Of a stretch of 64,000 nucleotides of DNA, positions 1 through 64,000 are shown piece by piece. The notes under the pieces are model-generated. The model was not told the DNA's origin. It did not search any database and saw only the letters and a list, made by a program, of their open reading frames with translations. The position numbers were made by a program, and so were the translations under genes. This DNA is from an uncultured Verrucomicrobiae bacterium (GTDB taxonomy: Bacteria; Verrucomicrobiota; Verrucomicrobiia; Chthoniobacterales; UBA10450): assembly GCA_963756875.1 (NCBI GenBank), contig CAVWPA010000003.1, forward strand, positions 864,001 through 928,000, given 5' to 3'. Numbering within the stretch: the stretch's first letter is position 1; every line of letters starts with the position of its first letter.

Positions 1-503
1 GAATTAGCACGGCTCACATCGTTGGCCACAATCGCGTCCAAATTTTTTGCGCGGAGTTTTTGCCGGGCGTTTTTCGTAACGCGGTTGGTTTCCGCGGCAA
101 AACCGACGACGAGAAATTGCCGGTCGTGTGTTGGCAGCGACGCGAGAATGTCGCGAGTGGGGACCAGGCGAAGTGAAAAGCTTTTTTTGCGTTTCTTGAT
201 TTTGAGCCGCGAAGTCTTCGCCGGTTTGTAATCTGCGACTGCCGCACACATGACAAGCACATCGCAGCCGTGCAGGTGTCGATGCACCGCCTCGAGCATT
301 TCGCCGCTTGTGGAAATGGAAATGAACCGCGCCTCGCGCGGGGGAGGCAGACAGGCGGGCCCGGAAATCAACGTCACCTTGTGTCCGGCTTCGATCGCCG
401 CCGCGGCGATTGCGTATCCCATTTTCCCCGACGAGCGATTGCTGATGTAGCGAACGGGATCGATCGGCTCGCGCGTTGGCCCGGCCGTGATGAGAAATCT
501 CAC
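1..503 (-). CDS. coaB: Phosphopantothenate--cysteine ligase (stand-alone CoaB), runs off the left edge
   Basis: Not in the ORF track. Manual translation from GTG at 503 gives MRFLITAGPTREPIDPVRYISNRSSGKMG...MCAAVADY...VGFAAET...IVANDV, the CoaB signatures. GTGA overlap with the coaC stop. Confidence 0.93.
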   Translation of the reverse strand, partial: MRFLITAGPTREPIDPVRYISNRSSGKMGYAIAAAAIEAGHKVTLISGPACLPPPREARFISISTSGEMLEAVHRHLHGCDVLVMCAAVADYKPAKTSRLKIKKRKKSFSLRLVPTRDILASLPTHDRQFLVVGFAAETNRVTKNARQKLRAKNLDAIVANDVSRAN

Positions 504-1123
504 GCGATCAAATTTTCCTGGCGCGCCAGAAGAAATTCCGCGCGGAAGGCGATGTCGTCCACTTTCCAAAGACGGCCGAGGCCTTCGTAACCACATGCCA
601 GCATCCCTTCTTCCGGTCCGATGAATTCAACTCCGCGCGACTTTAATTTTTCCACGTTCCCGGCCGTGGCGGGGTGCGACCACATTTTTCCGTTCATGGC
701 CGGTGCGAGCAGAATTGGTGCGCGCGTCGCCAGTGCGATGGCGGCGAGCGGATGACTGGCGAGCCCGTGAGCGAGTTCCGCGATGATGTTCGCCGTGGCC
801 GGCGCGATCAAGAGAAGATTCGCGCGGTCCGCCAGATTGATATGGCCCGGCCGCCAATTTTCCTTTTCGTCGAAAAAGCTCGTCATCACCGGATTCTTGG
901 AAAGCGTTTGCAGCGTCAACGGCGTGATGAACTCGGCCGCGTCCTGCGTCATCACCACAAAAATCTCGTGGCCCTGTTTGACGAGCAGGCTGGCCAGCTC
1001 GGCGGACTTGTATGCGGCAATAGACCCGGTGACCCCAAGCACAATCGTTCTCGCGCCTCCGCGCAATCGCACGACCTTGCGCGCGCTTGTTTTTTCAGTT
1101 CGCAGCTTTGGATTTTTGGCCAT
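500..1123 (-). CDS. coaC: Phosphopantothenoylcysteine decarboxylase (stand-alone CoaC flavoprotein)
   Basis: GVTGSIAAYK, HI.LA, APATAN, PAMN..M and LACG..GLGR motifs. Confidence 0.93.
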   Translation of the reverse strand: MAKNPKLRTEKTSARKVVRLRGGARTIVLGVTGSIAAYKSAELASLLVKQGHEIFVVMTQDAAEFITPLTLQTLSKNPVMTSFFDEKENWRPGHINLADRANLLLIAPATANIIAELAHGLASHPLAAIALATRAPILLAPAMNGKMWSHPATAGNVEKLKSRGVEFIGPEEGMLACGYEGLGRLWKVDDIAFRAEFLLARQENLIA

Positions 1124-1156
1124 GCAAGATCGAGAATCTACGGTCGCATTTCGGAA

Positions 1157-1768
1157 TCACTCTTGAATGAGACGCCTGCTCAAGTATCGCTCCGCACCGA
1201 TAATCTGTCGAAACTTTTGCAGGTCCTCTTCCACCGATTGGCTGATGATGGTGTAGCGGTAATCGCGCCATAGCTCCATTTCGAGGCTGGCTTGCCGGAG
1301 ACGCCCTTCAATCTGTTCTGAGGTCTCCGTGCCGCGCTTCGTCAGCCGCTTGCGCAATTCATCGAGATCCGGCGGCATGATGAATACATCGGCGAGGGCC
1401 TGACGGATAAACGCATCCTCGCAGTTCCGAATGCTCTCCGCGCCTTGTGTGTCGATGTCGATCAGGATGTCCACTCCCTTTTGCAAGTTCGCTACGATCG
1501 CTTCGCGCAATGTTCCATAGAGATGGCCGTGGACCTTCGCGTGTTCGAGAAAATCGCCGGCCTTTACCCGCGCAAGGAAATCTGTTTCGGATAAAAATCG
1601 ATAATCTTCGCCGTTCGCTTCACCCGAGCGCGGCGGCCGTGTTGTGCAGGAAACGGAATAAACAAACTCCGGAGTTTGCCGCAGTGCCTCAACGAGCGTG
1701 GTTTTGCCCGCGCCGGAGGGCGCGGAAATGACAAAAAGAATTCCGTAACGGCTAAATTGTTTATTCAA
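1157..1768 (-). CDS. gmk: Guanylate kinase
   Basis: SAPSGAGKTT P-loop, SCTTRPPR, YGT, DIDTQGA. TTG start at 1768 inferred from overlap with the yicC stop. Confidence 0.93.
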   Translation of the reverse strand: MNKQFSRYGILFVISAPSGAGKTTLVEALRQTPEFVYSVSCTTRPPRSGEANGEDYRFLSETDFLARVKAGDFLEHAKVHGHLYGTLREAIVANLQKGVDILIDIDTQGAESIRNCEDAFIRQALADVFIMPPDLDELRKRLTKRGTETSEQIEGRLRQASLEMELWRDYRYTIISQSVEEDLQKFRQIIGAERYLSRRLIQE

Positions 1769-2636
1769 GATTCTGAATTTGCTCTCGAATTTTTTCCAAC
1801 TCGGCTTTGCAGGCAACCACGCGCTGCGATATGGCCGCATCATTCGCTTTTGCACCGAGCGTGTTGAGTTCCCTGAAGATTTCCTGGGTGATGAATTCCA
1901 GGGTGCGACCGACTGGCTCGTTCTTGCGCAAATGATGCGCAAACTGCGCCAGGTGACTCTCTATCCGGGTCAATTCTTCGGAAACATCGGCTCGATCGGC
2001 GAAAAATGAGATTTCCTTGAGCAGTCGCTCGTCGTCACCAGCGATCGGCAGCCCGGCCTTTTGAATGCGATCGAGCAGCGCGGCGCGATATTTTTTTACG
2101 ACATCGGGATGCAACGCGCGGATCTCCTTGATTTGTTTGCGCATTGCCTTCAGACGCTGAATCAGGTCCTTGGCCAAGTGTTTCCCTTCGCGCTCACGCA
2201 TTTTGATCAACTCAGCGAGCGCCGCCCGGAGAGCGCGCTCGACGACCGGCCACACTTCTCTGGGCTGGATGGTTGCCTCGGGAGCGCGCATGACGCCGGG
2301 TGCCTGCAAAATGGCTCCGATGTTGATCTCGCCCGATGCGTTCAGCTCTTTTTGCAACGCCCGCATCGCTTCGTAATAAGACCGCGCCAATTCGGTATCG
2401 AGCGCGAGTTGGCGGTTCGCAGTCGGTCCGCTGTGGTAGCCGACGACGACATTGGTCCGGCCGCGCGAAATGCTTTCATTAATGGCCTGGCGAATGCGCG
2501 GCTCGAGTTCTGCGAGATCGCGCGGCAAATTGATGACGATGTCGCTCTGTTTGCGATTCACCGAATTGAGTTCGACGCTAAACTTGGTACCGTTCTGGTC
2601 GGCCTCGCCGCGCCCGTAACCAGTCATGCTCTTCAC
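1761..2636 (-). CDS. yicC: YicC/YloC family endoribonuclease
   Basis: MKSMTGYGR N-terminus, SVN, GRTLEFITQEIFRELNTLGAK, EKIREQIQNLE. Conserved yicC-gmk order. Confidence 0.92.
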   Translation of the reverse strand: MKSMTGYGRGEADQNGTKFSVELNSVNRKQSDIVINLPRDLAELEPRIRQAINESISRGRTNVVVGYHSGPTANRQLALDTELARSYYEAMRALQKELNASGEINIGAILQAPGVMRAPEATIQPREVWPVVERALRAALAELIKMREREGKHLAKDLIQRLKAMRKQIKEIRALHPDVVKKYRAALLDRIQKAGLPIAGDDERLLKEISFFADRADVSEELTRIESHLAQFAHHLRKNEPVGRTLEFITQEIFRELNTLGAKANDAAISQRVVACKAELEKIREQIQNLE

Positions 2637-2639
2637 AGG

Positions 2640-2681
2640 CGTTCAGCTTCACGAAAGACTACCAAAATAACAAATAGAAAG
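2640..2681. repeat. 42-bp direct repeat, copy 1 (copy 2 at 4916-4957)
   Basis: CGTTCAGCTTCACGAAAGA-N6-AAATAACAAATAGAAAG, 38/42 identical to copy 2. Confidence 0.85.
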
Positions 2682-2749
2682 CGTAAACCGATCTTGGTTC
2701 TATGACTGCATACCGGAACATTCCAAATTTATGACTTCGGGCATGACCG

Positions 2750-4723
2750 CTATGGTTTTGAAGCGCGGCCCGCTTCATTAATTCGAGTATTGGCCCGATA
2801 AAGTTCGAGGTCGGTCTCGATCATTTTGGCCAGTGTGCTGTTGCCTTGGGCGTTGGCTAACTGGATGGCACGCTGAACAGTGTCAATCGCTTCCTGAAAT
2901 CTGCCATTTTCCGCATCAAGTGCGGCCAGGGTCCGGAGGATTCTGGGGTCGTCTTTTAGATCGGGTCGACGCAATCGCTCGGCAGCTTTGAGCGCTTTGG
3001 CGCCGTCGCGGATAGATGGGTTGGACGAGGTAGCCAGAATCCACGCGAGATTGTTGCGAGCATCGATGTTATCGGGCTCGATGCGCAGCGTTTCTTCCCA
3101 TTGGGCAATTGCTTGCTCAGCCTGCTCGCTTTGCCAAAGAGCAACAGCCAGGTTGTTGCGCGCACCGATGAGGTTAGGTGAAAGCTTCAGCGCCTCTTGG
3201 TACTGTTGAATGGCGCGGTACATCTCGTTTTTTAGCAGATAACAATTTCCCAAATTGTAGTGCGCCTTTATGTCGTTGGCCTTGATTCGTAAGGCCTCTT
3301 GGAAGTGCGTGATGGCTTCGTCAAGTTTTCCCTCTTTTAATAACACATTGCCCAGGTTGTTGTGGGCGATGTAGTTGTCGGGAGCGATGTCTATCGCATA
3401 ACGCCAAAACGTTGTGGAATTCCGCCAATGAGAAGTCTGGTTAAAGCTAACCGCGACGAGCGTTGCGACTATGAACAAAGCAGCGACGACGACCACCTCG
3501 CGGCCGCGGCGCCACCTGGCGAGTAACTCCATTACACCCCAAGTCACCACAATAGACAGACCAATCTGAGACAGGTAGGTGTAGCGGTCCGCTCGTGCCT
3601 GCACTCCTACCTGCACAAGTCCGATCATTGGCACCAGCGTGCCCAGGTACCAGAGCCAGCCGACCAGCAAGAATGGATACTTTCTGCGCCAGAGAAAAAA
3701 AATCACCGATAGGAGAAGCAGAACCAGGAGGGACAAGATTGCCTGAGGAACCTGGAGATTACCTTCCGGATAGGGATGGAAGACCACCAGGCGCGTCGGG
3801 TAAATCATCTCACCGAGGTAGGCGACATAAGAGACCACGGCGTTGCCCGCGCGCTCCGGGAAAGTCAGGTTAAGGTTTTCCTCCAAGACCTTTTTCTGGG
3901 CCAGGATCGTGGCCAGACATGACGCCGCCGAGAGCACAAGAAGGGGAATCTTTTCCAGAAGGAGATATTGGAAGGAGTGCGTGAAGAGTTGATGCTTGCG
4001 AGCCGCCCGCGGGACTTTGGAATTCAAAGACAGCGTGGTGAGGCGTCCCAGCGGCCAGTAATCGAGGAGCAACAAAACAAAGGGGAGCGTGACCAGGGTC
4101 GGTTTGCACATCAAACCGAGTGCGAAGAGAACGACCACGGTCAGGTATCGAACTGGAGAAGGGCGATCACTGCGCGCGTAGGCTGCATAAGCCCAGAGAG
4201 TGAGCATGAAGAAAACGCCGCTGAGAACATCCTTTCGTTCCGACACCCAGGCGACTGACTCGACACGCAGCGGGTGAATGGCAAAGATTGCGGCCACGAA
4301 AGCGCTGGGCCAAATAGTGCCGGTCAACTTTCGGAGGGCCAGAAACAAGAGGATAGCCGCCGTGGCATGCAGCAGGATGTTGGTCAGGTGATGTCCCCAG
4401 GGGTGGAGGCCGTAGAGCTGGCAATCGAGCATGTGCGAGATGGTGGTGAGCGGATGCCAGTTGTCCGCATGAACATGGGTGAAGGCCCACCCAATCCCGC
4501 TCAGGGTGAGGCCAGCGGTGATCTTTGGATTTTCGTAAACGTATTCGTTGTCGTCGTAGTTGATGAAATCGTGCCGAAGCGTCTGACCGAAGGTTATCCA
4601 GACGATGGCCGCTAGGAAAATGCAGACGATGGCGATAACTACGCGATCACTGAAAACGCTAGAAGGACCACGCGCAGTTGTGCTAACTCCGGAAGTCTTT
4701 TTTTGCCGTGCCGGGTGTCGCAT
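2750..4723 (-). CDS. TMTC-like GT-C membrane protein with C-terminal TPR repeats
   Basis: NYDD acidic loop, WHPLT, HPLRVESVAWVSERKD, ADRYTY, many TM helices, then TPRs (AHNNLG, AHYNLG). Start uncertain (4723 or 4741). Confidence 0.82.
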   Translation of the reverse strand: MRHPARQKKTSGVSTTARGPSSVFSDRVVIAIVCIFLAAIVWITFGQTLRHDFINYDDNEYVYENPKITAGLTLSGIGWAFTHVHADNWHPLTTISHMLDCQLYGLHPWGHHLTNILLHATAAILLFLALRKLTGTIWPSAFVAAIFAIHPLRVESVAWVSERKDVLSGVFFMLTLWAYAAYARSDRPSPVRYLTVVVLFALGLMCKPTLVTLPFVLLLLDYWPLGRLTTLSLNSKVPRAARKHQLFTHSFQYLLLEKIPLLVLSAASCLATILAQKKVLEENLNLTFPERAGNAVVSYVAYLGEMIYPTRLVVFHPYPEGNLQVPQAILSLLVLLLLSVIFFLWRRKYPFLLVGWLWYLGTLVPMIGLVQVGVQARADRYTYLSQIGLSIVVTWGVMELLARWRRGREVVVVAALFIVATLVAVSFNQTSHWRNSTTFWRYAIDIAPDNYIAHNNLGNVLLKEGKLDEAITHFQEALRIKANDIKAHYNLGNCYLLKNEMYRAIQQYQEALKLSPNLIGARNNLAVALWQSEQAEQAIAQWEETLRIEPDNIDARNNLAWILATSSNPSIRDGAKALKAAERLRRPDLKDDPRILRTLAALDAENGRFQEAIDTVQRAIQLANAQGNSTLAKMIETDLELYRANTRINEAGRASKP

Positions 4724-4915
4724 TCGAGCAAGAATTACCATTAGATTGCGAGGTCCGACAGTTTGTTGATGACGACGCCGGTGAGCGAAGAGAATACGGG
4801 AAGAACCAGGATGAAATACTGGGGTCGAAAGTAAGATCCCGGGCAGAGCGCGCAGGCCGAGCAAGCAAGCCGAGCGTGAAACCTGTGCTGGCAAGCGAAC
4901 CCTTGTAGGAAAAGC

Positions 4916-4957
4916 CGTTCAGCTTCACGAAAGAGCGCCGAAATAACAAATAGAAAG
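4916..4957. repeat. 42-bp direct repeat, copy 2
   Basis: Matches 2640-2681. The two copies bracket the minus-strand TMTC-like gene. Confidence 0.85.
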
Positions 4958-4987
4958 AACCGGCAAAATCCTTAGTGTCACTCGCGT

Positions 4988-6838
4988 ATGGAATTACGGG
5001 CGCAGAGGCGCAAGGCCACTACCTCGGAAGAAGGATTCAAACAGTCGCGGTTCGCGATCCAGATCGCGCTCGTTGTTCTGGCGGTTTTCGTAAGCTATTG
5101 GCCTGCGCTTCACGCCGGTTTCGTTTGGGACGACGAAATGCTTGTTACGAAAAATCCGCTTCTCCAAAGCTTTTCAGGTCTGGCCGAAATTTGGTCCGGT
5201 AGCAGGACGGCGGATTATTTTCCCCTAACGAACACGGTGTTCTGGATCGAACATCACGTCTTCGGTCAGAACGCGGCTGGTTACCACGCCGTTAATATTC
5301 TTCTTCAGGCACTGAACGCTCTCCTTATCTGGGCGGTGTTGCGGCGGCTGGGGATTCCCGGTGCCTGGCTCGCCGGCCTGATCTTTGGGATCCATCCAGT
5401 GCACGTGGAATCGGTCGCGTGGATCTCCGAACTAAAGAACGTCCTCTCCCTCTTCTTTGCGCTCCTTTCCCTTCTCTGTTTTCTTGAGATCGACGGGAAG
5501 CGACGGCTCAGCGCCAAAACGGCCTATTCCGCCTCTTTGTTTTTTTTTATTATGGCGCTGCTTGCCAAAACCCAGGTTGTATTCCTGCCGGTCGTGCTGT
5601 TGCTCTGCGGATGGTGGTTAGACCGGCGTCCGTCGGGAAAGGCAAAGACCAAAGATTTTCGGCGCCAGGCGATACGGATTGCGCCCTTTTTTCTGGTCGC
5701 CATCGTGCTGGGGTTGGTGACGATTTGGTTTCAAAACCGCGGCATCGGCAAGGAGGAGATTCTCCTCGGAGGATTTGCTCGCCGTCTCGTAAACGCGGGC
5801 ATGGCAGTCTGGTGGTATTTGGGAAAACTCTTTGTCCCGGTCGATTTGATGCCGATCTATCCTCATTGGAAATTTGGTATTCCCCAGCCGATCGAATGGG
5901 TGCCGGTCATCGCTCTAGCAGGACTTCTCGCGACTCTCTGGTGGTGGCGCGAACGCGGGACGCGCGGCGCGTTGTTTGCATTGGCCTGTTTTATCGTGGC
6001 GCTCGGGCCGGTGCTCGGATTTGTGCGAATGGCATTTGTGCGAAGCGGCACGCTCGTCGCGGATCATTGCCAATATTTTGCCGACATTTCCCTGATCGCC
6101 TTGTTCAGCGCGAGCATCGCGTTTTTGTGGACGCGGCGAGGACGTGCTATCCGAATCGCGACGATGATCGTTTTAGTGCCGCTGCTTGGCGCGCTGGGCG
6201 GTTACACCTGGGTTCGGGCGGCCGTTTTCCATAGCGAGGAAACTCTTTGGCGCAACGCGCTAGCTAAAAATTCGGACGCATGGCAAGCCCACGCCCGTCT
6301 CGGCCTGCTTTTTTTGAACAAGGAAAGATATGCGGAAGCGGCGCAGGAATTCGAGCGCACCGTCCAGTTGAAGCCGGAACTGCCGGAACATCACAACCTG
6401 CTTGGACTGGCCGATTGCCGGCTGGGCCGTTTCGACGAGGGAATTGCTCAGTATCGGGAAGCGTTGCGATTAAATGAGGGCGGATCGACTCCCGCTGACG
6501 ACGCGAGCATAGCAACGATTCGCACCAATCTCGCCAACGCCCTGGCTCTTACTGCAAATAACCTCATCGGCTCGACGCAAACATTTTCAGGCCAAACGAG
6601 CGTCGGCGGCCGCGATGCTGAAGCAATGCGGCGTTTTGACGAAGCAATTGCGCAGTATGAAAAGGCGCTCGAACTCGAGCCGCAACAGCCCGCGATCCAC
6701 CGGAACCTTGGGATCCTTCTGGTCAGGCTGGGGCGATTTAAGGAAGCGGTAGTGCAGCTGCGCGCAGCATTGAAAATTGAGCCTAACGAGCCGATCGCGC
6801 GCGAAACACTCAATGAGATTGAGGCCCAGGGCCAGTAG
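4988..6838 (+). CDS. TMTC-like GT-C membrane protein with C-terminal TPR repeats (paralogue)
   Basis: FVWDD, YFPLT, HPVHVESVAWISELKN, multiple TMs, TPRs. Confidence 0.82.
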   Translation: MELRAQRRKATTSEEGFKQSRFAIQIALVVLAVFVSYWPALHAGFVWDDEMLVTKNPLLQSFSGLAEIWSGSRTADYFPLTNTVFWIEHHVFGQNAAGYHAVNILLQALNALLIWAVLRRLGIPGAWLAGLIFGIHPVHVESVAWISELKNVLSLFFALLSLLCFLEIDGKRRLSAKTAYSASLFFFIMALLAKTQVVFLPVVLLLCGWWLDRRPSGKAKTKDFRRQAIRIAPFFLVAIVLGLVTIWFQNRGIGKEEILLGGFARRLVNAGMAVWWYLGKLFVPVDLMPIYPHWKFGIPQPIEWVPVIALAGLLATLWWWRERGTRGALFALACFIVALGPVLGFVRMAFVRSGTLVADHCQYFADISLIALFSASIAFLWTRRGRAIRIATMIVLVPLLGALGGYTWVRAAVFHSEETLWRNALAKNSDAWQAHARLGLLFLNKERYAEAAQEFERTVQLKPELPEHHNLLGLADCRLGRFDEGIAQYREALRLNEGGSTPADDASIATIRTNLANALALTANNLIGSTQTFSGQTSVGGRDAEAMRRFDEAIAQYEKALELEPQQPAIHRNLGILLVRLGRFKEAVVQLRAALKIEPNEPIARETLNEIEAQGQ

Positions 6839-6850
6839 CCGGAACGAATT

Positions 6851-8044
6851 CTAGAGCAGCCGCTCTGCTGCCTGGTCGACGTCTTTGTCCCCGCGCCCGG
6901 ACAGATTGACGACAACAATTTTTTCACGCGACATTTCGGGTGCGGTTTTGATGACGTGGGCGATGGCATGCGCGGTTTCGAGGGCGGGAATGATCCCTTC
7001 GATCTCGGAGAGCGCCCGGAATCCTTCCAGCGCTTCGTCGTCCGTCGCATAGGTGTAATCCACCCGGCCAATGTCGCGCAGATAAGAATGCTCCGGACCG
7101 ACCGCGGCATAATCGAGGCCTGCGGAGACGGAATGCGTGAGAGCGATCTGGCCGTCTTCGTTTGCGAGCAGAAATGTCTTCGTGCCCTGAAGCACGCCGA
7201 GCCGCCCGCCTTGAAAGCGCGCGGCATGTTTTCCGGCGCGAATGCCTTCTCCGCCGGCTTCGACGCCAACCATTGCCACTTGCCGGTCCTCCAAAAAAGG
7301 GTGGAACAGGCCGATGGCGTTGCTACCGCCGCCGACGCAGGCGACCAGCAAGTCGGGGAGTCGTTCCTCACGCTCGAGAATTTGGCGGCGTGTCTCGATT
7401 CCAATAACGCGTTGAAAATCACGCACCATCATCGGGTATGGATGCGAACCGAGCACCGAGCCTAAAATGTAGTGAGTCGTGCGCACGTTGGTGACCCAAT
7501 CGCGCATGGCTTCGTTAATGGCTTCTTTGAGTGTGGCCTGGCCGACGGTAACCGGCACGACTTTGGCGCCGAGCAATTTCATGCGCGTAACATTGATCGC
7601 CTGGCGATCCATATCGGTCTTGCCCATGTAGACCACGCATTCGCAACCGAAACGCGCCGCGACGGTGGCGGTGGCGACCCCATGCTGACCGGCGCCGGTC
7701 TCGGCGATGATTCGCCGTTTGTTCATCCGTTGTGCGAGCAAAATCTGGCCAAGTGCGTTGTTGATCTTGTGCGCGCCGGTGTGCAACAGGTCCTCGCGTT
7801 TCAAATAGATTCTTGCGCCCCCGAGCTTCCTGGTCAGGCGCTCGGCCAGGTAAAGCGGCGTTGGCCGCCCGGCAAAATCACGGAGCAAGGTCGACAGTTC
7901 GTTTTGAAATGCCGGATCGTTTTTGGCGCACTCGTACTCACGCGCCAAATCTTCCAGCGCGGACATGAGCGTCTCGGGCACAAACATCCCGCCGTACGGA
8001 CCGAAATGGCCGCGCGAATCGGGGACTGTTGCAGGAAGTGGCAT
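6851..8044 (-). CDS. trpB: Tryptophan synthase beta chain
   Basis: [15 protein letters not shown] (PLP Lys), [32 protein letters not shown]. Start MPLPATVPD at 8044. Confidence 0.97.
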
Positions 8045-8061
8045 GGCGAATTCCGGTAGAA

Positions 8062-8096
8062 AACGTCCAATGCTCGGCGCCGAACGTCCAACGCTT
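8062..8096. repeat. Heptamer tandem array (5 x AACGYCY-like)
   Basis: aacgtcc aatgctc ggcgccg aacgtcc aacgctt. Overlaps the mutY stop codon. Confidence 0.7.
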
Positions 8097-9075
8097 AATG
8101 CAAAAGCGTGGTGATTGCGCGCCGGTGCGGGGATGGAATCGGAATGGAGTCCAGGGCTCTGATGGCAAACCAACGTTGCGAGGGATTCGCAATTTTTCGC
8201 GATCGCTGCCGGAAAATTTTCAGCATGACGCGATGATGGGTGAATGGAAAAATCGAATTGTGGATCGGCCGTTTCATTGCCGGGTTCCGTTTGAGCGGAG
8301 GCAGAATCCACATGCCGCGCCAGCGGCGGTCGGCCTGCTGAAGCAAGAGCTCATTCTGCCTGACGATGAAGGCGTGGTTTTCGACGAGGCGCCGCAGTGG
8401 GCCGCGTGCTTTCCTGACGGGCAGATTCTCGGGATTTTTAGCGCGACAGAATTTTCTGACCGGACAAACCGCGCACTTTGGCCGGGGCAGGCAAATTAGC
8501 GCGCCCAGGTCGATGAGCGCGGAATTGTAATCGTGGGCTGACTTTTTTGGAATCAACGAAGTTGCATAATTCCACAATGCCTGCCGGCCTGCAGCCTGAT
8601 CGATGGGGATTTGCAGATTGAAGAGTCGCGCCAAAACGCGAGCTGTGTTCGCTTCCACGATCGGGACGGCCTGATCGAACGCAAAACAGGCAGCCGCGTG
8701 AGCGGTATATTTTCCAATTCCCGGCAGTTGTCGCATCTGCTCGATCGACTTTGGAAAACTTCGCGCACGCCGGTTCGCCAACAGTTTCGCGGTGCGGTGA
8801 AGATTTCTGCTGCGGGTGTAATACCCGAGGCCCTGCCATGCGTGGAGGACATCGCTTTCAGAAGCCTGCGCCAGCGTCTCAAAATCGGGGAACCGCTTGA
8901 GCCATCTGTCATAATGAGGCAGGACGGCGGCGACCTGTGTCTGCTGAAGCATCACTTCGGAGACGAGGACCGCATAGGGATCACGCGTGTGGCGCCAGGG
9001 GAGGTTGCGACCATGGCGACGGTACCAGTGCAAAAGATTGTCCCGGAAACAGCGGCTATCCTGAAGATTGTTCAA
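8095..9075 (-). CDS. mutY: A/G-specific adenine glycosylase
   Basis: [32 protein letters not shown] Hh[17 protein letters not shown] 4Fe-4S motif, FTH. TTG start approximate. Confidence 0.93.
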
Positions 9076-9085
9076 ACTCAAAGCA

Positions 9086-9166
9086 AACGTCCAACGCCCA
9101 ACGCCCAACGTCCAATGTCGAATTCGGAGTTGAGCGTTGGACGTTGAGCGTTCAGCGTTGGACGTT
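9086..9166. repeat. Inverted pair of heptamer arrays (5+5 units) between divergent mutY and rnhC
   Basis: (AACGYCC-like)x5 at 9086-9120, 11-nt spacer, then (GRRCGTT-like)x5 at 9132-9166. Confidence 0.85.
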
Positions 9167-9174
9167 TTCCGAGA

Positions 9175-10122
9175 ATGAATTCTTACACGCATCTGCTTTC
9201 GCCGGAGCAGGCCGACAAGCTTCGCGCCTTGCTCGAAGAACTTGGCTTCGAGTTTTCGCCGAAGCAGTACACGCTTTTCTTCGCGCGGAAAAACAAACTG
9301 AGTGTCGCTGTCTACGAAAAAGGGCCGAAAGTGCTGGTGCAAGGAAAGGGTGTCGAGGAGTTCATCCAATTCGAGCTCGAGCCGAAGATTCTGGGAGAAG
9401 CAAAGCTCGGTTATGAAGAAGTGCATTCGCCGGAAATGTTCGAACCGCATTTAGGGATCGATGAAAGCGGGAAGGGCGATTTTTTTGGACCGCTTGTGAT
9501 CGCCGGCGTGTATGTCGATGCCGGAATCGCGCGCAAATTGCTCGACGCCGGCGTGCAGGACAGCAAACGAATCGGCTCGGATGCTCGCATCCGGTCGCTC
9601 GCGGAAACCATTCGAAAAACCGGCGGCGGGCTGGCTGACACGGTCCTGATTGGGCCCGCCCGTTACAACGAGCTTTACGAAAAGTTCGGCAATCTGAACA
9701 AGCTTCTCGGCTGGGGGCATGCCCGCGTCATCGAGAATCTCCTCGCAAAAAAGCCGAATTGCCCGCGTGCGTTGTCGGATCAATTCGCGGACGCGCGCGT
9801 GATCGAGCAGTCGCTCCTGCGACATGGCCGCAAGATCGACGTTCAGCAGCGCACCAAGGCAGAGTCGGACATTGCGGTGGCCGCGGCGTCGATTCTCGCG
9901 CGGGAGGCGTTTATCGGCTGGCTGGATCGCCAGGGAAAGGCGCTGGGAATCCGCCTGGATCGGGGAGTATCCTCAGCGGTGAAAGCCACGGCTGAGAAAC
10001 TGATTGCCGACAAAGGGCCGGAAATTCTCCGGGAAGTGGCCAAAGTGCACTTCCGGACTGCGCACGCGATTGCGCCGGAACATTTTGCGGCACCGCCTGA
10101 GCGACGGGAGTGGCGAAAATAG
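9175..10122 (+). CDS. rnhC: Ribonuclease HIII
   Basis: N-terminal TBP-like region (KVLVQGKG), GIDESGKGDFFGPLV, DSK, DQF, VAAASILAR. Confidence 0.93.
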   Translation: MNSYTHLLSPEQADKLRALLEELGFEFSPKQYTLFFARKNKLSVAVYEKGPKVLVQGKGVEEFIQFELEPKILGEAKLGYEEVHSPEMFEPHLGIDESGKGDFFGPLVIAGVYVDAGIARKLLDAGVQDSKRIGSDARIRSLAETIRKTGGGLADTVLIGPARYNELYEKFGNLNKLLGWGHARVIENLLAKKPNCPRALSDQFADARVIEQSLLRHGRKIDVQQRTKAESDIAVAAASILAREAFIGWLDRQGKALGIRLDRGVSSAVKATAEKLIADKGPEILREVAKVHFRTAHAIAPEHFAAPPERREWRK

Positions 10123-10185
10123 GGTAAGCCGGAGGGGAAACGGGCAAGCTTCTTGCTCTAATAGTTTTTACGAAATTTAGAGCTT

Positions 10186-10914
10186 GTGGAAACCAGGGTG
10201 CTCATCCTTAACGCGGATCCAGTCTTCCAGGACAGGGCGTTGGCTATTTTGGACGGACTCCAGAATTTGGAGATGCGGATCGCGCGCACGCTGTCCGAGT
10301 CGATCCTTGCGCTGCTGACTGAGAATTTCGATGCATTTCTAATTGAAGGAGAGCCGGATGCGGCAATTGACCAGGCGACGAATGTTCGACAGCACTTCCC
10401 ATCATTGAGGATTGCATGTTTGCTGGACGGCCAGCCCGGAGCGGAGCCCTTTTCGACGGCGGAGCAGCAGAAAATCGACTTGATTTTGCAGCCCCGAAGC
10501 GAGCGAAGCCTGCGCCGGAAGCTTGAAAGTTTCGTTCGTTCGGTCGATGACCATCCCGCGTCTTCGGTGGAAGGCGTTGACCCGTGTCATTCGCTGGTGG
10601 GCAATCTGAATCAGTTTTCAGCAGCTGAGATCCTGCAAATGAGCTGTTTGAGCCAGCGCAGCGGCCGTTTCATATTTAAGTCGGGCCGCGGGAACAGTGA
10701 GATTTACCTCCAGCATGGGGCGGTACGGCATGCGATTTTCGGTTCTCTCGAAGGCGAACCCGCTGTGGCGGAGATTTTCCGCTGGCGACAAGGCCGCTTT
10801 TATTTCGAAGAAGGAGTGATCAGCCAGATCCAGACGGTGGACAGGCCGTGGGCGCATCTGCTGATCGATAACCTGCAAAAGCTCGATGAGACGCTGGAGC
10901 TAGCGAGCGTTTAG
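10186..10914 (+). CDS. Receiver-like plus DUF4388 (PatA-N-like) domain protein
   Basis: N-terminal RVLIL...REC-like segment. C-terminal GNL..FS..EILQM...SG.F...GEIYL..G.V.HA...GE.AV.EIF.W..G.F.F. Confidence 0.7.
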   Translation: METRVLILNADPVFQDRALAILDGLQNLEMRIARTLSESILALLTENFDAFLIEGEPDAAIDQATNVRQHFPSLRIACLLDGQPGAEPFSTAEQQKIDLILQPRSERSLRRKLESFVRSVDDHPASSVEGVDPCHSLVGNLNQFSAAEILQMSCLSQRSGRFIFKSGRGNSEIYLQHGAVRHAIFGSLEGEPAVAEIFRWRQGRFYFEEGVISQIQTVDRPWAHLLIDNLQKLDETLELASV

Positions 10915-10926
10915 CCGCCGATCGCC

Positions 10927-11361
10927 ATGAGAAGCAAAGAATTGGAAACAAAACTTCGTCTAATCACTCTCCAGTTAGAGAGTTGGAAAAGATTGCACGA
11001 TCTGATCACGTACGGCCTGGACAAGGCGAAACCGATCATTTCGACCGAACAGGAGCGCCAGTTCACGGAGATCCGGGCCAATCTGTTGCAGGAGACCCAG
11101 CACGTTTTTCGGGAACTGGGCATTCTTGAGGAATTGTCCGGCAAAGCGATGAATGTATTACAGCGATGTGTATCGGTCCGCGGCGTGCGCGATCTCACCG
11201 GTGAGGATGTTCGCCGGCTTGAGACGGAGTGGAACGCAGTATTTACGAAATTGGGCGTTGTGCAGGGGCAGTTGAAGTCGCGACGGAAGCAGCTGGCCGG
11301 CCAGACGGCGGCTGCTTACTATCTGAGCCGGCTCCTTAAAAGACCGGCCGTGGCCTGCTAA
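10927..11361 (+). CDS. Hypothetical helical protein
   Basis: 144-aa ORF packed between neighbours on the same strand, coiled-coil-like composition. Confidence 0.7.
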   Translation: MRSKELETKLRLITLQLESWKRLHDLITYGLDKAKPIISTEQERQFTEIRANLLQETQHVFRELGILEELSGKAMNVLQRCVSVRGVRDLTGEDVRRLETEWNAVFTKLGVVQGQLKSRRKQLAGQTAAAYYLSRLLKRPAVAC

Positions 11362-11479
11362 TTTACGGAGGCGAGCCACGGTTCGCGCTGGTGGCGAGCA
11401 GCTTGGGCTGCAAAATTTCTCTTTCTTTGTCTAAATTTGCCACCACGTTTGTCATGGCGCACGATTCCTTCTTAGAAAT

Positions 11480-11815
11480 ATGGCAAAGCTTACCAAACGC
11501 GACATTGTCGTCTCGATCAGCAACCAAACCGGGATGGTCCAGCACCAGGTCTTCGACGTCGTTCAGCGCACGCTCGATAAGATCACAGATAGTCTGGCTA
11601 ACAACGTGGCAGTGGAGCTCCGAAATTTCGGCGTTTTTCAGCCGCGCCTGACCAAGCCGCGCGTTGGACGCAACCCGAACCAGCCGGGCAGCAGTTTCGT
11701 GATTCCGCCGCGAGCAACGGTGAAGTTCAAGGCCGGAAAAGTCATGCGCCAGCGTGTTGAAAAGCTTTCTCGGGAGCTAAAGGAAGTAGCGGAGCGGACG
11801 GCCGGCAGCCGATAA
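11480..11815 (+). CDS. HU/IHF family DNA-binding protein
   Basis: LTKRDIV, VELRNFGVF, RVGRNP, IPPRATVKFKAGK. Confidence 0.92.
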   Translation: MAKLTKRDIVVSISNQTGMVQHQVFDVVQRTLDKITDSLANNVAVELRNFGVFQPRLTKPRVGRNPNQPGSSFVIPPRATVKFKAGKVMRQRVEKLSRELKEVAERTAGSR

Positions 11816-11877
11816 CTTATAACCAGGACGGGCGCTGAGAGACTAAAGTCGTCTCGTCCCGACGCGCCGCCTGCCGG

Positions 11878-14364
11878 TCAGGGAATTGTTTCGGTTCCCA
11901 GTAAATTGCGGATCGCTTCGTCCAACCGCTCGAAGTTGATCGGCTTGGTCAGGTGATCGGAGAAGCCGGCCGCGCGCGCCTTGGTCACGTCGTTCTCCAT
12001 GCCGAAGCCGGTTAACGCGATTCCGCGCAATCCCTTGCTTTCACTTAACTCGCGCATGAGTTCGTAACCGCTCCGATCAGGCAAACCGATGTCGCTGATC
12101 AACAGATCGAAATCCTGTTGCTGCGCTTTTTCCACGGCCTGATCGGCCGAGTGTGCAATCGTGATCCGGTAACCGCGCCGCTCCAGCATCATTTTCATTC
12201 CCGTGCATGTGTCGGCGTGATCATCCACAACCAGGACACGGCGGGGCGGCCGCACGTCATCTTTTCCTTTCGGTTCAGCCGGGCCTTTCCGGTCGCCCCT
12301 GGAGACGGGGGCGGCGACCGTCTTGAGTTTGACCACGAAGGTAGTGCCCAAGTCTTTTCCTAGACTCTCCGCGCTGATTTTGCCCCGATGCGCTTCCACC
12401 ATCGCCTTGGAGATGGCGAGTCCGAGTCCCAGGCCGCCAAACCGTCGTGTGATGGAGCTTTGGCCCTGCTCGAAAGCGTGGAAAACCTTGCCAATCTTTT
12501 CCTGGTCGATCCCTATCCCGGTGTCGGAAATTCTGATCTCGATTTCTCCCGGTGTGGGATTTTGCGTTGCAATCGTGATTCGTCCCCTGGCTGGCGTGAA
12601 TTTCACGCTGTTCTTAATCAGGTTCCAAAAGACCTGTTGCAGACGGGCCGGGTCGCCTTCGATATGCGCCTCTTCCGCGTTGAGTCGAAATTGCACTTCC
12701 AGATCCTTGGCGGCAATTTCCTCTTCGCAGATTTCGTAGGCTCGCCGTAAAATTTCGTGTGCGCTGACAGTTTCGAAAGTGAGCTGCAACTTCCCCTTGG
12801 CGATTCGCGTGACGTCGAGCAAGTCGTCGATCAAGCGTGCTTCCAGTTCGACATTGCGCCGGATCACTTCGAGCGCCTGCTGGATCCTGGGCGAGTCAGG
12901 CGCATCGGCCTCAAGCTCGCCCACCATCGCAATGACCGGAGTCAGCGGATTGCGTAATTCGTGGGAAAGAAGCGCAAGAAATTGGTCCTTGGCGGCATTG
13001 GCATTGATGAGTTCCTGGCGCAAAGCCACGTCGCGCGTTTTGTCTTCTACGAGGTAAAGAACTCCTTGAATATTCTGCCGCGCCCCTTGCAATCGCAGCA
13101 GATGAACGTTCACAAAGTGCGTCATGCCTCCCTTGTCTTTGAACGGGTGTTCGATCAGCTGGAACGGCGTGCCGAAGGAAAGAACTTTCTCGATTGTATC
13201 GGCGGGCGCGATTTTCACTTCGTCATATGTTGCGTCCATGATGTCGCGACGAGTGGCGAAGTCTCCAAATCGCTGCGCCATGTGGGCAAATGCTTCATTC
13301 GCCTGAAGAAAGCGACGCGAGGTCGGGTGGACAAATGCGATGCCGATCGGCATGTTGGCCAGAATTTTCTCGTTAAAGATAACTTCACGCTCGATCCGGC
13401 GCGCCGCTTCGGTCTGGCGCCGGTAAAATTTACCACTTAGCCAGGCGAAGATGGCCGTGAGGGCCATCAGCCACATGGCGAGCACGGTGATTCGACTACG
13501 CCAATCGTACACCGATCTAAAGGCGATGGCTTTTGGCTGCTCAACCAGCGCCACCCATTTCGTCGTTTCGATTGGGCTGAATGAAATGAGATCCCCATGC
13601 TTCTCCAGATGACCGGCTTTGTTCGGCTGGATCTCCTTGATCAAACTTGCGCGGGCCCGTGGCGGTCCGACAGGTTTCGGCCTCAGGTCGTTACTGAAAA
13701 GGGCCTGCCCGGTTTGATCGAGAATCTGACAGATGAGTTGATCGGAAAACTGGACCATCGACAGGCGGCGCCCAATTCTTTCGACCAGGACGGATACCCC
13801 AAGATAGCCAACAATCGTCCGATCGGGCGTCCGCACGGCGCCGACAATATCGGTCACCATGCGTTTGTCAGAAAAGCGCGGATGCACAGGCGAGACGTAC
13901 GTTTCGCTCGACGCGCTGGCTTGTTGGCGCCAAAGACTTGCACCGAAATCCTTTCCGATCATCGTCGGGTTGGCTGGAACCGATGAGATCAATCGCCCGT
14001 CGGTTCCCGCCAGGAACATTCCGTCGATGCGAGGATGGGAATAAAATGTAGACCCGAGCCATTGCTGCCCCGCAAGCTCCGGATTCGGCCCGGTCAGGAT
14101 CTTCGCGACCTCGGGAGAGGTCTGATAGTATTCGATGATGCCGCTGGTCCGGCCCAGGTCGTCACCGACCAGGTGCCCGATCAGCTGTACAAAGGCCTGA
14201 CGATCGCGCAGAATTTTGGATTCCAGCGTGCTGCTGAGAATGGTATAGGAGAGCCATAACATCAGGATGGAGGGGACCCATCCGGCCAGCAGTATTGCAA
14301 AGACAATATTGAAGCGGTCGAACCGATTGTGCGCGGATTTCTCTACTAGGTTTGGCAGGGGCAT
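11878..14364 (-). CDS. Hybrid sensor histidine kinase (Cache-like, PAS, HisKA, HATPase, REC)
   Basis: Two TMs flank a periplasmic Cache-like domain. LSHELRNPL H-box, NSVKFT, DTGIGI, GGLGLGL, receiver VLVVDD...SDIGLPD...KP. Confidence 0.93.
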   Translation of the reverse strand: MPLPNLVEKSAHNRFDRFNIVFAILLAGWVPSILMLWLSYTILSSTLESKILRDRQAFVQLIGHLVGDDLGRTSGIIEYYQTSPEVAKILTGPNPELAGQQWLGSTFYSHPRIDGMFLAGTDGRLISSVPANPTMIGKDFGASLWRQQASASSETYVSPVHPRFSDKRMVTDIVGAVRTPDRTIVGYLGVSVLVERIGRRLSMVQFSDQLICQILDQTGQALFSNDLRPKPVGPPRARASLIKEIQPNKAGHLEKHGDLISFSPIETTKWVALVEQPKAIAFRSVYDWRSRITVLAMWLMALTAIFAWLSGKFYRRQTEAARRIEREVIFNEKILANMPIGIAFVHPTSRRFLQANEAFAHMAQRFGDFATRRDIMDATYDEVKIAPADTIEKVLSFGTPFQLIEHPFKDKGGMTHFVNVHLLRLQGARQNIQGVLYLVEDKTRDVALRQELINANAAKDQFLALLSHELRNPLTPVIAMVGELEADAPDSPRIQQALEVIRRNVELEARLIDDLLDVTRIAKGKLQLTFETVSAHEILRRAYEICEEEIAAKDLEVQFRLNAEEAHIEGDPARLQQVFWNLIKNSVKFTPARGRITIATQNPTPGEIEIRISDTGIGIDQEKIGKVFHAFEQGQSSITRRFGGLGLGLAISKAMVEAHRGKISAESLGKDLGTTFVVKLKTVAAPVSRGDRKGPAEPKGKDDVRPPRRVLVVDDHADTCTGMKMMLERRGYRITIAHSADQAVEKAQQQDFDLLISDIGLPDRSGYELMRELSESKGLRGIALTGFGMENDVTKARAAGFSDHLTKPINFERLDEAIRNLLGTETIP

Positions 14365-14430
14365 TACCGCTCGATTTCCTGGGAAATAGATAGCATATCC
14401 TTGGCCGACCTGCCGCTATTGCCGACGCCC

Positions 14431-15312
14431 TCAATCGACTTGTCGAATGGCGTCCTCGGCCAGCTGGGCCTGCATCCGAATGGCCCGCACATCGGCAGGC
14501 GTTAATTCGCCGGAAGCTGCCGCCTTGGTGATGGTCGTGTGGATCACATTGACAGCTGCCCGAATTTTCTCAAACAGCGGAGCGTGAATCAGACCAGGCG
14601 GCAGCGTTGTCAGCTCATCGGTAAAATAATCCGCCAAATCCCGTTTCACCAAGAGCCGGGCACGTTGCGGAGAGTAATTTGCCTCGACGGCACCGGCGCT
14701 GATCTCCAGGCCCCGGAGCCAACCGCCCAGACTGATCAGATGCGCCATTTTTTCGTCACGGAGCTCAATCATTGCTTCTTCGACATCGGCCTGTGTTGCA
14801 GTCAATTCCTTCCGGACGCCCGACCAATCTCCGCGTTTGCCCAATTCCGTGAGGCTGGCGCTGTGGCGCATCACGCGATCGGCCACTCCCAGGCCGCGTG
14901 CTTCTCGTATGAGAACGCGGCCCAAGTCATCGACCATGTTCTTCTTTTCCGCCTCGACGATGAGAAACCCGTCGGCGACAAGGCCACCGAAGATCAGGCC
15001 CTTTTGTTCGCGACTGGCGGAAAGCGGGCCTGGAAAATCGCGCTTGAGTTGATCAAACGAAAGCGGCCTGAGCTCGTCGAGTGTTTGAAAGATGCGTGCA
15101 ATGGATGGCGCGGTGTAAGCGTTTACGCCTAGTTCCTCCCGTTCGTGACCTTCGGTTTCGGACGGTATTTCCTGTGCGGATGCGGTCCCCCATCCGGCGA
15201 CAAGTCCGGCGAGCAGGATCAATAATGAGCTTTTTCCCAGGCCCGGGAGAGTCGTGAAACCGTGCTTTGGTTTAGAACGTCGATCGCGATTTGAGGCGGT
15301 TTTCGCAGGCAT
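14431..15312 (-). CDS. Hypothetical exported or membrane-anchored helical protein
   Basis: Hydrophobic signal-like segment LLILLAGLVAGWGTASAQ. The longer ORF-track call is a shadow of the GT2 gene. Confidence 0.7.
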   Translation of the reverse strand: MPAKTASNRDRRSKPKHGFTTLPGLGKSSLLILLAGLVAGWGTASAQEIPSETEGHEREELGVNAYTAPSIARIFQTLDELRPLSFDQLKRDFPGPLSASREQKGLIFGGLVADGFLIVEAEKKNMVDDLGRVLIREARGLGVADRVMRHSASLTELGKRGDWSGVRKELTATQADVEEAMIELRDEKMAHLISLGGWLRGLEISAGAVEANYSPQRARLLVKRDLADYFTDELTTLPPGLIHAPLFEKIRAAVNVIHTTITKAAASGELTPADVRAIRMQAQLAEDAIRQVD

Positions 15313-15399
15313 CCGTGCCAATTTTTGATTTGACGCCTGCGGAGGAAACGCCATCATGCGCCGATGCTGCCTTAACCATCGGCAGCTCCTAGAAGCCTT

Positions 15400-16908
15400 A
15401 TGCAAGGAAGCCTCGGCTATATCATTTGGACGGTTTGTTATCTCGCTGTGCTCATCGGTCTGTCCGCCTACGGGGTGCATCGTTATTTCATCATCTATCT
15501 CTTCCTCAAAAACAGGAAACGCAAGGCTGTGCCGTCCCGTCAGTTCGAGCAACTGCCCAAGGTGACGATGCAGCTCCCCATCTTCAATGAAATCTACGTG
15601 GTCGAGCGCCTGCTTCGGTCCGTCAGCGAGCTCGATTACCCAAGGGATCTGCTGCAAATTCAGGTACTCGATGATTCTACGGATGACACTCGCGAAGTGA
15701 CCGCCTCGTGCGCCGAGGAACTGCGCCGGCGCGGTTTCGATGTCCAGCTGATTCAGCGCGTGGACCGGACCGGATTCAAAGCGGGCGCTCTGGAGGCGGG
15801 GCTCGATGCCGCCGACGGCGACTTTGTCTGCATTCTCGATGCGGACTTCGTGCCGCCCCCCGATTTGCTGCAGCGGACCGTTCATTTCTTCACCGATCCC
15901 AAGGTGGGAATGATTCAGACCCGCTGGGGGCACTTGAACCGCAGCTATTCACTGCTGACGCGCGTTCAGGCCATGTTTCTTGATGGCCACCTGCTTTTGG
16001 AGCAAACGGCGCGCAGCCGGAGCGGACGGTTCTTTAACTTCAACGGGACTGCCGGTCTCTGGCGCCGTTCATGTATCGTCGAAGCCGGTGGCTGGCAGCA
16101 CGATACGCTGACCGAAGACCTTGATCTCAGCTACCGCGCACAACTCGCGGGATGGAAATTTATTTTCCTGCCCGACGTAGTGACTCCGGCTGAGTTGCCG
16201 GTGGATATGAATGGCTTCAAATCTCAGCAGCATCGCTGGACAAAAGGCTCGATTCAAACCTGCAAGAAGCTTCTGCCTCGAATCTGGCGGAGCCGGTTAC
16301 CGTTCCCGATCAAACTGGAAGCCACCGGCCACCTCATTTCAAACTTTGCCTACCTGCTGCTCGCGTGTTTGTGCGTGCTTTTGCACCCATCGGCCGGAGG
16401 ACCGCAATCCGGCTGGGTACGTACGCTCCTGATTGACGTTCCGATTTTTTTAACGGCGTCGGTCTCGGTTACGGTATTTTATATCTGCGCCCAACGCGAA
16501 CTTCACCCGCGTACATGGATGCGGGACATCCTGTTGCTTCCCTGCCTGCTCGCGCTTGGCATTGGCCTTTCGTTGAATAACGCGCGCGCCGTGCTCGAAG
16601 CGATCTTCAACCACCATTCCGATTTTACCCGGACACCGAAATACGGCATCGAACGGAAATCGCAGCCGTGGCGACGTTGCAAATATCGGCCGCACAAATC
16701 GATACTGCCTCTCGCTGAAATGGCGTTCGCGATTTATTTTAGTTACTTCGTCTGGTTCTCGCTGGTGCATCGGCAATTCCTCTCGGTACCGTTCCTGCTT
16801 TTGTTCCAGGTTGGCTTTCTCTATGTGGCGCTTTGCTCACTTGTCCCACCCTGGTGGCCAAAATTCAGTTTCGGCGGGTCACGGGCGCCTGCTGCAATTC
16901 CTGCGTGA
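15400..16908 (+). CDS. GT2 processive glycosyltransferase (cellulose synthase-like / glucomannan synthase type)
   Basis: QLPIFNE, DDSTD, GFKAGAL, DADF, TEDLD and QQHRW (D,D,D,QxxRW), plus TM helices. Confidence 0.9.
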   Translation: MQGSLGYIIWTVCYLAVLIGLSAYGVHRYFIIYLFLKNRKRKAVPSRQFEQLPKVTMQLPIFNEIYVVERLLRSVSELDYPRDLLQIQVLDDSTDDTREVTASCAEELRRRGFDVQLIQRVDRTGFKAGALEAGLDAADGDFVCILDADFVPPPDLLQRTVHFFTDPKVGMIQTRWGHLNRSYSLLTRVQAMFLDGHLLLEQTARSRSGRFFNFNGTAGLWRRSCIVEAGGWQHDTLTEDLDLSYRAQLAGWKFIFLPDVVTPAELPVDMNGFKSQQHRWTKGSIQTCKKLLPRIWRSRLPFPIKLEATGHLISNFAYLLLACLCVLLHPSAGGPQSGWVRTLLIDVPIFLTASVSVTVFYICAQRELHPRTWMRDILLLPCLLALGIGLSLNNARAVLEAIFNHHSDFTRTPKYGIERKSQPWRRCKYRPHKSILPLAEMAFAIYFSYFVWFSLVHRQFLSVPFLLLFQVGFLYVALCSLVPPWWPKFSFGGSRAPAAIPA

Positions 16909-16939
16909 CAAAACGCGGAATTGGAGTAAATCAACGCGC

Positions 16940-17632
16940 ATGTTGCGCCCCCCCCTCGTGCTTGTCGCCCTGTTCGCGTCTGCTTCATTCGCCCATGGCG
17001 GTGCACTCCTGCCCGACCCTGGGAACCGTATCGTTGTCAGCGTCCGCGACCAAAAGCTGATGTTGGTAAGAAACGGTGCGAAGGTTGCCACGTACCCGGT
17101 TTCCACGTCCAGGTTCGGCCTCGGCGACGCGTGGGGCCGAATGACTACGCCTCTCGGGTTTCTTCAGGTGGTGCGGAAAATTGGCGATAACGCGCCCGCG
17201 GGAGCGGTGTTTCACAATCGCCGCTGGACCGGTGAAGTGTTGCGTCCGAATGCGCCAGGGCGCGATCCCATCGTCACGCGCATCATCTGGCTGCGTGGCC
17301 TGGAAGCGTCTAACGCGCACGCATTCAGCCGGTGCATTTATATTCACGGCACGCCGCAGGAGAAAAATATCGGTCGACCGGCGAGCTACGGCTGCATCCG
17401 AATGAAGTCGAAAGATGTCGCGTCGCTTTATAATCAAATACCCCTCGGTACCATCGTTCAAATTGTGCCCGGACGTTTGCCAAAGCCGGCGAAGGCCGCT
17501 GCCACTCCCGTGGGTTCAGTGCTGCGCGCCAGTTTCTCCGATGCCAGGGCGGCTTCGTCCGCCGGCGAGAAGAAATCGCACAGAACTGCGGCCCGAAAAA
17601 AATTAATCGCTTCCCGTCATCGCGACACCTGA
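16940..17632 (+). CDS. L,D-transpeptidase (YkuD domain), exported
   Basis: Signal peptide, YPVSTS, TPLG, IYIHGT...SYGCIRM catalytic motif. Confidence 0.92.
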   Translation: MLRPPLVLVALFASASFAHGGALLPDPGNRIVVSVRDQKLMLVRNGAKVATYPVSTSRFGLGDAWGRMTTPLGFLQVVRKIGDNAPAGAVFHNRRWTGEVLRPNAPGRDPIVTRIIWLRGLEASNAHAFSRCIYIHGTPQEKNIGRPASYGCIRMKSKDVASLYNQIPLGTIVQIVPGRLPKPAKAAATPVGSVLRASFSDARAASSAGEKKSHRTAARKKLIASRHRDT

Positions 17633-17706
17633 TCTGGGCGCGATCCGAATCTTGACAATCCGGCTCTGTTCAACGAGCCTCCACGCCCGTTCATTTTTTC
17701 CGACTC

Positions 17707-17959
17707 ATGGCGAATACAAAATCCGCAGCAAAACGCGCCCGGCAATCTCTCAAGCGCTCGCTCCATAACCGGGGAGTGCGCACGAGGCTGCGTACAGTTA
17801 CAAAAGCGTTCGCGGGCCGCCGCCGGGGATCGAAAAGAGATTCAAGCGTTGATCTCGGCCATCGACAAAGCGGCAAAGCGCGGCATCATTCATCGAAATG
17901 CGGCCATTCGCCGCAAGGCCCGGCTCAATAAAATCATCGCCGCGGCCGGTCGAAAGTAG
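17707..17959 (+). CDS. rpsT: 30S ribosomal protein S20, with an apparent +1 frameshift near 17798
   Basis: MANTKSAAKRARQS, then in the shifted frame IDKAAKRGIIHRNAAIRRKARL. Length 253 nt = 3n+1. Confidence 0.9.
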
Positions 17960-18064
17960 CTTCTCCCGTTTCATTTCGTAAAGTTGGGAAGGCCGGCGAT
18001 TGTGGGCTCGGAATTTGCCAAACTGGGCTTTGCATATCGCACAGGACGGATAGATTCTTGGCCG

Positions 18065-18652
18065 ATGATTCCTGCGCTTTTTCTCGTCGCCTCAGTGGTG
18101 ATCTATCGGATCGCCACGGGACTTCTCATTCATTCCGGAACAACCTGGTTGTCGAATTTTGCTCCGCTTGCCGCGATCGCGTTGTGCGGCGCCGCTTATT
18201 TTCCGTGGAAAATGAAATTCTCCGTTCCGCTGATCGCTCTTTTCGCCTCAGACGCGGTTCTTAATTATCATTACGGCGTCTCTCTGTTCGACCCTCACAT
18301 TCTTTCCCGCTATCTGGCTTTGGCGCTTGTTGGTTGCCTGGGACTTCTGCTGCAAAACCGCGCATCGCTCAAAACTCTGCTCCCGGCCTCGATCGCCGGG
18401 TCGATTGTTTTCTATTTTATCACAAATCTCTTTTCGTGGCTGAGTGATCCCGGATACTTGAAAAATCTCGCAGGCCTGATGCAGGCGTTGACGGTAGGCC
18501 TGCCTGGGTACAGCGCGACACCGACCTGGATGTTTTTCCGCAATTCGCTACTGAGCGATCTCTTCTTCACGCTGCTCTTTGTTGCAGCGATTCATTTTGG
18601 GCGAAACACCGGCCGGGTGCGCGCCGGAGCTGCATTGCCTGGCGTCGCGTAA
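18065..18652 (+). CDS. Membrane protein, DUF6580 / ECF S-component-like
   Basis: NFAPLAAIALCG, SD, FY.ITN...W, TVGLP, FRNSLLSDL; about six TMs. Confidence 0.7.
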   Translation: MIPALFLVASVVIYRIATGLLIHSGTTWLSNFAPLAAIALCGAAYFPWKMKFSVPLIALFASDAVLNYHYGVSLFDPHILSRYLALALVGCLGLLLQNRASLKTLLPASIAGSIVFYFITNLFSWLSDPGYLKNLAGLMQALTVGLPGYSATPTWMFFRNSLLSDLFFTLLFVAAIHFGRNTGRVRAGAALPGVA

Positions 18653-18659
18653 ACGTCTG

Positions 18660-19631
18660 ATGCAGCGGCCCGAGCAACGCGACGAGGTCGAGATGCTCGC
18701 GCTGATGCTGTTGATTCGACGTTTCGAAGAGCGCGCGAGTCAGCAATATCAGGCGCAGAAGATCGGCGGCTTTTGCCATCTTTATATCGGCCAGGAGGCT
18801 GTCGCAGTGGGCGCGGTCGCGGCCACTCGCCCAGACGATTACATCATTACCGCTTACCGCGATCACGGCCATGCTCTCGCGCGCGGCACGAGCGCAAACG
18901 CCTGCATGGCGGAACTTTTCGGCAAGGAGACCGGCTGCTCGCGCGGTCTCGGCGGTTCCATGCACTTTTTCGACAAGGAACATCACATGTACGGTGGGCA
19001 TGCGATCGTCGGGGCGCACGTTCCGCTCGCTGCCGGGATGGCTTTCGCCTCAAAATATCGTGGAGAAGATCGCGTGACGCTTTGCTTTTTCGGCGATGGC
19101 GCGATCAATCAAGGTTCGTTTCACGAAGCGCTCAATCTCATCGCTCTTTACAAACTGCCCGTGGTCCTGGTCTGCGAGAATAATTTGTTCGCAATGGGCA
19201 CGTCCGTGAAAAGATCCACCGCGTTGAAGCAGATCGTCGATCGGGCCGAAGGTTACGACATCCCCGGCGAGGTGGTCGACGGAATGAATTTTCGGGAAGT
19301 GCGCGATAAGCTGGCTGAAATCATCGAGTCGATCCGCAAAGAAGCGCATCCGGCCTTTGTCGAAGTACGCACCTACCGGTATCGCGGTCATTCCATGTCC
19401 GATCCGGCGAGTTATCGGACAAAAGATGAGCTGGAAAAATATCGGTTGGACGACCCGATTATCCGCCTGCGCGCGCAACTGACTCGCGAAGGGACGCTAA
19501 CCAACGAGCAGTTCGACAAGATCGATAAACAGGCGAAAGAAACGGCGCTCGAAGCGGTCACATTCGCGGAGAAAAGCGCCGATCCGCCGTTGGCGAAGCT
19601 TTACGATTACGTTTATGCCAACGGAGCGTAG
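18660..19631 (+). CDS. pdhA: Pyruvate dehydrogenase E1 alpha
   Basis: GFCHLYIGQEA, YRDHG, GGSMH, GDGA..QG TPP motif, YRYRGHSMSDP. Confidence 0.95.
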   Translation: MQRPEQRDEVEMLALMLLIRRFEERASQQYQAQKIGGFCHLYIGQEAVAVGAVAATRPDDYIITAYRDHGHALARGTSANACMAELFGKETGCSRGLGGSMHFFDKEHHMYGGHAIVGAHVPLAAGMAFASKYRGEDRVTLCFFGDGAINQGSFHEALNLIALYKLPVVLVCENNLFAMGTSVKRSTALKQIVDRAEGYDIPGEVVDGMNFREVRDKLAEIIESIRKEAHPAFVEVRTYRYRGHSMSDPASYRTKDELEKYRLDDPIIRLRAQLTREGTLTNEQFDKIDKQAKETALEAVTFAEKSADPPLAKLYDYVYANGA

Positions 19632-19723
19632 ACTTGTCGTCTGTGCAGCCAATGGCGTGGCAGCCGGCTGCTGCAGCGGTTTCGCTCTGCAGAACGCGGC
19701 ACTCGGGATGATCACATAGTGCC

Positions 19724-20707
19724 ATGAGAGAAATTACCTATCGTCAGGCGCTCAATGAAGCGCTCGCTGAAGAGCTCGAGCGTGATCCGAACGTCTTTCT
19801 CATGGGAGAAGAGGTAGCTGAATATAACGGGGCCTACAAAGTAAGTCAGGGCTTGCTGGAACGCTTCGGTCCCAAACGCATCATCGATACGCCCATCAGC
19901 GAGAATGGCTTTGCCGGACTTGGCGTTGGCGCGGCGATGGTTGGCCTGCGTCCGATCATCGAGTTCATGACGTTTAGCTTTTCATTGGTGGCGTTCGACC
20001 AGGTGGTGAATAACGCTCCCAACATGTTCACGATGTCTGGCGGCCAGTTCAATATCCCAATCACGTTTCGTGGTCCCAATGGCCCTGCGCATCAGCTCGC
20101 GGCCACGCATTCCCACGCCACGGAGCCATGGTACGCCAACGTGCCGGGCCTCAAAGTATGTACGCCGGCCACCCCGCGCGACGCCAAAGGCCTTTTGAAA
20201 ACAGCGGTGCGCGACGACAATCCGGTGCTGGTGCTCGAAGCGGAGCTTCTCTACAGCTCCAAGGGATTGGTCGAACCACCGGACCAGGAGCTGCTGATTC
20301 CGCTCGGTGAGGCCGAAGTGAAGCGCGAAGGCGGCGATGTGTCGATCATCTGCTACGCGCAAACCGTTCCACTGGCTCTGGCGGCGGCCGCACAGCTCGA
20401 AGAGGAGGATATTTCCGCCGAGATTATCGATCTCCGCTCGATCAAGCCGCTCGACGAACGCGGGATTTTCAATTCGGTCGCAAAAACACATCGCGCCGTG
20501 GTGGTGGAACAAAACCGGCCTTTTTGCGGGGTGGGTGCGGAAGTTTGTTACCGGATTCAGAAAAATATCTTCGATGAGCTCGATGCGCCGGTTCTGCGCG
20601 TTTCACAGGAGGATGTGCCGATTCCTTACAACGAAAAATGGGAAGAGGCCGTCCTGCCGAACATGGACAAACTAATCGCAGCGGTGAAAAAGGTCTGCTA
20701 CGCATAA
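19724..20707 (+). CDS. pdhB: Pyruvate dehydrogenase E1 beta
   Basis: GEEVAEYNGAYK, DTPISE, EFMTFSF, FRGPNG, HS. Confidence 0.95.
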   Translation: MREITYRQALNEALAEELERDPNVFLMGEEVAEYNGAYKVSQGLLERFGPKRIIDTPISENGFAGLGVGAAMVGLRPIIEFMTFSFSLVAFDQVVNNAPNMFTMSGGQFNIPITFRGPNGPAHQLAATHSHATEPWYANVPGLKVCTPATPRDAKGLLKTAVRDDNPVLVLEAELLYSSKGLVEPPDQELLIPLGEAEVKREGGDVSIICYAQTVPLALAAAAQLEEEDISAEIIDLRSIKPLDERGIFNSVAKTHRAVVVEQNRPFCGVGAEVCYRIQKNIFDELDAPVLRVSQEDVPIPYNEKWEEAVLPNMDKLIAAVKKVCYA

Positions 20708-20713
20708 TTTCTC

Positions 20714-22063
20714 ATGCCCGAGATTCAAATGCCCAAGCTGAGTGACACGATGACGGAGGGAACGCTGGTCTCGTGGAAAAAGAAAAAGGGGGACAAGGTC
20801 TCTGCCGGGGACGTGATCGCGGAGATCGAGACCGACAAGGCGACCATGGAATGGGAGTCGCCCGAGGACGGAACCCTGAGCGAGATTTACGTCCAGGAAG
20901 GCGGCAAGGTTAACGTCGGCGATCGAATCGCATTTATCGGAGGCGAAGGCGAAGAAGTGCCAGCCGAGAAAAAGAAAGAGAAAAAGCCGACAGAAACCAA
21001 ATCGAAAGAAGAACAGGCGAAACAGGGCGAAGAAAAAGCGAAGCCCGGGCAAAAGGAAGAGAAGACAAAGCCTGAGAAAAAAGGGGAAAAGAAACCGGCG
21101 CCTAAAAAGGGGAAAAGATCCGAGGAGCAAACTGTAGAGGCAGGCGTGTCGCCTGCGCAGACACAACCGCCGCCACAGACCGAAGAAGCTCGCGTGAAAG
21201 CTTCGCCAGTCGCGAGACGAGTCGCGGCCGAGCTTGGCGTCGATCTTTCCAGCGTCAACGGGACCGGTCCCGAGGGTCGCGTGACTGAAACCGATGTGCG
21301 TGCCGCGGCCAAGTCCGCCGGCGCTGCACCGGGTGTGCAACCAAAGCTTGCACCGTCGATCAAGCCCGGTGAAGGCGCGCGCATCGCTCTTTCCGGAATG
21401 CGGAAAGTCATTGCGCAGCGCCTGGTCGAAAGCCTCGGTCCCATCCCGCATTTTTATCTCAACATCGACGTCGATGCTGGACCGCTGATGGCGGCGCGCG
21501 AGGAACTGAAATCTGCCGGCGAAGGTGCAGACGCCGCAAAGATCACGGTCAACGACTTCGTTTTGAAAGCAGCCGTGCAGGCTGCGGTCAAAGTTCCACG
21601 CGTGAATGCCTCATTCGATGGCGACGCAATCGTCCAGTACGCCGACGTCGATCTTGGTATCGCGGTCGCAATTGAAGAGGGCTTGTTGACTCCCGTCATT
21701 CGCGCCGCGCAGAACAAATCGCTCCGCGAAATCAGCGAGTTGGTCAAGGATCTCGCCCATCGCGCGCGCAACAGGCGAATGAAGCCTGAGGAATTTCAAG
21801 GAGGCACGTTCACCGTATCGAATCTGGGCGGGCTGGGCATCGATAGCTTCTCCGCTGTCATCAATCCGCCGCAGGGCTTCATCCTCGCAATCGGCAAGGT
21901 CGCCAAAATCCCGGTAGTGGATGATTCGGATCGGGTCGTCGTCGGCCATCGGATGTCGATCACAATGAGCTGCGACCATCGTGTGATCGACGGCGCTCTC
22001 GGCGCGGAATATCTGAAGGAACTGCGCCACCTGCTGGAAAATCCAGCGTTGCTGCTGGTTTGA
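20714..22063 (+). CDS. pdhC: Dihydrolipoamide acetyltransferase E2
   Basis: Lipoyl domain ETDKAT, E3-binding ASPVARR...GTGPEGR, catalytic DHRVIDG. Confidence 0.95.
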   Translation: MPEIQMPKLSDTMTEGTLVSWKKKKGDKVSAGDVIAEIETDKATMEWESPEDGTLSEIYVQEGGKVNVGDRIAFIGGEGEEVPAEKKKEKKPTETKSKEEQAKQGEEKAKPGQKEEKTKPEKKGEKKPAPKKGKRSEEQTVEAGVSPAQTQPPPQTEEARVKASPVARRVAAELGVDLSSVNGTGPEGRVTETDVRAAAKSAGAAPGVQPKLAPSIKPGEGARIALSGMRKVIAQRLVESLGPIPHFYLNIDVDAGPLMAAREELKSAGEGADAAKITVNDFVLKAAVQAAVKVPRVNASFDGDAIVQYADVDLGIAVAIEEGLLTPVIRAAQNKSLREISELVKDLAHRARNRRMKPEEFQGGTFTVSNLGGLGIDSFSAVINPPQGFILAIGKVAKIPVVDDSDRVVVGHRMSITMSCDHRVIDGALGAEYLKELRHLLENPALLLV

Positions 22064-22079
22064 GACGGCGATTGCGGGC

Positions 22080-22556
22080 TCAGGGCGCCGCGGTTTCCCA
22101 CGTCATGAAATCGTCCAGATCGTCTCTGCTGGTTCGGACCGCGAAGGAAATGACCGTCGCATCGTCGATGAATCCGAGAAACGGCACCTCATCCGGAATC
22201 AGGTCGAACGGATCGACCAGATAATTGAGCGCGGTAACGATCGACAAGAGCGCGTCGTTCGAAACGGCGCGGTATTCGCCGCGCGAGTAAGCCCGGGCCA
22301 GCCGCAACATCGTCTGCAAGTAAGGCCAGCTCTCCCTTAACGGCTCTTTTGGAATCGAGGCCAGCTTCTCCGACGCCTCCTCAACCAGCGCGCGCAACTG
22401 CGCCTTATCTCCGGTGCACGATTTTGCATTCAGCAACGCTCTGGCAAATGCGCTGCTTCGAAGCGCAGCTTTCTGATGTGGGGTGTGCCTCTCTGTTTTA
22501 CGGGCGCCATTACCTACGCGTCGTCTGCGGGCCGGCTTGGTCTTAACTTTTTTCAC
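22080..22556 (-). CDS. YkvA / DUF1232 family protein
   Basis: YLVDPFDLIPDEVPFLGFIDD motif. Confidence 0.85.
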   Translation of the reverse strand: MKKVKTKPARRRRVGNGARKTERHTPHQKAALRSSAFARALLNAKSCTGDKAQLRALVEEASEKLASIPKEPLRESWPYLQTMLRLARAYSRGEYRAVSNDALLSIVTALNYLVDPFDLIPDEVPFLGFIDDATVISFAVRTSRDDLDDFMTWETAAP

Positions 22557-22608
22557 GGAGCGCCATCAAAGCAGTTGGGAGAGAGTTTGAGAAGCGCATT
22601 CGACGTTT

Positions 22609-22670
22609 GTGGCATCGCCTCCCAGGCGATAGGTCCGGGTCCGGGGACCATCGGCAAGATGCCGCTGCCA
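22609..22670. repeat. REP-like inverted doublet
   Basis: GTGGCATCGCCTCCCAGGCGAT ... ATCGGCAAGATGCCGCTGCCA, imperfect inverted arms. Confidence 0.6.
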
Positions 22671-22671
22671 T

Positions 22672-23688
22672 TTACGGCTTGGTTGCGAGGATGAGCGGTG
22701 AATGGGTGGGGTTTTCGACCGGGCGGGCATCTTTGAACCCGGCTTCGTCGAGCCAGCTCTTGATTTCGTTGAAACTGAACGTGTCGCCCTTTTCCGTGTT
22801 TACCAGCATGTTCACCGCAAACATGAGCCCGGGAAGCGGCTCCGTGCGGTCCTCATTGACCAGCCATTCCGCGATGGCAATTGTGCCGCCGGATTTAAGC
22901 GCGGAAAAAGTTTTCTTCAACAGCTTGCGGCTGCGTTCTTGGCCTTCGCTGTGCAAGATATGGCCGAGCGTCGCGATGTCGTAGCCGGTGCCAAAGTCCG
23001 CTTCGAGTATGTCACCCGCTACAAATTTGAAACGGTCCGCGACGCCAAATTTCTGCGTGATTCGTTTCGTGGTCGGAATCATTCCGCCCCAATCGACCGC
23101 CGTCACATGGACTTGCGGCGATTTTTGCGCCAGCACGATGCCCCAGACGCCGGAGCCGGCAGCGATGTCGAGCACTTGCACCGGCTGTTTTGCTTTAGCG
23201 AGTTCCAGGTGGTCTCCCAACGCCTGCGCGCTGGGGAAGCTCATCGGCATGATATTCTCAACCAAACCGGAGAAGAAATTCGTGCCTTCGTCTTCCTTGT
23301 TGGCGGCCATGGCCGGTTGCCCTGTGCGCACGACCTCATCGAGTTGCGCCCACTTTGGCACCAACTGCATGATGTTCAGGCCAAAGAACCCGGCGAGACT
23401 GCCCGGCTTGTTGCTGACGAGAAAGGCTTTGCTCTCCGGCGTCAGCGAATACGCATCTCGATTTTTTTTCAGTAACTCGAGGCCAACGAGCACGTCCATT
23501 ATCATTCGCAAGCCGCGTTCGGAGGACCCCGTTTCCTTGCTGATCTGTCCGGCGGTTTTCGGTCCGTGCTCAAGGGAATCAAATACTTTGTTGTTAACCG
23601 CCGCTCCGATCACAAGGGGCGGCGCGTAGGCGAAGCCAAATCCCAGCAAGCGTTCCGGAGTTACCTGGTCATTTTCGGATGGTTGCAT
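22672..23688 (-). CDS. SAM-dependent O-methyltransferase (dimerisation plus Methyltransf_2 domains)
   Basis: N-terminal wHTH, VLDIAAGSG, AGD, HILH, GG...IAE. Confidence 0.88.
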   Translation of the reverse strand: MQPSENDQVTPERLLGFGFAYAPPLVIGAAVNNKVFDSLEHGPKTAGQISKETGSSERGLRMIMDVLVGLELLKKNRDAYSLTPESKAFLVSNKPGSLAGFFGLNIMQLVPKWAQLDEVVRTGQPAMAANKEDEGTNFFSGLVENIMPMSFPSAQALGDHLELAKAKQPVQVLDIAAGSGVWGIVLAQKSPQVHVTAVDWGGMIPTTKRITQKFGVADRFKFVAGDILEADFGTGYDIATLGHILHSEGQERSRKLLKKTFSALKSGGTIAIAEWLVNEDRTEPLPGLMFAVNMLVNTEKGDTFSFNEIKSWLDEAGFKDARPVENPTHSPLILATKP

Positions 23689-23711
23689 ATTCGTTAGGCG
23701 GATAAAACAAG

Positions 23712-24302
23712 CTACTTCCCGATTTTGATGCCTCGCATCAGCGCGATATTGCTCAGGTCCCGCGCCTGCGTGATGATCGAGGCTTCGTCGCCTTTGAGGT
23801 ACTGAGGGTCGAAGGCCTTCGGCTTGTGGCCGAACGACGCCGGATCGGCGGTTTTATTGACGATCGCGACCGCCTTGTGGAGGTACTCGCGTGTCGCCTT
23901 GTATCTCTCCCTGGCGGCGACATCCAAAGTCTTGGAAAACGCCCGTTCGTCGGCCGTCAGAACGCCCGTTGCAGCGGGCCGACCGGAAGACGTCGGCGTT
24001 GAAACCGAGATCCCGCTCAGCAACGCGTCGTTGCTCAAATTTCGCGCCTTCGCGATGATCGAGGCCTCGTCGCCGCCAAGGTACTTGGCATCGAAGTCTT
24101 TCGGCTTGCGACCCAGCGATATCGGATCGGCGGTTTTATTAACGATCGCTGCCGCCCGGTGGAAGTACTCACGCGTGGTCGTGTATCTCGCCCGAGCCGT
24201 GGCATTCAATCCTTTGGAAAAGGCCTGCTCGGCAGGCGTTAAGTCCGCCTGGGCGATGGTCGCCGCGCCGACGAGAAGAAACGAAAGGATCAGAGTTTTC
24301 AT
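23712..24302 (-). CDS. Exported protein made of two tandem ~78-aa repeats
   Basis: Signal peptide ending AQA, then two copies of LT..E.AFSK.L...AR.RY..TREY.H.A.AIVNKTADP.S.G.KPK.FD..YL.GDEASII..AR.LSN.AL. Confidence 0.85.
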   Translation of the reverse strand: MKTLILSFLLVGAATIAQADLTPAEQAFSKGLNATARARYTTTREYFHRAAAIVNKTADPISLGRKPKDFDAKYLGGDEASIIAKARNLSNDALLSGISVSTPTSSGRPAATGVLTADERAFSKTLDVAARERYKATREYLHKAVAIVNKTADPASFGHKPKAFDPQYLKGDEASIITQARDLSNIALMRGIKIGK

Positions 24303-24492
24303 TCAGAAGATCTCCTGCGAGGAAGGGATTTCTAGCGCGCATTTCGCTTGAAGCCGCCCCACCGAATCAGAGTAACTCCCTTACTCGTCAATGCAATAGA
24401 CGCGCTTGGCCGCGGGGGATGACGTGGTCGCTTCCAAATCCGGCTGCGTCTCTTGCGTTGATCGCGCCATTCGGCGAGCGTCGGCTTAGATC

Positions 24493-24897
24493 GTGACAGA
24501 GAATCCGGAGAAGCCATTGCGGACCGTTTCGTTTGTGGTCCACGCAACGCGCGGCGTCATTCGCGATGCGAACACAAGGCGCAAAGCCATGCTTGGTTTG
24601 GTCGTCGCCGCTCTGGTTCTTCTGCTCGCCGGCTCGACCATTTTGCATCAGGCACTTAATCCGCGCGAGCACCCCGGCCGGTTCATCTTCTTCTGGGTGC
24701 TTTGTGGCTGGCTCGCGTTGACCGCGATGCTGCTCGCCGTTTTCGATTTTCTGATGGTGAGGCTCGAGGCGCGGAAAGCGGAAAGGATGTTGCGCGAAAA
24801 ACTTGCGCAAACACAAGTTCCGGACCCACCCGGTTCGACACGCTTGAAGCAATCGGGGACCGCGAAGTCTTTCGAAGTCGATCAAGAACCGAAGTGA
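24493..24897 (+). CDS. Small two-TM membrane protein
   Basis: Two hydrophobic helices, co-oriented with the downstream genes. Confidence 0.65.
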   Translation: MTENPEKPLRTVSFVVHATRGVIRDANTRRKAMLGLVVAALVLLLAGSTILHQALNPREHPGRFIFFWVLCGWLALTAMLLAVFDFLMVRLEARKAERMLREKLAQTQVPDPPGSTRLKQSGTAKSFEVDQEPK

Positions 24898-24949
24898 TCG
24901 GGCACGCAACGCTTGCGCTGTTTGCGGCGGTCGCCGATTATCGCACGCT

Positions 24950-25651
24950 TTGAAATTCTCGAACAAAATTGGCAAAGTCGCGCGCGGCGAGGCATATCGG
25001 CGTGCGTGGCGAAGGATGCAACGCAAACTCCATCCTATTCCTTTGCGGCCGCTGCTGGCGAAGATCGACCACGATCATCTTCGAGAGATCCAGGCGCGGT
25101 ATCCTTTCTCACCATTAAAGGCTTCGAAGTACACGGACGTCGAACACTGGTTGAGGCTTAACATCGAACGCGTCCAGGATTTAAAGCTTAATCAGATGCC
25201 ACCTCAGCAAATTCTCGATCTTGGCTGCGGCGGCGGTTTTTTTCTTTTCATCTGCCGCGAGCTCGGTCACCGCTGTTTGGGACTGGACCAGGAAGGGTTC
25301 CCGGTTTTCCGCGAACTTGTCGATCTTCTCCGGATAGAAAGAGAAATCTGGCAGATCAAAGCATTCGAACCGGTCCCTGATTTTGGCCGCAAGTTCGACT
25401 GGATCACCGGGTTTTCGACCGGCTTCAATCGGAACGCCGACCGATCGCTGTGGGGCCCGCGCGAATGGTCCTTTTTTCTTCAGGACCTCACCAAACATTT
25501 GCGGCCCGGCGGCAAGATGTTTTTCGGACTCAATCCGGCACAGGACGGATGGTATTACACTGAGGAATTGCGGGATTTCTTTGTTGGCTGCGGCGCGATT
25601 GTGGAGCGGGAACGCGTCTTTTTTCCACAGGGCGTCGCCGCATCAGGCTGA
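24950..25651 (+). CDS. Class I SAM-dependent methyltransferase
   Basis: ILDLGCGGG, GLD, KFDWI, LRPGG. Confidence 0.85.
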   Translation: MKFSNKIGKVARGEAYRRAWRRMQRKLHPIPLRPLLAKIDHDHLREIQARYPFSPLKASKYTDVEHWLRLNIERVQDLKLNQMPPQQILDLGCGGGFFLFICRELGHRCLGLDQEGFPVFRELVDLLRIEREIWQIKAFEPVPDFGRKFDWITGFSTGFNRNADRSLWGPREWSFFLQDLTKHLRPGGKMFFGLNPAQDGWYYTEELRDFFVGCGAIVERERVFFPQGVAASG

Positions 25652-25728
25652 TGTGATCATGCCGTAACGCCACGGCGCTTCAAATCCGATTGCGCCGGCT
25701 GCGGCTCTCGGCGAGCATCGAGTCAACG

Positions 25729-26928
25729 GTGAACGATACGTCAAAAGAAAGACCTTCAGGATCAGTCAAATCGGTTCCGGCACAGGATGGCGGCTTTAAG
25801 TCGCGCGAGCAGATGGAAGCGACCGAACGCGCCACCCTTGCACCATTTGCGCAAAAATCCGGCGATTCGCGCGGCCGAAAATACCCCGAGCCGAGCCATG
25901 CTTATCGCACGGAATTTCAACGCGATCGGGCGCGCATTATTCACTCGCGCGCATTTCGCCGGCTCGAGTATAAGACGCAGGTTTTCCTCAACGGGACGGG
26001 CGACCATTTACGCACCCGCCTGACCCATTCGATCGAAGTCGCGTCGATCAGCCGCACGATCGCGCGCGCGTTATCGTTGAACGAGGATTTGGCGGAGGCA
26101 ATCGCGCTGGCGCACGATCTTGGCCACAGCCCTTTTGGACATTCGGGGGAAGAAATGCTGGCCGAATGCATGCAGGAGCACGGCGGATTCGAGCACAACC
26201 GGCAAAGTCTGCGCGTGGTCGAGTTGCTGGAAAATGCGTATCCGGATTTCCCCGGATTGAATCTTACTTTCGAAGTGCGCGAGGGCCTGCAAAAGCACCA
26301 GGCCTTTTACGATCCCCCCACAGCGGGCGAGGAGAAATACAAGTGCCCGTCGCTGGAAGCGCAAATCGCAAATCTGGCCGATGAAATTACCTATTACAGT
26401 CACGATCTCGACGACGCCGTCGATTTCGAAGTCCTTGACGCTGCGCAATTGGAGGAGAACGCGGTCTGGCAACGCAGTCACGGCGCGGTGGTGGCCCGCT
26501 ATCCGGACGCGCGCGAACCCGAGCTGCACAAATTGATCATTCGCGACATCATCGACGTGCAGGTGCGCGACGTCGTTACCAACAGCGCGCGGTCGATCCG
26601 GGACGCGAATGTGCGAAGCGCGGACGATGTTCGGAAGCAGCAAATGCCGCTCATTCGGTATAGCGATGAATTGCTGGAAGCGAATCGCGCGTTGCGAAAA
26701 TTTCTTTATGCCAATGTCTACTACCATCCGCGTGTGGCTGAAGTGAACCAGCGAGCGTGTGAGATGCTGCGAAAAGTGTTCGAAAGCTATCTCATCGACC
26801 CGGGCGAACTGGGAGAAACGGCGACAAAACGCATCGAACAGGAAGGATTGGAGCGCACGATCTGCGATTACATCGCCGGAATGACCGATCGTTACTTGAT
26901 GGAAGAGTATGTGCGAATCACCGGTTGA
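25729..26928 (+). CDS. dgt: dGTP triphosphohydrolase (HD superfamily)
   Basis: FQRDRARIIHSRAFRRL..KTQV, RTRLTHS, AHDLGHSPFGH.GE, DYIAGMTD. Start approximate. Confidence 0.93.
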   Translation: MNDTSKERPSGSVKSVPAQDGGFKSREQMEATERATLAPFAQKSGDSRGRKYPEPSHAYRTEFQRDRARIIHSRAFRRLEYKTQVFLNGTGDHLRTRLTHSIEVASISRTIARALSLNEDLAEAIALAHDLGHSPFGHSGEEMLAECMQEHGGFEHNRQSLRVVELLENAYPDFPGLNLTFEVREGLQKHQAFYDPPTAGEEKYKCPSLEAQIANLADEITYYSHDLDDAVDFEVLDAAQLEENAVWQRSHGAVVARYPDAREPELHKLIIRDIIDVQVRDVVTNSARSIRDANVRSADDVRKQQMPLIRYSDELLEANRALRKFLYANVYYHPRVAEVNQRACEMLRKVFESYLIDPGELGETATKRIEQEGLERTICDYIAGMTDRYLMEEYVRITG

Positions 26929-26943
26929 ACAGGCCGGCGCGAC

Positions 26944-29773
26944 TCAACTCGGAGGATGAAAACCAAATTCGGCCTGCAGATTGCCCCAGAGCCAGTCAAC
27001 GAACCAGTCTTTGTGGATTGATTTCGCCTCCGCATTGGCGAGGGCTTCCGCCTTTTTCACGTCTCCGTGCAGGCAATAGAGATACGTGAGCAGGAACAAG
27101 TCGTTCATCCTCGCAAACCCCCGTTCTTTCTCGCGCTCCAGGAGTTGAATTGCGCGGGAATAATCGCGGCTGGCCAGCGCGCCTGCGACCAGGTCCCGCA
27201 GCGCTTCCACCGGCAGCGAGGCTGGTGAGGCGTGGTCTAGTTTTTCAGCCAGCGCAACCCGGAATTCGTCGCTGCTCAAAACCCCCAGGACCGGCGCGCG
27301 CAATTGCGTGCGGCGCAGATAAAAAGCGAGCTCGGCCAGCCAGTTGCTCCCGGACATTTGCGAACGGAATCGCGTCTCTCGGACCAGAAAAAGCATGTCG
27401 AGCGACTTCTTCCATTCGTTAGGCCAGATCTCGTCGATAAGAGGAGAAGAAAGAAAACGGTGTTCGGCCGCGGAGCTTTCGAGGTAGCTGTAGCCGAACT
27501 TGTAAGCTCCACTCATGGGAGGGTGGATGTCGCTTAGACGTTTGGGATAAAAATCGGTCAGCGGTTTGACCCCCTGCGTAATCCGATCGATTTCCGCGCC
27601 GTCCATCACGAACAAACTGGACATCTGCTCAGGCATCTCGACGCCGATTCGAGTTAGGTCCGGTTTTGTTCTCGCGTCGGTCCAGAGCGTATCCGCGAGT
27701 TCCGCGTTCGGCCTCTGCGCCGGCGGTTTGATCCCGACCATGATCCACTCCAGATCGCTGGTTGCCCAGACAGACGCGTTCGGAAAGACATTATGAAAAG
27801 CGCGCAGGATCGATTTGGTTTCGTCCGTGGTCAGCTGGTAGAGCGGCAACCAGAAGCTGGCAACGCCGCCATCTTTCAGCCGGCCTTTCATCAGCGAGAA
27901 AAATTGTTCGGTGTAAAGGTTGACTGTCCCCGCCACCTTCAAGGGGGGTGGTTCGCCTGTGATGATGTCGTATCGCTTCGGGCAGGCCTGCAGAAAAAAA
28001 CGACCGTCCTGCACAAAGGTGCTGACACGCGGGTCGCGAAGTGGATCTTCGTAACCCGGACCGGAGTAAAGTCCGGCGAGATCGAAGACTTCTTTCGAAA
28101 TATCCACAACGTCGAGATGTTTGAGACGCGTGTCGCGGATGAAAGCATCGGCGGTCACACCGACGCCATAGCAAATCAACAGGGCATTATCGCTTTCGGG
28201 ACGGAGAGCCAGTGGCAGATATGCGAACAAACGCATGTAACGCTGGCTGCGCGGATGCGTTCCCGACATCGAGTACCGAGTTCGTGACCAGTCGGTAGTA
28301 ATAGGGCTCGCCAAACAAATCGCGGCGCAGCAGTTGAAACGTGTCCGCCGTTCCTTCGATTTTTTTGATCAACGTGGAACCGTCCGCTTCATAAGGACGA
28401 CGGGCATTCGCGAAATGCACTTCGTCGCGATGGTACGGGAAGAACCACAGGATGAGGATAAAGACGACGCTGAGCGAGACGACGGCGATTCCGGAGCCGC
28501 GGCGCAAAGACCATTCCTGTTTTCCAGTCGTCAAAAAAGCCGCTCCGGCGTAAACCGCTGCGGCAAAAATCAAGCTCGATTGGAATCCGAGTCGGGGAAG
28601 GAGGACGAAACCGGCGAGCAACGGTCCGACCGCCGAGCCAATGGTATTGAACAAAATGGTCAACCCGGCGCTGTTCATCCGACCGGCTATTTCGGATTGA
28701 ACGCACGCTGCAATCGACGGAAGCAAAATTCCCGAGAGAAGAGCAACGGGAAACATCAAGGCCAGCGACAGTTGCCCGATCTTTTGCCACGACTCGATAT
28801 CGAAAGCATTCTCATCTGGTCGAAGGGCCGGCACCGGAAAAAACAAATAGGAAAGAAGCGTGGCGAGCGCTGCGAGCAGCAGGAGGACTGGCAGCAACCG
28901 TCGTGGCGGAAGGAAGCGGCGTGGGATCGCGCCGGCAACAATGCCGCCCAGACCAATCCCGGCCAGCACGACCGCGAGCATGATGCAGAACGCGGTGGAA
29001 GTGGATGCGACATACAAGCGCATGAAGCGGAACCAAACGACCTCGAGTCCGAGAAGAATCGCGCCGCCGGCCATGCTGACGAAGAGCAAATTCCATGGCG
29101 GCTGTTTGCCTAACGAAAGCCACAGGGAGAATCGATCTCCTGTTTGATCAGTCACATCCGGTTTCGCGCCGGAACATGTCCACGCAATGGCCGCCGCGAC
29201 GCAACTAATTGCCGCCGCCGCCAGACCGGTGCCGAAGAGTCCGTATATTTGGACCAAATACATTTCCCCTGACAATGCACCGGCGACTGCGCCCAGGGTG
29301 TTCGATCCGTAAAAGAGGCCGATCGTTCGGCTGAACTCGAACCTTTTAAGAAGGGGATCTTCCAACAGGACAGGCAGCGTCAATCCCATTGCGGTTGTGG
29401 GAATCAGCAGGATCAGGAACGAAACAAAGAAGCGGAGGAGATTCAGCAATCCCTGGTGGGTCCAGAGCGCTTGAAAAACAGGGCGCATCCATTCTCCAAC
29501 GTGTGGGAGTCCAAATACGAGCGTGCATCCGAACACCGCTACAACCATTTCCAGCGCAGCGTAGACGCGCAGCGGCCGCCGTCGCCGTAGCGTCCAGGAG
29601 GCGGCGATCGCGCTTCCCAAAGCCAGGCCGGCCATGAAACTGGAGAGAATCAGCGCAGCCGACCAGACCGAATTGCCGAAAGCCAGGCCGCTCAGCCGGA
29701 GCCAAAGAGTTTCAAACAGAAGCGCGCTGCTCCCGGAAAGAAAAAGAACGACTGAGATGATGGCCACGCGCAC
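26944..29773 (-). CDS. Fused MFS-like / spermidine synthase-like membrane protein, apparent +1 frameshift near 28277
   Basis: N-terminal TM repeats (FMAGLALGS, NTLGAVAG, NTIGSAVG). C-terminal DGRFFL, YDIITGEPP, LYTEQF. Removing one C joins VTNS-YSMSG. Confidence 0.85.
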
Positions 29774-29904
29774 GGGCCGAAACGTGCAATACCCGACTTT
29801 GCGCGGCAAGCGTTATGTCCCCGCAAGAATCTATTTCAACTTACTCGTTCCGCCTTGCGCAGCGCGTTGGTGTTCTTTCAAAAAGGATAACCATGGCGCG
29901 ATTG

Positions 29905-29973
29905 CTGTAGTGGCAGCCGTGTCGGCTGCAACCCTTCTGGGATTTCCCGCAGGCGACACGCCTGCCGCTACAG
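29905..29973. repeat. GTAG-type REP doublet
   Basis: CTGTAGTGGCAGCCGTGTCGGCTGC ... GCAGGCGACACGCCTGCCGCTACAG. A related copy lies at 39719-39778. Confidence 0.85.
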
Positions 29974-30012
29974 AAGACGGCAGGATCCGTTCTAATGGCA
30001 TTCGGACGTCTT

Positions 30013-30669
30013 CTATGCGCTCGTGCCGCCGATTTCGTCGTTCAAATATCGAATGAGAAGCCGGAGGCGTTGATTCAGGGAGGGTTCTTCGAGGATGTGC
30101 TGACGGCGCAGTGCATCGTTGACGAAAGTCGAGGTGACCAGGTCGGTCAGCATTTCAACGTCTCCCAGCTGAGAAAGATATCGGTCCACTTTCGGAGGAA
30201 GCTGCCGTCCGCCGCGTTTTAATTTCGCGTAAAGCTCGATCACTTTTTCGGCGAGCGCTTCCGTCTCGACCGTGGTGGTATCACGCGATTCGACGACGTC
30301 GATCCTGGCGATCGGGAAGGGGGCCCGTTGCTCGAAATCGGTGAGGCGCACACGCTGCAATCCCTGCAAAATCAAGTTCGACGTGCCGTCGCCAAGTTCA
30401 ACGCAGGCACGAATGAGGCCGACCGTTGCGAGATGGAAAAAATCCTCCGGTGCATGCCATTCCGGGCAACTTGGTTTGATCAAAGCAACGCAAAACATTC
30501 GATGATGTTGCAACGCGTGCTCGAGCATGTTGCGGTAGCGCGGCTCGAAAATGTAAAGCGGGAGCAACGCATGCGGAAAAAGCACCGCTCCCGGCAGCGG
30601 CATCACCGGCACTTCTTCAGGCAAAACTTCGGCCCCGTTTTTCACGTTTCGATCGCTCTCCCTGTTCAA
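30013..30669 (-). CDS. Stand-alone LON peptidase substrate-binding domain protein
   Basis: PVMPLPGAVLFP...LPLYIFEPRYR.M, G..N.ILQGL.R. No AAA+ or protease domain. Start may be 30645. Confidence 0.88.
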   Translation of the reverse strand: MNRESDRNVKNGAEVLPEEVPVMPLPGAVLFPHALLPLYIFEPRYRNMLEHALQHHRMFCVALIKPSCPEWHAPEDFFHLATVGLIRACVELGDGTSNLILQGLQRVRLTDFEQRAPFPIARIDVVESRDTTTVETEALAEKVIELYAKLKRGGRQLPPKVDRYLSQLGDVEMLTDLVTSTFVNDALRRQHILEEPSLNQRLRLLIRYLNDEIGGTSA

Positions 30670-31399
30670 TTTTCGACGCGCTCAGCGCAGAACGCAATTT
30701 TTCGATTGGCAGTTGCCCCTCGATTTTCGATGGGCCGAGCGAAACATAATTGAGCGCGGAACCGGTTCGCGCGAGCAGCAAGCGTGACGCTGCGCCGAGT
30801 TTGCCGATGCCCATTGCGCTCACTGGCAGTCCGGCGTCCCGGTTCTCAAAGAAATCGATCAGGCGCGCGAGTTGGGCCGGAGTATCGGTGCGCGTGGCGA
30901 GTTTGAAAATGGACGCGCCGGAGTTCTTCGCGCGGCGCGCTTTGGCACGAAGAGTGCGCACAGCAGGTGTGGAATTCAAATCATGGAACGAAATGATCCG
31001 TCGAATGTTTTTCTTTCGGGCGAGATCGAACAGCGGTCGCAAAGCTCGAAGGGAGCGCAACTCGATGTCGATGAATTGGGCGTGGGGCAGAAAGCGGGCA
31101 AGCAATTTGCGTCGGTCTCCGATCGGCAGGTTGTTCGCTCCGCCCTCGCGCGGGTGCCGCGCGGTGATGATGACCGGCGCACGGAGCATATCCAGTTTCC
31201 GTTCTATCTCATTCAGATTGTGGCAAAGGTAATCGAGCCGCAGTTCGACGAGATCCGGCGGCTGGCGCATCCGAATGGCGGCGCGCAAATCCGCCCTCGA
31301 AGCGATGACGGCGACGAGACGGCCACGTCCTTGCATCGCGTGGCTCTCCCGGTGCGCCGGATCGCTGCCGGAACCTTTGACCGAGGGACGCGTTGTCAT
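30617..31399 (-). CDS. aroD: Type I 3-dehydroquinate dehydratase
   Basis: DLVELRLD, T.R...EGG, IDIEL, ISFHD...TP, K.A, MG..G..SRL, GQL. Confidence 0.88.
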   Translation of the reverse strand: MTTRPSVKGSGSDPAHRESHAMQGRGRLVAVIASRADLRAAIRMRQPPDLVELRLDYLCHNLNEIERKLDMLRAPVIITARHPREGGANNLPIGDRRKLLARFLPHAQFIDIELRSLRALRPLFDLARKKNIRRIISFHDLNSTPAVRTLRAKARRAKNSGASIFKLATRTDTPAQLARLIDFFENRDAGLPVSAMGIGKLGAASRLLLARTGSALNYVSLGPSKIEGQLPIEKLRSALSASKIEQGERSKREKRGRSFA

Positions 31400-31452
31400 A
31401 TACTTAACGGCTCTGGAAATTACAGGACAAGGGAGGTTCGTCCTTTTGTAGC

Positions 31453-32845
31453 ATGCTCGCGCGAAGACAGGAATTAAACACCCAGCTTCAGGTCTTTATC
31501 GACGCATTTCTGCTGGCCTTCTCGCTCTGGGCTGCATACGCGCTTCGCTACTACAGCACTTTTTGGTTCGACCTGACCAAAACAATCGATCCACAGCGCA
31601 ATTATGCGTGGCTGCTCGTCGTGATCATGCCTTTCGGGCCGATCCTGCTCGATCTCCAGGGTTTCTACCAGTCGCCAGTCAATAAAACGCAGTGGAAGTC
31701 GATCGTCCAGATCATCCGCGCCATGATTGGATTGAGCATCATTGTCAGTGCGTGCGTGATCTTCCTGCGCCTTCCCCTGGCCAATCGATCGGTGCCGCTG
31801 CTCTTCATCCTGATCGGCACCCTGACGCTGCTGCTCAAGGAGCGATTAATCGTCGCCCATATCCGGCGGAAGGCGATGCGCGGTGAACAACGCGAGCCGA
31901 TCCTGCTGGCGGGATTGCCCCAGGACATCGCCGCGCTCGAACAATCGTTTACGGCAGAGCAAAAATTGCTCATGGATGTCGTGGCCAGAATCGACATCGA
32001 TAAACAACCCATCGCCGATTTGGTTGAAGCCATGCATCGGTATGCCGTGAGCCGGGTCATCTTCGCCGCCGGTCATAGCCAGTTGAATCGTGTCGAGCAG
32101 GCCATCGGTGCGTGCGAAATCGAAGGTGTGCCTGCGTGGCTGGTCGCCGATTTTATTCAAACCTCGATCGCCAAACCCGACTTTGACGCGTTTGGCGGAA
32201 GGCCAATGCTCGTTTTTCGATCGACCCCGGAAGTTTCATGGGCCTTGCTGATCAAGGGAATCATCGATCGGTACTGTCGCCGCCATTGCATTAGTACTCA
32301 TGGCCATTCCGATGCTTGTCGTCGCGCTCGTCATCCGGATCACATCAAAAGGGCCGGTCATTTTCCGCCAACGTCGGGCCGGGCGATTTGGGAAACCGTT
32401 CGTGATGTACAAATTCCGCTCGATGACTGACGACGCCGAGATGCGACGCGCGGAGCTCGAGCCGTTTAATCAGATGAGCGGCCCCGTCTTTAAAGTGGAA
32501 GCCGACCCGCGCGTCACTCCAATCGGGCGCTGGCTGCGGCGAACGAGTTTCGACGAGTTGCCGCAACTGGTAAATGTGTTGATGGGCGACATGAGTCTGG
32601 TCGGTCCGCGGCCGCTGCCGCTTTATGAAGTGGAAAAATTTGAAAACACGGCGCAGCGACGCCGCCTGAGCGTCAAACCTGGATTGACCTGTCTCTGGCA
32701 AATCAGCGGACGGAATCAGGTCCGCGATTTTCGTGACTGGGTTAGACTGGATCTCGATTACATCGATCGCTGGTCGCTCGCGCTCGATTTCAAGATCCTG
32801 GCGCGCACCGTTCCGGCGGTGATCATGGGATTGGGCGCCAAGTAG
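31453..32845 (+). CDS. Polyprenyl glycosylphosphotransferase (WcaJ/CpsE-type), apparent +1 frameshift near 32272
   Basis: N-terminal TMs, then [45 protein letters not shown]. Length 1393 nt = 3n+1. Confidence 0.9.
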
Positions 32846-32965
32846 CGCGGCGTCGCACGCGGCGGCTCTGCCGGCGTACTATAATATATAGAGACATAGG
32901 AATATGCGTCGTTTGCGTCGCATGGAGTACCCATGCGGAGTTGCGCCTCGTTGCGCATTGAGTCG

Positions 32966-33127
32966 GGGAGCGCACGCGCCCTCGCGTGCTCTCCTCGGCG
33001 CCCTCGCCGAGGAGTCCACATGAAAACGCAACGCGTTACTCTCCCATAGAGAATGCCGCTTCGCGGGTTGATTTGGGATGTTCGCGGCGAGGTGCCGCAA
33101 ACTGCACGCGGGGCGCGTGCGTTTCCC
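32966..33127. repeat. REP-like inverted doublet between convergent genes
   Basis: GGAGCGCACGCGCCCTCGCGTGC ... GCACGCGGGGCGCGTGCGTTTCC arms with internal hairpins. Confidence 0.75.
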
Positions 33128-33161
33128 GAAGCTTGTCGCCGCCGAAGTGGGCGCTCAGGCT

Positions 33162-33764
33162 TTATTCCTGCGGCGCGTACCGGGCGAGCATGCGCTCGAT
33201 GTATTTGGCCAGAATATCGAACTCGATATTCACCAAATCGCCCGATTGAGCGAGGTCGATGTTGGTGTGGTGTTTGGTGTGCGGGATGATCCAGACGGCG
33301 AGGCTGTCTGTTAACACCTCCGCGATGGTAAGGCTGATGCCGTTGATCGCAATCGATCCCTTGTAAGCCGCGTAATGCGCAAACTCGCCCGGCAATTCAA
33401 CTTCCAGCCGGTAATCCGCACCGCTGCGCTCGAAGGAAACGATGCGGGCGGTGCAATCGATGTGGCCCTGCACGAAATGTCCGCCCACCCGGCCGTTCAC
33501 GGGGAGCGCGCGCTCCAGGTTCACCCGGCTTTCGCGGCGCATGCTTTTCAGATTTGTGCGATCAAGCGTTTCGTCCAGAAGATCGAAAGTAAGCTGGCCG
33601 GAGCGGCGCGCGCTCACCGTCAGGCAGCAGCCATTGACAGCGATGCTATCCCCAGTGGCAATTTCGTCCGCCAGGCGCGGTGCGGCGATTTGCAACTGCG
33701 TTCCTCGCTCCGTCGCCCGAATCCAAAGCATCGTGCCCACTTCCTCGATCAAGCCGGTAAACAT
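33162..33764 (-). CDS. ribE: Riboflavin synthase
   Basis: MFTGLIEE N-terminus, GDSIAVNGCCLT, VNLERA, GGHFVQGHID, KGSIAINGISLT. Confidence 0.96.
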   Translation of the reverse strand: MFTGLIEEVGTMLWIRATERGTQLQIAAPRLADEIATGDSIAVNGCCLTVSARRSGQLTFDLLDETLDRTNLKSMRRESRVNLERALPVNGRVGGHFVQGHIDCTARIVSFERSGADYRLEVELPGEFAHYAAYKGSIAINGISLTIAEVLTDSLAVWIIPHTKHHTNIDLAQSGDLVNIEFDILAKYIERMLARYAPQE

Positions 33765-33828
33765 CGCGCAATTTTTTCGTAAGGTGCCGGAAGTTGGCAA
33801 CTCAAATCTCGGGTCGTGCTCCGGACCG

Positions 33829-33897
33829 GTAGTGTTGGCCAATTGTCAGTTGCATGACTTGCCCTTTAGTTTTCTCCGAACTGACAATCAGCGAATC
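33829..33897. mobile_element. MITE family B, short copy without palindromic cargo
   Basis: Ends GTAGTGTTGGCCAATTGTCAG / CTGACAATCAGCGAAT match the ends of 62447-62582 in reverse orientation. Flanked by CTCCGGAC direct repeats. Confidence 0.6.
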
Positions 33898-33922
33898 CTC
33901 CGGACATGGCCAATTTGGCGTG

Positions 33923-34050
33923 AAAACCCAAATCCCAAGCTCCAATACCCAGAGAAGCTCCAACCTCAAAGCAATGTGGGGTGTTCCCGTTTGGATTTGG
34001 TGATTGGAGTTTCCTTGGAGTTTGGGTATTGGAATTTGGGATTCAGGGGA
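33923..34050. repeat. Inverted heptamer-like array (CCAAnYY / RRnTTGG)
   Basis: TCCCAAGCTCCAATACCCA pairs with TGGGTATTGGAATTTGGGA (17/19). Confidence 0.75.
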
Positions 34051-34076
34051 TTTAGAAATCGCGCTTGATCTGCGTT

Positions 34077-35368
34077 ATGCCGCTCATCTTCACCGCAGTT
34101 GCCTTCGGCCCGCGTGATCCGGCCCTTTTCGGCGTCCCGTTGGATTTTATTCTGTTCGCGCTCGTTTTGGCCGGCGTAGCGCTCTTTCACCGTCATACCC
34201 TGGGGGTCGCGCTCGTCGGCCTGGCAACGGTTTCAATCTATAAAATTGCCTTCACCCGGTTCGACACCGGCCCGGGTGTGCCAGGATTTTTGTTTCACGT
34301 CGCTCACGAGTGGGTCGTTCTCGCGAACCTGCTTTGCCTTCTGGTGGGGTTCGCGGTGTTGTCGCGCCATTTCGAAAAAAGCCACGTCCCTGTGATATTA
34401 CCTAAATACCTCCCTCACGATTGGAGAGGAGGCTTCATTTTGCTGGTGCTGGTCTGGATTCTTTCCAGCTTTCTCGACAATATCGCCGGGGCGCTGATCG
34501 GTGGCGCGATGGCGCATCAGCTCTTCCGGGCCAAGGTCCATATCGGCTTTCTTGCGGCGATCGTCGCCGCATCCAACGCGGGTGGCAGTTGGAGCGTCCT
34601 GGGCGACACCACCACAACGATGATGTGGATCGCCGGGATCGCGCCGATGAAAGTAATCGGAGCGATCATACCCGCGGCGGTCGCTTTGTTTATTTTTGGC
34701 ATTCCGGCGGCCATCCAGCAACACAGGTATTCACCAATTCTGGAGCGCACGCACGAACACACGCATGTCGATTGGGTACGTCTCGGAATCGTCGGATTGA
34801 TTCTGGTCCTCGCGCTGCTGACCAACGTGACAGTGAACATGAAGTTCGCTCAGCACGCGGAAAGCTTTCCTTTTATTGGAGTGGCCGTGTGGGTGGCGAT
34901 CCTGCTTTCGGTTGGGATGCGTCGCCCCGATTGGGAAACGCTGCCGGGAGCATTCAGGGGTTCCGTTTTTCTGCTCTCGCTTGTCCTGATCGCATCGATG
35001 ATGCCCGTAGAAAAATTGCCGCAGGCATCCTGGCAGACGGCGCTCGGTCTTGGCTTTCTCTCCGCTGTGTTCGACAACATTCCGCTGACCGCGCTGGCGA
35101 TCAAACAGGGTGGATACGACTGGGGCTTTCTGGCCTATACCGTCGGGTTTGGCGGATCGATGATCTGGTTCGGTTCGTCGTCCGGGGTGGCCATCTCGAA
35201 TATGTACCCGAAGTCAGGTCCGTCGGGCAATGGTTGCGGCACGGCTGGTACATTGTGATCGCGTACATGATCGGTTTTTTCGTCATGTTCGGTGTATGGA
35301 AATGGCACCCGGATATTCCACATAAGCGGGGCGGCGATCCCGAGCGGACCGTGCAGCTCGCGTTATAA
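34077..35368 (+). CDS. Citrate transporter / NhaD-like ion transporter (IT superfamily), apparent -1 frameshift near 35210
   Basis: SSFLDNIA, ASNAGGSWSVLGDTTTTMMW, SAVFDNIPL, GFGGSMIWFGSS.GV. The C-terminus YPEVRSVGQWL lies in another frame. Confidence 0.85.
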
Positions 35369-35683
35369 TCGGCGCCCGAATTTCAAACGAGCAGTCGTCG
35401 CCATTTTCACTCCGGGCGACTTTGGCCTAACGAATCAGGAGGATTTTCCAAAGCTGGAAATGTTCCTGTTTAATTACGCGCCCGAAAGCGGGCAAAAACG
35501 GCCCCAAAAATTCTTTAATTTTTTTCTAGGCAGCCGCAGGGAAATCCGATAGAACGGCAAAAAACGGGATTGGCGGGCGACAGTTGGTCCGGCGGCCCCG
35601 TTCAAAAAAAGCTTAAAAAAGTGAAAAAAAACCTTGCCAGCGTGCAGATTCTTCAATAATGCCTAGCGCAACCTAACCAAACC

Positions 35684-38600
35684 ATGGAGAAACCAATGAC
35701 TAGAAACGTACCTAACAAACTGGGATTGCTTCGCGCCGCTTTCGTAGCCGGTGTCGGGCTGCCTCTGATCATCGCCACGAGCGTCCGCGCGCAAAACCTA
35801 GCGCCTGCGGAGCAAAATGAGCCTCGGCCGGCGGAAGCGACAGCCGAGCGCGTTATCGTGACCGGGTCCAACATTCCGACGGCGGAAGAAGTTGGTGCAA
35901 ACCCGGTTCTCACGTTGAACCACGACGTCATCAAAAAGGCGGGCGTGCGCACCACGGAAGAACTTCTGCAGCGGCAACCGGTCATCAACGCCAACCAGAT
36001 CCCGGTGCAAAATAACGGAACCAGCCAGTCCGGTCCGTCCGGCACCAGTTCGATCGCCCTTCGCGGGCTTGACGTTCAGGCCACTCTCGTTCTGGTCGAT
36101 GGCAAGCGCGTCGCGCCCTATCCGGGTGCCTCGTTCGTGGATTTAAATAATATTCCGCAGCCGTTCATCGGCAGCATCGAAATTCTGAAACAGGGCGCTT
36201 CCGCCGTGTACGGAGCCGATGCGGTAGCCGGCGTCGTGAACATTAAGTTGAATAAGGATTTTCGCGGCGTCCAGGCGACGGTCGAGTACGGCAATGTGAT
36301 GGATAAGAATGCCGCCCGCTACCTGGGCGACGTTCTCTTTGGTGTTGGCGACGACAAAACTTCGATCACCGGCGATATCTTCTACTATCACCACAATTCG
36401 ACGTTCAATGGTGACTACGGCAACTCCGCAGTCCCGCCGTTCCTGAGTTCCAACGCCAGCCCGTGGAACGTCCAGGTAACCCGTGCCGCGGTACTGTCCA
36501 ACCCTACAAATGGGTTCGGGGCACAGGATCCGTTTCCCAATATAAATCACACCGACAATCCCACGCTCTTCGACAACTTGTCGGTAGCACGGTTACCACT
36601 ATTACCTGAATGCGGCCGGTCTGACGGCGATCGGCAACACGGATAACAGCTCAACCGGAAGAGACAACGCCACCAACATGGCCATGATCGATAGCATTCA
36701 TAAGCTGAATGTCGTGAGTTCGGGCGGCGTCTTCCTGGGGCTCACGCCGAACAACACGTTCTTTACGTCCAACCCGAGGAATTATCAGGATGCCCCCGGC
36801 AGCGCTTCAAATTGGCACTATGGCCAGGGACGTCTGCACGCTTTTAACTTCAACAAGTTCTCCAGTTCGTTCCCCGAGCAGGAGCGCTGGGGCGGTTACG
36901 CATCATTCATCCATAAGGTTTGCGACGATCAGGTGCAGGTCTATGGCGACTTCATGTATGACGACTCAAAGACGCATGATGAGTTGGCGCCAATTGCCAC
37001 CGGCTCGTTCCAAACAACCGGCAACCCGGTGATCGCCGTCCCGCCTCACATGGACTTGAACGGCATGGTTGGCGGCCCCGGAATGGAGTATGCCGGCACG
37101 CCGACCTACGCCGCGACCGGCGTGGACAACCATGCCTATAACCCGTTCAATCCGTTTAACCAGATTCTGTCCGGCGGCACCCGGGCCCGTATCTTCGACT
37201 TCGGCAACCGACTCATCGATAACGAAGCGTATGCCTGGCTGACCACTCTGGGTGTTAAAGGCGACAAGCTGTTTGATGGAAACTGGGGTTACGACTCCTT
37301 CTTCCGTTACAGCCAGACCGACTTGGTTTCCCGGATCGTGACGGCCGCGGGCACCCGGTTCGCCGAGATCATGAATGCGAACAGTCCGATCTTCGACCCG
37401 GCTTCGAGCCAGTATATCGGGACGACTGTTCCGTACGATCCGTTCTACCACTACCTCGGCCAGGAGCCGCCAACCAACCGTTACTCCGTCAATTACGCCC
37501 GAGCGAATGTTCGCGACCTGTCGAAATCCTCGGTTGCGCAGGCCGGTGTGAATATCTATACGGTAGACCTGTTTGATCTGCCGGCAGGCGGGGTCGGCTT
37601 TGCCGTCGGCGGTGACTGGCGCCGGGAGGAATACAAGTTCAACCCCGACGATCAAGACAGACTTGGGAACCAGCTTGGTGTCGGCATAGCTCCGTATGCC
37701 GCGGGCGGTCGCAAGACTTATGCGTTCTATGCGGAAACGACGATCCCAATCTTCAGCCCGACGATGGGCGTTTGGGGATTGCACTCTCTGGAGTTCGATG
37801 CCGCTGGCCGGTTTGAGGACTTCAGGAATAACAGCACCAACGTGTTGGTTCCGAGAGTGTCCTTGCGCTGGCAGCCGTTTGACGAGGAACTGACCCTCCG
37901 CGCCTCGTGGGGTGAAGGCTTCCTCGAGCCGTCGCTCAGCGAGCTCTATAATCCGCCGTTTTTCACTCTGGCGCCGACCGTCTATCACGGCCACGCGGAG
38001 CCGGAAACAACGTACGAAGTCACTACGAACAAAAACCTGAAACCGGGAGATTCCCGCGACTTCACTGCCGGGTTTGTCTACACCCCGAAGTGGATGCCAC
38101 AAGGGCAAACGTTGACCGTCGGAGCAGATTTCTGGGACATTGAGCGCAGCGGTGTTGTTACCCAACCCAGCGCTGCGGAAGTGGTGCAGCGTTTTATACA
38201 TAATAACCTGCTTCCCGGCGAAGTCGTCCAGATCGACCCGGTTAGTGATAGCGTGAACTTTGTGAAATCCGGTTTCCTCAACGCGGGGAAACAGAAGGCG
38301 CGTGGCGTCGATCTCACGCTGCTTTACCAATACCAGACACCCAACTGGGGAACCTTCACCTGGACGTCCCAGGCGACCTACCTTGACTCGTTCATCTTCC
38401 AGTTGGATACGACAACGAGGCCACACGAAGTCAGCGGGCGTGCCAACAACGATCCGTTTGAGGGCGCGTTCTTCGGCGCGGCGACCGCCGGCGACGGCTG
38501 GTTGAAGTGGAAAGGCGCATCGACGCTCGACTGGTCGTGGCACAACTTCGACTTCGCCTTTACCGAGCACTATTGGGACGGGTTTAAGGAGGAGTGGTAC

Positions 38601-38990
38601 CCCGCGGCGTTGCGTGGAAAGTTTTTCTTCAACCCGGCTTACCCGGAGCGTGACCATTACGTGAGCCAGCGTTGGTTCTCCGATATCGACACTTCTTACA
38701 CTCTACTCTTCACGCCTCCTGTGGAGTCGCAGCCGGTGGCCGGCTACTCGAAGGGCGGCAAGGAAATGATGACGGGCAAGGACAAGCAGGTCGAAACGGC
38801 CGCTTATGAAATGCCATGCTGGAAAACCATCCTGAACAACACGACGCTGACGTTCGGTGTGACCAACCTGTTTGGCCAAGACCCGCCGCAGATGTACGGG
38901 ACCTTGTATTCCAACTCCGACAACTATCCGGGCTCCCTGTACGACAACCTGGGACGCTTCTACTACATCCGGTTAACAAAGAAGTTCTAG
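35684..38990 (+). CDS. TonB-dependent outer-membrane transporter, apparent +1 frameshift near 36580-36600
   Basis: Signal peptide, RVIVTGSNI TonB box, LRGL...TLVLVDGKR, IEILKQGASAVYGADAVAGVVNI plug, barrel ending GVTNLF...YDNLGRFYYIRLTKKF with C-terminal Phe. Confidence 0.92.
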
Positions 38991-39017
38991 GCGTCGCAAA
39001 CGTTAGGTAATAATTCA

Positions 39018-39055
39018 AGAGGCAGCCTCGCTTTCGGGGCTGCCTCTTTGCTTTT
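39018..39055 (+). terminator. Rho-independent terminator after the TonB-dependent transporter
   Basis: AGAGGCAGCCTCG-CTTT-CGGGGCTGCCTCT followed by TTGCTTTT. Confidence 0.85.
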
Positions 39056-39064
39056 GTGATCTCT

Positions 39065-39282
39065 GCTGGTGGGGCGAGACTCTGTCGAGCCGACGAATAA
39101 ACTCAGGTCTGAATTTTCCTGGCCAGCGACGCTGTTCGGAATGACCGGGGTTTTCAACGAGGCTGCTTGGAATTTGAAGCTCTGTTTTTCGTTTTTCAGA
39201 CCCAGGGTAGGATTTTGTCGGCTCGACAGAGTTTACCCGCCGCAGGCGGCGCCAAAGGCGACCAGGGTCTCGTCCCACCAGC
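39065..39282. repeat. REP doublet with an interrupted right arm
   Basis: GCTGGTGGGGCGAGACTCTGTCGAGCCGAC ... GTCGGCTCGACAGAG[insert]TCTCGTCCCACCAGC. Confidence 0.75.
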
Positions 39283-39366
39283 GTGAGTTCGAAATCTTCT
39301 CCGAAACTCCGGGCGATCGTCATGGTTGAATCTTTGACGGTCAAAAACTGAGAGGTAACTTTTAAT

Positions 39367-39669
39367 ATGAAAACATCAAAGGCGGTAAAGATTGTGTCCT
39401 TGCTGTTAAGTGGAGCGTTCTTGGCGACCCCAATGTTTGGCGGGCAACCCAAGGACAAATCGTCCAAGAACAAAGACAAGGACCAGTATGAATATGTCTT
39501 TGTCACTGGATCGAGCATCCCTCGGAAGGTGAAGATTAAGTCTGTCGGGAACGCGATTTCGAACCTGCGCGTCTACAACCGAAAAGAGATCGATCAAACC
39601 GGCCGAGCGACAACGGCAGGCGTTCTGGCCCAGGACCCGTCCGTTACGGTGAGGGGCCCCAAGGGCTAA
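39367..39669 (+). CDS. Small exported protein resembling a free TonB-box / plug N-terminus
   Basis: Signal peptide, then YVFVTGSSIP...LRVYNRKEIDQTGRATTAGVLAQDPSV, which aligns by eye with the adjacent transporter N-terminus. GAGG upstream of the ATG. Confidence 0.78.
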   Translation: MKTSKAVKIVSLLLSGAFLATPMFGGQPKDKSSKNKDKDQYEYVFVTGSSIPRKVKIKSVGNAISNLRVYNRKEIDQTGRATTAGVLAQDPSVTVRGPKG

Positions 39670-39684
39670 GTTTAGAAGAGAGTG

Positions 39685-39808
39685 AGCACTGTTGAAAAGC
39701 TTAGCCGGAGCGGGATTCCTGTGGTGGCAGCCGTGCCGGCTGCGTTACGTTTTGCAGGCGACACGCCTGCCTCTACAGAGTTACGATAAGAGGCTTTTCA
39801 ACAGTGCT
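39685..39808. mobile_element. MITE family A (124 bp) carrying a REP doublet
   Basis: Perfect 16-bp TIR AGCACTGTTGAAAAGC / GCTTTTCAACAGTGCT. Perfect 9-bp flanking direct repeat AAGAGAGTG at 39676-39684 and 39809-39817. Confidence 0.9.
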
Positions 39809-40030
39809 AAGAGAGTGCAAGCATGCTCTGGCATGCGCGGAGCACAGCTTGAGCTGCCGGCCTGCAAGCGCCTATAGCGGACGCTGGCTGGGAGTCTGGA
39901 AGACCCAAAATACCGGGATTTGCCGTAAACGCAGTTTGGCTGTGGGAAGCGGCACCCGAGGGGATGTCCAAGGTCTCAGGGATAACGTCCGGATCGCGGC
40001 CTGAAGGATCAGTTTTACGCCGATGCACGT

Positions 40031-40072
40031 GGGCCGGCAGGATTGACAAAATCCTGGCCCAGATTGTATTCA
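40031..40072 (+). promoter_or_regulatory. Putative sigma70 promoter with a palindrome over the -35 box
   Basis: TTGACA at 40043-40048 inside CAGGATT-gacaa-AATCCTG. Weak -10 (TGTATT/TATTCA) 16-18 nt downstream. Confidence 0.45.
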
Positions 40073-40245
40073 GCTTCCGGGCGCGATTGATGGCCCTGAT
40101 GACGCTTTGGGCTCGATGGGCTCGACGAAAGGGTCGCCCCCTCCTGGGGCCGAGCGCGGCGGGCTTTGCACCGCCATAGAGGGAGCCTAAAGCGGGGGTT
40201 GTAGGGCATGTCGGGCGACATGGGATGCCTCGGGCAATCAAAGTC
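40073..40245 (+). ncRNA. Candidate structured non-coding RNA or leader, family not recognised
   Basis: Nested stems TTGATGGCCC/GGGCAATCAA, CGCTTTGGGCTC/GAGCCTAAAGCG, GCTCG/CGAGC, GCCCC/GGGGC, CATGTC/GACATG. G-U pairs favour the + strand. No credible ORF. Confidence 0.35.
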
Positions 40246-40461
40246 CACAGGTTGCATTCACTCTAGGAAGTCGGCATTTACAGCACGCCAGATCTGCTCC
40301 ATGCCGGGCTGATCTAATCACCGAGGGAAGAGGCTTAGAACCCTGGGCGCATCCTTCCTTGGCACCTTCTCTTGCCGAGGCGCTGGAAACCCGTCCGGCT
40401 GGGGAGTTTGTGCGCGATATAAGGGCTGGCACAGGCTGTGCTTATAATCATCATAACCACC

Positions 40462-41100
40462 ATGATTATTATAAGCCTTCTTCCCTTTACCGCGCGCAAA
40501 GCTTTCTGCCTGGCCGGCGCTATCCTGGTCCTTTGCTCGGTCTCTTCCTTCGCCAGACCGGTGTTCGTCAATGTCGATAAGACTCCTTATGACCGGCAAA
40601 TGACCCGAATCCGCCCTGTCCTGCTTTCCCGCCACACCGGCGGACACGAAGGCGTCTCGCTGGCCATCGTGAATAACTGGATTTGGAATCTGCGCGCGAT
40701 CCCATACGGGTTTTGCCCACAATGGAAGACCCCGGCCGAAGTGGAATCCGGAAGCATGGCCGATTGCAAAGGCAAAGCGGTCGCCCTTTATGACATCATG
40801 CGCTCGCACGGCGCGCAAAACGTCCGGCTGGTTATCGGGAAGCGCTCCTGGATGAGCCGAAAAACGCACGCCTGGTTGGAATGGACGACCCCTAATGGTA
40901 CATATGTGCTCGATCCGACGATCAACTGGACCGCAGCGCGCGTCTCCCGGTTCGGCAGCAGCTTTTACATTCCGTTCTACGCGTACGCTGGGAACCACAA
41001 ATACCGCGCTGCCAGTTCGACCATGTTCGCCAAGGCCGAGACAACGACAAGGCGCCATCACAATCTCTGGGCGGTCAACTCCGCTCCTGCTGCTCATTAA
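40462..41100 (+). CDS. Exported transglutaminase-like cysteine peptidase (BTLCP / LapG-like)
   Basis: Signal peptide, W.TPAE....ADCKGKA (Cys), THAWL (His), YVLDP (Asp). Confidence 0.8.
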   Translation: MIIISLLPFTARKAFCLAGAILVLCSVSSFARPVFVNVDKTPYDRQMTRIRPVLLSRHTGGHEGVSLAIVNNWIWNLRAIPYGFCPQWKTPAEVESGSMADCKGKAVALYDIMRSHGAQNVRLVIGKRSWMSRKTHAWLEWTTPNGTYVLDPTINWTAARVSRFGSSFYIPFYAYAGNHKYRAASSTMFAKAETTTRRHHNLWAVNSAPAAH

Positions 41101-41230
41101 GATCGGTGGTTGTAGACGTTTCGCTTTGCGAAACGCGGCGCTGAAATGGTTAAGCGGCCAGGCGCCGCGCCGCCCCGGGAGGCCGGCATCCGGTCCCGGA
41201 AAAAAGTTCGGGTTGCATAAAAAATTTGTA

Positions 41231-41259
41231 TTGCAAAGAGCGAGGCAGGGCGCTATCAT
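41231..41259 (+). promoter_or_regulatory. Sigma70-type promoter
   Basis: TTGCAA-17 nt-TATCAT with an A-rich upstream tract, 13 nt before ATG 41273. Confidence 0.7.
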
Positions 41260-41272
41260 CGTTTTTGTATCT

Positions 41273-42595
41273 ATGGAAATTATGAGCGCACATCCTTCTC
41301 GTTTTGCCCGTGTCACAGGCCTCGTTTCTTGCATCGTTCTCGCCCATGTTTCAGGAGCGATTGCCGCGGAACTGGTTTTGCAAAAAGTCCCGCCGCTCAC
41401 GGTCGAGCAGGTGCCGGGTTATCCGCAAAATCTCGCGCGTTATCATTTCGGCGCGCAAGTAGAAGCGTTGCCGGAAAGTAATCCGATCGCCAGCTTGCAG
41501 CTGAGCTCGAATTCGGAAGACCATAACGTTGCCGAGGCGGCATTGCTGTGCGACGACCCTACGACCGGGTATGCCCTGTCCAATGGCAAGACCACTTTGC
41601 TTATCTCGCTTTCCAAGATCGAAAACATCGACAGCGTCTCGTTCCTGAACAACGGAGCGAAAGGTCAAGTGACCATTGCGGTTTCCAGCGCAAATTTGCC
41701 TGCCAGCAGCGCGCAGTGGCGGAAGGTCGCAAAGCAAGAGCTCAGCGGTGATGTCGTGAAAGCAGAGATCGGCCCGACCGACGCAAAATACGTCAAACTC
41801 ACTTTTAATGTGAGCGCGTCTGGTCGCATTGCCAGCCTGGGCGTCTATTCGCCGCCGGCTGTTTCGGATTTCACGGCGCCACGTACACGCGAACCGATTT
41901 CAGATCAGCCGGGAAATGTTCAGCTGGTGAGTTACAACCTGACGGACGTCCATGCGAAGGCGCGAGCGCTTTACGTCAGCTCGGGTAGCGATCTGGCAAA
42001 GGCAAACAGCATGATTGATGAGCAACCGGCCACCGCTTACAGCTTTGCCGCGAGCGACGCAGCCCCAACCGCTGTAATCGATCTCGGGAAGGAAATGTCA
42101 GTGCGCCGTATTTCCGCAATTTACTCGCCGCGACAAGGCATGATGGATTTCTATGTGCTTCAAAATCTGCCGGCCGCGCAACCGGACCGGGCATCGCCAA
42201 AGTCTCTGCGCTTGAGCGCGAGCACGCTGGCCGATATGAGACCGGTCGGTTCGGTCGCAGACAACGGGACCGGCCGCGCCGCGATCGATTTCCCATCTGT
42301 TACCGGCCGTTACATTCTGGTGAAATGGACTCCAGCGACGGCGCGAGACGCTTCTTTCGCCATCGCCGAGATCGCTGCCTTTAGCGGCAGCGCCAGGCAA
42401 GGCAGCCTGACGATGGCAGCCAATTCCGTCAGCAACGCCGGTGTCGAGTCGGACGGAAAAGATGTGAAAGATTTCGGTTCAGGCAAAGACGCGAAAGAAA
42501 TGCCTGAAGAAGGCCCGGCCGAAGGTCCTCCTCCAACATTGCCCGATCCGCCTCCATTCGTGTTCGTGCCGGAGATCGTTCCGACCAGTCCCTAA
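41273..42595 (+). CDS. Exported protein with two discoidin / F5-8C-like beta-sandwich regions and a GKD-rich, Pro-rich tail
   Basis: Signal peptide. AKYVKLTF, IDLG...V..I and GRYILVKW...IAEI resemble F5/8C strands. Tail SDGKDVKDFGSGKDAKEMPEEGP...PPPF. Confidence 0.7.
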   Translation: MEIMSAHPSRFARVTGLVSCIVLAHVSGAIAAELVLQKVPPLTVEQVPGYPQNLARYHFGAQVEALPESNPIASLQLSSNSEDHNVAEAALLCDDPTTGYALSNGKTTLLISLSKIENIDSVSFLNNGAKGQVTIAVSSANLPASSAQWRKVAKQELSGDVVKAEIGPTDAKYVKLTFNVSASGRIASLGVYSPPAVSDFTAPRTREPISDQPGNVQLVSYNLTDVHAKARALYVSSGSDLAKANSMIDEQPATAYSFAASDAAPTAVIDLGKEMSVRRISAIYSPRQGMMDFYVLQNLPAAQPDRASPKSLRLSASTLADMRPVGSVADNGTGRAAIDFPSVTGRYILVKWTPATARDASFAIAEIAAFSGSARQGSLTMAANSVSNAGVESDGKDVKDFGSGKDAKEMPEEGPAEGPPPTLPDPPPFVFVPEIVPTSP

Positions 42596-42610
42596 CGAAT
42601 TACCCGTAGA

Positions 42611-42651
42611 AAAGAGCCCGTCCTTCGGAAAGACCGTTGGACGGGCTTTTG
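42611..42651. terminator. Bidirectional terminator between convergent genes
   Basis: AAAG-AGCCCGTCC ... GGACGGGCT-TTT. Confidence 0.75.
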
Positions 42652-42662
42652 CTTTCCAATGG

Positions 42663-43931
42663 CTAGAGTTCGTCGCGAATGATTTCAAAAATCTGCGTGT
42701 TGTCGATGCTTCCGTGTAGCATTTCCGTTCCGGGACCGTCGCCGAGCGCAACCACATCCTCCACGGTCTCCAGCGCCGATTTCGTGTAGAACGCCGCCGG
42801 TTCCAAATTTCCGGCTGCGGTATTTTCCGGGACTCCATTCTCACTGGGAGTTTTGGCCATGCCGTAAGAGCGCGTTCCCTTCGGCCCATTCGCCCAGGTA
42901 ATCCACGGTTGTCCGGCAGAGTTCAATCCAAGCAAAGCGAGGCCGCTATCTTTGCGAAATGGAAATCCATTGAGACTAAGGCCACCGATGGCAACGTCGC
43001 CGCAAACAATGATCGTCGATCCCGCGCCGGCGTAACTTCGCGCTACCGAGACGGCGCGGTCGAGCTCAGCCGTCTGGCTAAAAACCGTTTCCGCGTCGTT
43101 TTGCTCGGCCGCTTTTCGCATCAGACCGGCATCGACCACGAGGAGATATCCTCCAGGGTTGTATTGTAGCAGTTCGATCGCTCGCCGCACCATGTCCGAC
43201 AAACTCGGTTGATCGTTTCCCTGTTTGATTTGATTTGCAAATGCCAGGTTGCTCTGGCTGAAAACGCCGAAAAGTTTTGGACGGCGCCAGGCGGGAATCG
43301 CATCGAGTTCTGCGCGCGTCCGAACGATATCGAAACCGTTTCCGCGCAATTCCAGCAGAAGATCGCGGGCATCCTGCCTTTGCCCGTTTTTCGTTTCCGG
43401 AAGAAACTGGGCGCCGCCGCCGCCCAGCGCGATATCGATCTTTCCGCTCCCTGCCAGTTGCGCGGCGAGATTATCCTCATCGGCCGGGTCGGTGCTGTGA
43501 GCGTAAAAAGCCGCGCAGGTTGCATTGGTTAATTTCGCATTCGTTACCAGGCCGAGCGCGCGGCCATGGTCCCGCGCGAGATCCATGATGCTGGGAAGCG
43601 CCTTTTCATCGGTATCCATCGCGATCGAGCGGTTGTTCACTTTCTTGCCGGTCGCGATGGCACTGGCAGCGGCAGCTTGATCGCTCACTGCAAAATCCTT
43701 CGAATAATTGGTGATTAAGGCGACGTGGCTCATGGAGTCCAGAGCAAGACGCGCATCGGCGCCGCCTGTATAAACTCGAGTGGCCGCGAGACGTTCCGGG
43801 GCAAGCCCCTCCCCGATGAACAGAATGATCCCAAACGGCTTTTGTATGACCCAATGCTTGAAATAAAGAACGCCGAGACCGACGAACACAAAAAGACAAA
43901 AAAGTGCCAGGAGCTGGTTCCGCCACTTCAT
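42663..43931 (-). CDS. Alkaline phosphatase family protein, membrane-anchored, catalytic residues substituted
   Basis: IILFIGEG, DQAAAASAIATG.K, GLVT....NAT.AAFYAH, PSLSDM...AI..L, GY.L.VDAG, EDV, G.IDNT.IF. Confidence 0.85.
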   Translation of the reverse strand: MKWRNQLLALFCLFVFVGLGVLYFKHWVIQKPFGIILFIGEGLAPERLAATRVYTGGADARLALDSMSHVALITNYSKDFAVSDQAAAASAIATGKKVNNRSIAMDTDEKALPSIMDLARDHGRALGLVTNAKLTNATCAAFYAHSTDPADEDNLAAQLAGSGKIDIALGGGGAQFLPETKNGQRQDARDLLLELRGNGFDIVRTRAELDAIPAWRRPKLFGVFSQSNLAFANQIKQGNDQPSLSDMVRRAIELLQYNPGGYLLVVDAGLMRKAAEQNDAETVFSQTAELDRAVSVARSYAGAGSTIIVCGDVAIGGLSLNGFPFRKDSGLALLGLNSAGQPWITWANGPKGTRSYGMAKTPSENGVPENTAAGNLEPAAFYTKSALETVEDVVALGDGPGTEMLHGSIDNTQIFEIIRDEL

Positions 43932-44025
43932 CTCGGCGAGTAGAAGCCGCGCGTGACTGTTGTCAATCCCGCAACCACGGGAAAGCGCTTGTCGATTCTG
44001 ATAACTGCCGCCAGAGTGCCCACGT

Positions 44026-45585
44026 ATGGCGGGACCGGTCATGCTGATCATTCGCGACGGTTGGGGGATTAATCCCGGCGGAAAAGCAAAGCGAGACGAA
44101 AACGGAGATGCTACTCTTCTCGCGCGAACGCCGTTTCACGACCGGCTCTATCGAGATTATCCGGGCAGTAATCTCAGCGCCAGTGGGCCCGACGTCGGTT
44201 TGCCCGAAGGACAAATGGGCAATTCCGAGGTGGGCCACCTTAATTTGGGCGCGGGCAGAATCGTTTACCAGGACCTGACTCGAATTAACAAGGCGATCGT
44301 CGACGGCGAGCTGGCTCACAATCGCGTTGCACAGGAAGCATTCGCGGCGGCCCGCGGTCATCGACTCCATCTGCTCGGACTTGTTTCGGACGGCGGCGTG
44401 CACAGCCACTACTTGCACATGATCGCTCTGGCCAATGCCGCCAGTGCGGCAGGCGTTGGGCAGATTTTTGTCCACGCCTTCACTGACGGGCGCGATTCGT
44501 CCCCGACGGGTGGATCGGATTTCCTGAAAATTTGCGAAAAGCAACTTCGCGCGAGCGGTGCGAAAATCGTCACGGTCGTAGGGCGCTATTTTGCAATGGA
44601 CCGCGATCGGCGCTGGGACCGAACCAAAAAAGCCTGGGATGCCATCGTTTTTGGTCGCGGCGAGATTTGCAAATCGTCGCCGGCCGAAGCGCTGGAGCGG
44701 CAATATAAGGCCGGCAAAACCGATGAATTCATGCCTCCGCTCATTTTTGCCCATGCGAACGAGCAGCGCATCCGCGACGGTGACACTGTTCTGTTTTTTA
44801 ATTTTCGCGCTGATCGTGCCCGGCAATTGTCGCAGGCTTTTCTGCTAAAAGATTTCGACGGTTTTGATCGTGGAGCGTGGCCACGAGTTCACTTTGTCTC
44901 GCTCACGCAATACGATGTGCGCTATGCCGCGCCGTTTGTTTTTGCGCCACAGGAACTGGCAAACATTCTCGGCGAAGTGGTGAGCGGGGCCGGCAAAACA
45001 CAGTTGCGTATCGCCGAGACGGAAAAATATGCGCACGTGACCTACTTTTTTAATGGCGGAGTTGAACGCCCGTTTCCCGGCGAAGACCGCAAACTGATCC
45101 CTTCGCCAAAGGTGGCCACCTACGACTTAAAACCGGAGATGAGCGCGTTTGAGGTGACCGACGAGCTGCTGGCTAACATGGCAAATTACGACTTGATCAT
45201 CCTGAATTTTGCCAACCCGGACATGGTGGGGCACACCGGAATTGTCGAAGCGGGGATCAAAGCGGTTGAAACAGTGGACGAATGTTGTTCGCGGATCATT
45301 CCCAGACTTCTCGATCTGGGCGGCAAATGCATCGTTACGGCCGATCACGGTAACTGCGAGCAAATGCGCAATCCGGACGGTTCACCTAACACAGCGCACA
45401 CGACAAACCTGGTGCATTTCGTGTATGTCGCCCAGGGCGCGGGAGAATTTCGCTGCGAGGATGGAATTCTTGCCGATGTTGCGCCAACACTTCTGTTTCT
45501 GCTTGGAATGGAGAAACCCGGCGAAATGACCGGCCGAAATTTGCTGGTACCGGTCAATCAGACGACTTCGGCCGCGGGCACCTGA
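44026..45585 (+). CDS. gpmI: 2,3-bisphosphoglycerate-independent phosphoglycerate mutase
   Basis: DGWG, GQMGNSEVGH, SDGGVHS, NFRADR, AETEKYAHVT, DMVGHTG, TADHGN. Confidence 0.97.
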   Translation: MAGPVMLIIRDGWGINPGGKAKRDENGDATLLARTPFHDRLYRDYPGSNLSASGPDVGLPEGQMGNSEVGHLNLGAGRIVYQDLTRINKAIVDGELAHNRVAQEAFAAARGHRLHLLGLVSDGGVHSHYLHMIALANAASAAGVGQIFVHAFTDGRDSSPTGGSDFLKICEKQLRASGAKIVTVVGRYFAMDRDRRWDRTKKAWDAIVFGRGEICKSSPAEALERQYKAGKTDEFMPPLIFAHANEQRIRDGDTVLFFNFRADRARQLSQAFLLKDFDGFDRGAWPRVHFVSLTQYDVRYAAPFVFAPQELANILGEVVSGAGKTQLRIAETEKYAHVTYFFNGGVERPFPGEDRKLIPSPKVATYDLKPEMSAFEVTDELLANMANYDLIILNFANPDMVGHTGIVEAGIKAVETVDECCSRIIPRLLDLGGKCIVTADHGNCEQMRNPDGSPNTAHTTNLVHFVYVAQGAGEFRCEDGILADVAPTLLFLLGMEKPGEMTGRNLLVPVNQTTSAAGT

Positions 45586-45626
45586 TCGTCCTGTTAAAGA
45601 GCAGTCGCTTCTTTTCCCAGTCCAGA

Positions 45627-46355
45627 TTATCCAGCTTTAGCCCGGGTGGCCAGGATATCCTCAAACGTAATTTTTAACTCTTGATTTAAGAGACGCATGC
45701 CGGCAGCGGCGATTCGCTGCAAGAGGCGAAGCTGATTTTCCGGCGTTGTTTCCTGCCAGGTTGGCTTGCGCACCATGCTCAGGGCGCCGCCAGACTCGAT
45801 GAGCGCGCCCCAGCCAGCTGGAATTTCGGACTCGCGATACAACTTCCTGGGCAGGACAAGAAAGAATAAATTCGCGCATCGGTAGCGAAATAATTTCTCA
45901 AACTTCGTGCAGTCGAACAGCCGATTTTGCAATGCGGTCAGCTCGCGCGAAACGCGTGTGTAAGCGCTGTGTCTGATTGCCGCAAAGTCGTGCGAATCGA
46001 ATTCGGAAAACAAGGAATCGGGGATTCGAAGCTGCGGATAATGGATGCGCAGATTCTTTTCGAGGACCTGCCGTCTTTGGTAAACCTTTTCGAGCCGCTG
46101 GCGTGTCGCCGCGGTCGAGCCGTTGTCCCGCCGCAGGTCGACAAGGGCTTGTTTGCACTCGAAGACAGCTGTCGATCCCGTTTCGTTAGGCTTGGCCCGA
46201 TACGCGGCCAGATCGGCGCGGTACCGGCATCGGGGCAGGCTGACTTCAAGCGCGCAAGCGGAGTACCCATGCGCCTGGGCCCAGAGAAGCGCGCACCGCT
46301 TTAAATGCGCGTGGGCGGCGGTTTCCCCGCGGGGGCGAGTCAGGTCCGTGTCCAT
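45627..46355 (-). CDS. Putative PD-(D/E)XK nuclease-like protein (MmcB-like)
   Basis: EVSLP...RADLAA...VFECKQ...D, plus IPAGWGAL. Overlaps the hemB stop. Confidence 0.6.
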   Translation of the reverse strand: MDTDLTRPRGETAAHAHLKRCALLWAQAHGYSACALEVSLPRCRYRADLAAYRAKPNETGSTAVFECKQALVDLRRDNGSTAATRQRLEKVYQRRQVLEKNLRIHYPQLRIPDSLFSEFDSHDFAAIRHSAYTRVSRELTALQNRLFDCTKFEKLFRYRCANLFFLVLPRKLYRESEIPAGWGALIESGGALSMVRKPTWQETTPENQLRLLQRIAAAGMRLLNQELKITFEDILATRAKAG

Positions 46356-47353
46356 TCCGCCAGCTCGCGGGCCCAATAGGTGACAATGATATCGGCGCCG
46401 GCGCGCTTGAGTGAAGTCATGATTTCAAGAACGACCGCCCGTTCGTCGACGAGTCCTTTTTCGGCAGCGACTTTGACCATCGCGTATTCACCGCTCACGT
46501 GATAAACGGCGGTGGGTTTGCCGAAACGCTCGCGAACTCGCCATAAGATGTCCATGTACGGCAACGCCGGTTTCACCATCACGATGTCGGCCCCTTCCTC
46601 GATATCCAACGCAACTTCGCGCAAGGCTTCCTCCGCATTGGCGAAATCCATTTGATACGAACGGCGATCACCGAATTGCGGCGGGCTCTCCGCCGCCTCG
46701 CGAAACGGGCCGTAAAAAGCCGACGCGAACTTGGCCGCGTAGCTCATGATTGCGGTCTGATCGAAACCGTTCGCATCGAGCTCATCGCGAATTGCTCCAA
46801 TGCGGCCATCCATCATGTCGCTTGGCGCGACGATGTCGGCGCCTGCTTTTGCGTGGGAGAGCGCGGTTTTGGCCAATAGCTCCACCGTCTCATCGTTCAA
46901 GACATGGAAATGATCGCCGTCGACGCGGGTTACGCCGCAATGACCGTGACTCATGTACTCACACAGACAAACATCGGTGATCGTGACCAGGTCGGGACAT
47001 TTCCCCTTGATCGCCCGGAGCGCCTGTTGCACGACTCCGTTCTCGGCATAGGCGCCGGTTGCCTGCTCGTCTTTCTTTTCGGGAATTCCGAAAAGCAGGA
47101 CGGCCTGGAGTCCCAAATCGCGAGCCCGCTTCGCCTCGTCGGCAATTTCGGTGAGCGAGAATTGAGAAACGCCCGCCATGCTTGTGACCGGCCGGGATTT
47201 TTTGATGGTTTCGCTGACAAACAGCGGCAGAACAAAATCGTGCGGATCCAGGCTTGTCTCGCGAACGAGATTGCGAAGAGCGGACGAGCGCCGCAACCGG
47301 CGTGGGCGATGGACCAGCTTCCTCACGGTGGCGAGGGTACCCGTTTGGCGCAT
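46340..47353 (-). CDS. hemB: Porphobilinogen synthase
   Basis: RPRRLR, DVCLCEYMSHGHCG Zn site, APSDMMDGR, MVKP, YHVSGEY. Confidence 0.97.
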   Translation of the reverse strand: MRQTGTLATVRKLVHRPRRLRRSSALRNLVRETSLDPHDFVLPLFVSETIKKSRPVTSMAGVSQFSLTEIADEAKRARDLGLQAVLLFGIPEKKDEQATGAYAENGVVQQALRAIKGKCPDLVTITDVCLCEYMSHGHCGVTRVDGDHFHVLNDETVELLAKTALSHAKAGADIVAPSDMMDGRIGAIRDELDANGFDQTAIMSYAAKFASAFYGPFREAAESPPQFGDRRSYQMDFANAEEALREVALDIEEGADIVMVKPALPYMDILWRVRERFGKPTAVYHVSGEYAMVKVAAEKGLVDERAVVLEIMTSLKRAGADIIVTYWARELAEWTRT

Positions 47354-47447
47354 GCGTCGCAAGTACGGTTGGCGGGCGCCGGCCGTGCTTGACGGCGCGC
47401 CGCGTTCACGCTAGCGCCGTGCTTGGCAATGGCTCTCTTCTTCTATT

Positions 47448-48194
47448 ATGAATCGAGCAACTGATTACCTGTTGGTGGATATCAGCAATTCATTCACCAA
47501 ACTGGCCTTTTCCTCGAAGACAAAAATTGATGGCTCCCGACGGGTGGCGACCGCGCGGTTCGACTCGAAGTTTTGTCGCGCGTTCATCGGTCGACGAGCG
47601 ATTGCCGGGGTGATGGCGTGCTCGGTCGTACCAAAAAAGAATCGCGAGCTGGAAAAGGCGGTTGGAAGAACAGAAGTAATGTGGCTTAAGCCGGGATTGA
47701 AACTCGGAGTTGGGATCGATTATCCGCGACCTGCGTCAATCGGGCCGGATCGGCTGGCCAACGCAGCCGCTGTTGCGGCGCTTTACGGTTGCCCCGCCAT
47801 TGTTGTCGATTTCGGAACGGCGGTGACGTTCGATATCGTTTCCGCGCAGAGAAATTACATCGGCGGAGTCATTGCGCCCGGGCTCGAGGCGATGACCACC
47901 TTTCTTTATCAGCGCACCGCCTTGTTGCCGAAGCTTTCCCTGAAAGAGCCGCGTCGAGCAATCGGGAGATCGACCGTCGAAGCGATGAGGGCCGGGGCGA
48001 TTTTTGGTTATCGCGGGCTGGTGCGCGAAATCATCGCCCAGATCAAGGCTGAACGATTCCCGCGTAAGAAAGTTCATGTGGTTGCGACCGGTGGATACGC
48101 GGGTTTGATCGCTGCCCGGCTGCGCGGCGTCGATGCGGTGCATCCAAATTTGACCTTGGAAGGTCTCCGGATTGTGGCGAATCTCAATTCCTGA
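47448..48194 (+). CDS. coaX: Type III pantothenate kinase
   Basis: VDISNSFTK, IGPDRLAN, VDFGTAVTFD, GGVIAPG, ATGG, LTLEGL. Confidence 0.93.
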   Translation: MNRATDYLLVDISNSFTKLAFSSKTKIDGSRRVATARFDSKFCRAFIGRRAIAGVMACSVVPKKNRELEKAVGRTEVMWLKPGLKLGVGIDYPRPASIGPDRLANAAAVAALYGCPAIVVDFGTAVTFDIVSAQRNYIGGVIAPGLEAMTTFLYQRTALLPKLSLKEPRRAIGRSTVEAMRAGAIFGYRGLVREIIAQIKAERFPRKKVHVVATGGYAGLIAARLRGVDAVHPNLTLEGLRIVANLNS

Positions 48195-48335
48195 TGTTGG
48201 TGGTTCGCTTGGTGATTACGCCTGCGAAGAATGGGGCCTGTCCGTACGGCGTGATTCTTGCTCCAAGCCACAAAAAATAATCTCAAAAATTTAGGCTTGT
48301 CATCAGGCGGCGGCGACGGTTTTATGGTGATTCGC

Positions 48336-51300
48336 ATGAAGACTCGGAAACTGGCAGTCATCGCAATTTTGGTACTGGGTTCCTTCGCTGCGGACAACGT
48401 TGCTCCCTCGAAGGCGGAACTGGAAGCAATGTATGACAAGGCTTTTCGCGCGTTCGACGCGAGTAATTTTTCGGAGGCCCTGAAGGACCTCGACGCGATC
48501 GATGCGCGGCAGCCCGATTTGGCCGAGTCGCAAAATCTGCGCGGCGTGATCCTCATGAGGGAAGGCATCTATGACAAGGCGGAAGCGGCGTTGCGTGAGG
48601 CGCTTCGGATCGACCCGAAATTTTGGAATGCGCGTTTCAATCTGGCCGAGATTCCGTTTCTGGAAAAGAACTGGCCGGAAGCGCGAAGTCGTTTTCAGGA
48701 TCTTCTTTCCAGCAACGCATCGGAACTGCAGGGGGAAGCGACTCAGCTGATCCAATATAAAATTCTCCTGACCTATCTATTGGAGGGGAAGGAGAACATG
48801 GTCGATGCGATCCTGGCCAAGTTCGAGCTCTCTCCCGATACGCCGGCAGTTCATTATGCCAATGCCGCCATTGCCCTGCAGCGCAAAGACAACAAGGAAG
48901 CCAAGAGTTGGATGGAGGCGGCCGAGAAGAATTTCTCTCCGCAACTAAATAAGCTTTTTGCCGAATCCCTTTACGAAGTGGGTTGGCTGGAAAAACAAGC
49001 CGGCCAGGGCCGCGCGGCTCTCGAAATTTCGTCGCCGGCGGAGCGCGCCGCAAAGATGAAAGCGTTCGCCCAGTCGCGATTTGAGCAAGCGCAGCAGGCG
49101 CTGGAGCACCACGACCTGGTGGCGGCGGCCAAATTTATCGATGACGCGAACACGGCCGCTCCGAATGAAGCGCGTATTCTCAACCTGCGCGGCGAGATTT
49201 TGATGGAGCAGAAAGAGTTCGACAAAGCCGAGGCCGAATTCAAGCAAGCGTTGAAGGTGAATCCGAAATACCGGGAGGCGCAGTACAATCTCGCGCAGGT
49301 TCCGTTTAAGCAAAAAGAGTACACCAAGGCGCGCGAACGTTTTGAGGCGCTGTTCACCAAGACCCCCGGAGGTGAAAAAAATCAGGCCGCGGATCTCATC
49401 AAATTCAAGATTTACATGACCCTTTTGCTCGAGGGCAAGGAAAGCCGCGCGCAAAGGATGATGGAGCAATTTCAGTTTACCGGCGATACGCCGGCCCTGT
49501 ATTACGCGCAGGCGGCCTGGGAGTTTAAGCATAATAATCCCACCAAAGCGAATGACTGGATCGCGTCGGCCAAGAAGATTTATTCGCCGGCTCTCAACTC
49601 GATTTTTGGCGATGCCTTTTACGACCTTGGCTGGGTCCAAGGCCCCGCTTTGGCGCAAATGTCCCCGGCGCCGGCAACCGAGGCTGCCGTGGCAATGGAA
49701 TCGGCGCCGACCGAATCGAGCCCTGCAATCGAGCCGAGTCCCATTCCTGGCGCTTCCCTTGCGAAGAAGGCGTCGTCGAAAGAATCGGTGGCTGCAGTGT
49801 CACCTGTCGCCAGCCCAGTCGTCGCTGGCGGAGAAACAAGCACTTCAACAGCTGTTGCCAGCGAGGCTATGGCGGCTGGAACGCCTGTAAAGCCGGAAGA
49901 AATTCCCACCGCGCCGGTGCCGAACTTGTCGCCCGTCGTGGAAACCCCGGTTGCTGCCGAAGCCTCACCAGCTTCGTCTGCGGTTCCAACAAAGCCGGCT
50001 ATCGCTGTTGAGTCGAACCCCGCTTCTTCGCCAGCCGAGGCGGTGGCGATGGCTTCGGCCAGTCCGGCGGCGGCCACCGTGGCTGCAATTGCTTCCGCTA
50101 CGCCGGCAACGGCCCTCGCACCGCAGCGCATCGGTGAACTGGGACACTCGGCGCCGCATTCAGGATTCGGCCTGGCGTGGTTGATTGGCGGGTTGGTTCT
50201 GGCCGGCATCGCCTTATTGGCTTGGGTTTTCGTGCCAGAAATCCGCCGCCGCGGCCTCCATTTCCCAGCTTTCCGTCGCGCCGCACCGGCTACAGGCCCT
50301 GGAATCGGCGAAGTCAGTATCCCTGCTGCCGCACCGGTTCAAAAGCAGATGAAGGTAAACACTCGCCTTCCTGGCGGACCGCGTCAGGTTTCGTTACGAC
50401 TAAAGGCTTCCGAGCCTTCGCTGCGGCGTGCGGTGATTCCCTCGGCCAAGCCGAGTCGCGGGTTCGCGCCTCCTGACGAGCCGGCGGTTGAACGAAATGG
50501 CAAACCCGAAACCGAGGTCGAGGTGAAAGCATTCACGCCTCCGCCTTCGGAGCGCGTTTTTGAATCAGTTGGGCCGGTGATCGAGCAAGACGCAATGGCA
50601 TTCATGCCGGAGGCCGTCTCCGAGCCCGAGGCATTCCCGGTAGTCGAGGAGCCGCATACTGCTCCGATTGCTGAAGAAGCGCCATCGCTGGACGTCGCGG
50701 AACCGGTTTTTGCGCACGCAGCATCAATCGCCGAGCCCGAAGTGGAAAGCGAGGCTGAACCAATCGGCCAGGGGCAACCAATTCCGCAGTTGACGCCAGT
50801 AATAGGAAGTGAACCTTACACTCCTGAGATCGTTACCGAACCCGAACCACAGCCCGCTGCATTTGGCGAATTTGGCTCAATTATCGAGCCGCCGCCTTTC
50901 GAGCAGAGCGCTGTTTTCACCGAGCCATTTATTTCGCAACCAATAACACCTGCAACCATGCCCGAACCTACTCAAACACCAACTGCTCCAGTAGTTAGAA
51001 CCTCCGCTCCCGGTGGCGCGCCGCAGTCCGGCTCCATGCAAACGGCCGTGCAACTGACCTTCGCCTTCGAGATCGCATCGATGCAACTTACACCCACGTT
51101 CAAGATGGGCGCCGTGCAGTTGCGTCCTTCGTCCAAGATCGTCTCGATGCGCCTTGCGCCCTCACAGCATCCGCAACCGGCAATGAATCTTCAGGTCAAC
51201 TTCGAGATCTCGAAAATTCAACCTTCCGGCGGAGCGCTCGGCAGCATCCGGCTCACGCCTTCGCAGCAACAGCGGCCGGCCGCCGCCGGTTCGCCCTCGT

Positions 51301-51620
51301 TCACAGTCGCGGGATTGCAGCTTGTTTCAGATTTTGCGGCCGCTCCGCTTCAATTGACTCCGTCGCAACAGACCCATACCTCGGTTCTTGTCTCAGCGCC
51401 GTTCCAAATTGCCACGGTGGATTTTTCGCCTTCGTTCGAAATCGCTTCCATCGTTCTCAACTCGAATTCGAAACAGGTCTCCGTCCAGTTGCCCGGCGCC
51501 GCAGCAGGGGTGATCGAAGGAGCTCCGATCTTCGAGATTGCCAATCTGCAGCTGACCGGAACCGGCGATATTGGAATGATGCAATTGCATCTCGTCGGCC
51601 ACGGGCCCAAGCGCGGATAA
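48336..51620 (+). CDS. Large envelope-spanning protein: duplicated TPR blocks, Pro/Ala linker, TM helix, acidic linker, C-terminal beta repeats
   Basis: Signal peptide, two homologous TPR modules, TM FGLAWLIGGLVLAGIALLAWVFV, five F(E/Q/T)(I/V)(A/S)..Q/D repeats at the C-terminus. Confidence 0.8.
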   Translation: MKTRKLAVIAILVLGSFAADNVAPSKAELEAMYDKAFRAFDASNFSEALKDLDAIDARQPDLAESQNLRGVILMREGIYDKAEAALREALRIDPKFWNARFNLAEIPFLEKNWPEARSRFQDLLSSNASELQGEATQLIQYKILLTYLLEGKENMVDAILAKFELSPDTPAVHYANAAIALQRKDNKEAKSWMEAAEKNFSPQLNKLFAESLYEVGWLEKQAGQGRAALEISSPAERAAKMKAFAQSRFEQAQQALEHHDLVAAAKFIDDANTAAPNEARILNLRGEILMEQKEFDKAEAEFKQALKVNPKYREAQYNLAQVPFKQKEYTKARERFEALFTKTPGGEKNQAADLIKFKIYMTLLLEGKESRAQRMMEQFQFTGDTPALYYAQAAWEFKHNNPTKANDWIASAKKIYSPALNSIFGDAFYDLGWVQGPALAQMSPAPATEAAVAMESAPTESSPAIEPSPIPGASLAKKASSKESVAAVSPVASPVVAGGETSTSTAVASEAMAAGTPVKPEEIPTAPVPNLSPVVETPVAAEASPASSAVPTKPAIAVESNPASSPAEAVAMASASPAAATVAAIASATPATALAPQRIGELGHSAPHSGFGLAWLIGGLVLAGIALLAWVFVPEIRRRGLHFPAFRRAAPATGPGIGEVSIPAAAPVQKQMKVNTRLPGGPRQVSLRLKASEPSLRRAVIPSAKPSRGFAPPDEPAVERNGKPETEVEVKAFTPPPSERVFESVGPVIEQDAMAFMPEAVSEPEAFPVVEEPHTAPIAEEAPSLDVAEPVFAHAASIAEPEVESEAEPIGQGQPIPQLTPVIGSEPYTPEIVTEPEPQPAAFGEFGSIIEPPPFEQSAVFTEPFISQPITPATMPEPTQTPTAPVVRTSAPGGAPQSGSMQTAVQLTFAFEIASMQLTPTFKMGAVQLRPSSKIVSMRLAPSQHPQPAMNLQVNFEISKIQPSGGALGSIRLTPSQQQRPAAAGSPSFTVAGLQLVSDFAAAPLQLTPSQQTHTSVLVSAPFQIATVDFSPSFEIASIVLNSNSKQVSVQLPGAAAGVIEGAPIFEIANLQLTGTGDIGMMQLHLVGHGPKRG

Positions 51621-51712
51621 GTCGATCTGGGTCGATTATAAGATTCTAAGATTCCGCGCGCCCAGCCTGGGCTTTCTGTACGCTCGCTCCGCGAAGCGCT
51701 CGAGCGCCCGCG

Positions 51713-52840
51713 TTAGGATGTCGACCGGCGCGTCGCGAAATGACTGCGATTGAGAGACCGCAGTTGTTTGGGCACAAACTCACCGTCGCGGCGGATCAGT
51801 TTGCCGTCGAAGTATATCTCGCCTCCGCCGTAATCGGGGCGCTGGATGTTCACCAGGTCCCAATGAATCTGACTTCGGTTCCCGTTGTCCGCTTCATCGT
51901 ACGCCTGACCGGGCGTAAAGTGAAACGAACCCGCGATTTTCTCATCAAACAGAATGTCCCGCATCGGTTGTAGAATATAGGGATTGAATCCGAAAGAGAA
52001 TTCCCCGATGTAACGGGCGCCCGGATCCGAATCGAGAATCTTATTCAGTTTCTCGGTTTGATTGCTGGTCGCGTCGACAATCTTGCCCTCACGAAATTCA
52101 AGGCGAATCCCATCAAACCCGATGCCTTGATAAATCGTCGGAGCATTGAAGGTGACGTGCCCGTTCACGGAGTTCTTGACCGGACAACTGAAAACTTCGC
52201 CGTCTGGAATATTGCGATCGCCACCGCAAATGATCGCCGGAATCCCCTTAATGCTGAACAGCAAATCAGTTCCCGGACCTTTGATTTTCACGCGATCCGT
52301 TTTTTCCATCAAACTTTTGAGCGCCTTCATCCCCGGCTGCAATTTCCGGTAGTCCAGCGTGCAAACTTGGAAAAAGAAGTCCTCGAAAGCTTCCGTGCTC
52401 ATCGAGGCCAGTTGCGCCATTGACGGAGTGGGCCAGCGCAATACGACCCACTTTGTTTTTTTAACTCGCTGGTCCTGCACCGGCCGCATTTTTTTTGCAA
52501 TCAACCGCATTCGCCCGGCCGACACATCGGAGAATTCGGTAATGTTATTGCTCCCGCGCAACGCGATGTACGCATCCATCTTCTTCATGCGCGCCAATTC
52601 ATGCTGTGCCGCAACGCTTAATTGGCCCTCGGATGCCTCAAGCGCCATCTCGCGATTCACTTTTGCTCGCTGGATTTGCACAAATGGAATTGCCCGTGCC
52701 TTTCGCACTGCACGAATCAGCGCAATCGTCATTTCGTCGGGCACATCGAAAGCTTCGATCAAGACGGTCTCGTTCCGCTTCAAACGGGTCGAGTATTCCA
52801 CCAGCAGTTTTGCAAGCTTGTCGAAACGCGCGTCGTGCAT
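51713..52840 (-). CDS. Aminopeptidase, M29 (AmpS/AmpT) family
   Basis: [33 protein letters not shown]. Confidence 0.9.
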
Positions 52841-52899
52841 AGGAAATAACGATTCCATCGACGGCGCCGGATGCAACCAGCGATTCGCCGATGGGCTGC

Positions 52900-54153
52900 C
52901 TAAACGGTTCGGACGAACCTGGCGGCAAATGCGCCGTCAAAATGGTCCCGAAACGGCAGCGAACGGCTCTGCTTTTCCAGACGGAACGCCGGCGCATTGG
53001 TTAGAACGCACTGGACGACCTCTTCATTCTCCTCCGGCTCCAGGCTGCACGTGCTGTAGACCAGCGTCCCTCCCGGCCTCAGCAGGTCGCTGACTGCCCG
53101 GACAATTCCAATCTGTCGTTTTTGCATCCGGACGAAGTCCGCGGGGCGCAGACGCCAGCGCACATCTACACGGCGTCTCATCACGCCCGTGTTGCTGCAC
53201 GGCGCGTCGACCAAGATGCGGTCAAACGGCGCAGCGGATCTGATTTCTTTTGGAATCGGACCGCGAGCCCAGTCGATGAATACGACACGCCCGACCACGA
53301 TCCCAAGCCGTCTAAGATTTTCATCGAGCAGTTTTACGCGAGCCCGATCGCGGTCGCAGGCGATAATGGTCCCACGATTTTTCATCAGTTCCGCCAGATA
53401 CGCTGTCTTTCCACCGGGTGCGGCGCAGGCATCGAGAACCGTTTCGCCAGGATGTGGGTCCGTCAGTTCGCAGGCAATGGTCGTGCTGAGGTCTTGAATG
53501 TAACACTCCCCATGCTCGATTAGTTCGCGTTTAAATGGATCCAGCTCAACAAACCGTGGATGGTCCGCGACCGGATGAGCGGTTGCATGCGCGCGAAGAA
53601 ATTGCTCACGATCCACTTTTAGCCCGTTAATGCGCGCATAGATCGGCGGTGGCCGATTATTCCACTGGCACAAAGCTTCCGTGTTTGTTTCGCCAAAAAC
53701 CTTTTGCCAGCGCGTTACCAAAAACATTGGATGCGACGTCCGAGTATGTAGCGGCTGCGCTTGCGCCTGCTCGAGCAGTTCGTTCTTGCGACGCAAGCCA
53801 GTGCGCAAGATCCCGTTTATTAAAGAGCGATGTTTTTTCTGCGCCAGCTCGACGGTCTCGAACACAGCCGCATGTTCCGCCGTTTCCAGAATAAAAAGTT
53901 GATAGAACCCGAGCCGAAGAATATCCCGAAGATCGGCGTTCAGACGTGCCTGGCGAAGATGGCCGATCCAGAAATCGAGCAGAGTCCGATTACGTAAAAC
54001 CCCATAGAATAACTCCAGAGCGAATGCATGGTCGACGGCGCTCAATTTGGTGGCCAGCGGCAGCTCGGCCATGATCGAATCCGCGAAGCGCCTTTCGGCT
54101 GCCCAGGCCCTAAGGGCGGCTAGCGCGGCTCGACGAGCGGAAAACTGCGCCAC
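52900..54153 (-). CDS. rsmB: 16S rRNA m5C967 methyltransferase
   Basis: NusB-like N-terminus, [26 protein letters not shown]. Confidence 0.92.
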
Positions 54154-54159
54154 AATATT

Positions 54160-55474
54160 TTAGTGCGGCGTTACGCTTCGGCGACCGATCGAGTAGTAGT
54201 GAAACCCAAGTTGGCCCATGGTCTCGGCATTAAACAGGTTTCGGCCGTCAAAAACGATCGGCGTTGTCATCTTCTGCTTCACAACGGCAAGATCGACATG
54301 GGCAAATTCGCTCCATTCCGTGGCAATGACGAGCGCCTCGGCGCCTTCCACTGCTTCGAGCGCCGACGTCGCAAAGCTCGGCGCCAGCTATCGCCTGGAT
54401 TTCTCGCGCTTTTTCCATTCCTTTTGGATCGTAGGCAACAACGTGCGCTCCTTCCCGGAGCATCTCGGTCACCAAATCGACAGCGACGGAGGAACGAATG
54501 TCGTCTGTGTCCGGTTTGAACGCCAAACCCCACACCGCGATCTTTTTTTCGCGCAACACCCAGAGGGTCTCCCGGATTGCCTTTAGGAAGCGCTGCTTCT
54601 GTATCGCGTTGATTCGCTGGACCTCCTTCAACAAATTAAACGGCACGCCCAGTTGCTCGCTGATTGCAATGAAAGCGGCGACATCCTTCGGGAAACACGA
54701 GCCGCCGTAGCCGATTCCGGCGTTGAGAAATTGACGGCCGATCCGGCGATCCATCCCGATTCCGTCCGCTACTTTCTCGACGTCCGCTCCGCTCGCTTCG
54801 CAAACCGCGGAGATGGCATTGATGTAGGAAATTTTCAGGGCCAAAAATGAGTTGGCGGCGTGTTTGATGAGCTCGGCACTGTTGATGTCGGTCACGAGAA
54901 TGGGAGCCATAAACGGTTCGTAAACCTTCTTCATCAAATCGACGGCGTGTTCGCTTTGCGCGCCGATGACGATCCGATCCGGATGCATCAAATCGCCGAC
55001 CGCGCAGCCTTCGCGCAAGAATTCCGGATTGCTCACGACATCGAACTTTGCGCCGTGGCGGTTGTAACGCTTGATCGACTCTGCAACCTTTTCTCCGGTT
55101 TTCACCGGCACGGTGCTTTTATCAACAATGACGCGATAGTCTTTGAGAACGCCGGCGATCTCTCTGGAAACCTTTTCGATAAAACTCAGGTCAACATCGC
55201 CATTCGGCTGTTGCGGAGTAGGCACCGCGATAAACACGATCTGAGAATTGTCGACTCCTTCCCGAATGCTGCCACTAAACCGGAGACGATGAGCTGAAAC
55301 GTTGCGATGAATCACGTCTTCCAGGCCCGGCTCGTAAATGGGAACACGGCCAGCCTGGAGCGCCTCTATTTTCCGCGGGTCGTTGTCGACGCAAATAACG
55401 TTGTGGCCGACGTCGGCAAAACATGCGCCGGTAACGAGACCGACGTAACCCGAACCAATAATTGAGATATCCAT
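54160..55474 (-). CDS. ugd: UDP-glucose 6-dehydrogenase, apparent +1 frameshift near 54377
   Basis: IGSGYVG, KSTVP, SNPEFLREG, GYGGSCFPKD, GLAFKPDTDD.R. The tail ATEW...DGRN lies in the shifted frame. Length 1315 nt = 3n+1. Confidence 0.93.
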
Positions 55475-55564
55475 GCTAGGTGGAACAGAAACACAGCGAT
55501 TAGTCGCTGCCAAATGGCCGCTGGCCCCTGCCGGCAAGATCCGTGGTCATGCTCGCATACCAGT

Positions 55565-57811
55565 TCATTGGTTTTGGCCAGCGCCTCCGGGATCGAAGTT
55601 GAAGTCGAACCCAAACTTTGGAAACGCTTTTAGCGTAAACGTAAGTAGCACGCCGTATTCCCTTACTCCGGCATTATCCCGCACTATCGCGCCGAACGAG
55701 GCGACCCAGTTCGTGAGGTCACGATAAACGGCGTAACGCTGTTGTTCCAAAGTGCCGGTCTCCGCTTCGTATTGCTCCTGAAAACCAACGCCCCAATTGT
55801 CGTCGAGGCGGTAATACCCGCCGACTACGAACAAACTGCTGTTTTGAAAAAATGGATTGTTGTTCAGGTAACGATGTCCAAGGCTGACCTGGAGACTTGA
55901 AACCGGCTGGAAGGCCAGGCTGGTGTTGACGGCCGTAAAACCTCTATCAAAGGCGGGAATCTGCGAATTGATTGCCAGCGTGGCCCAGGGCACCGGCGTA
56001 AAGCGAAGATTATTAAAAAGGTTTGAATAGAGAGTGCGGTCGTACGGGTTGTAGAAGTTTACGTCGCAAAACGTGTCGAGCTCGAGCCAGGTGACCGTCA
56101 CGTCGTCACGCCGGGTCTCCAGGCGGTTGCGGACACCGACACGCCAGATGGTCGAGCTGGCAATGGAGTCGGTGGATGTAAACTGGGGAAAATCGATTGG
56201 TGGCAGCTGCGTTGATGGCACGAAACGATCGAACTCAAGGACCGCTGCAGGGTCTATCCCGTTCTCCTTCACGTAGGAAAAGTTCATGAATGGCTGGATA
56301 ACGTGGAGAAGCCCGTCCAAACCAAGTTCGCGGCTTTGCACGTCTTCCCACTTGCGAGAAATCTTGAAGGAAGCTTCGACGCCGGTATTGAAAACAGTCC
56401 GGAGCCCGTTTCCGCCACTGACGATGGGGTTGGCCAGCGTGGGATCCGGCAGGATAAAATCGGGAATGAGTGGATCGGTTTGAGGCGCAAACAGCGTCTT
56501 CCCCAGATCGCGCGTATCATCGTAATAGGTCGCTCGGAACCCGGCACGCGGAACAATCGAAAGCCAGCCAAAATAAGTCTTTGGATAGAGGATTTGATGA
56601 AAGCTATCGAGTCGGAGTGCGCTGTAATCTTCAAAGCCCGAGCCTTCGGCGAAGCTGCGGTGGAGATTGGCAACCCCGCTTTCGCCTTCGTAAAAGATTG
56701 GGGTGCCGAAAAGTGGCTGCCGTTTGACATCGAGCACCACTTCCGGCAAGCGCTCGGTTTGCTGAAAAAATTCATTGGCCTGAAACCGCGCGATCGCGGT
56801 GAGAGTGTAAGCAGGATCGGTCTTCGTTAGCGCCACCACATTATCCGGCACCGGATTGATCCGAAACTCGTTTTGATAGAAGTCCTGCATCACATATCGG
56901 TCGCTCAGCTTCGTGACGTCTACGATCCCGTAAATATCGTCTGTAAAGTTCGTGCGATCTTCCAAACTGACACGATAGCGGCCGGCCCCGACATCCTTAC
57001 GCGGCACGGAGGTCTGATTGATCTCTGAGTTCTGGTCCTGAATGTAGTACGTCTTGAGCTTCGCGTTGCTCGAATTGTCTTTCCCGTAGTCGATATCGGA
57101 TTCAAAACCAATGGCCAGCCCGCGGCGTCCGCGGTAGTCCAATCGAAGCCGCCCTTTTATATCATCCGTTATGGGGAAGGTAACCTCGGTCAGCAGCGTA
57201 GGTCCCCATGAACTGAGGTAGGCCGGCGAGACTGTGAAGTTAAAGGCGTCGTTGAGTGACTGATAAAGATATGGCCACCAGAAGACAGGTACGTCTCCGA
57301 TGTAAAAGGTGACGTCACGAAAAACCACGTGATCGTCTTCATAAACACGCACCGTTCGCGCGTGGAGATGAAAATCGGGGCTTGGCGAATCATCCGTCGT
57401 GAATGTTGCATTTTCTACCCGGTAGCTGTTCTGCGAAATTTGGGTCACGTTCTTGCCACTCAAGAAGTAGGGATTGTATTCAGTCCGCATATTGCTCGTG
57501 CGAACCTCCTTCGTATCGATGTTATAAACACCGTGAGCTGCAAGATAGAGGCTGGTACCACGATAGATTCGGACGTTGCCGTCCGCTGTAATCTCGTGCG
57601 TGCGCGAATTGTATTGAGCAGAATCGGCATAAATATCGGTGTCGCCGACATGAATGGCCACGTTGTCCCGTGCAGTGGCCAGCCCGTTTTGATAGGTCGT
57701 TTCGCCGCTTGAGGTGATCTCTACCGGTTCGTTTTCGGGCGTCTTGGGGGCTGCATCAGCCATGGCAACCCCCAACACGGAGATAAAAATCAGCCAAACC
57801 GGCGTTCGCAT
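55565..57811 (-). CDS. lptD: LPS-assembly outer-membrane protein
   Basis: Signal peptide, OstA-like N-domain (A.GNVRI, NATFTTD, VPVFWWPY), long beta-barrel with RLPE and H.I.P motifs. Confidence 0.85.
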   Translation of the reverse strand: MRTPVWLIFISVLGVAMADAAPKTPENEPVEITSSGETTYQNGLATARDNVAIHVGDTDIYADSAQYNSRTHEITADGNVRIYRGTSLYLAAHGVYNIDTKEVRTSNMRTEYNPYFLSGKNVTQISQNSYRVENATFTTDDSPSPDFHLHARTVRVYEDDHVVFRDVTFYIGDVPVFWWPYLYQSLNDAFNFTVSPAYLSSWGPTLLTEVTFPITDDIKGRLRLDYRGRRGLAIGFESDIDYGKDNSSNAKLKTYYIQDQNSEINQTSVPRKDVGAGRYRVSLEDRTNFTDDIYGIVDVTKLSDRYVMQDFYQNEFRINPVPDNVVALTKTDPAYTLTAIARFQANEFFQQTERLPEVVLDVKRQPLFGTPIFYEGESGVANLHRSFAEGSGFEDYSALRLDSFHQILYPKTYFGWLSIVPRAGFRATYYDDTRDLGKTLFAPQTDPLIPDFILPDPTLANPIVSGGNGLRTVFNTGVEASFKISRKWEDVQSRELGLDGLLHVIQPFMNFSYVKENGIDPAAVLEFDRFVPSTQLPPIDFPQFTSTDSIASSTIWRVGVRNRLETRRDDVTVTWLELDTFCDVNFYNPYDRTLYSNLFNNLRFTPVPWATLAINSQIPAFDRGFTAVNTSLAFQPVSSLQVSLGHRYLNNNPFFQNSSLFVVGGYYRLDDNWGVGFQEQYEAETGTLEQQRYAVYRDLTNWVASFGAIVRDNAGVREYGVLLTFTLKAFPKFGFDFNFDPGGAGQNQ

Positions 57812-57878
57812 GGCGGACGCCGAAGGTACCGAACCAGCGCCCCCTTGCAAAGCTAAAAGAAAGCGCATCCTTTTCTCT

Positions 57879-59012
57879 TCAACCTTCCGTCACCGACAGC
57901 TTTAGTCCTGCTGCTTGCTGATTCAAGCCGCAACTTAGAACAATCGCTGTCCGGGCTGATATTTCTGCCGCCAAACCGTTCGGGAAATGCCCGTCAACCT
58001 GTGGGTTAACGTGTAGCAAAGGGGGGACTCGCTTGGTGCGCAGAGCTTGTGCGCCAACGATGACCTGCCAGACCGCGCTTGCTCCAACGCTCTCGCCAAG
58101 CGCCGGCTTTGGCGAATAAAGCACCGCCCCGGGCAATTCTTGCTGCAAAGCGGCGCGCTCAGCGAGATCGACAAAGGTGCCGTTGGCACTCGCAATCACG
58201 ATGCTGGATCCTTGCCCGTCCAGGTTGGAAAGAATCGTCGCCATCAATCTGGCTGCCTCGCGGCGTCGGAAAAAATTCGCGCCGCCGTCAACTGTGTTCA
58301 GCGTTATGGGCCCTTCGCGCGCCAAAAGGATTGCCCCGGCGCCTTCGCTCGGGATCATCCCGCGCGGCGGTTGGCAAAACGGTTCGATCGGTGGCTTCTG
58401 CTTGAGGAGTCGCCATTTTCGATAGGCATCGCAAAGGATCCAATCGGCTTCTTCAGCGCCAACGACGAGGCAATAATCAAGTTCCGGGTCGACCATTAAG
58501 TCTTCCGCCATCTTTATGGCCAGGATGCCGATCGCTCCATCGCCGACCAGAGTATAACTTGCTCCCGCGATGCCCAGGATCGCGGCGAGGTGACTGGCGG
58601 GCGCGTTGAAGACAGTTTCCGGAAAGATCAATGGGCTTGCGGATCGCGCGCCAGACTCGACGACATCGTGATAAAAACGCTTTGTATAAGCGACACCGCC
58701 ATTTGAGATGGCGAAGACCAGCGCCATTCGTTTGGTAATTTCCGCTGAAATCTGCACTCCGGCATCCTCCAGCGCGTCCAGTCCGGCCGCCGCGGCGAAG
58801 CGGGAGATCGCGCCGGCACGGCGCAGGCGTGGATGCGTTGGCAAATCCTTCAGTGCGGCATTGGGCACCCGAAATACCGGATACTCTTTTTTCGATCCGT
58901 TGGAGATCATTTGCGCGCTCGCTTCTTCCCCGCGAAGAAGTCGCTGCCACACTTTGCCGACGCCTCGGCCAAGCGGCGTAACCCAACCCATCCCTGCAAT
59001 CCCCAGGTTCAT
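57879..59012 (-). CDS. Ketosynthase-like protein without the catalytic triad (chain-length-factor-like)
   Basis: GMGWVTPLG, SPLIFPETVFNAPA, EGAGA. The Cys motif reads VGDGA, HGT reads NGT, and GH reads GE. Confidence 0.82.
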   Translation of the reverse strand: MNLGIAGMGWVTPLGRGVGKVWQRLLRGEEASAQMISNGSKKEYPVFRVPNAALKDLPTHPRLRRAGAISRFAAAAGLDALEDAGVQISAEITKRMALVFAISNGGVAYTKRFYHDVVESGARSASPLIFPETVFNAPASHLAAILGIAGASYTLVGDGAIGILAIKMAEDLMVDPELDYCLVVGAEEADWILCDAYRKWRLLKQKPPIEPFCQPPRGMIPSEGAGAILLAREGPITLNTVDGGANFFRRREAARLMATILSNLDGQGSSIVIASANGTFVDLAERAALQQELPGAVLYSPKPALGESVGASAVWQVIVGAQALRTKRVPPLLHVNPQVDGHFPNGLAAEISARTAIVLSCGLNQQAAGLKLSVTEG

Positions 59013-60241
59013 CCGGTGAATTTCCGCATAACAATAGTGGCGTTTGTTCCGCCAAAACCGAAAGAGTTCGAAAGAAGCGTGTCGATCTTCGCGGCGCGTG
59101 CCTCGTTGGCGACCATATGAAGATCGACATCTTCGTCCGGGGCCCGGAAATTAATATTCGCGGGCAGAAATTGGTGTTGCAAAGCAAGCAGACAGATCGC
59201 TGCTTCGATCGCACCCGCCGCGCCCAGTGCGTGGCCCATCATTCCCTTGGTCGAACTAATGGGAACGTGATCGAACAAATCCGCGATTGCCTTGCCCTCC
59301 GCCGCGTCGTTGAACGGCGTGGCGGTGCCGTGCGCGTTGATATAATCGACCGTGTGCGCGGAAATTCCCGCGCTGCGCAGCGCCTGTTCCATCGCCGCAC
59401 GCGGCCCGCTTCCGGAGGGGTTGGGTTGCGTGAGGTGATGATTGTCCGTCGAGATTCCGTAGCCGGTTATTTCGGCCAGAATCGCTGCGCCGCGGGATCG
59501 GGCCGTTTCCAGGTTTTCCAGCGCCAGAACTGCCGCGCCTTCTCCGAGCACCATTCCGCTCCGGTCCCGATCAAAGGGCCGGCATTTTTCCGGAGTTGAG
59601 GCCTGGAGCGAATCGAATCCCACAAAAACCAGCTCGGAAATGGCGTCGTAGCCACCAGTCAAAATGCGTCCATATCTTCCCGAGCGCACACATTCAAAAG
59701 CGTGTCCGATGGCGTTTGTTCCGGAAGCGCACGCGTTGGAGATGATCTGACAAGGGGAAGAGAGTCCAAAGGCCTCCAGCGCATCAACTGCCGGCTTTTG
59801 TGCCAGATAGTTGGCGATCCAGCCTGGCGATTGACGGGAATGAGCATGTTGTTGCAAGGAACGGTAGTAGTTTTCGCCAAAAGACATGCCGCCGCTTGTT
59901 GTGCCGATCACTGCGAGTTCGGGCCTGAACTGCGGGTCCTGTATGAGGGCTTCCTCCAGCGCGCGAATCAACATCCGCGAAACGCGGTGCAGACGTCGCC
60001 TCCTTCGTCCATCCCCAGTGCAGGCGAGGAGCGGATCATCGGGAATCTGGCCGGCCGTCTTGCATCGGCACTGATCCACCGGGAATCGCGTCACTGGTGT
60101 AATGCAATCCTTCGCCGCGCGCAGGGAGTCGAGCGTCTCGGCCAATCCGAAGCCGAGGGGGCTGACAACGCCCGCTGCGACAACGGCAACGCGGCCTGCT
60201 TTTGTTTTTCCGTTTGTCGCGTTAAATATCGGCATTTTCAC
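59009..60241 (-). CDS. Beta-ketoacyl-ACP synthase (FabF-like), catalytic triad intact
   Basis: NACASG, RPFDRDRSG..LGEGA, NAHGTAT, GHALGAAG, SNSFGFGG.N. Confidence 0.92.
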   Translation of the reverse strand: MKMPIFNATNGKTKAGRVAVVAAGVVSPLGFGLAETLDSLRAAKDCITPVTRFPVDQCRCKTAGQIPDDPLLACTGDGRRRRRLHRVSRMLIRALEEALIQDPQFRPELAVIGTTSGGMSFGENYYRSLQQHAHSRQSPGWIANYLAQKPAVDALEAFGLSSPCQIISNACASGTNAIGHAFECVRSGRYGRILTGGYDAISELVFVGFDSLQASTPEKCRPFDRDRSGMVLGEGAAVLALENLETARSRGAAILAEITGYGISTDNHHLTQPNPSGSGPRAAMEQALRSAGISAHTVDYINAHGTATPFNDAAEGKAIADLFDHVPISSTKGMMGHALGAAGAIEAAICLLALQHQFLPANINFRAPDEDVDLHMVANEARAAKIDTLLSNSFGFGGTNATIVMRKFTG

Positions 60242-60417
60242 AGCCAGTGGCCTTCGGATTATTGTTGCTTTCTAAAACGAAGCACTTTACTAAGGGGGCC
60301 GAAAGGGGAAAACAGCAGCTCGGAAGTTGGTGGATTGTCAGTTGAGTTTATTCAGTGGCGATTTGAAATCCGATAAGCGGAAACAGTGACCTAGCCGCGT
60401 TTTCCAGAATAGACTCG

Positions 60418-60774
60418 ATGGCTACTAAATTATACGTGGGCAATCTCCCATTCAACACGACCGAGAACGAACTGCAGGAGCTCTTTTCACAAGCGGGCGC
60501 CGTGCAGGAAGTCATGCTGATGCAGGACAAGTTCACGGGCAAATCGCGCGGCTTCGCTTTCGTCACCATGGGCTCCGAACAGGACGCGCAGAACGCGGTT
60601 ACGCAGTTGAACGGCAAAACGATCGAAGGGCGAGCGTTAACCGTCAACGAAGCCCGGCCACGGGAGGCCCGGCCTGGTTATGGCGGCGGCGGCGGCGGTG
60701 GCGGCGGTGGCGGCGGCGGGGGTGGCGGCTACGGCGGCGGCCGCAGAAATGGCGGGCAGCGCCGCGGGCGGTAA
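60418..60774 (+). CDS. RRM RNA-binding protein with Gly-rich tail
   Basis: RNP2 LYVGNL, RNP1 RGFAFV, VNEARPRE, (GGC)n tail. Confidence 0.95.
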   Translation: MATKLYVGNLPFNTTENELQELFSQAGAVQEVMLMQDKFTGKSRGFAFVTMGSEQDAQNAVTQLNGKTIEGRALTVNEARPREARPGYGGGGGGGGGGGGGGGGYGGGRRNGGQRRGR

Positions 60775-60796
60775 TTCGCGCGGCTCACTCGAAAAA

Positions 60797-60832
60797 CGCC
60801 TGGATTAAGAGACCAGGCGCCTGTTTTGCTTT
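60797..60832 (+). terminator. Probable terminator hairpin
   Basis: CGCCTGG-N9-CCAGGCG followed by a T-rich tract. Confidence 0.5.
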
Positions 60833-60993
60833 GCTCCGTCCATCAAGGCACGGCTGCAGCGGCCTTGCCGTGCGACCATGCCTTTTGAACTACCAGAAAG
60901 GGGCCCCCGAACGAGGCAAGCAGCCCGGAAACGGCGGAAACAGCGCTTCGCACGGCGCATCAAACGCTAGAGCAGGGGATTCGACCAGGGAAG

Positions 60994-61077
60994 TGGGCAG
61001 GGCTGGATTCGAACCAGCGAAGGCGTAAAGCCAGCAGATTTACAGTCTGCCCCGTTTGGCCACTCCGGAACCTACCC
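60994..61077 (-). tRNA. tRNA-Tyr (GTA), CCA not encoded
   Basis: GGGTAGG acceptor, GAGTGGCCAA D-loop, GCAGA-CTGTAAA-TCTGC anticodon arm, long variable arm, GGTTCGAATCC, CCTGCCCA. Confidence 0.96.
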
Positions 61078-61180
61078 GTTTCTACCCGAAAACTTTCGGG
61101 GTTGATATAACTCGTGCTCTGCACCTCGCAAGTAATTTGCCCGATGCCCGGCGAGGCGAATCCTGAAGCATGTTGCCATT

Positions 61181-62371
61181 CTATCCGTTGAAAAACTGCG
61201 CAATGGCATCCACCACGTAACGCTGCGAGTCGCGAGAGATTTCCGGATAAATTGGCAGCGCAAGCGTTTCTCGCGCCGCTCGTTCGGTTTCCGGCAAATC
61301 GCCGGGTTTGTAACCCAGATAAGCGAAGCATTCCTGTTCGTGCACTCCAAGCGGATAGTAGACCGCCGTCTCGATTTCTTGCTTCGCCAAGTACCGACGC
61401 AATTCGTCGCGACTTGGTGTCCGAACCACAAATTGGTGATAAATATGATGGTTCGTCAGGCCCAGCTTGCGGTAGGGCTCGGCCGGTGCTGTTATCTTTG
61501 CGTTCAGATCGCGCCGTTCGATTTCTGCACGGTAAAAATCGGCTGCAGCGCGTCGCGAGGCCGACCAACCACTTAAATGTGGCAGCTTTACGGTCAGAAT
61601 CGCCGCCTGGATTTCGTCCAACCTGAAGTTGCCGCCGATAAATTGATGATAATAGCGCGGCTCCATTCCGTGTTGCCGGCAAACGCGCAATCGCTTTCCC
61701 AGGTCGTCGTCACGGCAAACAATCAGCCCCGCGTCCCCTGCGGCGCCGAGGTTTTTGGATGGATAAAAACTGAAACATCCCACTTTACCCATTGTTCCGG
61801 CTTTGGAGGGACTCGCGTGCCCGCCGGGATATTCTGCGCCAATCGCCTGAGCAGCGTCTTCAATAATCGTAAGGCCGTACTCCCGAGAGACCTCGCGAAC
61901 GACATCCATCTCGCAGCACAAACCGAAGAGATGGACAGGAACAATCGCGCATATTTTTTGCCCGCTCTTGCTGACCAAGGCCCCATTGGATTTGCGGCAG
62001 CGATTTTCGAGGTAGTCCCTGAGCGCCGTGGGGGAGATGTTGTAGCTGGCTCGATCGATATCGACGAAGAGCGGCGTTGCGCCGACTCGGGCGATGCATC
62101 CCGCAGTAGCAAAGAAGCTGTAGGCGCTTGTGATCACGGCGTCGCCCGGCCCAATTCCGAGAGCCATCAGAACGGCAAGTAGAGCATCGGTCCCGGATGA
62201 GACACCGATGGCGTGAGGCACGCCGCAGTAATCGCTCATCGCCTTTTCAAATGCCTGCACTTTCGGGCCAAGCACGAACCGTTGGCTCGCGAGTACTTCT
62301 TCCACCTGTTCCCGGATTTGCTCCGCGAGACAGCCATATTGCTGGCTCAGATCAAGGAGTGGGACGTGCAT
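61181..62371 (-). CDS. DegT/DnrJ/EryC1/StrS sugar aminotransferase
   Basis: SSGTDAL, PVHLFG, EDAAQA, FSFYPSKNLGA.GDAG, NFRLDEIQAA, LALPIYP. Confidence 0.93.
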   Translation of the reverse strand: MHVPLLDLSQQYGCLAEQIREQVEEVLASQRFVLGPKVQAFEKAMSDYCGVPHAIGVSSGTDALLAVLMALGIGPGDAVITSAYSFFATAGCIARVGATPLFVDIDRASYNISPTALRDYLENRCRKSNGALVSKSGQKICAIVPVHLFGLCCEMDVVREVSREYGLTIIEDAAQAIGAEYPGGHASPSKAGTMGKVGCFSFYPSKNLGAAGDAGLIVCRDDDLGKRLRVCRQHGMEPRYYHQFIGGNFRLDEIQAAILTVKLPHLSGWSASRRAAADFYRAEIERRDLNAKITAPAEPYRKLGLTNHHIYHQFVVRTPSRDELRRYLAKQEIETAVYYPLGVHEQECFAYLGYKPGDLPETERAARETLALPIYPEISRDSQRYVVDAIAQFFNG

Positions 62372-62446
62372 CGCGCGAATAGCTTGGCAGTTTCACCCAG
62401 TGGTTCAATTCGAACTTTGGGTCTGGCCCCATTTCACAGAGATGGG

Positions 62447-62582
62447 GTAGTGTTCGCTGATTGTCGGCCCCCGGGGGAAATACTGCCCTCACCTGGTCCG
62501 GCGGCTGCCGGATCCTCCTCTCCTGAGGGAGAGGACTGAGGTGAGGGCCAGTCACGTGCAACTGACAATCGACCAACAGTAC
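62447..62582. mobile_element. MITE family B (136 bp) carrying a CCCTCACC/GGTGAGGG palindrome
   Basis: Imperfect TIR GTAGTGTTCGCTGATTGTC / GACAATCGACCAACAGTAC. Flanks CAGAGATGGG / CAGAAATGGG (9/10). Confidence 0.7.
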
Positions 62583-62645
62583 CAGAAATGGGGTTCCGAC
62601 AGCATGCGATTGACCGGGGAGTTCGTCTAAGTTAACCTTCCGGTC

Positions 62646-62822
62646 ATGCGTGTGATCCGCGGGTTGTTTTGGCTCGCTCTCTTCGTTTTTTTCACGTTTT
62701 GCTTCATCGTTCTTTTCGAATATGGAACGGCTGATTTCACGACCGGCTTTCAGAAGGAGTTCGCGCGCGTCAAGTCATTCGTAGTCAAGCAAACGAACAA
62801 CGCGGAGAAGCCGAAAAAATAG
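62646..62822 (+). CDS. 58-aa single-TM small protein
   Basis: Below the ORF-track cutoff. MRVIRGLFWLALFVFFTFCFIVLFEYGTADFTTGFQKEFARVKSFVVKQTNNAEKPKK fills the intergenic gap. Confidence 0.65.
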   Translation: MRVIRGLFWLALFVFFTFCFIVLFEYGTADFTTGFQKEFARVKSFVVKQTNNAEKPKK

Positions 62823-62843
62823 CGCTGTCGCTTGGCTTGCGCT

Positions 62844-63716
62844 TTACTCGACGAACTCGGGTTCGATTGGATTTTCGATATAGCCGGCGCTCTGTGCCTC
62901 GTTTAAAAACTGGCGGATGGCCTTGCGCCCGGTGTCGCCATAGTCACGCGTGTAGTCGTTCACGTACATGCCGATGAATTTGCCCGCGAGGCTGGAGTCC
63001 ATGTCGCGCGCGTAGCTCATTGAATAGTCCACTGCTTCGCGACGATGGCTCAGGCCATAATCGATGCTTTCGCGCATGATTTGCAAAAGGTCGCGGCGGA
63101 CTTCTGGCGAAATATCTTTTCGCAACACGTTCCCGCCAAGCGGCAGGGGCAGTCCGGTCCTGTGCTTCCACCATTCGCCAAGATCGACAATTTTTTCAAA
63201 GCCCGATTGCGCGTAGGTCAACTGGCCTTCGTGAATGATTAGCCCGGCGTCGGCGCGGCCGTTTTTGACCGTGTCAAAAATTTGGTCGAATGGCACAACG
63301 ATGTGCTTGAAATCACCCAGATAAAGTTGGAGCGCGAGATAAGCACTTGTCATCCGCCCAGGAACAGCAATGACGCAATTGCGCAGCCACTCGCGATCTT
63401 CATTAAGCGTTGGGCGTTGGATGTTCGGCGTTCGGCGTTGTCTTATAACAAGCGGCCCGTAGCCGTCTCCCATGCTGGCGCCGCACGGCAATAAAGCATA
63501 TTTGGCCGCAACGTATGCGTAGGCATGGATGGAGATTGCGGAGATGTGCAATTCGCCGCGAAGCGCCCGCTCGTTCAGTGTTTGAATGTCTTCCAGTCGA
63601 TGCTCAAAGCGATAGCCGCGCAGATCGATTTTGTTTTTCGCCATCGCGTAAAACATGAATGCGTCGTCCGGATCGGGCGAATGTCCGAGCGTGAAAACCT
63701 CTGGGCGGGACCTCAT
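62844..63716 (-). CDS. mqnD: MqnD-family (MqnA/MqnD) futalosine-pathway menaquinone enzyme
   Basis: GHSPDPDDAFMF, DIQTLN, GDGYGP, AVPG..TSA, IIHEGQLTY, DLGEWW...GLPLPLG, MYVN. Confidence 0.88.
   Translation of the reverse strand: MRSRPEVFTLGHSPDPDDAFMFYAMAKNKIDLRGYRFEHRLEDIQTLNERALRGELHISAISIHAYAYVAAKYALLPCGASMGDGYGPLVIRQRRTPNIQRPTLNEDREWLRNCVIAVPGRMTSAYLALQLYLGDFKHIVVPFDQIFDTVKNGRADAGLIIHEGQLTYAQSGFEKIVDLGEWWKHRTGLPLPLGGNVLRKDISPEVRRDLLQIMRESIDYGLSHRREAVDYSMSYARDMDSSLAGKFIGMYVNDYTRDYGDTGRKAIRQFLNEAQSAGYIENPIEPEFVE
63405..63439. repeat. Heptamer array (5 units) inside the mqnD coding sequence
   Basis: Minus strand reads aacgccg aacgccg aacatcc aacgccc aacgctt, the same unit as 8062-8096 and 9086-9166. 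Confidence 0.8.
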
Positions 63717-63783
63717 GGCCGCATGCTATCTTTGACGTCGACGCTACGCAACAACGCCTCGCGTGCGCCATTGCTATTTGCGT

Positions 63784-63802
63784 TATCGGAACTGTTCCGA
63801 TA
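63784..63802. promoter_or_regulatory. Perfect palindrome between divergent mqnD and parB
   Basis: TATCGGAAC-T-GTTCCGATA. Confidence 0.5.
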
Positions 63803-63813
63803 GCCTGAGGCAC

Positions 63814-64000
63814 ATGGCGAAATCCGGTCTTGGCAAGGGTCTGGGCGCGCTCATTGGTGCGCGGCCGTCCGCCATCCGGCCGGATGTCGCCCCAGGCGAA
63901 ACGATCCATCACGTCGGTCTGGACAGCATTGTTCCCAGCCCGTTGCAGCCTCGCAAGGATTTCGCATCTGAAGCGCTGCAGGAGCTGATGGCTTCCATTC
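63814..64000 (+). CDS. parB: ParB/Spo0J partition protein, N-terminus (runs off the right edge)
   Basis: MAKSGLGKGLGALI...IVPSPLQPRKDF...LQELMASI, translated manually. Confidence 0.9.
   Translation, partial: MAKSGLGKGLGALIGARPSAIRPDVAPGETIHHVGLDSIVPSPLQPRKDFASEALQELMASI

Follow-up and report, generated by a model that had tools for sequence, protein, structure and literature searches.

The window, that is the whole 64,000-nucleotide stretch of DNA analyzed here, encodes a TonB-dependent transporter (TBDT) whose reading frame is interrupted (Table 1). The plug ORF and the barrel ORF lie in different frames and no intact transporter frame was found in the window. The former, read in frame +2, is 89.5% identical to residues 1-266 of P0003, the closest full-length homologue (1023 aa), which served as the reference for residue numbering and for AlphaFold modelling; its reading frame reaches a stop after a frameshift. 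The barrel ORF is 82.6% identical to P0003 residues 279-1023. Alignments by blastx to the proteins P0073, P0082 and P0102 run in frame 2 up to approximately position 36571 and continue in frame 3 from approximately position 36603, with about seven residues in between. Judged by these alignments, the two ORFs are one gene read in two frames, and the shift between them stems from an indel introduced in sequencing or from a genuine frameshift, in which case the gene would be a pseudogene.

Table 1. Features of the transporter gene. Positions are those of the window, residue numbers those of P0003.
Feature	Position	Strand	Basis
N-terminal transporter part (signal peptide, presumed TonB box region, plug, first barrel strands)	35684..36646	+	Pfam Plug PF07715, E 2.3e-18
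Frame-shift zone of the transporter gene	about 36572..36602	+	three-frame translation and blastx
Transporter barrel part, 770-aa ORF, C-terminal ...RLTKKF	36678..38990	+	Pfam TonB_dep_Rec_b-barrel PF00593, E 6.3e-22
Cys codon, C336, periplasmic end of barrel strand 4 / turn T2	36921..36923	+	tblastn register; DSSP strand limits 321-336 and 321-334
Strand before the loop, RWFSDIDTSYTL, residues 917-928	38670..38705	+	DSSP on both AlphaFold models; register from tblastn
Whole predicted periplasmic loop, 45 aa, LFTPPVESQPVAGYSKGGKEMMTGKDKQVETAAYEMPCWKTILNN, residues 929-974	38706..38840	+	between strands 917-928 and 975-982
Core motif PVAGYSKGGKE; near-invariant Lys codon at 38751-38753	38733..38765	+	conservation
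Short helix CWKTIL at the loop end, with conserved Cys (38817-38819) and Trp	38817..38834	+	helix 967-972 in both models
Second-last barrel strand, TTLTFGVT	38841..38864	+	DSSP strand 975-982
Last barrel strand, terminal Phe and stop codon	38958..38990	+	DSSP strand 1014-1022; ORF end

The protein carries a plug domain, a barrel with the TBDT fold, an N-terminal TonB box and a C-terminal aromatic residue, all of which it shares with the canonical TBDTs PfeA/FepA, BtuB, Cir and FhuA. The sequence RVIVTGS (~35849-35869), the presumed TonB box, follows the signal peptide and lies within the most conserved stretch of the transporter. The C-terminus reads ...KKF, and F1023 is invariant in an alignment of 107 sequences. 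P0003 was modelled with AlphaFold from this alignment (pLDDT 82.7, pTM 0.82) and a second time from an alignment of 134 sequences that included a sister family (pLDDT 83.4, pTM 0.83). Foldseek matched the P0003 model to PfeA, PirA, BtuB and Cir with E-values from 3.5e-30 (PfeA) to 1e-26 and with target-normalised TM-scores of about 0.7-0.8 (PfeA, PirA, BtuB); for the canonical TBDTs taken together the E-values extend to 1e-25. Members of the family differ from the canonical TBDTs in size (~1020-1100 aa versus ~600-750 aa), in a TonB-box region that is conserved over ~20 residues and in the last periplasmic turn, which here spans 45-46 conserved aa and in canonical TBDTs only a few residues.

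Exact translation of positions 38715-38826 on the forward strand gives PPVESQPVAGYSKGGKEMMTGKDKQVETAAYEMPCWK, which is part of the 770-aa ORF and agrees with the Lys-rich stretch of ~37 aa that the first-pass annotation had reported there. In both AlphaFold models the C-terminal region is built from a strand (917-928), a coil (929-966), a helix (967-972), a strand (975-982), a 31-residue loop and a final strand (1014-1022). The last strand of such barrels terminates in the periplasm, and counting strands back from the C-terminus therefore puts residues 929-974 on the periplasmic side. By model topology the loop is thus located between the third-last and the second-last barrel strands. This bears out the earlier description of a periplasmic turn near the C-terminus, and an extracellular placement was not predicted. 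Behind the plug, DSSP assigned 24 long beta segments, of which 22 would form the barrel wall and two may belong to a surface loop; the parity argument for the periplasmic side is unaffected by this. From the plug to the C-terminus short turns (2-11 residues) alternate with long loops, and 929-974 is the sole exception on the periplasmic side, with a length of 45-46 residues as opposed to 2-11 for all other periplasmic turns of the same models.

Most of the loop is predicted to be disordered. Residues 933-962 of the first model and 935-962 of the second have a pLDDT below 50; the arm stayed unordered with the more diverse alignment of 134 sequences, and neither model places it against anything. 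Confidence rises towards the helix, with block values of 66-69 for residues 961-970 and 90-92 for residues 971-980. A search of the PDB with the single sequence gave no matches. A profile search of the PDB gave 19 matches, with the plug as the best-matching stretch; the barrel stretches of the two matches displayed were weak and lay well before the C-terminal region. The loop appears to be absent from solved relatives, because the profile matches align the plug well and the barrel only weakly.

We searched for relatives with the C-terminal 291 residues and obtained 391 proteins with E ≤0.001 among 2150 candidates. In the best 120 of these 391 homologues, V[AP]G[YF]SK was present in 120/120 and PC.W[KQR] in 119/120, and a length pattern caught a loop of 43-48 aa in 115/120. 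An origin of the loop by chance or from low-complexity sequence is excluded because of this conservation (120/120 of the best 120 homologues). In the 107-sequence alignment E935, V939, G941, Y942, S943, K944, C967 and W968 are invariant, and K947, K953 and K956 reach 96-99%. The mean frequency of the top residue in this alignment is 0.80 for the loop, 0.80 for the plug and 0.68 for the barrel, and the most conserved 20-residue stretch (0.96) is formed by residues 56-75 of the TonB-box region, which are conserved to at least 90% across this family and the sister family.

The family is very large. When the 57-residue loop region was compared by phmmer with 1.84 billion representative sequences, 30 proteins matched with E ≤0.001, 29 of which were transporter C-termini or fragments thereof and one of which was spurious. 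One divergent fragment opened the sister family, which counts 5729 proteins with E ≤0.001 among 7281 candidates and carries the loop VAGYAKDGGKNVxMKDGKDKNVMPVSTAEYNPCGWRAWLNGTT. Overall, the sister family is only ~32% identical to P0003; G941 and W968 are still invariant there, and V939, Y942, K944 and C336 are found at ≥90% across both families. Among 289 unique C-terminal tails, 283 fit the core pattern. Lys occupies position +3 in 274 of these 283 tails (97%), the others having Arg (3), Asn (2) or Glu, Ala, Tyr and Ser (one each); a second Lys follows within the next four residues in 263, and a single tail has neither. The most diverged paralogues (L034, L057, L069, L079) have lost PVE..PVAG and kept S-K-[DG]-x-K.

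In a collection of species-representative genomes we found 366 stretches encoding relatives, 80 of which were kept for study. The titles of 77 of the 80 loci name Verrucomicrobia-type bacteria, Chthoniobacterales or Ca. Udaeobacter, and one reads 'bacterium'. Two further loci, on contigs of 3.2 and 2.9 kb, are labelled Acidobacteria. Several MAGs contributed 3-4 loci each to the 80 kept of 366. On the evidence of these sequences, the loop is a hallmark of a very large TBDT family of soil Verrucomicrobia. Conservation in orthologues, on which the idea put forward by the first-pass annotation depended, was therefore found, and it extends to paralogues. Together with the periplasmic topology, this means that two of the three computable outcomes which that annotation had named as speaking against its idea did not occur. 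Its description of the stretch as a lineage-specific insertion has to be given up, as the pattern spans the whole family and a sister family at ~32% identity.

Two of the few cysteines may hold the end of the loop in place. Most family members possess only two or three Cys, and exactly two are present in 66/80 proteins of the sister family. In a set of 61 sequences taken from the window and its related loci, C336 and the helix residue C967 are both present in 42 and both missing in 17, whereas C336 occurs alone in 2 and C967 alone in none. In the 134-sequence alignment covering both families 130 sequences have both Cys and two have neither, while C336 alone and C967 alone are found in one sequence each. 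When the Cys columns were left out of tree building, each trait changed four times on the tree, with joint loss at three or more places. This tree evidence for co-variation is suggestive, resting on only 3-4 independent pairs (sign test p 0.5, not significant). A crude mutual information analysis with APC correction on 255 full-length sequences (Neff 84) gave no credible loop contacts and did not recover the Cys pair. From standard barrel geometry we estimate a separation of ~26 Å between the rim ends of strands 4 and 21, corresponding to five strand steps, with 8 residues available to span it. A C336-C967 bond is thus possible, geometrically just feasible and tight. From their co-variation in the sequences, the two residues probably form a disulfide.

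We tentatively propose that the arm serves non-covalent docking. All paralogues would share the periplasmic partner that binds to it, for which the Ton machinery is the likeliest candidate. The arm consists of ~30 flexible residues of fixed length that begin with PVE..PV-A-G-Y-S/A-K-(D)-G-G-K and continue with a stretch rich in K/D/E, and a short helix, C-W-K/R-x-x-L-N, leads from it to the second-last strand. With the helix Cys stapled to the strand-4 Cys by a disulfide, the loop end would be laid under the seam between strand 22 and strand 1. TonB's C-terminal domain, along with its associated proteins, would be the partner, and the arm would act jointly with the TonB-box region, VIVTGSNIPTAEEVG, whose conserved stretch is unusually long; no other disordered element exposed to the periplasm matches the arm in conservation. 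We think of a common partner because the arm is kept in every paralogue, several of which occur within one MAG, regardless of differences in the surface loops. We think of a binding element rather than a bare acceptor site because ~35 residues are conserved, their length varies within a narrow range and they are kept in the sister family. Arg at the position of the main Lys, found in 3/283 tails, keeps the charge and removes the nucleophile, which speaks for docking.

The N-terminal signalling domain of FecA-type transporters is another additional periplasmic element of TBDTs, which contacts a periplasmic or inner-membrane partner. That domain is folded, N-terminal and confined to regulated transporters, whereas the arm is an internal disordered loop that is present in every paralogue. 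Another parallel may be offered by the barrel turns of FepA and FhuA. For FepA, in vivo cross-linking of TonB to turns on the periplasmic side of the barrel is reported (bioRxiv 10.1101/2021.12.08.471779), and turns T8 and T9 of FhuA are labelled in a published view of TonB and the TonB-box sheet (PMC11658791). Going round the barrel, the enlarged turn of the present family follows next after the counterparts of FhuA T8/T9. In these accounts, the FepA and FhuA turns resemble it in being periplasm-facing connections between strands that are touched by TonB in vivo or lie beside TonB in a crystal complex. They differ in that they are short, that single residues in them are dispensable (bioRxiv 10.1101/2021.12.08.471779) and that they are not known as conserved motifs. 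In the present family one such turn is enlarged to a conserved arm of 45 residues, which by analogy might be contacted by TonB.

Genes for TonB, ExbB or ExbD were found neither in the window nor by pattern scans of the 80 loci, and a pattern for the TonB C-terminal domain had no matches in these 80 loci. Nine proline-rich ORFs were considered as candidates for a cognate TonB; none was TonB-like. Also at odds with docking are the arm left unordered in both models and the lack of a signal in the mutual information analysis. Moreover, a Lys conserved to 97% that is usually followed by a second one (263/283) suits a chemical acceptor no less than a contact residue.

The Lys of G-Y-S-K, or the Lys three residues on, could accordingly be imagined to attack the acyl-enzyme of an L,D-transpeptidase, leaving the transporter bound to the meso-diaminopimelate of peptidoglycan. 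We consider such a covalent tether unlikely, but a rival of real weight, the lysines being the most persistent feature of the loop. If it existed, the paralogous family might act as staples between membrane and wall and keep the transporter fixed when TonB pulls on it, which we find just as doubtful. An acceptor amine in a flexible, periplasm-exposed segment is indeed what model topology, a pLDDT below 50 and the Lys in 274/283 tails point to. The Lys is predicted to sit ~16 residues past the strand end, so its reach into the periplasm should be adequate. Lys at +3 or within the next four positions is lacking from only 1/283 tails, and S-K-[DG]-x-K survives in the most diverged paralogues while the remainder of the loop changes. 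According to the descriptions available for them, known L,D-transpeptidase substrates (Lpp, OutB with its 'Lpp box', LimB27 with Lys21, BbpA/B, Omp25, Lpg1810) likewise combine a Lys or a terminal amine with a flexible periplasmic segment and a membrane anchor. The Tyr-x-Lys of the loop resembles the Lpp box as given in a review (PMC12729407), and V-A-G-Y-S-K agrees in register with the C-terminal box V-R-T-Y-K-K at 3/6 positions. Lys21 of LimB27, which the same review mentions (PMC12729407), is a precedent for attachment through an internal Lys. Furthermore, a lipoprotein from a verrucomicrobium, with Tyr and Lys conserved at its C-terminus, is reported from the peptidoglycan fraction (PMC10260701), and the genome analyzed here encodes a secreted YkuD protein with an HG...SYGCIRM motif.

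Several observations argue against the tether. The attachments listed in the review concern a terminus or a near-terminal residue, and its list contains neither a loop fixed at both ends nor a TBDT (PMC12729407). The substrates named above are, as described, attached through C-terminal, N-terminal or near-terminal sites, whereas the present Lys, known from sequence and models, lies mid-loop in a segment fixed at both ends, 16 residues after one strand and 31 before the next, and is thus not a terminal acceptor. In the literature that we searched for covalent attachment, sacculi and meso-diaminopimelate, we found no mention of a TonB-dependent protein. The main Lys is missing from 9/283 tails, and ~35 residues are conserved where a box of six is reported to suffice in OutB (PMC12274547). 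Nor does the L,D-transpeptidase gene to which the first-pass annotation had linked the loop lend itself to this role: it lies 22 kb from the transporter, its product is best matched in NCBIfam by the L,D-carboxypeptidase ElsL, below cutoff, and no YkuD gene was found within 8 kb of the TBDT in any of the 80 loci. Finally, pal and ompA are present in a cultured member of the phylum, as reported in the study of that organism (PMC10260701), and a further tether is thus not obviously needed.

Alternatively, the loop might serve the barrel itself, as an intramolecular strap at the inner-leaflet interface that is pinned under the seam by the disulfide and that stabilises the barrel or helps it fold, without any partner. 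A strap would be in keeping with Y942, Y963, W968 and K944, residues of the kind typically seen at interfaces, with the joint conservation of the two Cys and with helix 967-972, which is modelled with moderate confidence. Yet residues 933-962 keep a pLDDT below 50 even with the 134-sequence alignment, and a strap alone accounts neither for the fixed K/D/E pattern nor for the presence of S-K-[DG]-x-K in clades that lack both Cys. We rate this explanation as improbable.

The gene just downstream of the transporter (39367-39669) encodes a small secreted protein with a TonB-box-like and a plug-start-like sequence, for which the loop could be a docking site. The small protein belongs to a real verrucomicrobial family of 82-98 aa, with homologues downstream of the transporter in 23/80 loci and in several paralogous clades. 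A strict pattern identified 12 genuine cases, the window included, among 47 transporter ends with ≥700 nt of downstream flank. However, the loop is present in every family member and the small gene in a minority of loci: the strict pattern failed in 34 of the 47 ends with enough flank. Moreover, the small gene is found beside Cys-bearing and Cys-less loop types alike, and we regard a dedicated interaction of the two as very unlikely.

The first-pass annotation had viewed the stretch as a tag that is common to exported proteins, citing a similar duplicated motif in a neighbouring protein. Pfam assigns this neighbour (41273-42595), an exported protein, to the F5/8-type-C proteins (E 2.2e-09). 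It does contain the motif DGKDVKDFGSGKDAKE at 42452-42499, and its tail, DGKD.KD.G.GKEAKEMPEEGPPAEGPPP.LPDPPPFVFVPEIVPTSP, is conserved in the displayed homologues of its own family; the likeness to the loop, however, is limited to the three letters GK[DE]. The regular expression [DSG]GK[ED].K, which had been suggested for recognising the tag, matches the neighbour twice and misses the transporter loop. GK[DE] as such occurs 13 times in the 44 proteins of the window, as compared to 6.0 times in shuffles. Two copies within 10 residues are rare, with 27 occurrences in the long ORFs of window and 80 loci, which total 508,209 aa; 20 of these occurrences fall into TBDT loops, a share that is circular since the loci were picked for their TBDT, 3 into tails of the neighbour family and 4 elsewhere. 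The core motif [VIL][APS]G[YF][SA]K has 63 matches in 1.12 Mb of six-frame translation of the same DNA, 60 of which belong to this TBDT family and occupy the same position, the other three being located in short junk ORFs. Among the window and these TBDT-centred loci the motif is hence restricted to one transporter family instead of being spread over exported proteins, and a tag common to the transporter and its neighbour is not supported. A Lys-Gln cross-link of the transglutaminase type, or a GK(D/E) envelope tag handled by one enzyme in both proteins, is hardly credible even though the doubled motif is rare and each segment is conserved within its family, given that the F5/8-type-C protein adjoins the transporter in only 4/80 loci, that a transglutaminase-like gene accompanies it in only 5/80 and that a Gln is present in the loop of just 55% of the 107 sequences. 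The enzyme proposed as partner is itself questionable, as its best evidence is a Pfam Transglut_core3 match below cutoff (E 0.0088, 16.4 bits versus a cutoff of 26) and NCBIfam returned no match for the gene. This reading is largely refuted by the absent co-occurrence, and altogether we saw no linkage of the loop to neighbouring genes.

The periplasmic turns of TBDTs are normally short and are regarded as featureless. The enlarged and conserved periplasmic loop is a real and unusual feature of a very large transporter family, in which one turn has become a 45-residue element that is conserved like the plug across thousands of proteins from Chthoniobacterales and Ca. Udaeobacter. Conservation on this scale suggests that there is some periplasmic reader of the loop. 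If the loop were tethered to the wall, the recently found tethering of barrels would reach a phylum, a protein class and an attachment geometry that are new to it. In this unlikely case the Lys of G-Y-S/A-K would sit covalently on peptidoglycan and the TBDT family would be the staple between outer membrane and wall of Udaeobacter-type soil Verrucomicrobia; neither a TBDT nor a lysine in mid-loop is so far known in such a role, and the barrel would be anchored against the force exerted by TonB. If, on the other hand, the loop is a docking element for the Ton machinery, as we tentatively favor, it would represent a second recognition element beside the TonB box and would help in studying how transporters are found by TonB.

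The genes around the TonB-dependent transporter form a block (Features discussed in this section) that is kept in four to five of the 80 related loci, namely L003, L011, L014, L029 and part of L005. True orthologous neighbourhoods are represented by these loci; the remaining paralogues of the transporter are located at other sites. Two members of this transporter family, which is verrucomicrobial, L035 (3181 bp) and L049 (2931 bp), lie on very short contigs in Acidobacteria MAGs, and L049 is placed within a Verrucomicrobia clade in the tree. The Acidobacteria label of both loci probably reflects binning contamination rather than gene transfer.

Features discussed in this section, with positions in the window or, where named, in the related locus
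Feature	Position	Strand	Remarks
Gene block	35684-44051		transporter, small protein, transglutaminase-like protein, F5/8 protein, alkaline phosphatase (opposite strand)
TonB-box region of transporter	35849-35905		conserved N-terminal stretch
Frame change of transporter gene	36572-36602		in variable surface-loop region
Small secreted protein	39367-39669	+	100 aa; directly downstream of transporter
Homologues of small secreted protein	L003 11336-11605; L005 11306-11593; L029 11275-11523		examples among loci
C-terminal tail of F5/8-type-C protein (41273-42595)	42452-42595		
YkuD protein	16940-17632	+	signal peptide; catalytic HG...SYGCIRM motif

The transporter gene is split by a frame change, and an intact homologue still shares 83-90% identity with both halves. 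The frame change could be a sequencing indel or could mark a recent pseudogene. Models of P0003, a full-length homologue of the transporter, showed 24 long beta segments past the plug when assessed with DSSP (window 36270-38990), as opposed to the expected 22, with a regular alternation of turn and loop lengths among them. As modelled, the extra segments would represent either one hairpin that is part of a surface loop or a barrel that is larger than usual.

Regarding the other exported proteins, the top NCBIfam match of the YkuD protein was the L,D-carboxypeptidase ElsL (E 6.8e-30, 104 bits, below the cutoff of 270), whereas matches to Lpp-attaching or cross-linking transpeptidases were weaker (E ~1e-8). 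A homologue search with the F5/8 protein retrieved 1021 proteins at E <=0.001; 120 were aligned, and the C-terminal tail was conserved in the 70 homologue tails inspected. K/D/E repeats are followed by KEMPEEGPPAEGPPP.LPDPPP and a terminal PFVFVPEIVPTSP, an arrangement without likeness to PEP-CTERM or another nameable signal. The tail may be an anchoring or sorting element so far unrecognised.

The TonB-box region of the transporter (VIVTGSNIPTAEEVGPNPV) spans ~20 residues, far longer than a usual TonB box, and is conserved at >=90% across two families, the transporter family and its sister family, that share only ~32% overall identity. In the small secreted protein, homologues of which are found downstream of the transporter in 23 of the 80 loci, a signal peptide is accompanied by a stretch rich in K and D and by Y-V-F-V-T-G-S-x-I-P, which resembles a TonB box. 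A basic KVKVK stands where the transporter has an acidic AEEV, and a segment resembling the start of the plug comes next. The protein had no match in Pfam or NCBIfam; its ESM Atlas matches comprised many verrucomicrobial clusters of 82-98 aa and a weaker Plug-domain set. The protein looks like a transporter N-terminus standing free as its own copy, and it could be a TonB decoy or regulator.

Follow-up and report, generated by a model that had tools for sequence, protein, structure and literature searches.

The 100-residue protein encoded at positions 39367 to 39669 of the window, i.e., of the whole 64,000-nucleotide stretch of DNA that was analysed, belongs to a conserved gene family of soil Verrucomicrobia and may act in nature to modulate the TonB energy system. 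It is almost certainly the product of a functional gene homologous to the N-termini of TonB-dependent transporters (TBDTs). The mini-protein with its TonB box and plug start, which an initial annotation had picked out from the letters of the window, is real, and an action on TonB is plausible. The mini gene is selected, homologous to transporters and tied to one transporter orthologue, yet it is separately punctuated, and from this we infer that its product docks on TonB or modulates it.

The mini gene lies on the forward strand, as do its parts and, unless otherwise stated, the flanking features given by coordinates below. It runs from an ATG over 100 codons to a TAA stop, in agreement with the frame and signal peptide first annotated. 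Residues 1–26 (39367–39444) form, by inspection, a Sec-type signal peptide with visible n-, h- and c-regions, MKTSK being followed by a hydrophobic core, and the signal peptides of homologues close with AFA/NP or AFA/SP. The protein looks like one that is exported via Sec to the periplasm. Residues 27–41 (39445–39489) are a charged linker, rich in lysine and aspartate, that differs in sequence and length among homologues. The linker is followed by YVFVTGSSIPRKVKIK and then by ...LRVYNRKEIDQTGRATTAGVLAQDPSVTV: residues 43–58 (39493–39540) contain the TonB-box-like strand YVFVTGSSIP and the basic strand RKVKIK, predicted to form a beta-hairpin, and residues 61–95 (39547–39651), which include ...LRVYNRKEIDQTGRATTAGVLAQDPSVTV, share homology with the initial portion of the plug. 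The protein has no cysteine, a residue that occurs in the mature part of 2 of 64 family members, and its mature form of about 74 residues is basic (pI 10.1; family median 10.3). Eleven nucleotides 5' of the ATG stands the purine-rich, Shine-Dalgarno-like GAGAGG (39350–39355), the gene's own putative ribosome binding site as had been claimed, and a purine-rich stretch occurs at the equivalent place in relatives.

The mini frame is a real gene under purifying selection and not a broken transporter fragment. A different view could be taken, since the protein spans only a fragment of a known domain, is blank in Pfam and is overlapped on the opposite strand by a 167-aa ORF (39015–39518): the frame would then be a defunct relic from the duplication of a transporter 5' end, or spurious, or the antisense ORF would be the real gene. 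All of this is very improbable when the homologues are considered. There are hundreds of intact ones of the same length, which the initial annotation had proposed to look for. A near-length search gave, from 46 candidates, 42 clusters of 96–104 aa at 45–100% identity, one of them labelled Spartobacteria bacterium by its source. An exhaustive HMMER search of 1.84 billion representatives gave 167 clusters (50% identity) at E ≤ 1e-3, nearly all of 70–135 aa and 69 of them at E ≤ 1e-10, and 143 of the 150 clusters listed by this search are at most 182 aa long. Relatives are encoded by 6 of 48 pattern matches in a genome collection, all in Verrucomicrobia or Chthoniobacterales MAGs, and by 145 of 222 matches in a metagenome collection, the best 80 of which were carried forward.

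The mini ORF could be extracted from 83 of 86 fetched loci, the other three being truncated by the end of a contig. In 82 of the 83 the core is open, the stop stands at the common position and most frames measure 95–106 aa, where some starts are misassigned by the extraction script; the exception, L008, has two matches in different frames and a 43-aa ORF. The clean stop that had been noticed in the window is thus common to the homologues. A barrel remnant is absent 3' of the gene, where tblastn of the transporter against 39670–40437 stays at chance level (E 1.9–5.4).

Selection was quantified by the Nei-Gojobori method for 70 unique coding sequences, over 1651 mutually dependent pairs with an overall dS of 0.1–1.5. 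The dN/dS ratio, which the initial annotation had named as a check, is 0.27 for the whole protein (residues 1–100) and 0.21 for the core (42–95), both well below 1, with 0.35 for the signal peptide (1–26), 0.39 for the linker (27–41) and 0.77 for the tail (96–100). Signal peptide, start region, Shine-Dalgarno sequence and a promoter-like block upstream are all conserved. As for the antisense ORF, it has no Pfam match, and the ORF lists of six genome loci hold no counterpart of it across the mini gene.

The homology to transporters is seen already within the window. In a single BLASTP comparison with the N-terminal ORF of the neighbouring transporter (35684–36646), residues 28–93 of the mini-protein align with residues 41–101 at 27% identity (E 0.001). 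YVFVTGSSIP is thereby set against RVIVTGSNIP, which reproduces the register of the alignment first made by eye, and a family profile built from 88 sequences (A2) matches the same transporter N-terminus at E 7.3e-9. Since the Plug match of the neighbour starts at its residue 74, the alignment covers about the first third of the plug only. When the A2 profile is run against 401 genomes of the phylum, 35 are matched, mostly at the N-termini of frames of 880–1365 aa, and dozens of such transporter frames are matched in register, at 1e-10 to 1e-5 per genome. The similarity at the level of profiles lies far above chance. Among the matches listed by the exhaustive search, P0188 (E 2e-4) and P0193 (E 5e-4) are N-termini of transporters; their VVVTGSRIP and ITVTGSNIP are aligned to YVFVTGSSIP, and the start of their plug is aligned to that of the mini-protein. 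The long matches P0144 and P0146 are repeat proteins and were judged spurious; P0114, P0140 and P0163 were left out of the inspection. Against PDB sequences, the family profile matches FauA weakly, but in register, where its plug begins (3efm residues 50–86, E 1.5). The mini-protein itself matches no Pfam family at E ≤ 1, Plug PF07715 included, and nothing in NCBIfam. The plug similarity expected from profile searches thus holds for the family profile, which finds TBDT N-termini, and not for the Pfam model.

What the mini-protein shares with a TBDT is the TonB box, in register before the plug. The 22-stranded beta-barrel (PF00593) is absent from its 100 residues, as is barrel-like coding from 39670–40437, and no STN domain is matched by Pfam in the mini-protein or before the TonB box of the neighbour. 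The mini-protein is not a TBDT, because complete plug and barrel are both missing.

Conservation is distributed differently in the wide and the close family. In the A2 alignment of 88 sequences G48 is the sole invariant residue, and M1, T47, S49, I51, P52 and G79 are conserved in at least 90%. The TonB-box-like VTGSxIP, where A2 conservation is strongest, is therefore the core of the family, and such a core fits a TonB-directed function. In the closer set, A1, the TonB-box strand has V44, G48, S49 and P52 invariant and M1, K2, T3, S4 and K5 at the start of the signal peptide are at least 90% conserved. The plug-start half is here conserved as well as the TonB box, with R72, I75, D76, G79, R80, T82, V86, L87, A88, D90 and P91 invariant. 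From this strong conservation follows that a pure decoy for TonB would be insufficient as an explanation, and that there is room for a second contact, with a transporter or another envelope partner.

The neighbour is a TonB-dependent transporter of about 1090 aa (35684–38990) with a Plug domain (PF07715, E 2e-18) and a barrel (PF00593, E 6e-22). In this assembly the transporter is itself split by a frameshift, a qualifier to its first description. It is read as two ORFs, 35684–36646 and 36678–38990, with one change of frame between about 36548 and 36696 relative to the intact 1085-aa orthologue in L003, with which it is otherwise collinear in two frames. The frameshift is either a genuine mutation or an assembly error.

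Between the two genes, 27 nt past the transporter stop, stands a hairpin like that of an intrinsic terminator (39017–39048), with a 14-bp stem and a T-rich tail, where a terminator had been annotated. T-tailed hairpins whose stem measures 9 bp or more occur 23–28 nt after the transporter stop in 50 of 51 unique spacers, the number expected from shuffles being 1.45, and their stems carry compensatory changes. About 37–65 nt upstream of the mini gene's ATG lies the conserved promoter-like block CGAAACTC-N16/17-GGTTGAAT (39302–39330), which in 55 unique upstream regions is nearly invariant as CTTCTCCGAAACTC-N16/17-GGTTGAAT..TGAC. The block of the transporter itself is different, with A-tracts and then CTTGCCAG...TCAATAAT (16 unique sequences). 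The block upstream of the mini gene probably acts as a promoter. Because of the terminator and the distinct conserved blocks, transporter and mini gene look like separate, differently controlled units, and they would then form separate transcription units. A weak terminator-like hairpin after the mini gene (39727–39743) is unsupported as a feature, and hairpins in that position show no clear enrichment in relatives (28 of 67 unique stretches versus 19 of 67 shuffled).

The association of the two genes is frequent. Among the 83 loci, which include many near-duplicates (unique spacers n = 51), 56 have the C-terminus of a transporter upstream on the same strand, at a gap of 132–2726 nt with a median of 266; 16 carry less than 1.2 kb of upstream DNA and so cannot be judged, and 11 have at least 1.4 kb and yet no transporter end. 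The recurrent order in the fetched loci is transporter (+), mini gene (+), a variable segment, alkaline phosphatase (−) and iPGM (+), where the variable segment holds a 643-aa TPR membrane protein (−) in some loci and, in others, a 220-aa transglutaminase-like gene together with an F5/8-type-C gene. As this block also contains housekeeping genes, e.g., iPGM, the synteny among relatives is partly plain inheritance. The pairing is also found at greater distance: L125 carries the transporter and two mini copies in one locus, L126 has the pair as well, in L131 and L132 its two members are separated by a further gene of about 160 aa, and in a second family (f6) it recurs in L133–L135.

A mini gene need not be linked to a transporter. 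The neighbour of a paralogous mini gene of one genus (L127–L130) is a ClpX-like AAA gene, and no transporter lies close by. In the divergent L006, ExbB and ExbD, then a TonB_2 (PF13103) protein and a 149-aa ORF, come before the mini gene and RuvC comes after it, from which last neighbour we suspect the cluster to be of the Tol type. Conversely, no mini-like protein is found within 2–3 kb downstream of four out of four paralogous transporters (L166–L169; best E 0.14), and several genomes have 2–5 transporter paralogues versus just one or two mini genes.

A similar picture emerges when whole genomes are counted. At E ≤ 1e-3, the A1 profile matches 27 of the 301 genomes of the order, G000 included. 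The matches amount to 23 of 39 genomes in its own family (f1), 3 of 30 in f6 and 0 of 231 in the other 14 families, where the f1 total counts the unpublished genome G173 as non-matching and the genomes are related rather than independent samples. The mini-protein family is thus mainly restricted to one Chthoniobacterales family, within which it goes undetected at this threshold in 16 of the 39 genomes. When the transporter is sought in 38 f1 genomes, a match of at least 47% identity is found in 16 of the 23 that bear a mini gene versus 1 of the 15 that do not (G065). In 13 genomes (G014, G084, G125, G133, G165, G194, G201, G236, G243, G263, G268, G278 and G300) the mini gene lies 0.1–3.6 kb downstream of the transporter on the same strand, the transporter of G014 being just 31% identical; in G054, G283 and G296 transporter and mini gene are separated by 45 kb or lie on different contigs. 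TonB is present with or without a mini gene, since 40 of 41 family genomes, two unpublished ones included, have an orthologue of the TonB that was modelled. The gene of the cognate TonB lies in L089 at 1480–2097 on the minus strand, and the C-terminal domain spans residues of about 108–205.

The tie to one transporter could be taken to mean that the mini-protein is an accessory subunit of this neighbour and not a ligand of TonB. Its plug-start half would then dock on the periplasmic face or in the lumen, where it could fill the space left by a pulled-out plug segment and gate the plug, latch it or help it to re-fold. Such a role would account for the conservation of the gene pair in two families, for the way in which the mini gene tracks the close transporter orthologue (16 of 23 versus 1 of 15), for the 11 invariant A1 residues of the plug-start half and for the precise end of all members just past the second plug element. 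It is nevertheless unlikely, given that the transporter already owns a TonB box and a complete Plug domain, that a strong terminator and unlike promoter-like blocks part the two genes, that mini genes exist without a nearby transporter (L006, L127–L130, G054, G296) and that the invariant core of the wide family is the TonB-box motif and not the plug part. The earlier idea of a trans-acting plug piece is likewise weakened, because the neighbour is complete in both respects.

Most likely, as far as can be inferred, the mini-protein works in the periplasm, where it would use its TonB box to dock on TonB and so modulate TonB-dependent transport. The mini gene would have arisen from the 5' end of a transporter and then have persisted as a separate gene family, in the usual case as one half of a two-gene module just downstream of one transporter orthologue. 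The mature protein would consist of a flexible linker, the TonB box (YVFVTGSSIP) and about the first third of the plug, and its exposed TonB box would join the C-terminal domain of TonB by beta-strand pairing, in the way known for the TonB boxes of transporters. It would then compete with transporters for a limited pool of TonB, or tune this pool in some other way, at an expression level set by its own promoter and not by that of the transporter. That the protein works by binding TonB is a proposition for which we see the chances as evenly balanced. The divergent L006 member, located near ExbB-ExbD and a TonB/TolA-like gene, was counted in favour of a TonB role.

Passages in PMC11658791 describe how TonB boxes bind the C-terminal domain of TonB by beta-augmentation and list group B colicins and pyocin S2 as further carriers of such boxes, and a TonB box is attributed to FecA in a part of PMC12036975. 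According to sections of PMC9841981, in which Tuckman and Osburne 1992, Nader et al. 2011, Howard et al. 2001 and Higgs et al. 2002 are cited, TonB-dependent uptake is inhibited by free TonB-box peptides or by the overexpressed N-terminal domain of FpvA, and likewise by the overexpressed periplasmic domain of TonB; the same sections describe TonB as scarce, or limiting, relative to the transporters. This scarcity makes the allocation of TonB among competing transporters the wider question that is touched by the mini-protein.

Three kinds of known systems may be compared with it. Like the N-terminus of a TBDT such as BtuB, FhuA or FauA, it has signal peptide, linker, TonB-box strand and the first strand and helix elements of the plug, equal in order and register. 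Unlike these proteins, it stops about one third into the plug, lacks a barrel, is encoded by a separate terminator-bounded gene, is conserved as a family of about 100 aa and falls below significance for Pfam Plug. Like the artificial competitors treated in those sections of PMC9841981, i.e., the ETVIV pentapeptide, siderophore-coupled peptides and the FpvA N-terminal domain, it would present a free periplasmic TonB box. In contrast to them it is natural, chromosomal and selected, and inhibition is known for the man-made constructs alone. Like group B colicins and pyocin S2, as described in the passages of PMC11658791, it is a non-transporter with a TonB box in a flexible N-terminal region. These bacteriocins are large toxins, secreted and entering from outside, that have domains for receptor binding and for killing, whereas the mini-protein has about 74 residues, a Sec signal, plug-derived sequence and no Pfam or NCBIfam domain.

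A more specific version of the TonB-docking reading, which is tentative and which we regard as possible rather than probable, makes the mini-protein a natural TonB-box decoy or governor. Made from its own promoter, possibly one of alternative-sigma type, it would occupy TonB and so re-allocate transport or shut it down, and TonB boxes would in general be portable handles carried by small proteins without a barrel, lipoprotein-like relatives among them. If a selected free-standing TonB-box protein of this kind exists, it would be the first equivalent from nature of the synthetic TonB-box competitors, and a simple, testable regulator of active transport through the outer membrane. A literature search over titles and the starts of abstracts found no description of a natural free-standing TonB-box or plug-fragment protein.

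Handles of this kind could also serve another end. The TonB box of the mini-protein may be the handle, and its C-terminal half the cargo-binding end, of an adaptor through which a TonB/ExbBD-type motor pulls something other than a transporter, e.g., an envelope protein or the cell wall. The 2.7-Mb genome of the window has 2 Plug-domain genes versus 6 ExbB-type genes and 6 TonB_C matches above the Pfam cut-off, so most of its motors are without an obvious transporter client. The L006 member follows ExbB-ExbD and a TonB/TolA-like gene, and in another family small lipoprotein-like proteins (L120–L124) share YxxVTGSxIPKKVKK and have unrelated C-termini. An adaptor is all the same quite doubtful, more so than an accessory subunit: no partner has emerged, what usually stands beside the gene is a transporter and not a motor, and the C-terminal half resembles plug and no known binding domain. 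If the portable-handle reading is true, the orphan TonB/ExbBD motors of Verrucomicrobia gain clients that are not transporters.

Finally, the mini-protein may be a small exported protein unrelated to TonB, in which VTGSxIP is kept for folding or another interaction and the similarity to transporters is a matter of ancestry. The strong basicity (pI about 10, family median 10.3) could suit an acidic component of the envelope. A search for fused or longer forms, which found no full-length transporter with a near-identical N-terminus (weak evidence), returned two natural fusions to a chaperone-type Peptidase_S74 domain (P0043, P0044) and one over-extended ORF call. This reading, too, is improbable, to the same degree as the accessory subunit, for the motif that is conserved over 88 diverse members sits where the phylum's transporters have their TonB box, and the genomic associations are with TonB-system genes.

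Structure prediction gives a picture of modest confidence. The monomer reaches a mean AlphaFold2 pLDDT of 55.6 with the A1 alignment and 69.9 with A2, and both models have a hairpin (strands 40–44 and 53–57) and short helices at 72–78 and 83–87/89. With the better model as query, Foldseek against the PDB and VIA-align wide gave no match to a solved fold; as the model is not a compact domain, the missing match says nothing about the fold. A co-fold of mini-protein and TonB scored 0.00 in a run without controls and was counted neither for nor against binding.

As for the control of the mini gene, CGAAACTC is similar to G-AAC-T, given in a part of PMC1540707 as the −35 element of group IV sigma factors. 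Control by an ECF sigma factor may be treated as a lead only. GAAAC/GGAAC...GTT occurs within 250 nt upstream of 0 of the 11 sigma-70-region-2 genes checked in this genome, and a loose ECF-like pattern has 7 occurrences genome-wide versus about 5 expected by our own estimate. One close look-alike of the block precedes a 419-aa ORF, which we take from its motifs to be acyltransferase-like. A search of sequencing runs listed no RNA run, and words were found only in two soil-metagenome DNA runs (shares 0.13 and 0.08).

Judged from its sequences, the family is a sub-domain of transporters that persists as an independent and so far unnamed gene family. The plug sub-domain next to the TonB box can thus stand as a gene of its own, which is relevant to models that take the segment to be the plug's force-labile part. 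Databases label members "hypothetical protein" or, in two JGI entries, "outer membrane cobalamin receptor". Among the 30 nearest clusters in the ESM Atlas, 5 are short members of the "TonB-dependent receptor family" and 25 have no Pfam family; the three of the latter that are shown consist of hypothetical proteins without a name, which in two of the three come mostly from Verrucomicrobiota.

The neighbouring TonB-dependent transporter, which occupies 35684-38990 (+) upstream of the mini gene, contains a single change of reading frame, located at 36548-36696. Its N-terminal frame meets a stop at 36646, and from about 36589 onwards the C-terminal part can be read without a stop in its own frame; apart from this change the gene is collinear with intact orthologues. 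The change is either a genuine frameshift or an assembly indel; a comparable split of the transporter is present in the locus of one relative (L004).

The stretch on the 5' side of the transporter (about 35480-35683) is strongly conserved, and a matching stretch is found in 15 other loci. It consists of long A-tracts (AAAAAAGTGAAAAAAAA), followed by CTTGCCAG and, after about 16 nt, by TCAATAAT. About 100 nt farther upstream there is a second, similar A/T-rich block (CTAGGCAG...), and the pair looks like a duplicated promoter region. As for the promoter-like block upstream of the mini gene itself, its nearest look-alike, CGAAACTTTGGGCGTTGGCGCTGGTTCAA, lies outside the window in the bacterium's own genome (G000:C3:999517-999545), about 80 nt 5' of a 419-aa ORF, which by its motifs is probably an acyltransferase-3-type membrane protein.

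This genome has only two genes with a Plug domain and six of the MotA/ExbB type, together with six TonB_C matches above the Pfam cut-off, or 11 at E <= 1, so that motors far outnumber transporters.

At 5068-9355 of locus L006 the order is ExbB, ExbD, a TonB_2-domain protein, a 149-aa unknown, the mini gene (here a divergent family member with 47% identity) and RuvC; the RuvC neighbour suggests that this may be a Tol-type cluster. In two genera the transporter and the mini gene are separated by a further gene, about 160 aa long, whose product looks secreted (L131 7443-7934 and L132 7603-8085, both on the minus strand); neither copy has a Pfam match. One locus of genome G278 carries two mini genes 7 kb apart (L125 6001-6300 and 13214-13531), with inserted sulfotransferase-like genes and the TPR gene between them.

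In two metagenome proteins, P0043 (248 aa) and P0044 (239 aa), an entire mini-protein is joined to a coiled coil and a C-terminal Peptidase_S74 domain (PF13884), the intramolecular chaperone of endosialidase. The contigs that encode them are short, at 1.5 and 2.1 kb. Certain small proteins in another family of the same class (f19) have a lipobox-like cysteine and share only a YxxVTGSxIPKKVKK-type motif, after which their sequence is unrelated; they may be lipoprotein-anchored TonB-box proteins. Their genes lie at L120 6902-7267 (-), L121 6995-7264 (+), with two transporters, one on either side, L122 6983-7255 (+), L123 6986-7324 (-) and L124 6974-7162 (+), with one transporter close by.

When the window was scanned with Rfam at the gathering threshold, a tRNA gene at 60994-61077 (-) was the sole match. 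The 220-aa ORF at 40438-41100 (+) has weak transglutaminase-core matches, below the cut-off (E 0.009-0.02), and is conserved at the same position, with 50-63% identity, in many loci; its 3' end overlaps the call of a 566-aa F5/8-type-C ORF, itself over-long.
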